A stretch of DNA of 64,000 nucleotides from Spizellomyces punctatus DAOM BR117 (lineage: Eukaryota): assembly GCA_000182565.2 (NCBI GenBank), contig KQ257454.1, one strand, 5' to 3'. Shown piece after piece: positions 1-64,000 of the stretch. Both the position numbers and the translations under genes were made by a program. Numbering within the stretch: the first letter of the stretch is position 1; each line of letters begins with the position of its first letter. Below the pieces are notes generated by a model. It had not been told where the DNA came from, ran no database searches, and worked only from the letters and a program-made list of their open reading frames with translations.

Positions 1-1633
1 GCCAAATCTATCGATTCATTTGACACATGCGCCCCCAGGGTATATTGACGAAGTTTACTGGGTAGTTGTTGAGGTCGTAAATGAAGAAAAGGAGGAAATA
101 GAGGCATATCTTGATCTGGAATTCAGAAGCTCTGGAACGGATGGTGCTGATCCAACAAGTCATATCACGCAAAGGTTCGAAGATATTGCTGGCGAAGCAT
201 CATCTCCCGCACAACCTGCCGGAAGCGACAGAAATGCAATATCCGCAATACGTTTAGGCGTTATTCCTTCGCTTTGTCGCGTATCGCAACGCTTCTGGCT
301 TCGCTGCAGGCAAAACGCTGGCGAGCGGGTCATGTACAATACGGTGTACTACCGGACGACTTCGTCCACGGCCACGTTATCGAACACATTTGAAGCCCCT
401 CAGCCATCGACTCATCCAGACCTTTTCTTCCGAAAAAATGAAAGTATCCGATTGAATTTCATTAACGGATTTGAGACAAAGTTCTCAATAAATTCAGAAT
501 ATGGAATGCCATTTGAGACAACAGAGGCGGGACTGCTGTCGCTGCAGGATGCGGATGGCAGTCTGGAACTAGTTGAGAAACACAGCATAGTCGCCGCGGT
601 CAAATGTGTCGGCCCTTGGGACATGGAAGTCGCGGAAGTAAAATTCATTCCAAGAAATGTTGAGGTACATTATACCATGCGCACTTACAGCGCTTGCCCA
701 ATGTAATAATGCGTTGATTTTCCGTAGCAAACACAGGCTCAGCATCCCGGTATTCGCAGCGTGCTAGTCGAAACCGTAAATACGCTGCCCACATCCGCAA
801 ACCCCATTGAAAGTAGGTATTTTCCATTCGGTTGTGGCAATAGGGCTGTGCTGGAACAAAATACTTCTTGGCCTGCAGGCTGGAAATCAGGACACGTATG
901 GAACGGAGCGTATCATGCAATGGTTGCGGTCGACCCAGGCGCCGAAGTTGAGGCGATACCCGTCGGGGACATGGTGGTACGATGGCGAAGGTATGTACAG
1001 TGGGGATTGCGCACGGGCCCGAGGGCCGTCTTTCTCATGTACTCTCTGTGACAACAGACGGCAAACAGGAGATATCGAACCAGCATGGGCTCAGACAGTA
1101 CTTACAATACCGGATGTACCCCTTCAGCATAGAGATATATTGATCTGCGTTGGTAAGTTTTCTCTCTAATGTTCCCTTTCCTATCATAACGTCTCCTGAT
1201 ATTGTTGTTTCGCGCCATATCATCGGCAGACATCCCACCGTTGCTGCACCACACAACCCCATTCACCGTCACATACGAGTTGCACAATACATCGCTTGCA
1301 ATACATCATCTGTCGCTGTCTATGGAAGTCACTGAAGGCTTCGTTTTCAGTGGGTGCAAGCAAACGCACGCGCGAATGCTACCTCTCAGCTCAATGAGAG
1401 TGACATACAACTGTGTGCCAATGGTTTGTGGGAAGGCCGCCCTTCCTCGATTAAAAGTTATGGTGATCCCAGAAGGTGCAGAAGAGAAGGAAGGGTCCCC
1501 ACGGGAGGTGAAGAATGTACATGTTCGGGGCGGGGTGGAAGCCGGGTTGGGACCTGCTGGGGAGCTAATGGTATTTGTGAGGCCGCGGAGCGGTCAGCTA
1601 TTGGAACGACCGTCCGCAGATACGATGCTATGA
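1..1633 (+). CDS. TRAPPC11: TRAPP complex subunit 11 (Gryzun/foie gras family), 3' part, multi-exon, 5' end outside window
   Basis: The last exon PFTVTYELHNTS...EGFVFSGCKQTHARMLPLSSMRVTYNCVPMVCGKAALPRLKV resembles the Gryzun C-terminus. GT-AG introns link ORFs 20-706, 761-1051 and 1202-1633. Confidence 0.7.
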
Positions 1634-2321
1634 GCTTGTCAGTATAGGTAGTGCAAAAATAATATGTTTTGATAATACAGATATCCCATCTTAGAGTACC
1701 GCTGATGGCGGACATTTTTCACCCACAAACCATATTACTGAGGGACAATGGGTGATTACCGTACAACGGATGGATCGGACACTTCCCGCATAGGGAACAT
1801 TAACCAAGGGAATTGTACAGTGATTTCTAGATAGCCTGAGGAATGATGAGCCGAACGCTGGAATTAAAGCGGCTCGGATGTCAAGGACGAATTAGAGGAC
1901 AGCGGTAGTAACACGAATACTGCGCGCCTCTGGTCTTGGGCGACAAGCGGACGGGGAGACAAGTTTATCGGTCAACAAAAGTATATCGAACTTAGGGTCC
2001 ATGGGACACATGTATGGATACCTTGGAAAGCTCCAGTTAGAACAGATGATGATAATAATAGTAACCAAGTAGTAATGTGCCTCTTCTCTAATGGGTGCAA
2101 TCAATCTTATTACTAGTACAATTAATTGTAGAGCTCCTTGTATGAGTCTTGAAATGTGTAGACTTAGAATACCAAGATCTATAGCTGATCTCCATAACAC
2201 TGGTCATATTTTGCATAACATTACCCTTGCTACACATGCTCCATCTCGAAACTTTTAGTTCTAGTTGTATCGCGGGAATCTAGTTCTACTCTATCTATGA
2301 ATCTGAAATCACTCTCATCGT

Positions 2322-3212
2322 TTAAGACATGTCGAGCAGCGAGCCACCGAGCTGTAAAGCAAGTTTCTTGGAGAAATCCGTGTTCCAGTACTTTGCTGCA
2401 ACGTCCTTTGGAATTGGCGGCAGCGAAGCCAGCTGTCCCTTGATCTCGGCTGCGCGTGCAAGAGCGGTGGTGAGGGTGGCCTGGACTGCGGGAGGTTTGT
2501 ATCCAGATGGGAAGCTTTCCGTCGTGAACATCCAAGCAATCTGCGCCATGCTAGTGTCTGAATCAGCCAGGCCGTTGTTGGAGCCGAAGAGGTCAAGGAT
2601 AAAGGCGGCTTCACCCAGAGCAAAGAATTCCGGCATGGATGGATCGACGACGAGTGAGCCGTCGGGGTTGACAGAGAGACGTCCATAGGAGAATTGAGGA
2701 TTGTACATCTCAGATTGGGTCTCACGAAGATGACGGATGTGGGCCATGGCCGTAGAATTCAGTTCAGTAAAGCCCAAATCCCTGACGTATTGGAGAGAGT
2801 TGGCGAAGAGGGTGCGGTTGTAAGAGTAGTTGTCACCTGAGCGGGATGTAGCAAAGTCATTGCGCGAAATGGATGCATCATGCTCCACAACGAATGGGAC
2901 GTGCTTTTTCAGATCCTCCAAGGCGAAGGGTACGGCGATTCCAGTTACGGGGTTGGACTGGATGGCAAAGACGGTTGCAGTGAAGTCTGGCGAAAAGTTG
3001 TAGGCGTCCGACAACGCTTGCTGAAGAATGGGAAGAGTCAGACCCTTGCCGTCTCTGGGTAAGAATCCGTGGTTTGCCAGAATGTTAAGACCGGGACATG
3101 GTCCACGAGAGGCGCCAGGAGGCTTGAGGAAGGGGTGGAGGGCAGCAGGGAGTGCGGTAACAGACGCTGCACTTGCAATGAGATACAGGGCGAAGCTCTT
3201 CAAGGCCAACAT
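2322..3212 (-). CDS. Secreted heme-thiolate peroxidase (unspecific peroxygenase/chloroperoxidase family), single exon
   Basis: Signal peptide, proximal-cysteine motif RGPCPGLNILANHGFLPRDG and EHDASISR motif. Minus-strand TATAAAA near 3297-3303. Confidence 0.92.
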   Translation of the reverse strand: MLALKSFALYLIASAASVTALPAALHPFLKPPGASRGPCPGLNILANHGFLPRDGKGLTLPILQQALSDAYNFSPDFTATVFAIQSNPVTGIAVPFALEDLKKHVPFVVEHDASISRNDFATSRSGDNYSYNRTLFANSLQYVRDLGFTELNSTAMAHIRHLRETQSEMYNPQFSYGRLSVNPDGSLVVDPSMPEFFALGEAAFILDLFGSNNGLADSDTSMAQIAWMFTTESFPSGYKPPAVQATLTTALARAAEIKGQLASLPPIPKDVAAKYWNTDFSKKLALQLGGSLLDMS

Positions 3213-5260
3213 GTTTGCTATTGAATGTGAGTACTTGTGATGACGGTTCTATGAGATCTTGGTACTGGGAGAGAAGGTGGAGATGATGGCCCTCCATTTT
3301 ATAGACATTTCTCCATTACAGGGACTGAAGTTTTTGCACATGCGGTGTGTTGACATGATGTTTGCTGGTTGGTTTTCTTTCTTTGTGTGCCGCATTCAAA
3401 GAGCGAAACAAATACGGCAGTTTATAGTATCTGCGCACTGTCGGCTTTTCGACTCTCCGCCAAACTCCGCTACTTACAGTAATGCCATTCACTGCTGTTT
3501 CTATTTTCAACCAAAAACCCTGGAAGAGGAGTTGTTTGTTCGACGCTCGCACCAGCAGCGTGGCGGTTTTTGTTGTCTGAAACTCCACGTCAATGCACGC
3601 CGTGGCCCACGGGATATAATCCTGAATGGTGAAGAAGGACTTGTTTATTTTTCATCTTTGAAAGAAAACGTTTGTTTGGAGGACGTTTGTGCAGCGTCTG
3701 TGTCGATTCAGCGCGTTGGTTTCATCGCCCAGACGACCCTAATGTGCGACAGCGGCGAGTTCTTTCGATTGTTCCAGCAGGTCAACAGCCGTCAAAGCAA
3801 ATAAAGGATCTTTGTTGACTTCAACCGACGGCGTGCAAGGAAAGAAGAATTGGAATCCACAAACGTTGTAAATCTTGCGTTAGCGCTAACTCAAATCGAG
3901 ATAATAACTTTGTAAACACTGTCTCCCAAGGAGAATTCAACCATGCATTTTCTGTGTCGTGAATGTGTGCTTATTGCATCTGCAGTGGTGATAGCATGAG
4001 TTAAGATTTTGACTAGTGTTCACTGTTGCAACACCTCCAAATTCTTAAACCATCACATCCGTCCAGTCCGAAAATCTATTGTAATCTCACATAAATATTT
4101 CGTTTGTTTTACAGTATGTTTTTCAAGTTTTAAATACAGATTCAATTCACCAGGGGGCAGTGCATGCACACGTCAGCAGCACCCATCAATATCAGTAAAA
4201 CATGGCTTCGAACTCGAAGCGAGGATCATCGGCGTGTTGGACAATCTCCTCAATCTGCCAATGGCCGACGGCGTTCACCTTCCTAGAACGGTTGCAACTT
4301 GTAGTTCTGTTTCTTTGAGACTACGTGAAATCATAAATGTCTGAAGTTTTGTCTGTTGATGGTGCATTGCCCTGGATAGAATTTCTGGAACCTCTAGATT
4401 CCTTAATTCTTGCACCGTAAATAACGTCGAGAGCAGTGGCTTGGGACAACAGAGAAGGGTGTGTTACAAATCACTGACGGACATTCGCCGTTAACTAAAG
4501 AGACTCCTTGGAATGGTGCCGAGTAGGGAGGACCTTTGCCGATTCCTTAATAACTATGTAGAGCAAAACAAGGTATAACCTGACCTTTGATTTCACATGA
4601 CAAGTGATAAAAAGAAAGCACCTTACATAGGTCAATTGTAACATTGGACTGTTAGTGCCTTGTTGGTGTAGGAACGTCAAACTATGGCCTTTTATGGCCT
4701 TTTACAGCTACTGAGGATGCAGGCAGTAACTAACGGCATCTTCGTAAAGCTTTTGCCAGCGCGATCGAGTATGGCTGCACTGCGCTTCCTGGTGTAAGGC
4801 AGCTCTACCAGGGTTGCCAGATGACCAACGCAAAGAGATATTTCCTAGACTACCAGTAACTTGCAGTATATACAATACAGTTACTTTTGTGCAGGATTCC
4901 TCATCTGCCGAAAAAACCAAGCTCCCAGGATCGAGAAGCATTCTGCAGCAATGAAGATCTAACGATGACTGCAGCTTCCAATTGGCTCTTGCTCTCTTTT
5001 CATGTTGACGAAGGTTGCAAAATTCACAACCTCAAGCCTGAGCCCACTGCTTTTTATCCTTCCTACGATTCTAATCCTGCACAAAATACCAACAGACTTG
5101 TCTCATGCATCCGATGTTGTGACCCCCTCCTTCTCCTCTGTTCTTTGATGAAAGATGTGATGATGAATTTAGAAAAATCCGTATCATGGACGGTTGATAA
5201 CCTACTGGAACTGAAGTGAACTTACGCTTACCGAATTATTAGCAAACCCGATTTGAATTG

Positions 5261-5269
5261 ATGACTCAT
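5261..5269 (+). promoter_or_regulatory. Gcn4/AP-1-type bZIP site ATGACTCAT upstream of glutathione synthetase
   Basis: Exact ATGACTCAT about 60 bp before the ATG at 5330. Confidence 0.45.
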
Positions 5270-5329
5270 TGTTCGACTTCCGCAAGATCGTGAACCAACT
5301 CAACATTCAGTTCACCATCTTATCGAGCA

Positions 5330-7479
5330 ATGTCGTCAAGTACACTGCCCGCGTATCCTCCACCGCTCGCGCAGGACCAGCTTGATGAGCTGAAGGACCA
5401 TGCAGTGGACTGGGCTTTGGCTCATGGCTTCGTCGTCCGTCCCCCACCATCGTCAGTAGGAAACCAGACTATTCCCGTCGTCACTCATGCACCTTTTGCC
5501 CTCTTTCCGTCTCCATTTCCGCGGCGGTGCTACGAACAAGCGTTGAAACTACAGCCGCTTTTCAATGCCTTAGTGGAGAGTGTGGCCAATGATGATTTGT
5601 TTCTGCGCGAAACGCTTGAGAGGTGTGAAATACTCCCGAAACTTTTCTAGACCGCCAAGCCCATTTCACTTTCTTACACACTTCTTGCCCTCAACTCATG
5701 CCCATCTCGACAGTCTTTCCAAAGTCGACGATTTTGTTGGCCGGCTCTATGATATTTATAAGCATGTCCAGCAGGAAGGAGTAGCACAGGTACATAACCA
5801 TAACCGCGCGTTGAACGTAATTATCACCTCTCTGATATGGCTGCATGTGAAGCCAATAACCCTTGGACTTCATAGATCCGACTACCTTCTTCATGTTCCC
5901 TTGGATGCACCGCCAAAAACTGAGCCTGTGCTCCAGCAAGTGGAACTGAACACTATTGCCTCCTCGTTCTCGAGCCTGTCTCATTTGGCTGGCGATTTGC
6001 ACAAGTAATGTGTAAATACGTTCCCGCCACTGATGGAGGATTTGATAACTCATCTTCGCACTCACCATCAGCTTCTTGGTGAATCGAACCAACTACTTCA
6101 ATGATTCGTCGTTGCCGTCCCCAGATATTACTCTTTCTGCTCTCCCTCGTAATTCATCAATCAAAGACATTGCCAAGGGCATAGCAAAGGCTTGGAGCCT
6201 TTATGGCTCAGCGAGGTACTGAAGTAACACATCGATTAGGACAAGGTGCTCTCCAACTGATACACATAAATGTCACGTTCATGTGCAGCGCTGTCGTCAT
6301 CATGATTGTGCAACCAGGGGAAAGAAACGCATTCGATCAAAGATGGATTGAATACAATCTCTTCTACGAGTATGTTCGATAGGATGCGGTTTGGATCTGA
6401 AGCTGTTGGGGCAACCGATTGACATTTGGCCTCTACAGGCACAAGATCCGGTTAATACGTTGCACGTTAGCTGAGATTGCGGATCGCGGCACGCTTCAGG
6501 GTGATCAAAGAAAGTTGTTCGTGTAAGTGGAGGTCCTTCGACATCGGCATCCGCATTATACCAACTCGTGGGACAGTGGACAATCGGAAGTTGCAGTTAC
6601 CTACTTTCGTGCCGGTTACGCACCCACTGATTTTCCCTCCCAAAAGGTCGTGTTCCTCCTTATGCATCTTAAGCTAAAGATGTAAACTCAAATGGTGATG
6701 TCAATATAGGAATGGGACGCGCGTCTTTTGATCGAACGGTCTCGCTCTGTAAAATGCCCAAATATTGCGTACCATCTTGTTGGTACAAAGAAGGTACAGC
6801 AGATTTTGGCCAAACCAGGGTTGCTGGAAAGGTGAGATCTTGTGTCATGTCATCTAAGGATAAGCAGCTTATCTTTAGTGAGCTAGGTTTGTGCCTGACG
6901 CAAGGCACGCCAAAATGGTGCGGGATTCTTTCACCGGATTGTATTCGCTGGATGGCTCCCCAGCAGGCGAAGCTGCCGCAAAAATGGCACTGGAAAATCC
7001 AGAAGGATTTGTCATGAAGCCTCAGCGAGAGGGTGGAGGTAGAGTCCAGTGAATATTTCGGTACAGGAATGCAACTATAAGCTGAGCAATTTCTTTTTAG
7101 GTAACAACATTTACGGAGAAGATATTCCGAAAGCTCTGTCCAAAATGAGCGTGTCCGAACGAAATGCGTATATTCTCATGGATTTGATCAGGCCACCTCC
7201 GCTCGAAAACATCATGGTGCGGCAAGGCCAATTGATTAAGGGAGAGGTAGTAAGCGAACTTGGCATATATGGCCTGTGGGTCAGGTGCGTATGGTGGACG
7301 CCTATTGGTCACTCCTGCAAAAGACGCCTGAATGACTTTTGCCTCATTTTAATAGCGACGGTTCTGTTGTGCACATGAATGAGACCGGAGGTCATCTCCT
7401 TCGGACAAAAGCTTCGACGTCACATGAAGGAGGTGTTGCCGCTGGTTTCGCGGTATTAGATAGTCCTTTGCTCATCTAG
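5330..7479 (+). CDS. GSH2: Glutathione synthetase (eukaryotic type), multi-exon
   Basis: Motifs [51 protein letters not shown] and [14 protein letters not shown]. Stop TAG at 7477-7479. Confidence 0.95.
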
Positions 7480-7542
7480 AATAGAGATTCGCCACGAGAT
7501 ATTGTATGAAGACAATGATATTAGGAAACATGCAAAAGTTAG

Positions 7543-8547
7543 CTAGTTGATTTGAGTTGTCTGGCCCTCCTTAGCGGCCTCACTATATCCGGATGTCACG
7601 CTATCTGCTATGCTAGGTAAAGGTATGAAGCCCAATTCCTTTCGTAGCTCGTCCAATGGACGATGCATATGCTCTTCGTAATAAATGTTCAATAGAAATT
7701 GACAACTACTACCGCATTGCACCGCCCATGGGACATAATGAGAAAACAGCACCTCCCGTTCTGTCGATGTCAAACGCAAAGGTCCAACGAACGCACTAAG
7801 CATTGCGACAGGAAAGCCACTCTGCACAAACTCTAGCCATTTTAGTCCAATCTCTGCTTCGATTGTTGTCGGGAGACCGGTGAGGGTGTGCCAAAAGTCA
7901 TGAACCTCACGATACCGCTGCATCACGTACGCTAGCTCGGTATTTCCTATAAATTTGACCTGCATCGTGATCGATGTGAACTTTTATTCATTGAACAAGC
8001 CTAGACTATTGACTTACTGGTACTCTCGTGTCGGGCGACACATGTTCGGTATCCAAAAAACGTACATATTCCCGCCCAAACGTGCCATCCGGCAAACCGC
8101 GCAGCCGATCTAGATCCAGCGTTGTAGTATTGATTACAGGCCTCTCGCGCAATATACGGCGTCCTACGGGATGAACGAGCATCTTATCCCGTGCACGTGC
8201 CAGAAAGTACGGACCAGTTGCTTCTCCAAGATAGGCAACCGTTTCTATTTTGCAGTGAACATAACATGCGGTTGAGACACTTTTATAGGGCACTGCGCCG
8301 AGCAGTGAGATTCAATCGTACCTTGACGTGTCGGGTCGGCCATCGCACCAAATGCCGAGGACACTGCTATCCAAGTCCGTTCCAAGAGTCCTGGATCACG
8401 TCTGTGTTCAGTATTGCTCGAGTTTGCGGGGCCATATGTGCCGTGCGCCCGTCGCGAAGATTGACAGGTGATCGGCAATCGCAAGCTCCAAGGTAGGTGT
8501 CGCGGCGAGCATAATGTTTTATGACAACGGAGCAGCATTTTGGTCAT
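7543..8547 (-). CDS. COQ4: Ubiquinone biosynthesis protein Coq4, multi-exon
   Basis: GRRILRERPVI, GTFGREY, YVMQRYREVHDFWHTLTG (HD..H motif), EIGLKWLE. Confidence 0.95.
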
Positions 8548-8678
8548 CTGCCATGTCTCTCATCCCATCACCGCAACAGCGTGCTTAGCTTCGAAGATCC
8601 ATCTAAGCCACGCGACTCGTAACGCGGTCCATCCCCGACAAGCATTTGAGCGCGCATGCAATAGGAAGTCTGCAGTCA

Positions 8679-10571
<1,893 letters not shown>

Positions 10572-10724
10572 AGCAGTCCCACAGGCCCATTGACCGTCTG
10601 TATTGCGACAGACCTGTCTGTTCAGATCTTAAATTTTGTCGAATAATGCAATATATTATGTGCAATGTGCCGTCAAGTAAGATTCTTTCACCACCCAATG
10701 CCTATTTCTAATTCTCCCACTACT

Positions 10725-11613
10725 CTAGTTTGCGTCCTTCCCTGACCCACCCTGCAAGTTCTCCTCATGTTGCTTCAATGTAGACAATAGGGTTTGTGGT
10801 GATCGCTGCAATAAACCAACCAGAGTTTGGGCAGGTTGACTCAATATTCCCGCCAGTTCTGCCCGCAGCTGACCCAAAGAGGGAAGCTTCACAACTTCCG
10901 ACAAAAGATCCGCCGTCAGCACTCCTCCGTCGAACTTGGCACCGACTACCAACAGTTTAGATTTATACTTCTTCGCAACCTCCGTGAAGTCCTTTGCCAA
11001 GGTTGGTCGGTCTTCGTCCGTTGCATTAGAAAATGCTACACAGCATGGCCCAGCCAGTAGCATTTCCAACTTTCTCAAGTCCCCCTCATTCCCTTCTGCT
11101 GCTTTCAACGACGCCGCGCGATCTCTAATAACAGCCCCAAAAATGTTGTTACGGATGGTTGCTATTACGAAACCTTTCTCCCGAAAGTCGGACTTCAGCG
11201 CACTGTACTCCTGTGCTGTCAAGTTGTTGTTCTGCATCACAAAAACAGCTCGAGACGATAGAACTTCCTGGTACTGCTCGAATAGGAATAGTCGACGCAA
11301 GTCCACAGGATTTCCGCGTCGAGTTCGCTTAGGGTTGGCCAAAACCTGTCTCGCCCGCTCAGGTTGCAGAATTCCACCGACGGTTGCATCTGCAGCAGGG
11401 AAGTGAGTCAGACCAGACTTTTTTCAACGTATCGATTGATCGCTATCGTGAAGCCCCGGCATTCTTCCATACTTACAGCTTCGGACTGTTCCTGCTCGGC
11501 AAGCTGCTCTTGGAATAAGACTGGTATAGGAGCATTCACACAATAAATAAACGCTTGCATGATACATTGCTCGTCACGACCAGACCATATTCTTACAATT
11601 TGAGTTGGAACAT
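10725..11613 (-). CDS. Mitochondrial ribosomal protein uL10m; two short 5' exons inferred (MFQLKFLIPRAACR...)
   Basis: L10-like segments (NNLTAQEYSALKSDF, IRNNIF, LLAGPCCVAF, LPSLGQLRAELAGILSQP) and an Arg-rich presequence after splicing. Confidence 0.75.
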
Positions 11614-11957
11614 TTCGTCGACGACTGAGAGGCAAAACTATCGTCGTTTGCTAAACTTCACTGATACATTTATAAAGAAAGTAGACAGTGGTCAGGAACG
11701 GCATGTCGTGGCGCATGGCTTGCCCAACCACTCTGGGCACGAGCACCCACCTCGAAACTGTCCAAGGTTCGCTTAAGGATTCCTAAAGCCAGGAGGGCAT
11801 GCGGAGGATTTTGTTGATCTCTGTTCCTTCGCACTGGGGTCTTCTGCCAGATTCGCGCCTCCACGTGGTTTCGCGACTATGGCAACTGCAATGGATCTTA
11901 TGCAACGCTTTCAGAGCAGACACGTCTGGCAAACGAAATTGCGGTCATCCGTCAACA

Positions 11958-14900
11958 ATGGCCGACCAGGCGGCGAACCAGGCGATAATGTTGCTCAATG
12001 CAGCAAGGACGTTACAAGACATTGGTCAACGAGTCACAGTTCTACATCAGCTTCATGAAGTCCTGAAACGAGAACCTGCACTACTCGCGACTTTCTTTCC
12101 TATTGCTCTGGGATTGGCTGTGGATCCGTCTGCCGACTTGCGCGTAGGTGTCTTGAGGTTAATCGAGGATACCACCTGTCGTATGACTGTACCGGATGAA
12201 GCTAGAATGCTTGGTAGGTTGAAGCTCCCCAAGTGGCGGGTGTCCAAGATGTATCTGTCCCCCATATTCCCATAGTCTCGAAGCTCTGTTGTTTCTGCCA
12301 AATTATCCAATCTTTAAATTAAGCCTTTTTCTACAGTTGCAGCACGTAGTGTAGAGGCTCTCACATTCCTTATGACCGACGAGAATCCCAATGTTATTAA
12401 AAGAATTGTGCGATGTGCCACCAGCATTTATCCATTCATATTTAAATGGATGTGAGTAATTGTCGAGTTTGAAAGGAGCAAGGAAGGAAGTAGAACTTAT
12501 GAATGCATGCTGAACACACATTTGGTACGGAAACAAGGTGCAAGCTACCGGCAGATCAGGCGACATGGCAAGGAATTGCAGGGCTGAAAGTAAAGCTTTT
12601 TGCTCTGTTGGGGCATTCCAATGACGGTGTAAAGGAAGGTGTCGTGCGATTTCTACATAAGCTCATCATGGTGCAGTCTCCGAAAGATGCGTCCGTGGTA
12701 AGTATCCCTCTTCAGTCCGCCCCTGAATCCTCCATTGGCTGAGATTTCGAAAATACCTCATCATATGTCAGGTCGCCATAGGGACCGACAGTGTGTCCAT
12801 CGATCTGTGTCCACCACAACACCCATTTATAAACATTCAGGAACTGAATGCCGAAGCTGTCGGCTTGTTCAATAGAATGCAAAGTTTCATTTCTATACCT
12901 GGCGTGTAAGTCTCCTGTTTCTCGTTAAATGCTGTGTCCATTGTGGGTGGCCTGGCCTATCTGGGCTTACATGATGTCTATTTATGACCGAAAATATCGA
13001 AATTATCATTGGGCCACTTCACAACCTGGTGTTCATTTGTTCTGACACGGGCCCTCTCTCGATTTAGCTCGGCTGGACCCATCACCGCGAACCTTAACTG
13101 TATGCTTGGATTAACAAGAGCTCGGCCGCAGTACCTACAGCCAGTCATCACCACGCTTGTGCAGTGGGTGAACACTCCGTCCACTACGCTCACCTTGGTA
13201 CAGAGAAGAAGTGTCGAACGTACTATTAAGATCGTCCTCATGTCTGCTCTAAGGTCGGCAGAATATATTGCTCGTTAGAAGTCTGGTTAGCAGATATCTT
13301 TGCTCACATTATCCTTTTAGATCACCTGCCGCCGCTCCGTATGCCAATATCTTGACAGATGCCCTGGTGAAACTTGGCACGAAAAGTCACGAAATTCAGC
13401 AAGCAAGACGACGTGAACTAAAGCGATCAGCTCCACCATCAACGCCAGAGGTGTTGTTCGACCCAAAACGACAGCGCACCAGCGGTGTACCGCAGCCAAG
13501 CACGCAACTTGATGCCACCTGGAATACCACAAATGAAGCATTCCCGCAAGATGAAGCTCTGCAATTGGCCACGCAGATGTTGAATACCATAAACGCCAAT
13601 TCATTGTCGCCAAACATCATTGCTGAGCTTGTGGTCCAAACACTTGCTTCCTGTACGACGCCTCGATGGGAACAGGGTGTTATGGTACGTGCCCGTGAGA
13701 TCAGTTTGACTTACTCTTCCTGCTCACCTTACCGAATGTTTATTTTACAGAGATTTAAGCAAGTCAGCGGATTGGTGTCTCAAGCTTCCGTACAACCTCC
13801 GGTAGCTGCCCCAAGCCGAGATCCACGGAGAGATCCCCGAATGATGGATTCTCAGCAATGTTTGGAATCGACACCCTCAACGTTATCCGAAAATGAAAAC
13901 GGAGCAAGTACCGAGACCTCACTTGCAAAGGACGAAGAGCTGCCGTTGAAGTCGGATTTTCCCGGAGACTCTTCTCTGTCAGGAAGAGGGGAGGACGAAA
14001 ACCTTGCAAAGTTACGCGCAGGGTCACCTAGCCAAATGAATGTCTTGCCTAGTGACCAGTCCGAGGATCACGATCACTTGTCAGATTTAGCAGCTTTCGA
14101 AAGCTCTGCTCGGGCAATAGTCCTTGATTTATCAAATGCTGAGCTACCTGAACTCAGCGCGGATGAACGGAGACGACTGGCAAATGACGCAGTGAAGCGC
14201 ATCTTAAGTCTTGAACCGACGTTTTCATCGCAAGTTGCGATATCAACAGTCTCTGGCGCGCCCGGTGCACAGTCCTCAGGACAGTCGTCAGCCGGGCCTT
14301 TTAGTCTATCTGCTGCCAAGACTGGATGGATGCTGGTACTTTGTCGATTAACAACGGCGCTCTCTGATGGACACCCAGTGGCTAATGAGTCTGAGGAAAC
14401 CAATACTGCGAGCGGACGGGTATCGGATGAGATGAAGGGTATTATCATGGAAAGCTTGCTGGAAGACTTCCGGGGAAGGTCCGTATGTTCTGTTGATTCG
14501 ATGCTATGAGTTGTCCTACAATTTGCTTTTGTTCCAGGCTTGAGCTCGCCGTAATATGGCTTCATCACCTCTGGTTAGAAGATGAACATCGAACACGGGC
14601 ACAGAACGCAGAACCCTTGGATGCTTCATCGAAACAGTATCCGATCTGGTTTCATCGAATCCTTGACAAAATCAGCACCACACTTGACCCGAAGGACAAA
14701 ACTTTTGCCAAGTTTCTGATTGATGTTCCGGAAGTGACTGAAGAGGCCATCCACCGTGTGGTGAAAGGATATTGTGATGATCACGAAAGGTATGAAGGAC
14801 ATTGTTTTTGACGAGACGATACCGATTTTGATGTCACCCAATAGGATGCCATTGGGTCTTTTCACACTTCAAGGTCTAATAAATCACCGCCCGGCTGTAA

Positions 14901-16899
14901 GAGCGGAATGCTTACAACTTCTTTTAGAATATGCACTCCATCCCAGTACGTGGTCAAGTTGTGTTCGGTGATATGACGATTCACTGACTCGTTCACATTC
15001 CTGGTACAGCGAGATTGACCCGTTCCACAGCTATTGTAATGTGTAAACGATTCTTTACTGACCATCGCACGATCGGCCCAAAAGTTGAGGAATTTGCGCT
15101 GGAAGCCATTCGAGCTCTTTTGGGTCCACCTCAAGTTGGCATTGTGCATACAGAATCAACTGAAAGTGATGCCAATGGTGTTGAAGAAGACAAAGGCGGT
15201 GAAGATGATGATATGGACGTTAAAGAAGAGAAGGATGGGGTTCAGGATGCCGAAAGGCGTACATCGAATGGAGATATCACCCCAGATGATTGGAAAGAAG
15301 ACGATGTTGTTAGACGACTAGAGCTCTATTTTGCACTTTGCAGCAAAAAGCATGAGCTGCTGCTGGAGTTGTTTAAGCTGTACAAGGACTTCCACATCTC
15401 TGTCCAGCGTGCAGTGCGAAAAAATATCCCGCCGCTTATCAAAGCACTTTCTGCACAACCAGCGCGTTTGCTACCCATCATTAACGCATTCCCAGAAGGG
15501 TCCGACTGGCTCGTTTTACGAATGGTGACTACCATGACCGAAAAACATCCGCCTTCACCTCAACTCGTCACTGCAGTTTGGAATGTCTTTGCTCAAAAGA
15601 ATCTGGATGCACGATTCCTTATACCCATATTGTCAGGACTTGGGAGGGTATGCATTTCTTTGTCCTTTTTTGCATTATTTTTCTCATATTTGTTCCCCCT
15701 ATGCTCTAGCCCAAAATTTTGCTATATCTGCCTCGGATAGTACAGCTTCTCGACGGAAGTGAAAAACAACGGGCTTTGGTAAAGGACGCTTTCTTGCGGC
15801 TTGTCGATAGTCCAAGCCTGCAAAATGCTGCCGCTGCATCAGCAGGAACAGGTGCAGGCCCAGCGGTAAGTACAAATGGCGGCGACCGAGCGGCTCAACC
15901 AGGTGGAGGGGGCGCAGGGCCACCTCTCACACCTTCCGAGTTGCTTGTTGCTTTACATAACATGGAGGAAACCGTGGGACTCAAAAGGGCGGTCGAAGGT
16001 GCGTGACCCCTAAATTTGCAACACCAATCCATAGCCCGTGCGCTGTCGAGTAGGCTTGGATTTAATATCTTTCTTCATTAGCCACTACCATCTGCTTCAC
16101 ATGCCAGAACGTCTTCAAGGGAGAGGTGCTTGCAGTTGTGTTGCAGCAACTGGTGGACCAGTCGAAGCTTCCCACGCTCTTCATGCGCACTGTTATACAA
16201 AGCGTCAATCAGTATCCTGCACTAGTGAATTTTGTCACTAGTATCCTTTTGAAACTGATCAACAAGAAAGTGTGGAGTGCTCCGAAGCTGTGGGAGGGAT
16301 TTATACGTTGCTGTACGGTGAGTACTGGCTTTTTGCATTTGTTTGTTTGGAAAATGGTGAGAATCCCGGCGCCCTTGAACGAGCTGGTGCCACGGGGGAC
16401 AGGTACTGTGGGCGGAGAGGTTGTTTCCTATCAAATGTATGCAGTCAGAATACATCATGAACGCCAAAGCAATGCTTGGTTGGTTCAAATTCATTGCAAA
16501 TGGATCCTATTGTTGAGACGAAGTTTGGCCTGGAGGACATTGTGGTGACACAAACTCACGTGGCTATAGCTTGAATCACGTGGGTATATGGATTAGCCAC
16601 TCATGTTTTCCTTCCTACTTTTGTGGTAGATTATCTTTCCGGCATCCATCCAAGTACTACAAAGCCTACCACGACCGCATGTAGCAGATGCCTTGAAACG
16701 ATCTCCAAAATTGAAAGCAGCATTGCAAGCTCATATTGCGCAATTAGAGCCAGAACAAAAGGCGAGGAGGGAAATACAGATATTTGTGTCGCTGGTAGAG
16801 AGTGGGGCACCAGATGAGATGGAGCAAGTGGGCACAGAGCATGAACCTAAACAAGAAGTGGTGGAGGTAAAAGAGGAGGGGAATGATGAGAAACGATGA
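11958..16899 (+). CDS. SYMPK: Symplekin/Pta1 cleavage-polyadenylation scaffold, multi-exon
   Basis: HEAT-like N-terminus ([12 protein letters not shown]). C-terminal symplekin motifs [59 protein letters not shown]. Confidence 0.9.
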
Positions 16900-17322
16900 C
16901 ATTGACGCAAGGGACTCCGCTTTGCATGTACATTTTAAACGCAAGAGCATACTGTAGCGTCAGTAAATAATATTCGCTGTCAACCTTTCTGAATATAGGA
17001 ATAATCTGAGTATAGATGAGACCATCCACAGGAACGGCATGCTATTGGAAAATGGACATCAAGGACAGTCCATGGTGTATCCTAGATTTCATTTACCCTA
17101 ATTTGAGACTAATGTGGCACAGCAGGTTGAGATCTGCAAGAGAGAAGGACTTGGGTGGGTTGGCCTTTGCTTTGACAGTGAGATTTAACTGGACTCCGGG
17201 CTTCTGTGCATTTCGTCCGGCGTATCTTGAGAACGTTGTCGGCGACTGTTGTTCCAGCTAGAATTGTCGTGGGTGACGCCGTCACACTGGTACCGAAAGT
17301 TCAACCTTCATTCTTGACAGAA

Positions 17323-18363
<1,041 letters not shown>

Positions 18364-18773
18364 ATGTTGTCCACATCCAACCTAGGTTACTATCAACAGC
18401 TGGCTACAATGGCAGTCTATTAGATCGTCTTTTTTTTTTTTCTTTGCCTCGGGACCATATCCGAAAATTGCAACACAATGCATATGGTTTTGTAGCAATG
18501 AGACGCCAAACGCGAGTAACTCATCATACCATCATGATTGTATTTCATCGGAACGTTCTTTTCATAACACAAAATGCCCCGAATGAAAAAAATAAAATAT
18601 AAACGACCAGTCATATTTCAATCTCGCAGTTTTCAAGTCACTTCTAGTCATCTAACTGGCACAATCACCATGCCATTAGCCCACATGGCTTCTTACCATA
18701 AAAGGAAAGTGTGTGGAAGCTCAAAGAAGCAATACCTGCGCCACATGCAAAAAAAAGCGCAGTCGCCCTCGCC

Positions 18774-18780
18774 TATAAAA
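18774..18780 (+). promoter_or_regulatory. TATA box of the U4 snRNA gene
   Basis: TATAAAA about 35-40 bp upstream of the U4 5' end. Confidence 0.6.
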
Positions 18781-18814
18781 GAGCGCGTTTCCCCATCCCC
18801 CCCGCTTCTTCTTT

Positions 18815-18937
18815 ATCCTTGCACAGGGGCAATACCTTCAGCAGTGAAGTCTCGACTGAGCTAAGGTTATTGACTAATTGAAAACTTACCAATTACCCGT
18901 GGTGGGGCCACTGGCCACACCCAATTTTTGGCACCCT
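18815..18937 (+). ncRNA. U4: U4 spliceosomal snRNA
   Basis: The 5' ATCCTTGCACAGGGGC is complementary to the U6 stem II region. It is followed by a kink-turn 5' stem-loop (CCTTCAGCAGTGAAGTC-TC-GACTGAGCTAAGG), CTAATTGAAAAC, a 3' hairpin and the Sm site AATTTTTGG at 18923-18931. Confidence 0.9.
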
Positions 18938-19273
18938 CTCACTATGAGAATTTATATTTAAAGGAAGAAATTCGTATTGGAAGTTCTTAATGTCCATGGC
19001 ATATGGGAAATAATATTGGATGGGATATGGCTGCATTGGAATCAGCGGCAGGTCGGATCCAGTGGCATAGCACGTGATACGCAAGCTTCCAGAATGCGCA
19101 GTAGTTGCAAGTGGTTCCGCTTGACGGCCACTCCACACCAGACTCTGTGCTCAACGAAAAGCATCCTCTTCTTTTCATCCTGCAGGTAATTGCGTTTCCG
19201 CAAAAGACTTGTAAAACTCTTAATAGGCCACGCTTGGCTCACACTTTCTTGTCAGCGCGCATCTACCTAAACC

Positions 19274-20525
19274 ATGAACGGCAACGGAAATCACAGCCAA
19301 GAGGTATATAGTTGAACTCGACTTTGCAGGAAAGCTTTAGACGTTGCATTGACTTTTGATGGCTATCTGTCGCATCTCTCACCTGTCTCTAGCGCTATCT
19401 TATCTTTGGTGCGAACGGATGGATCGCAGGATTGTTGAAGGAGCTGTTGGAGAAGCAAGGCAAGGAGGTGAAGGGCACCCTTGTCAGACTGGAAGAGAGA
19501 GAGGCGGTCTGCAAGTGAGTTGGTGTGCAGCAAAGGGCCAAGAGAATGCTTGGGCGCTGACAATGTAATGTCCTGTGATTCGCAGAGAACTGGACGCCTA
19601 CAAGCCAACGCGCGTCTTCAACTGCGCGGGAGTAACAGGTCGACCAAACGTCGATTGGTGCGAAGACAATAAGCAGGCCACTATTCGTAGCAATGTGATT
19701 GGAACGCTCAATCTCGCGGATTGCTGTTTCCTGAGAGGAATCCACATGACAAACTTTGCGACCGGTGAGAAAAAGCGACACGTTTGGGTCAGATGTTCGT
19801 TATCTTGACCCTCTCTACCTTAGGATGTATTTACACCTACGATGAAAAGCACAAGGAACACGGTGTCGGATACACCGAAGAAGACGAACCCAACTTTGCT
19901 GGATCTTACTACAGCTTCACCAAGGCTATGGTGGAGAAGGTAAGGAATGATCTTTCTATAGTGTTACGCGAGCTGTTCTGACGCTATTTATCGGCTTTTC
20001 AGATGATCAAGGCCTACGATAATGTCTTGACACTTCGGCTTCGTATGCCCGTATCAGATGACCTGAATCCTAGAAACTTTGTCACCAAGATTACAAAGTA
20101 AGTTATTCCCATGGTCACATACCTTTGGTATACTTCCTAAGGACTCATCAATGTCAATGAATAGGTACGAGCGAGTAGTGGACGTTCCCAACTCCAACAC
20201 TATCCTCCACGATCTCCTTCCCGCGTCGATTGTAATGGCGGAAAATAAATTGACCGGTGTCTTCAACTTCACGAACCCAGGTGCCATTTCGCACAACGAA
20301 GTGCTTGCGCTCTACAAGAAGCATGTAGACCCCAACTTCACGTGGAAGAATTTCACAGTGGAAGAGCAGAGCAAGATCCTCAAGGCGGGCAGAAGTAACT
20401 GCGAATTGGACACAACCAAGTTGACAACTACGTTGGCAAAGTTTGGTATTACGGTTCCTGAGATTCACGAAGCGTACGATGCATGCTTCCAGCGCATGGC
20501 GGCGAACTTGAAAGCTGCTAAATAG
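19274..20525 (+). CDS. NDP-4-keto-6-deoxyglucose 3,5-epimerase/4-reductase (rhamnose synthesis, UER1/NRS-ER type)
   Basis: YLIFGANGWIAG, FNCAGVTGRPNVDWCE, TNFATGCIY, PNFAGSYYSFTKAMVE, LRLRMP, FNFTNPGAISHNE, AGRSNCELD. Confidence 0.92.
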
Positions 20526-20717
20526 TTTGATAAGGCGTGCTGCAAAGGATGAGTAGGGTTATGTCAAGTAGACGAAACCAGGGATCCTGCAATGTTATTT
20601 TCGTAGATAGGAACGCTCTTAACTTTGTACTTGTTTCTTAATGAAAGAGTGAGGACGCATCAGCAGATTCAATGGACGAAAATTGATACAAATGTTCTAC
20701 CAACTCCCTACTCTAGC

Positions 20718-22103
20718 CTAGAATCCCTTGTTTGCTAGCATAGTAGCAATTTCAAGATACAACTCAATGGCGTTGAATTTGCTCTCTTCGATCTGATCCT
20801 TTAGTTCTTCCTTCTTCGCTTGAGTGTGCTCTACCAGATCTTTTCCAATCTCTTTGGCTTTCTTCTGGAGTTGAGTATGTGCCTTTCGCACGTCCTGACC
20901 TTTGACCTCTGTGCCTTGCTTTAGAGCCTCTTCAACCTTCTCGACGGCATCCAAATTCTTTACCACCGTTTCCCATCTCCAAGTATTCAGCAGATTAATC
21001 AAATCAATGTGGTCCGCTTTCAATGTTTTAATGTACTCTCCCCATTGCGCGGACTTTACACTCACCAAACCGTCATTGATGCCCTCTACTGCCATGAGGT
21101 ATTCGAATGTGAATCTAAGAGGATAAACGAATGGCTTTTGGTAAATGCTTTCCGTTCCGTCGGCTCCGTAAGAAAAGTAGGCAACGCTGGGATCATTAGG
21201 TGTGGCAGGGTTGAACGTGTTGTTGACATACGAAGGTGTAAGATCTATGAAAGCGCGAATGTCGAGACTCGTGGATCGGTATAACGTTGATATCAGAGGT
21301 TCGAGGAGACTAGATATGAATGGGAGTGAAGCAATGGACGACCCATGGTGAGGTGTGCCTATTGTAGTCAGCGACTTGCGGCACCACACTATCATAAGTC
21401 CATATTCTTTAATGCACGGAAGAGACGGTGTTCATCCTTACGCTGACGTTAAACTTGGGCCGGGAGTGGTCCGCCTTGAGGAGCTGGCTAATCATATATC
21501 GACAATCCAGTCCGCCCTGCAGGTAACGCCGTAATGAGACGTTCGCTCCCAGTTTTGTCTTACAACCCACACCTGAAACGCACCATGGAGTGGGCAACTA
21601 AATTCACAGTGTTCCCTTCCGGCACTTTCGCTTCCAACACCTCTTTCAAGACTCTCGCTCTGACGCTGACATCTGCAGCTCTCGGTACCCGTGTTATTAA
21701 CACATCACATCCAATCGTTGACAACGCCTCCTTTATTCCGCGCCAGTAGTGAAGACGAAGGAATGTCGGGCCTAGACTGGCAAAGGGTTAATATTTCGAA
21801 CGCTTGGTGTCGAACAGGAGGAGTCGCGACTTACCCATCATGTCAAAGCCAAGTAGACCTGAAATGCAAAGAACAATTTAACATGGAATGTGTCGAGCAT
21901 GATCGGCTGCCACCATACATGCCATGACATAGAACTATTGTATTTCTGGGCGCTTTGTACTTGTGCCAGGGGACGACCTTCTGCCGTGGATCGTCATGGA
22001 CGTCTTTGCAAACTCTTGCCGATGCATGGAGATAACAGATATGGTGCCCAAAAGGAGCCTTCTTGGGATATCCACTAACTTGAAGCAGGCGAAAGGACGC
22101 CAT
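20718..22103 (-). CDS. Triacylglycerol lipase (Tgl2-like alpha/beta hydrolase), multi-exon
   Basis: IVLCHG, HYWRGI, NLVAHSM|GGLD nucleophile elbow split by an intron, TIGTPHHGS, NDGLVSVKSAQWG, DH. Confidence 0.88.
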
Positions 22104-22888
22104 TTCTTTGTGGGCGAGATGTGTGTGGGAAGCGATCTGTCGGTTTACTGTGACGTCGCATGATCAGGTAATCAAAACGATCGCGTCTCAGTTTTCGTTT
22201 ACCATCTTCTTTTACACAACTGTAGGCTGAAGCGACTCTATAACGGGGCTTTGTGTGAATCGACCTGTCGGTTAGGTTAATTGACGTGGACGACAGGGTC
22301 ACCTTGCCCGATGTGCCATCGACCTATATCTATTCCATCATGCGGACAAATGTGTCTCACAAGCAAGGGTTTGAATGCTCTCCCTTCCCCAACATTCACA
22401 TCAAGATATAGAGCTTTGACAACCAGATTTCTTTGAAGCCCGTTTGCCAGGATTTCACCGTTTCATTACTTGTGTTGTTCTTGTACACGGGTCAAGTAGC
22501 GAGGATCGATCCAACTCAAACTGCTCACAAAGCAGCGATTAGGCTAACACACAAATAGTATCGATTGTTTTGCTAGGTAATACGACCAAGTTTTGGACGT
22601 GCCCATCATTCCTTGTCCTATTAGTCCTGGTAGCATCACCTAATGTTTGTACCTTACTACAGTAGCGCAGGCGGGGCAGGTCCAAAGCCAATATCACCTA
22701 GCATTTCAGACTCACTACGCTGCAGAGTACAGAACATGGCTAAATTGACCCACTTCATTCATCTGCGAGGAATTCTACATAAGGCCTATGTAGCCGTCAA
22801 ATGAAAAGACCTCTTGGCTCTTTCTATTTGTACTGTATTTGTAACAATGATAGATAAGTAAATGTTGGAGAATGCTTACATGTGTGGT

Positions 22889-24688
22889 TTACAACTCGTC
22901 TACCGCCTGTGCCACACCACTTGTCTCAAAAGCCTTAACCAGCGCCCGGTGCCTCGCCTCGACGGGCACTACACCCAGTTCTGAAGCCTCCCTCGCCAGC
23001 TTTGTCACAAGCTCCTTATCCACTTCATTGCCCTCTTCTAATACTCCCAACCCTTTGAAGAGAGCGTCAAATGTTGCAGCATCTGGCTTCAAACCGTTTT
23101 CCTTCAACGTGTCATATACATTTAACGCTCCTTTCTGATCCCCCTTGATTGCGAATGCATTGATCAAAGCCGTATGTGCGCCTGTCTGGGGTTTGTGTCC
23201 AGTCGCTTGCATCGCCTCCAACGCCTTTTCCGCCCCTGCCACATCGCCGTTCAGAGCATGCGCTGCAATGGCAAATACATGGGCACCTGTTGACGTCGCA
23301 AAAGGTAAATCTTTTCCGTGAAGGTTATATAGCGCTAATGCCGTGGCGGGCTGGGGATGTTCAACTCTGTGTACTAGAGTCTCCATCAATCTGGCAATAA
23401 GGGGCGGTTGGGCGGATGCACGGATATCAGCCAGTTTCAACATATCGCAGATATATGCAGGTGCGTTGCCCACAAGGTCAGATGCAAGGGGGACGAGGAC
23501 GTTGGGTGACACATATGTGGCATGTCTTCGCAAGAGCTCTCCGAGCTTACGCCATCCCAAATCTGCCTGCCCGTTCGTTGTATAAGCCTCAATGAGCGCG
23601 CCGTACATGGCAAAAGTAGGGGTGAAATTTTCGACGAGTTCCTTTTTGTAAAAGAATTTGCTTGCGCCAGCAACATCTTTTGCTTTTCCATGCACTTGAA
23701 TCAGATAGGTGTACGTTTCCGGTGAGGCCTCAACACCTGCCTCTCGCATTTTGCGATAGAACGCAACGGCGTCGCCAACATTGCCCTTGACAGCGTGAGC
23801 ACGGATCATAGCAGTGTATGCTGCGGTTCCCTTTCTGAGGTTGCGTTTCTCGATCTCGTTAAAGTACTTGGTGGCAGACGATATACGTCCTCGCTTGGCG
23901 AATGCATCAATCAGACAACTGATCACCCGTTCTGTTGGTGGAATCTCGGCAGCGAGCATTCTCTCGTACGTAGCCACAGCTTCGACGGGGGTACCATAGT
24001 GTGCTTGTCCTCGAATCACAGATGCAAAATTCTCAGGCGATGGTTTCATGCCCTTCTCAGTCATACGGTGAAGAAGGCGGGCAGCTGCCTCCGGTCGCTC
24101 CCGCAGCGCAAGAACGTCAACAAGTGCATCGTAAATCTTACGTACATCTTCTCCAAGATCCGCGGCCAAGGCTGTTCTTGCGTATCGAACAGCTGCCGAC
24201 ACATCCCCTTTGAGCCCAAGAACCTTCACCATTGCCGCCTCGGTCTCAGCCGTGATCGCCACTCCTGCCTTTGTTAGCTCCGTGTGAATCTCATACGCCT
24301 TTTCTACACCGCGATATCTTTGAAACTTGGTGGTGTGTATGCCGATAGTGCGGATCAGACCAGCAAAGTCTTGGGGTTGAAGCTCACGCAGAACTCCGCG
24401 CTCACGGCAGGCCTCATAGGCATTGACCACCGCGTACGTTCTCTGAAGAGCAATTGCGTTTTGCAGCACTATGACAGGGTTGGCTTCGGTGTTTTTGAGA
24501 TCAGTGGGCTGTGCAACGGTGCTCGTCTCCTTTGGTCGTCGAGCACGGACGACACGACGGACGGAGGTGGTAACAGGGCGGGCATGGAGGGAGTGAGGGC
24601 GACTTTCAGAGATTGTAGCTAGGACTGAGAATGCTGGTCGTGCTCTAATGAGCAGCAGGCCTCGCTGGGCGGACCGTAGGAAAGACAT
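22889..24688 (-). CDS. Mitochondrial pentatricopeptide-repeat (PPR) protein, single exon
   Basis: Repeated 35-aa PPR-like units (YTAMIRAHAVKGNVGDAVAFYRKMREAGV; HTALINAFAIKGDQKGALNVYDTLKENGLKPD) and an Arg-rich presequence. Confidence 0.9.
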   Translation of the reverse strand: MSFLRSAQRGLLLIRARPAFSVLATISESRPHSLHARPVTTSVRRVVRARRPKETSTVAQPTDLKNTEANPVIVLQNAIALQRTYAVVNAYEACRERGVLRELQPQDFAGLIRTIGIHTTKFQRYRGVEKAYEIHTELTKAGVAITAETEAAMVKVLGLKGDVSAAVRYARTALAADLGEDVRKIYDALVDVLALRERPEAAARLLHRMTEKGMKPSPENFASVIRGQAHYGTPVEAVATYERMLAAEIPPTERVISCLIDAFAKRGRISSATKYFNEIEKRNLRKGTAAYTAMIRAHAVKGNVGDAVAFYRKMREAGVEASPETYTYLIQVHGKAKDVAGASKFFYKKELVENFTPTFAMYGALIEAYTTNGQADLGWRKLGELLRRHATYVSPNVLVPLASDLVGNAPAYICDMLKLADIRASAQPPLIARLMETLVHRVEHPQPATALALYNLHGKDLPFATSTGAHVFAIAAHALNGDVAGAEKALEAMQATGHKPQTGAHTALINAFAIKGDQKGALNVYDTLKENGLKPDAATFDALFKGLGVLEEGNEVDKELVTKLAREASELGVVPVEARHRALVKAFETSGVAQAVDEL

Positions 24689-25140
24689 GAATGGTTTTCA
24701 GGGACTGGGAGAGATCACCAGCAAGCTCAACTGTTGACTGGCCTAGCAACGACTTGGTCGTTGTCAAGGAAGCTTCCAGATGGCACAGTCATATAATTGG
24801 CATCATGCGTGAGGTTGAACATCAAGTGAACGAAGTCTCGGTCGATATACTCCCGGAAGAAAGAATGCATTGGAGAGGTTGAACCTTGGAGTTTATGAAT
24901 GTCTTGACGAAGAGATGGCGGATGACACCTTGACGCCTGCTCGGGGGCGAATCACAGAATGCAGCTTCCTGATTGAGTATTTTACGTGTATTCAACTTCT
25001 AAAAGGTTGAAGGGACTACGAGGGTTCCGGCCATTAGATGACAATCGATGCATCAGAACGGCCTCGGGCTCCAACGACAATCTCTACTTCCCTCCATCTG
25101 TAATCAGTAGTGACGTTGCGCAAGCGAATGCGATGCTGGT

Positions 25141-25167
25141 ATGACTCATTGCACGTGATGATGCAAA
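25141..25167 (+). promoter_or_regulatory. Clustered ATGACTCAT, CACGTG and TGATGCAAA sites upstream of eIF2B-delta
   Basis: Three recognisable bZIP/bHLH consensus sites within 27 bp, 60-90 bp before the ATG at 25228. Confidence 0.45.
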
Positions 25168-25227
25168 TTCCTGGCCGAACATAATGGGTTTAATCCCAAG
25201 ATCATTTGCGGCGACGGCTTCTTCGTC

Positions 25228-27455
25228 ATGGCATCGAAAGATAAAGAGCCCATTCGGAATACGGATGCCCCTCCGCGCTCCGTCGTGGTCGGGTTCGATG
25301 CCCCCTCACCATCGCGATCTGTACGTAGAGTTCTGCGGTTATATCTGGCTGGAGTTTGTTGGGAGTTTTAATATCGCTTTACAGGTCGAGCCCTCACGGA
25401 GACCGTCAAAGGCAGATGCTGCAGGAATAGGCAAACCAAGGTTAGCGCGCAGACTGAACTGAGGAGCGAGCTTATCACCTTAGTAATACCTGCATTATTA
25501 AGTCGGACATCCTCTGCCAATGACGCTGAACTGTCTGCGGAGCTGGCGAAAAAAGGGGGAGAAGGGAGCCAAAACCCAGCGAAAAAGTCACAGAAGGAAA
25601 TGACGAAAGCTGAGAGGAGGGAGTTGCAGGTGTGTCTTGCGCTGATTAAGACATGGGACGTTGCTCTTGTGCAGACGACATGGATTATTTGTTGTAGGAA
25701 CGTCAAAGAGCGGAAAAGAAAGCGCGGGAGGCGGCTGGTATACCGAAACGACTGCCGAAACCGAAACAAGGCGGTGGAACGCCTGGTCAGACAGCAGCAG
25801 CAGGGTTTGCTGCACATAACGCACAGAATTCGCAGCCCGATATGAAGCAGCCATCCCCAAATGCAGCAGTATTACGAGTTGCTTCATCTATGCGGCTTGA
25901 TGATCCCCGCAAACGTTCAAAAGCCCAAAAGCAGCAACCTGTAAACCGTCAGATTGCGCGCAAGCCTGTTGGTCTGTTCTCCCATCTTCCACAATACGAA
26001 AAGCATGATAACATGCAAGCACGATTGAAGAAGCAGGAAAATATCCACCCTGCGGTTTTAACATTAGGATTAAGATTTGCAGAATTTGTAATTGCAGGCG
26101 GGAATGCACGATGCATGGCCATGCTCCAGGCTTTTAAAAAGGTATTATCATACTGGTTTGCATCTATATCTCCTCATGGCAATATTAATCCCTGTGAAGG
26201 TCATATCTGATTATGTGACTCCTGTTGGAATGTCTCTTCCACGACACCTACCCTCTGTTATTAGCAAGCAAGTTGATTTCCTCAGCAACACACGTGTACT
26301 GGCAGCCAGTATGAAAACCGCCATCAGGGAACTGAAGAAGGAAATCTCGATATCATCCCCAGACACGCCTGATGAAGATGTAATGGCTCTATACTGCATA
26401 CGAAAGAGCGATGGTCTGACACTTTGCGGTTTCTAGGCCAAGACGTATTTGATTGGTAAAATCGATGAGTTCATCGTGGAAAGGATCATTACGGCAGGAC
26501 GGGCGATCGCAGAAGAGGCTTTAGAGCAAAAGAAAAGCATCAAAGACGGGGATGTCATTTTGACATTCGGAAGGCAAGTGGTCCATTTGATAGAGTGTTG
26601 ATATGAAACGCAGGAGCTACAATCTTACATGGATATCCACATTAGATCATCAGTGGTCCTGCAACTTCTGTTGGCTGCCCATGCCAGAGGAATTAATTTC
26701 AAGGTCATCGTTGCCGACGGACGGCCAAAGTTGGAAGGTTTGTTCATGGTCATTCCAGATGCGGTTTTGTCTGTCTTCTGATTATCCCCAATTACTTGCT
26801 ACTAGGAAAAGAAATATTAAAGTCGTTGGTTCACGCCGGAATTAGCTGTGCATACGTCTTCTGCACAGCGGTTCCCCTATTAATGAAGGAGGTCGGTCAA
26901 AGAATTGGGATGATGAAGCCATCCTCTACGCTTGTCATCTGATCTCATGTTGGTTCAGGTGACGAAAGTCATAATCGGTGCTAGTGCGGTGCTCGCAAAC
27001 GGGGCAGTTCTTTCACGGGTTGGGACGTCTGTGGTCTGCAATGCAGCCAAAGAACTGCAGGTTCCCGTCATTGTATTGTGTGAGAGTTACAAGTTCTCAG
27101 AAGAAGTGCGACTTGATTCCTTTACCTGGAATGAAATTGGTCTGTTACCTAGTTGTCTCTTGGTCCCTTCTTCTGTTGACTTAGATTTCCTACTACAGGT
27201 AACCCAGATGAACTGGTAGACGTTTCGAACCGAGCACCATCAGAACACGCCTTCAACGCATCTACAGGTGGCTTTCAATCCGATGAAGCAGGTGTCATCG
27301 GTTGCTGGCGATCCGTGGATAAGCTTAAACTCTTGAATCTCCACTACGATGTGACACCTGCACATTTTGTCACTGCCTTGATATGCGAACATGGAACTGT
27401 GCCAAGTACTTGTGCATTGACGATTGCCCGGCTTGCGGCCGAGAAGAGCGCATAA
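25228..27455 (+). CDS. GCD2: Translation initiation factor eIF2B delta subunit, multi-exon
   Basis: MTKAERRELQE, LFSHLPQY, IHPAVLTLG, GGNARCMAMLQAFKKVI, NGAVLSRVGT, VIVLCESYKFSE, LNLHYDVTP. Confidence 0.93.
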
Positions 27456-27598
27456 AAGAGTTATTGTTTTGCATGTACATGAGAGGGATGGGAGTGATTG
27501 GTCGGTTTTTTTGCACAGTGCCTAGGCAGGCGTTACAATACATAAACACTACACCACTAGACCATCATTCCATCCGCTGCACATTATGTCTATCTTGA

Positions 27599-27725
27599 AT
27601 CGAGCAATGATTTATTATTATGTGAGCTCCGGAGTCGTAAGGCGGACTACCACAAGTAGGGTTTCGACCTGATAATGGCAGCCCAAGGGCCTTATAAACT
27701 CCGTAAGAGAGCTGGCGTTCTCGAT
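27599..27725. other. Self-complementary multi-branch element (structured RNA or transposon-end candidate)
   Basis: Nested complementary segments ATCGAG/CTCGAT, AGCTC/GAGCT, CGGAGT/ACTCCG and GTAAGGC/GCCTTAT enclose the hairpins CTAC-cacaa-GTAG and GGT-TTCG-ACC. Confidence 0.4.
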
Positions 27726-28216
27726 ACTGGAAAGACAGATGCGAGCAGGTTTATTACCGTTGAACACCCGCTAAAAAGTTGATAGCTACAAGTAACTTGT
27801 ATGCCAGTGAAGGCAGTAGCGCTCCGCCATAGGCATTTACTGCATAGTCTGAGATGATGACATAGGACGATGAGATTTAAAAGTCCAGGATGGGCAGCTT
27901 GTCTATCGACCAAATAATAAGTGCTCATTGCCATGAAGCGAGAAAATAGAATAATGGGTAAAGGCTGCACCATTTATTGAAAATATATAGGGACTCAGTA
28001 CACCTCACCAAACCCTGTTGGATCTTTTCTTTCCTGCACGCTGTACCTAATATCGTCTGTCTAAGCACGCATACAAAGTAACACATCGACCTTGTCTCTC
28101 AGTCATTGATTTGGTTGCATTACGTCCCAACCGATGTCCCATGATAAACAAAATGCAACTCTCTCCCATAGGTTGGTTCTGCGTGAACCACAGTACCGCA
28201 CCTCAAGGTACCACAG

Positions 28217-28625
28217 ATGCCCAGGACAATATTAAACCCTCCCATGGAAATCATATGCTGGATGCCCAAGGTACTGCAAGATAATATCAAACATTCCCGT
28301 GGAAACGTACATCCTGGCATCCATGGGAGGGCAAGACAATATCAATGCATGAGCTCACATAATCTCAGCCAAGGGTCGGTTGCTCGCTGTGACCCAAGGC
28401 ACTGCAAGACAATATCAAACATGCCCATGGAAACGTACGTCGTGGCATCCATGGGAGGGCAAGACAATATCAACGCATAAACTCACATAATCTCAGCCAA
28501 GGGTCAGTTGCTCGCTTTGACCCAAGGCACTGCAAGACAATATCAAACCCGCCCGCCCGTGGAGCTCATGTAACCTCGGCAACCATGGGATGGCACGACA
28601 ATATCAAAGCCTCCCATGGAACTCA
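28217..28625. repeat. Tandem array with 128-bp period (about 3 copies) and 7 copies of a GCAAGACAATATCAA-like submotif
   Basis: Units begin CCCAAGG at 28265, 28393 and 28521. The submotif occurs near 28222, 28276, 28331, 28404, 28459, 28532 and 28593. Confidence 0.85.
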
Positions 28626-29175
28626 GATACCCTCAGCTTGGGACACTTTTGCCCGGTGGGGACAGTTTCGCGTCAGCATTTGGGGAGGTCCTGCTCCGTG
28701 TCAAAACCGCTGTTTCTCGGCTACTGAGCGTTGTAATCCATGCGTTCCGCCTTTGAATGCACACGCTTGTTGGACAAGTGCCCTTCTCTCGCAATAGCTG
28801 TAGCAACGATTACCTTTTAAAAGGGCCTCGGTGGTTAAACCTCGGAAATAACGTCTGATATACCAGAGTATGTTTTCAGCAGTTCTCAACCCTACCAAAC
28901 TCACGGGGGATTTTTGTGGCCTCGCTCACCCCCAAAAAAACGTCGGAGTTGAGCTGTCGCTTTCCCTCGAGAAATGCTTTGGAAAGGGCCCGAGGGGAAG
29001 GAAGAAGGAGGTTTCCAAATAGAGTCGCGTCATCATGTAATCAAAAGTCCGAGAACGTTCATTATTTTCCCACGTCCAATTCCTCGCTGTTTTCAACCAT
29101 TTTTTGTTATATTTTTATTCTGACAGCAGTACAAAAGCCGTTCTGCTCGCTTTTAACCTTGTCCTGGTCGTCACT

Positions 29176-29199
29176 GTCGTCGTCGTCGTCGTCGTCGTC
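29176..29199. repeat. (GTC)8 microsatellite
   Basis: Direct reading. Confidence 0.9.
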
Positions 29200-29411
29200 G
29201 TTGCCGTGCGGGTTCATATGTGCGACTGCGCTGTCCACGCGCGAGCGTTCTAAAGGCTGACGCGATGTCCCCTTCCATCTCTTTGCCCCCTGAGATCTTC
29301 TTCATAATGACAACGCCAATTATCCCCTGCACGTTTCTCTTTTTTCTCTTTGGACTTGCATGCCGCAATTTGAGTGACGTTTTTCCTTTTTTCCTTTCTG
29401 CTTCTGAGGTC

Positions 29412-29450
29412 TATAAAAAGGCAGCGCTTTTTCCTCCCCCCCCCCCCCCC
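29412..29450 (+). promoter_or_regulatory. TATA box followed by a pyrimidine tract and C15 run; putative Pol II promoter with no recognisable gene
   Basis: CTATAAAAAGGCAGCGCTTTTTCCTCCCCC resembles the layout upstream of U4 (CTATAAAAGAGCGCGTTTCCCCATCCCCCCC). Confidence 0.4.
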
Positions 29451-29667
29451 ACCGTACTCTCAGCTCATCGCACACTCGCTCTTCGAGATAGTCTTATCAC
29501 GCCATCTGCCATCGCCCATTCTTATCAACTATATTCACCTCCCGGGTCCTCCCGGGTTGTCTACACTGTCTGCGCGCCGCTGCGCTTAACCAACACGACC
29601 TCAACGCGACTTGTCTACAGTGTCTGGCACTGGCAACTCGGCTCCCAGCCTGTGTCCCTCTCATCAT

Positions 29668-30030
29668 CCAGTATCGACGCTCCAAGTCTTCCGCCTCATC
29701 CCTTCTCTGCGGCCTGGGATGCCTATTATCGCCATCCTCTTCCTTGTTGCTGGGCATCGACCTTTCTATCCCTGGCCCGCCAGTATCCATTCTCGACGCT
29801 CTAAGTCTTCCTCCTCATCCCTTCTCTGCGGCCTGGGATGCCTATTATCACCATCCTCTTCCTTGTTGCTGGGCATCGACCTTTCTATCCCTGGCCTGCC
29901 AGTATCCATTCGCGACGCTCTAAGTCTTCCTCCTCATCCCTTCTCTACGGCCGGAGATGTCTATTATCACCATCCTCTTCCTTGTTGCTGGGCATCGACC
30001 TTTCTATCCCTGGCCCGCCAGTATCCATTC
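29668..30030. repeat. Tandem array with 119-bp period, about 3 copies
   Basis: Equivalent ATGs (ATG[C/T]CTATTATC) at 29719, 29838 and 29957. Confidence 0.9.
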
Positions 30031-30277
30031 TCTTCATCCTAGGAGGCTTCGCCACCGATCAAGATCATCGATTTTCCGTTCCCGACAGGTCTTCGGAAGG
30101 AACCATCGGCGTGTTCTCACCTTGAGTTTCCTCTTGCTGAGCATCGATCTTTCTATTCCAGGCCGGCCAGCATCCATTCTCTTCATCTTCGGAGGCTTTG
30201 GCACCGATCAAGATCATCGACTTTCTGCTTTCCGACAGGTCTTCGGAAGGAACCATCGGCGTGATTCTCACCTTGAG
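30017..30277. repeat. Tandem duplication with about 149-bp period, about 2 copies, sharing sequence with the 119-bp unit
   Basis: CCGATCAAGATCATCGA...CCGACAGGTCTTCGGAAGGAACCATCGGCGTG at about 30055 and about 30204. Confidence 0.85.
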
Positions 30278-30412
30278 GTATGTCTTTGGATTCGACTACT
30301 TGCTCATACTCGTCACATTGTTCACAACATCCTGGACATCACAGTGATCCAGTCTCCGACCTTTCCCATCTCGACATCGACTGGTCTGGGGTATGACATT
30401 AAAACTACCCTC

Positions 30413-30760
30413 GGCGTGTGGCAGGGCGTCGTCAAAAAGAAGTGCGAAACCGCCGGCGGTTGGCACGTCGTCAAACAAGAAAAAGGCCCGGCGTGTGTGG
30501 GCGTCGTCAAAGAGAAGTGCGAAACCACCGGCGGTTGGCACGTCTTCAAACAAGAAAAAGGCCCGGCGTGTGTGGGCGTCGTCAAAGAGAAGTGCGAAAC
30601 CACCGGCGGTTGGCACGTCGTCAAACAAGAAAAAGGCCCGGCGTGTGTGGGCGTCGTCAAAGAGAGGTGCGAAACCACCGGCGGTTGGCCCACGTCGTCA
30701 AACAAGAAAAAGGCCCGGCGCGGGTGGTTAGGGAGAACGTGTCGTCAAACAAGTAAAGGC
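30413..30760. repeat. Tandem array with 75-bp period, 4 copies plus a partial copy
   Basis: GCGTGTGTGG at 30491, 30566 and 30641; two CGTCGTCAAA motifs per unit. Confidence 0.95.
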
Positions 30761-32277
30761 AGGGTGGACTCCCAGTCGAGGTACGTTCAAATTTCGAGGT
30801 AATATCGCAAAAGGTTGTGAACATACTGTCATGAAGGGAAACAGCGTGTGGTGCGGGAGAACTCCATATCATTGCTGCGCTGAGCTTGCCGGATGTCAAG
30901 GATGTGGGACGGTTACAACTAACGGAAAAGTGACAAGATTGTTCTTCGGCTCTATTGGATTGTCTGCCCTGTGCCGTGGACGGCAGATGGTACGTGCTGT
31001 TTTTCGAACTTCTCAATTCTTCATATGATCTTGACCAAGTGAAGATCTCTACGTGCAGTGGCTGTGGACATGACGTTTCGGTTCGCGTTAAGGCATATCC
31101 ATTTCATGAGTATTGAAGGGAATGTCGATATGCGCTTTTCATTCCCTGGGTTTTCGCTAATCACTGGCTCTGCCAAGGAGGGTTTTTCGACAGCATCGCA
31201 TCTTCCCTCTAAGTAGCGTTAAAAACGCAGAAGTCGCTCGTTGCGTTTTTTCCGTCAATCTATTTCTTAGTCACCTTTTTGTGCGGCTGAGCATCTAGAG
31301 TACAGCGAAAGTTGCCCGTGCTGATGGCGATTAATTACTCGCTGCTCTGTCCTTTTTGGAGTCCGGAACAAGATGTAAGAGATGCCTCGACAATCTGAAA
31401 ATACACTGACACGGAATCAAATAAAGGACCTGATGGCAGCGACAGAAGACGCTGACGGCCGTGTGTCTGCACCCAGACGACGGGCCCCATCAACCCACCA
31501 ACGTCGTCCCGTTCTTGAACAGACATCTCACTTTCTCGGGTGCTCATGGAATAGGACGTACAGTTCAGGCGGCCACTCTACTTTCTGGGGGCCAAACCAA
31601 TGAACAGTGAAACACGTCAAATATCATGTAGGTGCCAGCGGGATTTCTATCTAATGGTCGTTACAGATACTGCTATAAGAATCATCGTAGCGCCTAGATA
31701 AAGCAGGGACGTTTTTTGCTAACCCGAATATTTTTTGTCGGCAGCGTGAGGAGGGGCATCGTTAATTGAACTTGATAACATTTTGTCGCCTCTTCAACTG
31801 AATTAATTCGTCAATCATGAAGAGCAAAGTCGCAGTCTTTGTATTCGCTGACTTGCAGTCGATCAATATTTTCTAGGGACATCCTGACAAACGGTACGTA
31901 GAGTCTGGGACGTCTCTTGGCGGGTCTCTTTGACACGTCGATCAGAAGTGAGAGTAACGCGAAACGCGTGTGGACATGACTGGTAGTGTATGTCCGATGA
32001 TGTCGGACAAACCAATATCTGCGCCGCTCGTCGGCAACTGACGGCGGTTGTAAACGAAATGCACGGCAGTGAGCGTGGGCATGTTTTGGTTGCCACCCGT
32101 GAAGGAGGCCGCCTGCTACGCCGTGCGAGGGAAAAATGCTTCCATCTTTCCCCCTCGCAGGTTATTAATGTGTTAAAACCACTTGTAATGTTCCACTGTA
32201 ATGGGATCGATCCAATATTCAATCGTATGAGGTTGCCTGATTGATACGAGTCCAGCTATTTTACTTTGCATACCACC

Positions 32278-33286
32278 ATGGATATCGACCCCAGCATCAC
32301 CTTTGCGGATGCTTCAGGTCCCCAGGTTGCGATTCGGGAGATAACAAAGACCACAGTTAGCTTTGTTTTAAGCAATACGGAATTAGCTCTTGCCAATGCT
32401 TTGCGACGGGTAATGATCGCTGAGGTGCCTACAATGGCAATCGATTTGGTCGAGATCGAGGCGAATACGGTACGTTGATGAGGGCATAATTACTAGGTGG
32501 AGTTGTTCAGCGCTGGAGGGGAGAAACAGAGCTGTTCTTCTGGAGGAGCTTGGTCGCGCCAATGCATTTGCATCCAGTCTGGCTAACCAGTAAAATATCC
32601 CACCGTAGACGGTCCTCTCAGATGAGTTCATTGCTCACCGATTAGGCTTGATACCGCTTGTCTCTACGGACGTCAAGCGTATAAATTACACCCGCGACTG
32701 CTCCTGCACTCAGTACTGCGATAGATGTTCTGTCGAATTCAAACTCAATGTATCCTGCCAGAACGATCCGACCCGCGAGGTTCATTCCCGCGATCTTATC
32801 TCAAGTCATCCCACCATTGTACCGTACCTGGAAACACCTGATGACAAGGGTGTATTGCTGGTGAAACTTAAGAGGGGGGAGGATTTACGAATACGCTGTA
32901 TAGCGAAGAAGGGAACAGCGAAGGAACATGCAAAGTGGGCACCCTGCACGGGTATTGCTTTCGAGTATGATCCGCATAACAAATTGCGGCATACAACGTA
33001 TTGGTATGAGGAGGATATGAAGGGAGAATGGCCAAAGAGTGCACATGCGGATGAGGAGCCAGAACCCAAAGACGGTGAACCATTTGATTACAAAGCGAAA
33101 CCGGATAGGTTTTATTTCACAGTAGAGTCTACGGGAGCATTGGAGCCAAGAGATATTGTGGTGGGAGCGCTGGATGTCTTGCGATCGAAACTGGCGCAGC
33201 TGCAGCTTGCGCTGCAAAGTATAGCAAATGAGCAAGGCGAGGTGGCAATTCCAGTAGATGATGCAGTCCCAGGTGGATATTATTAA
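32278..33286 (+). CDS. RPB3: RNA polymerase II subunit RPB3, one intron (about 32470-32608)
   Basis: [76 protein letters not shown]. Confidence 0.97.
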
Positions 33287-34564
33287 TGAAATTTGGATGA
33301 AGTCTATTGTGTGCTGCATGGGCCCAAAGACACATGCTGTGTCCGATAATCTGCGATGAAGATGTCACCTCGCGCAAATATTGTGTTGAAGTCCGTAAGA
33401 ATTTGGCGATTGAGCATCAGTGATATTATGTTATCGTATGTTATGTTACTGTCTATCCATATACTGCGATTTATTACTTTAGGTTGGAGTCAACCTTCCA
33501 GTGAGACTCTTGATGATAGGCTTAGTGATCGACGCACTCCCGTCATACTCGCACTATTCTGTACCAAACACTCTCACGGTGCATTCTTCCGACTGTACCG
33601 GATTTGTCATCTCTTGTGTCGTCTCTAAAACCTTGCAATACTATAGAATATTAAGGGATATCGAAACGCCACCATCGAGATGAGCTATTATTCTCGCAGT
33701 ACTTCACCCTGGTTGACCAACGTTGCCCAGGTGGGCACGTTCCCAGATATCCACCAAAGTAAGCGATATTTTCTCAACAGCTAATAGATCCCCTGGAAGA
33801 AAGCATTAGAAGCGCCGATTAGCCGCGGACTGTTTGTTAAGTTGGCACAGTCGAATATGGTATGATAGTGTGCAGCCTTCACTGAATATAGAATAATGGG
33901 TTGCAGGTGAGCTTCTTGCCTAAGATCGGGATCATTGGCACATCCACTGGTAATACAGGAGCAAGGAACAAGCACAAGCCAGGATGGTTGGCATAAAAAC
34001 ATATGACGGCCATCCAATGACGCTGGACATCAGCATTAACCTATGGCTTCTAGTCCACATTGTTGATCGCTGCGACAGGATCTCCGGACAGGTCACAGTA
34101 CCGAACGACAAAACTTACATGTATTTCATGTGTTGATGTGTCATTGCCATCCAACCATGATGGTAAATGAGCAGAATGCAAAGATCTTTCGGTAGCCGTT
34201 GGCGGAGGGTCTCCGTGTCGATGCACCGTTCTGGGTGTTGGAGGGTACAATGACATGATCTTGTTTCAGAAGATCAAATGATGACAAAATAACCCCCAAA
34301 GGTCGCTGATCTGGTTGAGACAAACTGGTAATAATTATTTGCAGAACGAACGAACGCTGGGAGAACATTGAAGGTGGAGGTTTCAGGCTGACCGGCGCAG
34401 CGGAGGGTAAAAATCGGTGGTGCTGCCGATGTGACAGCACTTTCGAGCCATGAGCAATTCCCATCGTCTGGGTGTGTGCTATTGTCGTCTCCAATAACTG
34501 CCGATTTACTTTCTAAACGTACCTTACACGCTCATCTTACTGTTGTAGTTCGCAAGTCGCCAGT

Positions 34565-35793
34565 ATGAAGATTTTCTTGTTTGCCGCTCTCAGCGTGGTT
34601 ATTGGCATCTTCTGTGCTACTACTTCATATGCGGCCCCGCCTCATGTACCTCTGGTATCTTCATGCTTTTGATTTGTTTAGACTTCCTTGTGCGCTAAAC
34701 GCCCTTCGCCCCTGATTTTCATATAGATCCATGCAGCAGGTCTCGGCCACCCTGTTAATCATCGACCCGGCAGAGCCAAGGCCGATGTTGCTGGTTATCG
34801 GTACCCTGTGCAAAAAAATCAAGTGCAGAACAGCGGACTGCAGCAGGAGCAGAAGAATAAGAATAACTTTGCGAATCAGCAGAAGAACTTTGATCATCTC
34901 CGTAATCAGCACAAGCACCAAGATGTCGCTCAGCAAACTGATCAAACCGATGTTGACGGACAGTGTATCATGACCTATGAGAACTGGTATATATGCCTTT
35001 GTGATATCATCTTCACTTTCAGCGGTCTGCACTGCTAAAGATCACTATTTTCCAAGGAATAATTATGTCGATTGGGATCTGCAACAAGCCAAACAAAACT
35101 TCAAAGACATGAAGAAAAAGGCGCAGAATAATTTGAGTAACGATGAAATCAACCAACTAAAGAAGTTGGCTGAACGTAACCGCAATGCCCTAGGACAGCA
35201 GCAATGCGTTCTCACCTACAATCAACTACAGATTTACGAGCGGTTCGTGTTCTCCGCAAAATGGTAAATGTTTCTGTATCAACTAACAACAACTACAGTC
35301 AAGCCAAGGCTCGCGACCAGTATGATAGAGTTCAGGGAAACCAGAAATCGACAAAGAAGGACGGTAACAAGTACTCTAACAACAACATCCAGCAACAGCA
35401 GACCGACGCTGGGAACTTTGACTACCAACTTGGTATAATGGAGTAAGTACATTTCCACGCTGCGTGATATGGTATTCTGAACCTGATCTTCAAATTGCGA
35501 CACTAAGTCGCTTCTGTCTTGTCACCTACAATGCGCAATGGCAAAACCTCGACAATGAGCTCACAGCCGATCGCAAAACTACCCAGAAACTGCTGGATTA
35601 TGCCAAAAATAAAGGCCAAGAATACTACAACATCAAGCAACCTAAACCGGACGGATACGAGAATCAGCAAAAGAACCAGAAAAATCAAAATGATCAATAT
35701 CTCAACCGAGCCTGCATGGTTTTTGACTTTCAGATCAATTTGTATACGCAATGGCTCGCCAACTACGGCATCAATCTGGGGAAGAATATTTGA
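34565..35793 (+). CDS. Secreted Gln/Asn/Lys-rich protein of unknown function, multi-exon; exon junctions partly uncertain
   Basis: Signal peptide MKIFLFAALSVVIGIFCATTSYA. Q/N/K-rich exons with recurring C-hydrophobic-TY motifs; GT-AG introns; stop at 35793. Confidence 0.65.
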
Positions 35794-36051
35794 CTAAAAA
35801 GTCCACTGACGACGCGGTGGGAAGAGTGCGGATAGTCGTAGTTGCTAGTTCTCTTGGTCTATTCATAGCCATATGTAGTAAACGATATCTAGTAAAGTGC
35901 ACCATCTAGTGGAGTATTCAAATGATTCAGTACTTTTGTCGTGGTGAAAGCCTTGAGCTGTTGCATAACATGATTCCATCCACATCGAATGCCACTCGAA
36001 TGGCCTAAGGCCCTGCGAATAGGTTGGGAACTGGAATTACGTGTTTAGTTC

Positions 36052-36059
36052 AGTGGCAA
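36052..36059 (+). promoter_or_regulatory. PACE-like (Rpn4-type) element AGTGGCAA upstream of RPN10
   Basis: Matches the (A/G)GTGGCAA core, about 65 bp before the ATG. Confidence 0.4.
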
Positions 36060-36122
36060 TCTTACCTGCGCGACATCCGATTCTTACAATTGACTGTATA
36101 TTGAAGAAAGCAAAGTAGGAAC

Positions 36123-37664
36123 ATGGTCTTAGAAGCAACCGTCTTGGTGTACGTAGACGCAAAATTTGGGCGCCGTAGTTTGATTTGCAAATAAATTCTT
36201 GGTACCTTAGGTTGGATAACTCGGAATGGATGCGCAACGGCGACTACACTCCGACGCGGATGGAAGCGCAAAGCGATGCTGTAACGTTTCTCTTCAATGC
36301 AAAAACACAGTCAAATCCTGAAAACACTGTTGGTCTTATGACTATGGCGGGCAAAAGGTACGCCTTTGTATTGCGTATGGCCGCGGCATTCGAAAGCGAC
36401 AGAGTCTCACGCGACTGACAACAGCCCCGAAGTGTTGGTGACCCTGACGCCCGATATTGGAAAAATTTTGACGGCCTTGCACAATATACGAATTGCGGGT
36501 AAGGTTAACCTTTCCACTGGCGTCCAGATTGCACAGGTAACGTTTACGGGTTCCACGAGTGTGTCGAGTACTTGACAGAGTGCTTAGAGTACTCACGCCG
36601 TGATTACTGTTAGCTCGCATTGAAACATCGACAGAACAAAAATCAGCGCCAACGTATTGTCGTATTTGTTGGTAGCCCACTAGAAGAAGATGAGAAAACT
36701 CTTGTCCGACTTGGCAAGAAATTGAAGAAGAACAATGTTGCGGTGGATATTGTCAACTTTGGAGAGGAGTCGGAGAATACCCAAAAATTGGAAGCCTTCG
36801 TGGCTGCTGTTAACAGCAACGACAATAGGTAGAGCTGGACGAATTCTGGGGATTCGGAGATAACGCGTGACGTGCTGACCGCTTCCTGAACAAATCAGTC
36901 ATTTGGTTTCCATCCCTCCTGGACCACACATTCTTAGCGATGTTCTTCTTACATCACCTATTGTTGCTGGAGAAGACGGGGCGCCACCGGGTTTTGCTTC
37001 TGGAAGTGGCTTTGAATTTGGTGTTGACCCGAATTTGGATCCCGAATTGGCTTTGGTGCGTCTAGACGTCAGCAGCTCGAGCTGTATGTCGACTCGTTCT
37101 TCTAATCTGAGCTACTCAACGACAGGCACTACGGATATCTATGGAGGAGGAAAGGGCACGACAGGAGGCGGCAAACCGAGGAGGGGCTGAAGGTGCAGCT
37201 GGGGGCGATGCAATGGTAGTAGATTCAGCCTTCAGCGCTCCAACAACCGCAGCAGGAGGTTCTACAGAGGAGGAGGACATGCTTCAACAAGCTCTTGCTA
37301 TGTCTATGGGACAACAGCCAGGGGTATGTGGAATGTGAAATTATTAGCTCACCCATGGGGAAAGCTGACGCGTGTGGCACATAGGGTGCAGCTATGGACG
37401 TTGAATTGTCTGAAGAAGAACAAATGGCGCGGGCCATTGCAATGTCCATGAGCCAGGTAATGCAGAGACTTTTTCAACAGTCGAAATTGACATTTAACCG
37501 TCCCTTGATTGATGACACAGGGAGGTGACCAAGCAGCGGACATGAATTCAATCATAAGCTCTTTGCCGGGTGTCAACATGGACGATCCTCGACTTCGTGC
37601 CGCGCTAGAGGGTGGTTCAAAGGCTGAAGAGAAAAAGGATGGAGAGGACAAGAACAAAAAATGA
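36123..37664 (+). CDS. RPN10: 26S proteasome ubiquitin receptor Rpn10, multi-exon
   Basis: [24 protein letters not shown], vWA domain, [22 protein letters not shown] and further UIM motifs. Confidence 0.97.
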
Positions 37665-38469
37665 GATAGTGTATCTATAACTGCCCATCAGAATCAGTAA
37701 TCTCCTGCAAACAAAAAGGAAAAACCATATATCTGACTCTAGCCAACATTGATTGTCATCGACCACCCGCATCTCAACATGTAGATATCGACAATTCAGC
37801 GTGTCCAGAAAGTCGATAACGCTGTGCGAACAGGCTCTCCTAGTCCCACCGCTAGCCATTGAGTCTACCTTTAACCTGGGGGGTAAAACAGTGCAAGCTG
37901 TAGGGAATTCAAGAAGCAACGAGGTTTCGACGTGGTAAGGCAACCACTAAGATATGCGTGAACGGGTGGGGTTGCTTCTACTTGAAGTCGAAACATATCA
38001 GTAAGCAGCTGCGCTCTCTAGGTGCGTACCTGTGATCACGGGCAGTCTGACCATAGCAGCTTGCATGTCGAAAGGGGAAGGATGAGACCACTCCTCCAGT
38101 GAGTTGATCTCAATCAAAGAGTTAGATGATCGGTGTAGATGGATGGGATTCAGAAGAGAGGGATGGCTCTTTATATTCCATAAGAAGGTGCGATTGTCAC
38201 GACAGCGACAATGAACAGAACATGAAAGCTGATTGGAATATGGACCCGTTATTGCGTGATGACTAATCTCCACCTTTCAAGAACTAACCGCGCGACTAAG
38301 CGTACATTCGAATGAACCATGAATTTTTCGTTGCGATGTCCCAGTTTCGCAACTGAATGAGTTGTTGGGCATTTGTGTTTTACGACGCACATTTTCTTAC
38401 AGGCCGAATCATCTGGTTGCGTCCCTATCACACCCTTGGCATACCATTTTGAGGACAAACGCAGCCGAC

Positions 38470-40047
38470 ATGGTAAGGAATGATGAGAAGGATGATCATG
38501 GCCCAGCAGGCTATTATTGGCGGCAGCCATCCACCGTTACCACTGGCGATTCACATATGCTTCACAGCGTCCCATTCTTTTACACGGACATACTCGGTCG
38601 TTGACCAAAATCAAATATAACCGCGACGGTGATCTCCTTTTTTCGACTTTCAAAAGACAACAAGCCAAACGTCTGGTTTTCTCATAATGGCGAGCGTCTC
38701 GGAAGTTACAATGGACACAACGGAGCTGTATGGGATTTGGACGTTAGCTGTGAGTTGCCACGCCGGGAATACCTGGCTCGACAGTTGCTATGGAAAGCTT
38801 GTTGAGTGGAGGCCAGTCGCTTACTTATCCTCATTAGACGACAGCACTCGACTATTGACGGGATCAGCCGATAACAGCTGCAGACTCTGGGAGGTTCAAA
38901 CCGGACGGCAACTTTTCCAATGGAATACGCGGACGGCAGTGAGAGCAGTGCAATTTGCACAGGGAAACCGGATGGCATTGTACGTCACGGATGCTACGAT
39001 GGGCCAGCCTTCAACAATCTGGATCGTCCCAGTCGAGGAGGATCTCGAGAACCGTATGTGTATCGCTTTCAGATGCGGATTTGGCTACGATACTTATGCT
39101 CTATCAACAACAGAAACTGACGAGTTTATTCGCAAAATCGTAATTACCGGTCCCAAAGCCACCGTTGCATCATGGGGTGATTTGAACAAAACTATTTACA
39201 CGGGTCACGAAGATGGAACCATTACAATTTGGGATGCAGAGGTAATTCGGACCGAGCGATTGTGTTTTAAAGCTATCGATGTATTAAATCCTTGTCGTGT
39301 GACAGACTGGAGAGAAGATAAAGTCCGTAAAAAGCCACACAGAATCGATCTCCGATATGCAATGGTCCAAGGATTTCGGTTACTTCATTACAGCCTCGAA
39401 GGATCAGACTTCGAAGATCTTTGACGGAAAGACCCTTAAAGTGATGAAGACATACACAACGGAGCGTCCCGTGAACTCAGCTTCATTGTCTCCAATCCGA
39501 CCTCACGTAAGTTGAAGTACCATTGCAGAGTTGTCGTACGGCTCGGTAACACGCAGTGTTTTTGCTCTTTGTAGATTATGCTCGGTGGTGGTCAGGAGGC
39601 GATGAATGTGACCACAACTGGGGCCAAGCAAGGAAAGTTCGAAGTTCGGTAAGTTCACATGATCTCCCTTATATGGCCGATCTGGAGGGTGGGCCAGTCG
39701 CATGATTCCACTAACCGCGTTACTATCTACAATTAGCTTTTTCCACTTACCTTTCGAGGAAGAGATTGGTCGAGTGAAGGGACATTTCGGTCCGATCAAC
39801 ACTCTGGCATTCCACCCTGATGGCCGAAGGTATGAGATGGCGGTAGCAAGCTAGGATAACCTGTTTATGATGCTGACTTCCGATACGCAGTTTTGCAAGC
39901 GGTGGTGAAGACGGTTTCGTTCGACTCCATCATTTCGACGAGGATTACTTTACATTCAAGTACGTGTCCAACACTCCTCGATATTGTGAGTCGCATTTCT
40001 AAGATCCGTTCCTTCTGAATAGATACGAAGAGGAAACCCTTGAGTAA
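38470..40047 (+). CDS. TIF34: Translation initiation factor eIF3 subunit i (WD40); apparent +1 frameshift at about 38648-38650
   Basis: [87 protein letters not shown]. Confidence 0.92.
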
Positions 40048-40361
40048 GCATCCCGCCTTTTTGTATTTATAATGTTCTTGGATAAGGAGCCGCGGGGGAG
40101 CTGTACATAGGGGAAACAGGCATTTCCCACTGAAACGAGTTACCCGGTTGGTGTCACTTGAAAGCCTGGGTCGTGGGCCATGCAGGAGGTCTCAATACAC
40201 ACGTTTAGAAGGAATATATACTTGTCGTGATAATGATTAGGGTTATTGGCTTGAGCTCACACCTGGTATATAATACCATAACTGGTGTGGTGGCGATCGC
40301 ATATACCATTCTATCATCTGCACATGAAACAGTTCTAGGAAGTACTTTCTCCTACTCTGCG

Positions 40362-41228
40362 CTATCCAGACGCATGTACTTTTTGTAGCCAACCTTTGAG
40401 ACTATGTCTAAAGTACTGGTTTGCGACTCCACCTATCCCAAACGCCGCAAAAATCCGGCCAATTCTGGCACTGGTCGATTTAGCATATTCTCTTGCAATA
40501 AAGGTACCCCGCTCAGAAGCTTTCGCCGCTGGTCGGTTGTATAGGTCCATTCCTAGAAGATGCATGGGAGTTGATACAAACTGTACTGCACACGGTGTCA
40601 ACAGCTGAGCAGCAATATCCGCCGGCCGCTTGTCTATTCCCCATGATGTTGTCATTTTCTGCGACAAGATGGAGGGCAGATTGAATGATGCGAAGATCGT
40701 CAAACAGTCTCGGCTCGTGTACAATGCAAAGGAAGACCAAGGTACTGGTCTCGCCTTACCGCTACCAAACCATCTAGTGAAACAGACGTCTTTTGCGACA
40801 CACAGGCCGACGTTTGCTATACTGGTGCCGACAAACTTTGGATAGAACCAGTCCCATCCTTCATAATCGCATACGGATTGTATTGTGTTGGCAGTAAGGT
40901 AGGTTCCAGCGTACACTCCAAACATGAAGAGGCAGGCAGGCTGCCGGATAAAATGAAATGGACGAGTGAGGAGATTTCTCGTGCCTGTGGCTAGTCCTGC
41001 GACAAGGGGTTCGGTGCCAGATGCGTTGCGGAAAATGGCACTGTCGATGATAGTTATGATGGGCGCGACAAGGCCTGCTGAAGCAAATGCCGAAGCTGCT
41101 TCGGCGGCGAGGGTATGTGACAGTGGAACGTGTTCATGATGAAGGGTTGCCGACGATGACTGCGAGTCCGTGGAGCGCGACCCTGTTGATATTACGTCGG
41201 AGTCGCTCCCAGGTTTGGCCGTCGACAT
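40362..41228 (-). CDS. Uncharacterised multi-pass membrane protein (possibly mitochondrial), single exon
   Basis: Long ORF with several hydrophobic helices and motifs GVYAGTYLTAN, RDCLTIFASFNLP, STPMHLLGMDLYNRP, FGIGGVAN. Confidence 0.7.
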   Translation of the reverse strand: MSTAKPGSDSDVISTGSRSTDSQSSSATLHHEHVPLSHTLAAEAASAFASAGLVAPIITIIDSAIFRNASGTEPLVAGLATGTRNLLTRPFHFIRQPACLFMFGVYAGTYLTANTIQSVCDYEGWDWFYPKFVGTSIANVGLCVAKDVCFTRWFGSGKARPVPWSSFALYTSRDCLTIFASFNLPSILSQKMTTSWGIDKRPADIAAQLLTPCAVQFVSTPMHLLGMDLYNRPAAKASERGTFIAREYAKSTSARIGRIFAAFGIGGVANQYFRHSLKGWLQKVHASG

Positions 41229-41391
41229 GTCCTTGACTTGGGAGGACAGGCAAGCGCTCAGGGAACGTTTAGGAGAGATCAAACGGAATGGTGGAAAGAA
41301 AACGTGTGCAAGTTAGTCCCACAACTCCGCGTCGCGTCAGCAACTTTGGCGATTTTCGTGGCGTCCTTATCGAGTTGTTGTTCACGACGTA

Positions 41392-42302
41392 ATGTCTGTT
41401 CCTTGCACCGATGGTACACTGCGGCCCGTTCAAGTCGCAAAGCACATGCTTTCGCGCCTTCTATACCCTAACCCCGTCTGCTTCCTCACCACCGTCGCTC
41501 CACAAACTTCGTCGTCCGACGGCAATGACGCGAACGCAGTGTGTGGATGGAGGCGAAATATCATGACGATCTCATGGTTAACACCTTTGGATAACCACGT
41601 ATGATTGCTTAATAATGTGTGCCTTGATTGATATTCCATTGGTCGATGCTGAATGGATACTTCGTGTTCGTCGGCGGGAACGGACTTTTCATCCACATAC
41701 TAGGGACACTTTATATGTTCAATGAAATCCACACGATATTCGCATACCATGTTGCTATCGACCAATGTCTTTGGTAAGCTCACATAAAACGGGCTCGAGT
41801 GCTTGCTAATTGGTCATCGTATGCTGGCGCTTAACTTCTTTGTTAAGTACTAAATGTGCCGGTGAAAGGAATGGAGAGTCTTGTCACTGCCGTAGGAGCT
41901 TGTTCAGGTGCCGTCGTTGGTGATAAATTTGACCACCTGAACATTCAAATCTGTGCTCCTGGCTGGATAAGTGACGGAGAATGGCCTTCCAGTTCCTCGA
42001 AGACCTCACTTGAACAAGCCCCGCCATCGACGCCAAAATCTGCGAAACAAAAAGCTATTCCCACACACCACCCTGTCCTGGCCATCCCATCTTGCGCGGC
42101 ACACTTGATATGTCGTGTTGAGGAGCGGCAAGAACGATATGGACATGATATACTATATTGCGTCATAGATCAAGGATTTGTGAAGCAAGAGTATTGGGAT
42201 GGGCGAAACTTTGCACCGACTTCCGAGAGTGTTCCACCTTTTCTCAGTTTTCTGGGAACAAAGCGATTTGCCTATACTGTGCCTGCAGTCACTGCAACGT
42301 AA
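41392..42302 (+). CDS. Flavin reductase-like (FMN-binding split-barrel) protein, multi-exon
   Basis: RLLYPNPVCFLTT, NIMTISWLTP, FVLNVP, VGACSG..DKF, CAAHLICRV, GH. Confidence 0.7.
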
Positions 42303-42499
42303 TATTGGACTGGCGATGATAGGGAATCATCTGTTTTTGTAGTTACACATGCCCCTCTGAACTCGCCTTACAGATCGCCCGTTTGACACTGCATCTGCCA
42401 TATTTGTAAACATAAATCGGGAAAAGCATGTACATACGTGAAGGAATTCCGATCCTCAACACTCTATTTACAATCACTCTCTGCACATGTATATCTACC

Positions 42500-43967
42500 T
42501 TAAAACTGATCAAGCTTCGTAACTATACCAACACGAACAGCTTGATCAAACGCAGCGAAAACGCATAAACCTTGCTTATCTGGACTCCAGTCGAATGCAG
42601 CAACCGGCTGCTCCGCGACATGTGCATCGTTAATAAGATCAACACTGCCCGCCACTCCCTCTGAAACACCCTTCGCGTCCTTTTTGGAACGCTGCCCTGG
42701 ATAGTTACTGCGGAGGCACATGTTAGACATCGTGTGAACTCTGGGGGAGGCAGCATCGATTACTTACTACTTGTAAAGATTCAGCGACCCATTTCCACCT
42801 GATGTCACAAATATATCCCGATTTTGTGGAAGATGTCGTACCGTCCATATCGTAGTGCTGTGCGGTGCCTTCTCGGTCACGCTGGCGAAGCCCTTTTCCG
42901 GATGCTGTGTTCGCAAATCGAACGCGGTAAAGCTTGATTCCAAGGTGCTAACAACCATCTTGTTCATGGGGATATCCTTGCGATCAAAGTCTATCGAGCA
43001 GACCTGGGTAAATGTGCCATCGTTAGAGTTGTTCAAGGTAGAAGTGTCGGGATACAAGAACTGCACGTACCCCGTTCTTCACGTTGGTTTCCCAAAGCAG
43101 AGACATGGCGCGGAGGTCAAACATCTTCACGTCTCCGTTTTCATACCCCGCGCAAACGACTCGCTCTTCATCATTATAAGAATTGCCTGTTTAATTGACG
43201 CGGTTAGGAAGATCAGATAGGATTCGTACCTAATCAACAGCGTAACCAACCAAATGCCACCGCCCATGTATCATGCACCACTTCGCCTTCCGCTGGCGCA
43301 ATCTTTGCAACAGGCTTGTCCTTTTGACGAACGTCCCAAATCTTTACCGCACCTGCACTAACGAATCCATGGTCAGCCCATCCAACCCTCTTCCGTCGCC
43401 AACATTTCAAATAACAAGACGAACCATCCCTACTCCCGGTGGCAAGTTCCGGTGGTCCTTTTTGTGCACCGGCGCCACCACAGCCGTCTATGCAGTTGAT
43501 GATTTGCTCGTGTGCACGCACAGTGAACACCGGCAGCTCGGTCCGCTCTAAATCCCATACAGAGAGACGTCCCTCAAAATCGCCAGTTGCAAAATGTCGG
43601 TTGTTGATAGATGATGCGCCGAAAGTGCCGCATTTAAAGGCGTGCTGCTTTTCTGTCTGCCAGATGTACGGTAATAGATCAGCCAATCATTTATTCTTTG
43701 CTTCGCATAGTGGCCGAAACAAACTTCTTCAGCTTGGCCCTCAAAGACACAACCAACTTGCTAGTCCTCGTCACATCAAGAACTCACCTCGTGTACCAAG
43801 TTAACATCACCGTGCTCCAGTTCGAACACTTGCAGCGCACCCGTCCCCCGCGCATGCTGCCCCAGCACCACGAAACGCGCCGACAGTGGCACCCATTTTA
43901 CGTCGTACGCTGTATATGTAAGGGACTTTTGAACGTGAGTTATGATTTGGGGTTTGTCGAGCGTCAT
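42500..43967 (-). CDS. WDR92: WD-repeat dynein assembly factor WDR92/DNAAF10, multi-exon
   Basis: [80 protein letters not shown]. Confidence 0.93.
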
Positions 43968-44713
43968 CGTGTGGAGATCTACTGCGGAAAAAGGTCGCTG
44001 TCGTGAGCAACGACTTTCGCGTACTGGATTGCTTAGTCATGTGGCACTTTCCGCTTACGTTACTACAAGGCGACCTGGTGTCAATGTCATTTCTCGTACT
44101 TTCCTCGTCGTCCTTCTCATTTCAGTCAAGCAATATTTTGCGAATCTCGGAAGAGATTTGGAATTCCAAAGGCGCAAAACAGAGGAGCCAAGTCACCGCG
44201 CGCGCAAGTTTCGGCTGAGGCTGTCGTATATAGGAAAAAAGTGTAGCATCTCACATCGGAACGTGTACTTTCTGCCATCATGGCATCTGCCTCGCCTGGA
44301 AGGCAGATGCTACTTTCCATTTTATGTATCTCTGGGACATGTACATCGGACCTTTCATTCATCATTTTGTGCGTAGCAGCACGGCCAACATTTCTTCGAA
44401 ATATTCAAAAAGGTCGTTGTTGACTCTTCCCGACTAAGTATGTCCTGCAAGTGGGATAAAGCATTGGATGGCATTGGATTTGCAACGCTTTGTAAGTTGA
44501 CGAGTGAATCCGAATCGCTCCTGCATAATAGCGTGGCTTGGATGTGATGATTAAGCATCGATATGGCGCGACTTTCCACAGCTGCTGGCCTTGACTCCAT
44601 TTCGCCCACCAGATCTTACACGGTATTAACATTCGCAAGACATTGACAGTTGCCCTCTCAAGCGTCCTGTCTGTGTTTAATCGCAAACTGGACTGCAAAC
44701 CGGCATCGGAGTC

Positions 44714-45625
44714 ATGTCGCCGACAGTCCATCCAGTTGCTGCTCGGGGATTCACCTTGCAGTCAGAGGCATACGAGGCCGCTCGTCCGTCGTATCCCGCT
44801 TCGGCAATATCTTTCATCGTTAACACTGCGCTCCCTTTTCTCTCTAGCCCCGGAGCACAAGTTCTTGACCTAGCTGCGGGAACCGGAAAGCTTACTCGGC
44901 TTCTTGCAGAGCTACCGCTTGGGCGGCTGGAGGCTGTCGAGCCAGCAGAGGGTATGCGGGAACAATTTACAAAAGTCCTGCCTAATGTACCCATTCACGA
45001 TGGAAATTCTCACGCTATTCCCTTCTCGGACGGGACGTTTGATGCCGTTTTCGTCGCTCAGGTACTAATGTTCATCACAACGCCATGTTTGCGAGTTCCT
45101 TGACACTCGACCTCCTAGGCCTTTCATTGGTTTGCTGATATCAAAAGTCTGCAAGAAATTGGAAGAGTTCTCAAGCAAAATGGGGGTTGTGTTCTAATAT
45201 GGAACATGGAGGAACCGGAAGGGTTGCTCGGTAGAATCAAGAAAACTCATGAACAGTACGAAAGCGGAACTCCCCAGTATAGGCTGGGATTGTGGAGGGA
45301 GGTTTTTCACAATGATCGCGAGGAATTTTTGCAGATCTTCGAACCTATACAGGAGAGGGTCTTCACTAATAGCATTACATGCACGGCGGATGGCATTTGG
45401 ACGAGGATACTAAGTAGGAGTTATGTAGCTTGTTTGGACAAGGACACGCAACAACAGCTAGAACAGGAAGTTCGTCATATGTTGCAAAGTCCGGAAATAG
45501 GTTGGAGAGAGCGGGAAGCTGTAGATGGGACCAAAGAGATGGTTGTAGATATTCCTTTGAGAACGACAGTAGTGTGGTTTGTCAAGCGTAGTAGACAGTA
45601 TGGATCTGTAAATATCAATTGGTGA
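44714..45625 (+). CDS. Class I SAM-dependent methyltransferase, one intron
   Basis: YEAARPSYP, VLDLAAGTGKLT, AVEPAEGM, FDAVFVAQ|AFHWF. Confidence 0.9.
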
Positions 45626-45817
45626 AAGCCAGCGCTGAAATTGGTTACAAAGCCCTCGCGTTTGGTGAGCCCGACGCGTTTGTCGTCCTTCTCTCCAGTT
45701 CCATTTCATTCTGTAGATCTCGAGGATATTCAACACATTAAGTTTTATACAGTTCCTGGTTCCTATCAGAACTGCACCGAGTCACCTCCTTCCAATAATA
45801 AGATTAAGCTGCTAGCC

Positions 45818-47035
45818 ATGGTCTGCATCACACTGAAGAAGGGTGAGGAGCCTCAGTTCCTGTTTGAGGCCCCAGCTGTTACTCCACTGTCCGATCTTGT
45901 GCCGCAACTTGCAAAGCTGTACAACTATCGTCTGCGCTTGAAAAGATTGATTGATGGTATGAGCGGCATTGTGTGCGTCTGCACTGTGATTTCAAGGATA
46001 ATGATAGTAGCATCCCGTCAGCCACGGAGGACCTCGTTGAGTATGGTCTTATGAAACCAGAAAATGAACAGGGATACGATGAGGAGCAGTTAGAGCAGTT
46101 GGCAAAGAACAAAGAGCCCTCAGCTAAGCAGGAAATTCTAAAAGATGGTGTCAAGATCCTGCTCAACCCTGACCCGACTGGCCGACGGACGGGAGAAGGT
46201 AATTCATGAGGAGAACAATGACTTCTTAGAGTTGTCATTATGCCCTTTTGTTTACCAATATCAATCTGTAGCACCCAATGAAGAGATTGCCCAAGTCGTC
46301 CGGAAGACGCTGACGAATGCAAAAGCATGTCTATCACCTGTATGACGGCCGTGTTGTGTCCTCTAACTATCTCCCCAGGGGCATTCTAGCTCATTTAACG
46401 TCTGCCTAGGATCTTATAAAGTCCAACAAGTGTCTAACGGAGGAAATTCTAGACGAGGCTCTTCAAAATATTCGCGGTGCGATAACAATTGCGTGGCCTA
46501 TGGGACTACCGGAATGGGAACCGGTGAAGGACATCTTGGACGATAAAGAAGACTTGACTGGCACACAGGTGTGTTTTCCTTGCTTCACGTCCGAAGAAAA
46601 AGCCAATCAAAGGTAATCGTCGCATGAACATTGCAGGCCTCAAAAGAAGTCATAGATCCAGCGTCCGCGTCGATATGGTGGGCTGCCAAAGAACTTCAGC
46701 GGGACAAAAAACTCTTGGATTACGTGGGACGAAACGATAAAACAAAGATTATTGCTAAAATCCAAAAGGTTCATATTGTCATAAAGGGTCCCTGACGAAT
46801 TTATTCCAACTTCTCCATCTCGTTGCAGAAAGGACAAGGTCCACCACTTCGTGAAGCACCCATGACCGAAGAAGCACAAAAACAAATGATGGCATATTAT
46901 TACCGAAAGCAGGAAGAGAATAAAAAATTGATGGAAAATGATGAGGACGACTATCTGCATTCGCCGTGGGCGAATCCAAAGCATTTGAAGTCCACGTTCA
47001 ACGGCGTGGGAAATGTGTCATGGAAGCCACGATAA
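45818..47035 (+). CDS. CFAP298: Cilia- and flagella-associated protein 298 (C21orf59), multi-exon
   Basis: MVCITLKKGEEPQFLFE, DPTGRRTG.AP, IRGAITIAWPMGLP, WWAAKEL, GRNDKTKIIAKIQK.GQGPP.RE, QKQMMAYYYRKQEE. Confidence 0.93.
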
Positions 47036-47380
47036 ATGCTTGTAACAATTTGCTTGTCCCGGTGTGGAAACTGTCAGAGATTTAAGTATGCAGATTTGGA
47101 GCCGGCAACTGTACCATTGTATCATCTCAACTGCTTAAGATAATGATATAAAGGTCAAGCGAGTAACCAAAATGCTATGATTATATCTACACAATGAAGC
47201 TAGTAAAGCTGGAAATAACACTATCTAAAAGAGACCCAAATCCACTCAGAAAGCAATAGTCCTAACGCATATAGATCGAAACAGCAACAAAATAAAAATA
47301 ATAGTAGGAATAACCGAGGTCCATGTCAAATGCAACGAAACCACTCCATGTCAATATACGCCACGTCGCTCTTGCCGACA

Positions 47381-48061
47381 TTACGCTTCTTCGGCAACTA
47401 CGGCTGCGCCATTTACACACAAATCTTCAAAGAAGCGAACTTTTGGCTTGATACTCGGGCAAAGTATCAGTGCAGTATAGGGATCTGTACGCAGGACTTT
47501 CATAGATTCCAAAGACTGGACACTTGGACGTTCCTCAAGCCCTCTCCGTAGTGTCGTGAATAGGATACATTTCCGCAGGACTTCGCGTGCCGTCCAGTGA
47601 GCAACACGTATGGGATTATTAATGTACCCAACATCGTCCTGGCGGAATGGCATAGTGCGAAGGATATTCCATTCAACCAGGTCTTTGCGGGTAGGACGTT
47701 GGGGGTAAACGAAGAGACGGCTGGATACACGGTGGCGGTTACGAAGGACGATGTATCTGCGCCAGAGGATTTTGTCAGAAGCTTGGCGGCGCAGCAAGTG
47801 ATTGACCCGGCATAAGGTCCGGAGGTCGGTATCCTCTACAAACTTGATAAAGAGTCGTTTCAGCCCTGGCAGCCCTGGCGCAACTTGTCCATGTATTTCT
47901 TTACTTACAGTCATTATGTATGCCCAGAGCTCTTCGGGAATGTTCATTGCAGTAACCTCAGTCAACTCATTTTCGCTTTCTTTCTTTTCGCCAAGCTCTT
48001 CCATAGAAGCCGAGCGATAGCGCTTGAGGGCCTGAGTAGTCTCTTCGCCACCGCTCGCCAT
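47381..48061 (-). CDS. F-box protein with two RPEL-like repeats; in-frame 66-bp intron at 47843-47908
   Basis: After splicing the F-box reads IPEELWAYIMTFVEDTDLRTLCRVNHLLRRQASDKILWR, followed by QRPTRKDLVEWNIL and LEERPSVQSLESMKVL. Confidence 0.7.
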   Translation of the reverse strand: MASGGEETTQALKRYRSASMEELGEKKESENELTEVTAMNIPEELWAYIMTVSKEIHGQVAPGLPGLKRLFIKFVEDTDLRTLCRVNHLLRRQASDKILWRRYIVLRNRHRVSSRLFVYPQRPTRKDLVEWNILRTMPFRQDDVGYINNPIRVAHWTAREVLRKCILFTTLRRGLEERPSVQSLESMKVLRTDPYTALILCPSIKPKVRFFEDLCVNGAAVVAEEA

Positions 48062-48510
48062 GCTCGCCGTGCTCTGTAGGAACTCTAGAGACCTCTTACT
48101 ACCAAGAAAGAAAGGGAAAGGGACAAGTAAAAATAGGCAGTTGAGAGAATGTAACTACAGCAAATTAACTACAGCAAAAAGAGTTAGAGTAATGGTGGCT
48201 GTTAGTGGATGGAGTATTCTACAGTGCCAAGCAATTGCGGAGGAAAAACAAATCCGACATGGAAGAGGAAAACCCAGAAGCAGGTCAGCAGTTTGTGTTT
48301 CGAGGCGCCAAGTGATTCCGTAACGGTGCGTCAGCGCGTTTGACGCGCTCCTTTTGATTACGAAATCGAGATCGATGGGTGATGGCTCAGTGACTTGTTT
48401 TCGGGTAAAAAGTCAGCACGACTGGACCGCCTTCGTTTACGCACAGCGCCGAAATCAAAACGAACAGCGTTTTTTCGCCAATTGTAGAGACTTGACCAAA
48501 ATCAATCAGC

Positions 48511-50503
48511 ATGGCGAGCACGTTGGGCACGTATGCCGCACCTCTTGTCAACGATGCAGCCCGGGATCTGGCTGACTCTATCATCATCGCTGTGAATACT
48601 ACATTTACCGTTGCCTCTCGAGTCTACAGCTCTATTCCCGGCAGTAGAATCTTTGCGAAATATGTGAAGGCTTCCTACCAAAATGACCCCTATCGTACGC
48701 TACTGGAGATTTGCCTAGTGATTTTCATGATATGGTACTTTGGCGGGAAAAAACACAAGCCTGGAGATGACGAGCTGCAACTAACTGAGAAGGTGCGGCA
48801 CTCTGTTAACAAAACGAATTGAGAAAATGTGGACTGATAAAGATAGCAGGAGATTCAAGAGCTGATCGACGAATGGGAGCCTGAACCACTTGTTCCACCC
48901 CTTACGGAAGCCCAGCGTACCGAGCTGGACAAGATCCCGGTTATTTCTGGGTCGGTAGAACACATTCATGATATAAGACGTTGTCTCGTCTCTTCTGTAT
49001 CTGACTTTTGTACACCAAAGGTCATCGGGATCAAAGCTGAAGCTCGTTGACGGGAGAGAACGCATCAATTTGGCCAGCTTTAATTTCTTAGGTGCCTTGA
49101 ATAATGAATCAACCAAGGTAAGTTTAATATTGAAAAGAACACGGGTATTTATTTCTCAATGGCTTCCATCACAGGACAAAGCCATTGAGGCCTTGCGCAA
49201 ATATGGAGTCGGCAGTTGCGGACCATGTGGTTTCTACGGCACCATTGATGTTCATATTGAGCTTGAGCAAGAGATTGCAAAGTTTATTGGAGCCGATGCT
49301 GCCATCGTTTACTCGCAAGGGTTCTCCACGATTGCCAGCGTCATCCCAGCCTTTGCAAAGCGTGGGGATATTATTGTCGCGTATGTAGAAACATCACATA
49401 TGACATTGGAGGAAATGTTTACTTACCGGACGTCTTACCAGTGATGCGGGCGTGAGTTTTGCTGTGCAAAAGGGTCTCCAGATTTCCCGAAGCACCGTCA
49501 AGTACTTCAAACACAATGACATGGAGGATCTTGAAAAAGTCTTGGAGGGTATTCAACGGGACCAAATCGAAGTATGAAAATCGCTATTGAACTATGGTTG
49601 ACATGAAAAACAGCTGATGGTGGTGTAACGGCCAACTATAGAAAAAGAAACCTCTTACTCGGCGCTTCATTGTTGCAGAAGGGCTCTATGCGAACCACGG
49701 CGATATCTGTCCTTTACCCAAATTGGTAAGATTACCGTGGCGGGGAGCTACACATTGGAATTGTCTCTAACCCAATGTATTTGCAGCTGGAGTTGAAGAA
49801 CAAATACAAGTACCGCCTAATCTTGGAAGAAAGCTTCTCTCTTGGTGTTTTAGGAACTCGTGGTGCGGGTGTTTGTGATCACTTTGGAGTATCGGTAGGT
49901 TGACGACGTGAGGACCACTTCTACTAGAATACTCCGTTGACGTTTGGCTTTCAGGGTAAAGAAGTAGACATTATTGCTGCCACTTTCTCCAACGCTTTAA
50001 GTTCGTCTGGTGGATTCTGTTGCGGAAGTAAGGAGATCGTTGAGCACCAACGACTTGGAGGGCAAGCGTATGTCTTCTCTGCGTCTCTTCCAGCCATGTT
50101 GGCGGTTGCCGCCGTCGAAGGAATCAAATATGCTGAGAGCCACCCAGAAGCGCTTGCTCGTCTCCGTGAAAATGCTGTTGTTATGCGCAGCACTCTTCTC
50201 AAGAATGTCCAGCAGGTGCAATGTGGTGGGGTGGAAGATTCGCCCGTTGTGCACCTCCGGTTGCGGGACCATCGCTTCCGTAATAGGGAGGATGAAGAAC
50301 AAGCTTTGCAGGAGGTTGTTGATGAAGCGTTGCGCAACGGCGTGCTAATAACGCGGGCAAAATACGTGAACGATCAGGAACTCTTCCTACCTCCCCCCAG
50401 CATTCGAATTGCCGTGACTGCTGGTCATAGTCGTAAAGAGGTGGAAAAGGCTGCAGCCATCATTGCGACTGCAGTCAAGAAGGTGTTGAAAGGCAGAAAG
50501 TAA
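48511..50503 (+). CDS. LCB1: Serine palmitoyltransferase subunit 1, multi-exon
   Basis: [63 protein letters not shown]. Confidence 0.95.
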
Positions 50504-50716
50504 TACCTACGACCATTTATGTAATTTTATTTGAAATAGATTGCTTGTATGAAGCATATGCTGAGAAAGCTATACACCGTCGCGAAAAGTCAGAAATAGA
50601 ATATTATTTGAAATGGATTGTTGTGTGAAGCACATGTCGAGTCACTATACACACACTGGTCTCGAAGGGCATCAATTGCATACAAAGGTTGCACCTCGTC
50701 CGAGTCCAGGTACACC

Positions 50717-52018
50717 CTACCAGCGTCCGCCTCTATATCTGCCGCGCACCTTGAAATACCAATAAGCCAATCCGGCCGCGGCCCCTCCAATATGCGCCGC
50801 ACTATCAGTACGTCCTGACGATCCTGTGTAGCTTCGATATATATCATACGCCACAAACCCACCAATTGCTACCGCAGCCGGAATCGGAATGACCATAAAC
50901 AGATAAACCGGTACCGTGGGGTATGTTGCAGCAAACAATATCGTACAACCCGTGATAGCACCGCTAGCACCGTGAGTTGCAGTGAACTGCCTCTTTGGTA
51001 CTCCCCACGCATTTCGACGAGTGGACATGGTACTGTGGAGGAGCGATGCCACCGATGAAGCCAATCCCGCGGCAACATACAAAAAGATAAATTGGCGGGG
51101 TCCAATGATATCAATCACCTAACGTAGACAGATACGGTAAATGGCGTGCAACCAGTTCGTAGACATGCTTGTGTTAAACGACTTACGGGAGGACCAAAAG
51201 AGTACAAGACAAACATGTTGACAAACATGTCTACCACCGAAAATTACGCATAAATAAACCCTGTGCATGTAAGCTTTCACAAGGAGGATACTTACGCCAA
51301 AGCTCATTATGACTGAAGTTCGCCGTCAACATCGTCCACCATCGTTTATGAACAAATACATTCTCGTAACCAACCAAAAAGTTGTTGCTCAGGAACTGAT
51401 AGAGTCGCTGGTCACCATACGCTTTGGCATTCCCGACTGCATACTGCCATAGGAGGAATACTGTGGAGCAAGTTATGACCATGATATAAGAGGAATTTGG
51501 CCATTTTCAACGTAAATACCTGCAACATTAATGCCAATCAGGCCGTATATGACATTTTGGCTATTTAAATACTTGTCCGCATTTCTGCCAAAGTTCGACC
51601 AAGAGCCACCAGATCCAGTTGACTTCGCATTGGTTGGTTGATACCAGTTGGTCCGTACCATTCGACGCTGACTCAACCTGAATTGCGATGCAACTGCATT
51701 CCAGACGTTTCTTTGCTGGTTGGGGGCCTTTAAACACGAAAACCAAGGAGAAGGAAAACCGCTATGGATTGAACTTTGTTGAGTAAGCACACGTCGGACC
51801 AGGCCAGGAAGGAAGCAGGAAGCACGGGGCAGTTCAGGTGGGGAGAAGGCTCGTTGAAAGATTACATGTGACAATGGTCGAGATTGCGGTGTGAGCCCTG
51901 GATGGATGGGCAACCGCGCTTGACGAACAAGAGTTGGTGAGAAAGTTGTACATGCAAATATTCGTCCGCCAGCAGCATGGAAGCGGCTCACAGATGGAAA
52001 TGCCCTAATGGTCCACAT
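50717..52018 (-). CDS. Mitochondrial rhomboid serine protease (PARL/Pcp1-like), multi-exon
   Basis: Presequence, WWTMLTANFSH, HGASGA catalytic Ser and AHIGG catalytic His. Confidence 0.88.
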
Positions 52019-52280
52019 TGTTGCGGTGAAGGGCGTGCAAGATGCCTTTCACCTGCCCAACGTTGATGGGCAACCTGCCTTCTCAACCTTTTAACGTAAT
52101 TATCCATAGCACATTCATGTGGCACAGTCATCCAGAAATGGGGGACGCAATGGCAATTCTACAGTGTTACGAAAGGACCGAGATAATATTACATTTGAAG
52201 AAAGGGGTACCATCCCTCCTACACCCAGAAGCCGTACATCCCCACTATGCCAATGAACACAACCCATCTCAAACAGTAGC

Positions 52281-53172
52281 TTATTTCGCCTTGTCGGCCT
52301 TGGTACCTCGGAGAAGACCAGTACGACGGGCAGCAATGAGACCGACCTTTTGACCAGGGGGGGCGTGGCGAGAGACGGTAGATGCGTGACCGATGTGCTG
52401 GTGGTTACCACCACCGTGGGGGTGATCCACGGGGTTCATAGCAACACCACGAGTACGAGGCCATGCGTTGCGCTTGGCCCGGTACTTGAAGTGCGCACGA
52501 CCAGCCTTGAGAAGGGGCTTGTCAACAATACCACCAGCAGCGATGATACCGACAGCAGCACGGCAGCCACTGTCGAGAACCTTCTTGGCTCCAGAGGGGA
52601 GCTTCACACGGGTCTTTCCATCATCGGGGTTGTGACCGATAACGGTAGCGTAGTTACCAGCGCAACGAGCGATCGCTCCACGGTCACCAGCCTTCTCCTC
52701 GAGGTTACAGATAACGGTACCTTCGGGCATGGAACCGAGGGGAAGGACGTTGCCGACAGTAAGGGCGGCTACAGGCAACGCAAAGTTTAACAACGTGACC
52801 TGGCATACCGAACCAATCCCCACACTTCAAGCTCACCCTTCTTTCCACAGTAGATGAACTGGCCCGTAAACATGCCCTCGGTGGCAATGAAGGTCTCCTC
52901 CCTTTGCTTGTAGCGGTAAGGGTCACGGAAGATAACCTTGGCAAGAGGAGCACCACGTCCAGGGTCGTGGATGATCTCCTTTACGAGACCACGAATGTAA
53001 CCATGCCTATGCACAAATGTAAGTGATCAATGTCCTTGACATGGGACGCTAATGCGACGAACCTTTCGGCAAAGTCCTGGGTACGGTGCTTGGCGGCGCC
53101 CTTCCTGTGCTTGGTGTGGGACTTGAAAATACCACCAGCACCCTTACGCTGCGCTCTGATGACACGGCCCAT
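52281..53172 (-). CDS. RPL2: 60S ribosomal protein uL2 (L8/L2), multi-exon
   Basis: [48 protein letters not shown]. Confidence 0.98.
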
Positions 53173-53740
53173 TGCGCACTTTTTACAAGAGGGATTGCCG
53201 GTATGGGGAGAGAGAAAGACCAAAACAAACAAGCGAAGCGCTTCTCGTTTTTTTTTCGGTCAGCTGGCACGTGATTTGGTACATTCCATATATAGCTATA
53301 TTGACATTTACAGCCACCGAGTCTCCTACGCCATACACAGTCGTAGCAGACCAGCAACAGCTGCATACTATCAGTCTGACTGCACCAAGTACCTTGCACC
53401 TACTGGTGTCCCAGATTCTAGGTAAATCTCTCGAGCAGATGATTTGCTCTCATTATCGTGATGATGGCCCTCCAGAACGTCGCGCTGGAATGCCGGCATT
53501 GGGACATGAGGCTCAAGCAAAAGGAGTTGTCACCCCCCATCCTTGTCCTTTCTGACGGTATCCTTTTGATAGTGCATAGGATGGAGAAATCACCACATAA
53601 TGGTCATGCCACGTGATCTTTCAAATGAGGATCTTGTCGGCTCCATCCGGCTGTGGTTTGCTGAGGCAAGCAAAAGTTCAGCGCGTTTGCAGTCGTCTTT
53701 GCATGGGATCGGTCCAAAGAAACAGTATATTTTCGCTTCG

Positions 53741-56700
53741 ATGACTCCAGCAGCACCAGATCCAGACTCGTATTTGTCTCGTCTTAGCAGTCTCTCATGT
53801 CCGATAGACTCTCCGCTTGTTGCAGCCGCCCCTGTGGCCGTCGCCATCGGTGGTTCCATACACGACGTGAACCTTGCCGACTCGAGCATTTATGCACCAG
53901 ATGCAACGGCTGAAAAGGGACTGGCACAAACGGTGGCATATGCAGTGAAAGAAGCTGGATATCTGGCTAAAATGGTGAGTACCAAATGGTCGACTAACAG
54001 CGCTTCTTATCGACAAATGTTGTGGCGAACGGAGTCCAGCATTGGGGATCATATCATCTTCATACAGCACTCGTAAATGCGGCGAATATTTACCTGACAC
54101 AATTTGTAGAATGCTCTCCTTGAGGAAGGACAAAAACTGCTGGCAAGCTTGTACTCATATCGTAGCTGTAGCCGAGCGATTCCGCAGGTTGGTGACTTTT
54201 TTTCCACTGATGACATTGAGAAAATATCAATTAATAGCCCAATTCAGGTCCAAAGCAACGAGCAGGCAAATCGATTGGAGATATATCAGCGAACATATGA
54301 AGTCCTTCAACCAGAGGTGGACAAGATGCAGAAATTTATGGCATTTCGGGATGCCGCTATTGCTGGTGTAACAGACGTCTTTGCCGAAATGGTTCCCGAG
54401 ATGCGGGACAGAGATTTCTTCCCAAGTGCAGACTTCTTGGAGACCTGTGCTCAAGTGTTGGATATGTTTGTCGTTATGGATGCGATGAAAAACATTAAAG
54501 GATCTATGAACAATGATTTTTCGATGTACAGAAGGTTAGTTAATGACATTGTAATAAGTTGTGGAGGCTAGTCTCACCAAGAAATGGATGCCAACCTACA
54601 CGTAGAGCTGTTCAAAGCGCGAATCGTAACGTGAGCGAAGATGACACCATTATGCAGCACAAACTGTATTCCTTCTTGGCGAATCAAGACCAGTACTCCT
54701 CAGAACTGAAGAACTCACTCTCCAAACTTTCATCGACATATGAAGACATCATTACAGATATGATCGAAAATTGCGCCGATCGTATCGAGAGCGGGCAGTA
54801 TCTTCTCCCGAAGACAAAATATATGTATTATAGGGTATGAAGACTACGTTTTTGTAAGTTCAGCATTTTCCAAGAGCTTGAATGGATCGATGCATATATA
54901 GGCAATATCATTTGGCTTGTATTTATTGGATAAAGAAGGAGAGGAACATGATATTACTCGACGAAAGAAGTTCAAGCTTGACCGATTTGGAAAGATTTTG
55001 AAGGTAGAAACAAAAGCTCTTTGGACGGATTTGTTTAATCATAGTCCTCAAATACCGTTCTCCTGTTTAGGCCTGCCCAGTGGTCCCTCTCTTTGCCGAT
55101 CAGTACGTCAGCTTATCTACCATATACAGCAAAGCACCTCATCTCAGCAATACGAAATGGGAAGAGGCAGAAGAAGCAGGAAAGGCCAATCTTGCCCGAT
55201 CGTACAGCCTTGTCAATCATATCGATGTGGCAAGAGCAGAGTACATAGAATACGTTGCGCTATTTAAGCGCACGATCAATGCTGTAGGTCATTTGCATTA
55301 TCCAATTGTGCTGCTGCAATCATTGAGTATTGTTCAATATGTCAATATAGTTGCGACCGTCAGACGGAACGAACGCGGCCATACCACAAGAGCATTGCAC
55401 AACTGTCTATAATATTGTTCTACAAGGGCTCAAGACGCTTGCACAGTGCACAACAGCTGTCTTGGAGCAGGTAAGTATCCCATCTACGGCACAACATCAA
55501 TGTTCCCTGCTCATGATCTCCATTCTAGAGTGCCTGGAAATACGCCAATCCAGTTAACCCACAGATTGCTCGCCATATACCTAATGAGGCACTTTCCTAT
55601 GAGCTGGTTCGTTGTCAGACATGCCTAGGCTCCTCATTTCATGATTTCACGGTCTCAACGTTCTTGTTTGGCCCAGGCTGTTCGTTTCAATTACAGTGCA
55701 GAGGAGAAACGAGCGCTCATTGAGGTAAGGAACCTCTTCACCATTTTTTACGATGTATGGAACCTCAAACTTTGTCTAGTACATAGCTATGATCAAAAAT
55801 CTTTCCTCCATGCTCTTGAGTCTGGACAGAGCATTCCTAGTGGCTATCAATCATCAGATTTACATGGATGTTCAAGACTTTGCCCGAAACCATATTAGCG
55901 ATTTCTTCGTCCACGCCAGTAAGAAGAAACGCCCGGTGGCAGCGTATGTATTTTGCGTCGGAATCGACCATATTTCAAAGAACGCTAGCTTTATAATACC
56001 TGCTGTCTGGTTCATTAGGATAATCAAGCATTTGCGGGATATCGCATTTGACGGCCCGCCATGGGACGACGATGCCGCCGGTCGGGGTAAGAAGGACACT
56101 AAAAGTTCTGCTGGAGACACGCACGACAGTGCACCGCGGGCAAATCCCCTCGCACCATCGCTGGTAAGTGTCTGGCTGAAATGCCACAAAGATATTTTTG
56201 ACCAAATTTTTTGTGTTGTGGATCCGTGCAGCTCCAAATCGTTCGCTTGGTTCTAAACTCCTGCTTCAACGAAAAAGCCAAGGGAATGAAAGGTGGTCTC
56301 ATGCGAGAGAAAGACTTTAAGGATTCCCAGGCAAACGAGGTCCAAGAGTTCCTCAACCGAAGTAGGATGTACCTTCCGATGCTGGACTTGGAAGGTACGA
56401 TTTGTATAAGGCCCAGACGTCATGTAACTTTCCATTGACCTTGAAACCGTTTTTATGGCAGGTACCGTCCGTCAACTGTCAGATCTGTCAGATCTATGGT
56501 TCAAGGAATTCTATCTGGAACTTAGTAAAAAAGTCCAGGTAGTGCCCGACCTTGCATTTCGTGATGCTCACCGATACTGAGAGCTGCTTTACCTAGTTTC
56601 CTATCAGTATGTCTTTACCCTGGATTTTGACGGAATATATTCTCCATTCCAACGATGCGGAGATGATACAGTATGTTGTGGCACAATCCAGGAAATCTTT

Positions 56701-59379
56701 GCAGAACGTGCAGAAATTATCTGATATGGTGATAACTGTCATCATCCAGATATGTTTTCTATCCATTTGAGCTTTATAACGATGCTGCATATCGGACTTT
56801 ATATCATTTGAAAAGCAAGTTCATTTACGACGAGATTAACGCCGAGGTATGAACCATATCTACCCCAGTAGCACGTCTGAGAAAGTTATTTACATGTCGT
56901 GCCGCCTGTAGGTCAGCCTCTGTTTCGATCAATTGATCTTCAAACTGAGCGAGAAAATCTTCTTACATTATAAGAAGGCTGCATCATGGTAAAGGAACAT
57001 ACTTTAAATAAAGCTGCAGGTATGAAACATACTAAACAATTTTGGGCGCCGATGACGAAACAGCATTGTCCTGGCTGCAGATCTAAAGACCGAGACAGAT
57101 CTTGCTCACATGGGTCTTGTTCTCGAAGCATACGACGGAATTCTGGCACAAAAGAACTATCAGGTAATAGACGAGTTCAAATCTAAGTGCTCTGTCCTTG
57201 GTTACTTATGATTTTGGCCGTTACAGCTACTCGGCCGCTCATTAAACATGTGGGAGCCCATTGGACAATGGATGAACCACCATCTCCGAAAGAGCATCGA
57301 TACAGCCATTTGCCGGTATGAAGGGAGCGATCTGACATATATAACAGTGAGTATAAGTGCATAAGGTATTGACGCCTTCCGAGTGCCTGACAGAAGACCT
57401 TACGCATTACAATAGGATCTGGATACTCTGCTTCGGAGCGCTCGGATGACCCACCAGCTACTATCTCGGCGCATAATTTTGGATAATTTTGACGACATGC
57501 TAGCAGAAGTCGACGAATCCGTGTCTATAGCAGCCGTAAACGGACGTATCATATCGCATACCCTCAATCAACTCGTCAACGACTTCATCCCGAACTATTG
57601 CTTCAACAGTGTAACCAACAGGCAAGCTGCACAGCCGCTCACGTACTGTCAGACTGGGAACTCACTCATAATGAATACAGGTTCTTACGAGGACCTGTCG
57701 CATTTGTACCCGAGGCATCTAGGCACAGCTTTCCAAAAGCACCTCCAATCTATCTGTATGGCTCAAAGGTTGCAATTGAGACAGTCTCATTTTCAAATTT
57801 ATGTTTACCTGACTGACACAATGGCGGGAATTAGGCGCTTTCAGTAGCTTTTAGTGCACAAAATGCTTTACTGAAGGAATTCATTGGGGAACCACACTTC
57901 AAGACCATAACTCGATGGACGGGGAAGCATGGAGTACCCGTCATCATAACGGAGCTTTCGAAGCACATCGACTCCATAGTAAGTGATAGCCTGCCTTAAA
58001 GGAAGTTCCGTCCCATGCTAAGTGTTATTTTGCACGGCATCAGGTCAAAAACACCATGACGGCGTACATCGGTGTCATATCAAAAGGAACTCCCCAAACA
58101 ATGAAACTGCCGTTGTTTGAATACGGAACGGCTGGTAAGTAGTCTTCTTCAATCTTTATAGATGTTGTCAATCTAAGAATCGTTAATGTTGTCTCCGCTA
58201 CAGGGACATTCGAGTACTTCGCTGCACATCTTAAGCCACTGATAACATATCCGGCTTTAAAGTCAGATGTACTACAGGCTTTTCGGGAGGCCGGAAACAC
58301 TGTTCTGACGGTTAAATTCTTGGAGGACGTTCTGGTAAATGCTATCTCTGTGGTAAAATCACAAGCAATCTCTAAAGATCGTTTACTACAGGCGATAGAC
58401 GGGCCATTCCAAGATATGCAAACCTTGGACTTTGTTCCCCAAGCCCCCGGTAAGTGAGTGCCATGATGCCATGTTAGGTGATCATCATTAATCTTGGCGG
58501 AACGGTAGATTCCAGGGCAACCGCTTACTCCAAGCTCAGAGATTTTGATGAAGTGTTTGAGTCTCACAATTATGCCACGGTGGGTATCATGTACACTGAA
58601 GTTGCTGGCGCTGAACAAAATCCCTAACTTTAACCTGGCAGCCATACCGAACCTGGGTGGAACGTACTGACGTTCTTTATGCTCCATCCCCCCCAAAAGC
58701 ACTGATGAGCCCATTTTTGGAACACTTGCGTGAAACCCTCGATTCCGTTGCGGACGAGTGGCAGGCTGATGGTCATCTAGAAAATCCACGCGCGTTTTTC
58801 AGAATTTGGAGTGCTCTTCAATTCACATTTTGTGTACCAAGCGTCGGAGAAGGGAGACTTGTCAGGTAGGGCTTATATTGATGCAGCCTTCCATAAAAAG
58901 ATGGGTTAGCTAAGGGTAATGATTGTCCGGTGGAATGATAGGGAGCTCTTTGGCGAAGGTCTTTCATGGGCAGGGTAAGTCGTTTAAGATGCATCTCCTT
59001 TGTAAAGGTGAACTCCCTTTAGGTTAACTGCATTTACACTCTTAACAGATGCACCTTTATCCATCTGCTGAACCAGACCGACGTATATACTGCCTTTGAC
59101 TTCAACAACCACTGTCTATCGGTACAACGCGCCGATCGAAAGGCTGCACATTTGACATTCGGCTTTGGACAATACGGAGGTGCGATAGGGGTTACCGGAG
59201 CGAACGAAAAAGCAGCTGGAACTCCGGATTCGGCAAGTTTGTCCCCTACGTCTGCAACCGCAGCAACAGCCATTGGACTCCGACAGGATGTCGTACAGTT
59301 CTTGGAGAGTGCGTCCTTCTACCAAAATGTGAACGAAGAAGTCTTTGCGACTTTGATGGGAATGGAGGCCGTGGCATGA
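53741..59379 (+). CDS. CYFIP: CYFIP/Sra1 subunit of the WAVE regulatory complex, many exons; an in-frame upstream ATG exists at 53600
   Basis: [85 protein letters not shown]. Confidence 0.93.
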
Positions 59380-59498
59380 GGACAACTGAACACCGGTATT
59401 CGCATGTTAGGGAAGGGAAATTGATAGGAGTGTTAAAGTATGCATTTATTATTATGTTTCACGTTAAAACCATTTTCTTTACGGACGGGCACATGTGA

Positions 59499-60637
59499 CT
59501 ATAGCATGAATCCAATGTTCAGATTTCGTTGACCAGTTCCATAGTACATGGACCCCCACTTGGGCGGATTAGCCGTGTGAAAGAACACGTATCCGGGCCA
59601 TAAGAGGCTGCGAAGAATTGCTACTGATCCAGTGCGCTCTGTTTGACATGACCATACTCCTAGTACCAATCAACCATGAGTTCAAACAAAGTCAGCTCAA
59701 ATGTGCCAAAGGAAAACGTACCCTTCGGCTCATCGTTGGCAATGGTCTCAAATATATCAATAGATTCGTCGAATGCATCGGCTCTCTCTTGTAATGTCCG
59801 CTTGTTTATGTCGAAACCCTCGCGGAAGTGTAGATAGTGCGTTAACTGGCTGAGCTCGCCTTTTGGGATCCCTGTTGAAAGCATTCCTTGGGTCAGACAG
59901 CCAAAGAAACACCGGCGACAGGAGGCATCTACCTGAGAAATTGACATTTTTCTGCAGTTGATGCAAGGTATCTCTGTAATATGCTCCACGAGGGACAATT
60001 TCGGTCTCGTAATTAATGAGGGCTACGGTTCCAGAAAGCCGCTTCTCTTCGTTGATTGTCTTTTCCTAAACCACTTCCAATCAGTGAATTGCTTAGATAC
60101 TGCAGATCAGCAAGTAATATCCACCTCAGCGCCTTCTTCTGGTTCTTCGCCTGAACAATTTTACTCATATTAGAAAAATGCCTTGACCAAATGCGGAAAC
60201 ACAAGTCAGCAACCCACCCAATGAGTACTCAAAAGCCGGATCACCGGTGAAGCGTCCGTGGACCTGACTAATACGATCCATATCCGACGATGGAACGTCA
60301 GGCAGTTGCAGCCAATTCACAAGATCAATGCTAAGGTCGGTATTGAAGTCATCAGGAAAATTCCTCCCTCCCCCAATACTGGGTACAGTATCAGATCACC
60401 GGTTGGACCGACATACCTATAGTAGAACTTTCGGGAAAAAAGGTTGTCTTTGGTCGCCTGGGCGATAAAATAGTCTCTCTGTACTCCAAGGATCTTTCCC
60501 CATAACCAGATCTCTTCAAGCTTCTCTTGCTCTTTCTTGACCTGGAGCGAAGATTGAATGGCAGCTTTCTCCTCAGTATTGAGGGTGAACCCCACCAGCG
60601 TAAGGTATGGTAAATCATCTAAATTGATAAAGGACAT
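59499..60637 (-). CDS. RSPH9: Radial spoke head protein 9, multi-exon
   Basis: LWGKILGVQRDYFIAQ, GRFTGDP, INEEKRL, IVPRGAY, LRSLLWPGYVFFH, YYGTGQRNLNIGFML. Confidence 0.93.
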
Positions 60638-60960
60638 TTTGAAGACGGGCTGGGTGCAGAAAGCAGAGAGGTGAGCAGGAAATTGACGCGTACCCAAGCC
60701 TTATGTAATCAGTAAAGCCAGCATAGCGCTGACTACTATCAAGTGGATTTTGGCCACTTCATTTCTGACTTTAGCAATGGAATGGCATTAAGGCTGCAAC
60801 GCTGTAATGTTCTATTTCTCATTTTATACTCATGTGATATAAAAGCTGTGAAATTCCAGATGTGGTTCATTGTATGCTGATATTTTTATAATACTAGCAT
60901 CTACTAGAGTGCTCTATAAGGGAATCGTATCTACTAGAATAACAATTATTTCTTTGCACC

Positions 60961-62529
60961 CTAGTTCAGAGGTATACTCTGAGGAAATTGAAAACGATTA
61001 GAGGAATACGATTGCCGCTTGACCTGCTTTAATCGATCGTACGCCGCTCCATAATACGCTTGTTGCCGGTTCGGGAGCCCCTTGTCAATAGAGTTTTGGT
61101 ACGCTGGAACAGTATTTGTTTTGTACTCTTTACGGTATAGAGTAGCCAGATTACCGTAGAAGTTGTTAATCCAGGTAGGACACGTCGGGCAATCGGAGTT
61201 ACCTGGGGGAGCATTCAGATTCCCCATTCAACTACTATCTCAATGCCAAACAGCTCATTGCGATGAATGAAAGCAGTCTCGGAAACAGGAACATTGCTGA
61301 CTTATCCACCCCAAAGATCGATGATGATATAAGCTCCGGTCAAGCCTCTCGGTATTGAACAGAGGTATTTGTTCATGATCTGTACAGTTTGCCCGCTGAA
61401 AGGAGCACTGTAGAATAATAAGTTGCCTTTAATGCACTTTGCGTCCTGAACAAAGGGGTGTTGCATGCCTGCCGGCTTTGTGGTGTCCATCCAAGTAAAA
61501 CGAAGTAACGCATCCATAAGCGACTGCTGCCGTACATCTGAGGCAGAAGGTTGCGACCCTACAGCGTCTATAAAGCCCTTTAAAATCCCGTTGAGGTTTG
61601 ACTTTGGATCGAGGTATAGTCCTTGCAGCTCCAAGGATCCTGCAGAATTCCAGTTCAATTCAGTTGTCAGATCGTTCGTCGCCTTTGGGCCCCATGTGTT
61701 ATAGGCAGCAAGCACGGCGCGGTGTTGACTGGCGGGCCAACTAAATGTAAACGAAGTCACAGCGTCCGTATTGGGCACGGTTTGTAAGGCGATCTTGAAT
61801 GATGTTATGATCCCCAAAGATCCTGAAGCAGCAGAAGATAATTGAGCATAGTTGCTTCAAGCCTCAACGTTCCTGTCTCCTGCACGTTACCTCCACCAAC
61901 TCCACAAAGTTGCCCAAAATAATTTGGGTTCTGATTTTTATTTGCTACTAGCATGTCTCCCTTTGCGCTGACCATTGTGATTTCCAAAGCTTGATCGGCA
62001 GCCACTCCATATTTTACGCCCAAAGAGCCCGTATCCACCGTGTAGCGTTAGACCTCCCACACCTACGGTAGGACAGGTACCACCTGGAAAAGCATATTTT
62101 TCCTGCCGTCCATAACTTGTAATAGAGCGGGGCAAGCATGTTTCCATTACCGACAACGGCTGTACGGGTATTCTTATCGACGGATACTGAATACAGCTTG
62201 TACAAGTCCACAAGTAGAGCTCCATTCTTCCCACCTTGCGAGTACCCTTCGTAAGAGTGGCCACTAGATCGGGGAGCTATCGTCATGTTGTTTTGCGTTC
62301 GCACACATTACGGCAGTTTGAATGTGTTTCTCCTTCGTTGGGATGAATATTGCCGCGGGTTTATAGGTGAAGCGGTAGTCTTGTCCAAGTGAAGCTTTTG
62401 GGTATGTCGGATCTGAAGGTGCGATTACCTTGGAACCATCTTGAATACCAGAAATAGTTGTATAAGCTGGCCAAATGTGCATGGTGCGCCAGGAAAAAGA
62501 CAAGCCAAAGTGGCCACGACAAGACGCAT
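60961..62529 (-). pseudogene. Secreted FAD-linked oxidase (berberine-bridge/AA7-type), disrupted
   Basis: RSSGHSYEG, GTCPTVGVGG, GGYG and the C-terminal YQN..D...YYG..Y.RL..VK are spread over several frames. There are at least 5 frameshifts and an in-frame TAA at 61302-61304. Confidence 0.8.
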
Positions 62530-63021
62530 GTTATGTCTCCTCCCAGAGATCGGCGCAGATTCAGAGATATGCGAGCCCGCACAGAAGGAGTTGGTATGCC
62601 TGATCTACTTTATTGACGATTAACAAGAGTTGGATCCTCTGATCGCTGTAAGCAGCATTGTACAGCCATGAGTGGTCGCTGAGTTCCGATTTTTCTAATC
62701 TCTTTTCTTTGTGCTGCGTGCTGCCGCACCGACCCTTTTATTTTGTCTTCAACAAGAAGACCATGCGTGTCGTCCTGCACGAATTCGGGAGCTGACTTTT
62801 AGCGTTCGTCAGTGTAGATAAAGTTGCTGCGAGATGGACGTTGAGATCGGAGTATCGCTCCCGGCGGTGAAAACGCGAGGATGGCACAGTTAGAGATGAT
62901 GTCACTCCCAACGAGTGACGTCCAACAAGTTGCCGGCAACTACTTAAAGCAAACCTTTTTTGACGGGGAGAGCTTCACTTGCCCTTCTTGTCGGTGCAAG
63001 TTCTATCCTCGTCCAGTACAA

Positions 63022-64000
63022 ATGTCAGCTCAACCAGGAGGACATACATTTCGCGTCTGGGCACCGGATGCCCCTTCTGTAACGTTGGTGTTGGGCGCTG
63101 GGGACCAAGCCAAGTCCATCCCCATGAAGAAAGTAGATGTCCCATCTGCACGTAGTCAAGGATGGTGGGAGGCAGTTGTCAAGGGTGCAGGACACGGTTC
63201 CGACTATGGATTTCTGGTAGAGAAGAACAAATATAACGTCGACAAACCTTTACCGGACCCTCGAGGTTTCTGGCTTCCTACAAGCGTTCACGGACCCTCA
63301 CGAGTTTACAATCATGATCAATTCAAATGGACAGACAAAACATGGAGAGGCGTGCCTCTGGCAGGGTAAGCTAATTGTTGGCCGGCTCCACTGGAAAATA
63401 ACATTGACACATCCTCAGATCAGTGCTGTACGAGCTGCACGTCGGTACTTTTAGCGAGGAAGGCACCTTTGATGGTGCCATAAAGAAATTGGATCATCTC
63501 GTAAATCTAGGAATAGATGCAATTGAATTGCTCCCTTGCAACGCATTTCCTGGTCAATGGAACTGGGGATATGATGGGGTTGGCTTGTACGCGGTCCAAG
63601 AGTCATACGGTGGTCCCGACGGCCTGAAACGCCTCGTCGATGCTTGCCACGCTAGAGGTATTGGAGTTATAATGGACGTGGTATATAACCACCTTGGTCC
63701 CGATGGCAATTATTTGGAGTGCTTTGGTCCGTACTTTAGTACAAAGTCCAATTCATGGGGGACTTCAGTCAATTTGGACGGGCCATGGTCGGATGAGGTG
63801 CGGAGCTTCTTCATCGACAATGCTTTGATGTGGTTGGAGCATTATCACATCGATGGTCTTCGATTGGACGCCGTCCACGCTTTACTTGATACAAGCGCAA
63901 CCCATTTCCTCGAGGATCTCGCCAATCATGTACGCAATCTGAGTGCACGTCTTCGAAAGCCTCTGTTCCTCATCGCGGAGTCGGATCTCAATGATCCAAG
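63022..64000 (+). CDS. treZ: Malto-oligosyltrehalose trehalohydrolase (GH13, bacterial TreZ type), intron at 63366-63418, runs off the window
   Basis: FRVWAP, PDPR...[78 protein letters not shown]. Confidence 0.9.

Follow-up and report, generated by a model that had tools for sequence, protein, structure and literature searches.

The treZ locus and its product

The window analysed here is a stretch of 64,000 nucleotides from contig KQ257454.1 of the chytrid Spizellomyces punctatus DAOM BR117, and its 3' end carries the first half of treZ. From the sequence of 62000-64000 and a six-frame list of open reading frames, the start codon was placed at the ATG at 63022 on the plus strand. The reading frame from this ATG is unbroken until a TAA at 63367, and the next frame, 63408..63998, is open. 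The features of the locus are:

62531..63021, plus strand: 5' flank and short 5' UTR of treZ (the spliced contig from sequencing run X3 starts 22 nt ahead of the ATG, at 63000); a divergent spacer common to treZ (plus) and a FAD-binding oxidase gene (minus)
63022..63365, plus strand: treZ exon 1, 344 nt, with the start codon, the N-terminal CBM48, residues 1-114 and two bases of Gly115
63366..63418, plus strand: treZ spliceosomal intron, 53 nt, GTAAGC...CAG, phase 2, between the CBM48 and the catalytic barrel
63419..64000, plus strand: treZ exon 2, cut at the window end, with GH13 conserved regions I-III, residues 115-309 of 606
63867..63869, plus strand: codon of Asp265 (RLDAV), aligned to Asp252 of Sulfolobus TreZ 1EH9
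63978..63980, plus strand: codon of Glu302 (IAESD), aligned to Glu283 of 1EH9

The third catalytic residue, Asp397 (QDHDQ), falls past the window end and is visible only in the 606-residue database protein P0001.

The treZ frame is also open for 177 nt 5' of the start codon (62845-63021, plus strand), with earlier in-frame ATGs (MAQLEMMSLPTSDV...). This extension is probably not translated, because the X3 contig starts at 63000 and orthologous proteins start near MSAQ. Directly upstream of treZ and divergent from it lies a FAD_binding_4 oxidase gene (61302-62530, minus strand; E 1.1e-07 on one piece), with matching pieces on the minus strand at 62014-62307. This oxidase gene is spread across several reading frames and therefore carries introns.

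The first-pass annotation had described a 53-bp GTAAG...CAG intron joining the two treZ exons in frame, and this description was confirmed by the database protein, by the continuity of the family profile and by a contig that lacks the 53 bases. The joined exons match P0001 letter for letter. In the NCBIfam model TIGR02402, exon 1 covers profile positions 2-92 (E 1.1e-17) and exon 2 positions 96-287 (E 3.1e-97), and because these positions abut, the join is seamless in the TreZ profile. The intron has a GC content of 45% and a branch-point-like TTGAC 14-18 nt before the AG.

Four sequencing runs were compared with 62500-64000, and on reads the intron was upheld in part. On the positive side, a contig from run X3 (1345 nt, depth about 20, five differences from the window) extends from 63000 to beyond 64000 and lacks 53 nt, bounded by GT..AG, where the intron is predicted; intergenic DNA upstream of treZ is without cover in this run. 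The contig has the shape of a processed mRNA, which is good although not final evidence, the kind of run not being on record. A contig from run X2 (1209 nt, 62659-63867) keeps the intron. On the negative side, the 6% that was read of X6, the only raw RNA-seq run under the species label, contained seven reads and no junction read, and no run on record as RNA contains the stretch.

All five motifs from which TreZ had first been recognised are present in the open frame 63408..63998, far beyond chance. The gene encodes a complete malto-oligosyltrehalose trehalohydrolase (TreZ) of predicted activity, a GH13 protein that begins with a CBM48. P0001 scored 725.7 bits against TIGR02402, the model of the TreZ family (GH13 subfamily 10 in CAZy), over profile positions 2-544 of 545 (cut-off 538.8); the match extends to residue 562, and P0396, a cluster mate of P0001, scored 718.4 bits. 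The part in the window, which is only half of the gene, scored 63.6 and 326.1 bits on its own. For exon 2 the runner-up family in NCBIfam was GlgB, at 118 bits against 326 for TreZ. Pfam assigned CBM_48 to exon 1 (E 4.1e-11) and Alpha-amylase to exon 2 (E 1.1e-22); a further Pfam domain, DUF3459 (PF11941), is listed for most of the bacterial matches and not for the chytrid proteins.

P0001 aligned to the Sulfolobus TreZ 1EH9 with 457 bits and to the Deinococcus TreZ 2BHU with 390 bits. Its Asp265, Glu302 and Asp397 stand opposite Asp252, Glu283 and Asp377 of 1EH9, presumably the nucleophile, the general acid/base and the transition-state stabiliser, respectively, and the catalytic Asp/Glu/Asp of GH13 regions II, III and IV are all present. 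A TreZ-specific block after region III, DAQWxDDxHHSxHAxLTGERQGYY, is conserved with respect to the solved enzyme. The order of domains, CBM48, GH13 (beta/alpha)8 barrel and C-terminal domain, is that of TreZ from Sulfolobus solfataricus (1EH9, 3VGB) and Deinococcus radiodurans (2BHU). Unlike the genes for those enzymes, the chytrid gene is nuclear, interrupted by an intron and host-like in codon composition, and the activity of its product is predicted. The TIGR02402 scores and the alignment to 1EH9 thus identify the protein as TreZ and not as a eukaryotic branching or debranching enzyme. It would be cytosolic, because its N-terminus resembles the bacterial one and has no obvious leader or signal peptide.

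Several of these chytrid proteins are named trehalohydrolase or synthase in GenBank. In UniRef, chytrid TreZ proteins P0004 and P0408 are labelled '1,4-alpha-glucan-branching enzyme', a name that looks wrong because this family scores much higher with the TreZ model than with those for GlgB.

Distribution and origin of treZ

Exon 2 was searched against 5.8 billion proteins, and 120 matches were listed. Rows 1-7 of these are chytrid proteins, namely that of the window and those of six named species with identities of 80-92%: Phlyctochytrium arcticum (92% identity to exon 2), Gaertneriomyces semiglobifer (91%), Geranomyces variabilis (90%), Fimicolochytrium jonesii (84%), Borealophlyctis nickersoniae (82%) and Rhizophlyctis rosea (80%). 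The other named rows among the matches listed are bacterial, mostly Frankiales, Mycobacteriales or Frankia MAGs, and identities in the remaining rows are 60-75%. A cluster look-up added Powellomyces hirtus, Geranomyces michiganensis and Gaertneriomyces sp. as TreZ carriers. The named chytrid carriers belong to the Spizellomycetales and Rhizophlyctidales. P. arcticum (TreZ P0002, TreY P0283) is placed in the Chytridiales by NCBI taxonomy; in the trees described below its TreZ is sister to that of the window (support 97-98) and its TreY groups among those of the Spizellomycetales (99). We take this species to have been moved to Triparticalcar (T. arcticum) in the Spizellomycetales. Either the name is outdated, or treZ and treY are present beyond the two orders.

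One genome per prokaryotic species was scanned for bacterial relatives, which gave 597, and the best 80 were kept. These 80 share 50-60% identity with the chytrid protein over the full length, with Frankiales/Mycobacteriales MAGs at the top.

One might suspect that treZ is a bacterial contaminant or was wrongly joined into the fungal assembly, because outside the fungi its nearest relatives are Actinomycetota from soil, a group that often contaminates cultures and soil samples. Five of ten long open reading frames spread over the window match Pfam families (EIF3I/WD40, PPR, RPEL, Peroxidase_2 and FAD_binding_4), and the first four of these are typical of eukaryotes:

2322-3248, minus strand: 308-aa open frame, Peroxidase_2 (heme-thiolate/chloroperoxidase family), E 5.6e-40
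22889-24697, minus strand: intron-less ORF of 602 aa with PPR repeats (Pfam)
38633-39424, plus strand: eIF3I/WD40 exon (Pfam)
47381-48154, minus strand: RPEL-repeat ORF (Pfam)

The PPR, eIF3I/WD40 and RPEL frames are ordinary eukaryotic genes and confirm the host context within the same 64-kb stretch. GC content is even across the window (0.43-0.52). At third codon positions it is 0.49 in the treZ part and 0.45-0.60 in four host ORFs, against 0.88-0.98 in treZ of five close bacterial loci. Identity to any bacterium is 50-60% at most over the full length among the best 80 of 597, and chytrid treZ orthologues lie on contigs of 0.2-2.1 Mb in many assemblies. The first-pass annotation had held the intron to argue against contamination; with the GT..AG intron missing from one contig (X3) and present in another (X2), and with a codon composition close to the host's, eukaryotic genes around treZ and orthologues on record from many chytrid assemblies, contamination is ruled out for practical purposes, its probability being negligible.

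A TreZ tree of 101 rows (7 chytrids, 80 bacterial loci, 11 metagenomic proteins and 3 fused forms) was computed with a quick IQ-TREE run under LG+C20 PMSF, with SH-aLRT support only and the root not inferred; the chytrid rows deviate in amino-acid make-up, here and in the TreY tree below. The seven chytrid proteins form one clan (100), and within it the Rhizophlyctidales (97) separate from the Spizellomycetales (97), the pattern that vertical descent predicts. The chytrid clan lies within a 41-row clan of Actinomycetes (100), itself within a 73-row clan of mostly Actinomycetota (99). Nearest to the chytrids are a 20-row clade of Frankiales/Mycobacteriales MAGs and the metagenomic proteins P0008 and P0010, with a joint support of 94; one cluster mate of the two metagenomic proteins is labelled Actinomycetota. 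An AU test was carried out on a 44-row subset picked from the 101 rows (7 chytrids, 25 Actinomycetota and 12 other bacteria). Forcing the 25 Actinomycetota together without the chytrids, a group named after the tree was seen and drawn from a bacterial sample biased to the closest relatives, cost 82.0 lnL with a p-AU of 0.0005.

An ancient eukaryotic TreZ lost nearly everywhere, or a transfer from chytrids to bacteria, would be compatible with the unrooted trees in so far as a split between the chytrids and all the rest exists in the TreZ trees. Such an origin is nevertheless very improbable. The chytrid clan sits deep in nested Actinomycetota clans (supports 99 and 100), a placement outside them was rejected by the AU test, the only eukaryotic names among the 120 matches listed are those of rows 1-7, from two sister orders, and TreY shows the same pattern. 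Nesting in the Actinomycetota and the AU test instead bear out the first suggestion of a horizontal transfer from Actinobacteria. The transfer is old and common to two chytrid orders. The donor lineage probably stood near today's Frankiales/Mycobacteriales soil MAGs, labels that are the submitters' names for these MAGs. Nested among bacterial genes, patchy in eukaryotes, integrated in a host genome, ameliorated in composition and with an intron gained, treZ has the features of a domesticated bacterial gene.

The three fused forms in the tree were considered as fungal forms and rejected. The TreZ parts of two TreY-TreZ fusions, P0027 (1275 aa) and P0031 (1492 aa), and of a GlgB-TreZ fusion, P0030 (1255 aa), fall among the bacterial rows. 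The fusions are on contigs of 7-308 kb, and P0027 and P0030 have very long branches.

The partner gene treY

In a Frankiales MAG locus (L003), treX, treY and treZ stand in a row, and its TreY was searched against 1.84 billion cluster representatives. The best match, at 892.7 bits, was P0121 from Borealophlyctis nickersoniae, whose amino-acid make-up is fungal and not actinobacterial. P0121 is the representative of a 50%-identity cluster, and it outscored every bacterial representative for this Frankiales TreY. With P0121 as query, nine chytrid TreY clusters came first among the matches listed, followed by Actinomycetota MAGs at 50-54% identity. Chytrid TreY was found in Spizellomyces 'palustris', Powellomyces, Geranomyces, Fimicolochytrium, Thoreauomyces, Rhizophlyctis, P. 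arcticum and Gaertneriomyces; the S. 'palustris' cluster includes an S. punctatus record that GenBank names malto-oligosyltrehalose synthase. Three chytrid TreY proteins, two from Spizellomyces and one from Borealophlyctis, scored 912.7-925.6 bits against TIGR02401 (cut-off 498.65). TreY was matched in every sampled genus of both orders, Thoreauomyces being seen for TreY only, and all eight genera with a named TreZ record have kept both proteins.

A TreY tree of 74 rows was likewise a quick IQ-TREE run (SH-aLRT only, unrooted). Its ten chytrid TreY proteins make up one clan (100), and a wider clan of 26 rows (97) unites them with the MAG loci that are closest for TreZ. Of the 150 TreY representatives whose amino-acid make-up is least actinobacterial, 13 were looked up together with P0122; the sole named eukaryote among them was a chytrid, most carried no name, and the remaining named ones were bacterial or metagenomic.

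Gene order was compared across the 80 bacterial treZ loci. In 53 of the 80, treY ends within 150 nt upstream of treZ on the same strand, and in 11 it lies 153-2797 nt upstream on the same strand. It is on the other strand in one locus and was not seen in 15, five of which have less than 700 nt of upstream DNA. The chytrid genes are arranged differently: fungal treY and treZ are on different contigs in nearly all assemblies listed, and the operon is dispersed in chytrids after transfer. In one Geranomyces variabilis assembly, TreY and TreZ (P0401 and P0406; HDU89_005752 and HDU89_005812) are both on a contig of 223,071 bases, 60 locus tags apart, and this is the only assembly on record in which the two genes may share one.

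The first-pass annotation had proposed to look for treY and treX in the genome, especially just past position 64000; treY probably does not lie there, because no TreY record is on a contig of 1,543,596 bases, the size of the one that bears P0001. A tblastn search of the 64-kb window with Frankiales TreY and TreX returned weak cross-matches on treZ itself only.

The occurrence of the two genes is best read as a single old transfer of a treY-treZ operon fragment, which would be economical because both have the same bacterial sister group and treY stands directly upstream of treZ in bacteria. Two separate transfers could be proposed from the different contigs that the genes now occupy in nearly all assemblies. 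This second reading is quite improbable, given that the sister group comprises the very same MAG loci for both genes, that their fungal distribution is the same and that they are adjacent in 53 of 80 bacterial loci. The actinobacterial treX-treY-treZ operon, as in L003, is the closest known system (55-60% identity for TreZ, 50-54% for TreY); the chytrid genes differ from it in being unlinked and intron-bearing, and the chemistry is presumably shared. An operon of this composition is described from mycobacteria in a review (PMC11046441).

A predicted glucan-to-trehalose route

The best explanation overall, with a probability of roughly 0.8, is an ancestral acquisition of treY and treZ followed by domestication and vertical inheritance, with the two products forming a glucan-to-trehalose route of predicted activity. 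The ancestor of the Spizellomycetales and Rhizophlyctidales would have gained the treY-treZ piece of an actinobacterial trehalose operon. During domestication, composition would have shifted towards that of the host, one or more spliceosomal introns would have been gained and the operon would have been split onto separate loci, after which both genes would have been passed on vertically. In the cytosol, TreY would act on linear malto-oligosaccharides, changing the alpha-1,4 bond at their reducing end into an alpha,alpha-1,1 bond, and TreZ would cut off the terminal trehalose from the resulting malto-oligosyltrehalose. The net result would be a route from stored alpha-glucan to trehalose that is independent of nucleotide sugars.

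[quoted passage not shown] The sequence evidence covers the identity, intact catalytic residues, splicing and origin of chytrid TreZ and the presence of its partner gene; the enzyme activity in vivo, the substrate supply and the physiological role of the pair are inferred. The reducing end of eukaryotic glycogen is anchored to glycogenin, and neither such bound ends nor the eukaryotic debranching enzyme would obviously provide free malto-oligosaccharides. TreY requires free reducing ends of linear glucans, which TreX/GlgX supplies in bacteria (PMC11046441).

Given the identity and origin of the two proteins, it is reasonably likely that the pair makes trehalose from stored or ingested alpha-glucan, because both enzymes are conserved in every sampled genus of two orders. 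A transferred TreZ could instead have become an intracellular hydrolase of the amylase or debranching type, acting on glycogen or on ingested glucans of bacterial or plant origin. TreZ enzymes have a weak side activity on malto-oligosaccharides, TreX was not seen in the window, treY and treZ are no longer linked, and the activity of the chytrid enzyme is a prediction. This other use of TreZ is unlikely, since both partners are kept in all eight genera with a named TreZ record, TreZ and TreY both pass their equivalog cut-offs, the TreZ-specific block after region III is conserved, and the retention of TreY would be hard to explain without TreZ function. Between the two roles suggested initially, a second trehalose route and a use of bacterial glucans, the persistence of treY favours the former.

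The canonical fungal route through Tps1/Tps2 (TPS/TPP) leads to the same end product by unrelated enzymes; its substrates are UDP-glucose and glucose-6-phosphate, and that of TreY-TreZ is alpha-1,4-glucan. The Spizellomycetales and Rhizophlyctidales are typical, mainly soil-dwelling chytrids. Soil chytrids are exposed to cycles of drying and wetting and form resistant structures (PMC3261367). A contribution of the TreY-TreZ pair to drying tolerance would be an attractive possibility. That both orders owe their tolerance of drying and rewetting to a complete TreY-TreZ pathway from soil actinobacteria is a tentative and rather doubtful proposal. If true, it would mean that this 'prokaryotic' route from glycogen to trehalose works in a eukaryote and that its transfer helped a zoosporic lineage to live on land.

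Two reviews treat the TreY-TreZ route as bacterial and archaeal (PMC2769160, PMC11046441), and a survey of metazoans did not find it there (PMC8277472). Full-text searches gave no description of TreY/TreZ in chytrids or other fungi, PMC9667741 being among the papers checked. The main text of a study of transfers into 44 early-diverging fungi (PMC11291939) is without 'trehal', 'GH13' and 'glycogen', and its supplementary tables may list the gene. The nearest published parallel is a GH13 alpha-amylase gene that passed from actinobacteria to the Agaricomycotina and later gained introns (Da Lage et al. 2013, PMC3584928). Shared with the chytrid case are an actinobacterial GH13 gene entering the ancestor of a fungal clade, the gain of introns and vertical descent. 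The alpha-amylase differs in GH13 subfamily, function and fungal phylum, and it gained introns in the plural, whereas one intron is visible in the 5' part of chytrid treZ and the chytrids took two genes of a pathway. The TreZ family, transfer from bacteria to fungi as a kind of event and the protein names in GenBank are already known; new here are the ancient transfer common to two orders, the co-transferred treY, the named donor neighbourhood and the dispersed operon.

One species of the soil chytrid group is reported to be genetically transformable (PMC7213984), and the chytrid TreY-TreZ pair is a testable candidate for stress protection in these organisms. Chytrid treZ also offers clean material for the study of intron gain and codon amelioration after transfer. 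A conserved, spliced two-gene copy in one fungal clade indicates that a short pathway can pass between kingdoms as a whole and persist after its operon has broken up, and the importance of the finding would rise if the pathway works and matters for life in soil.
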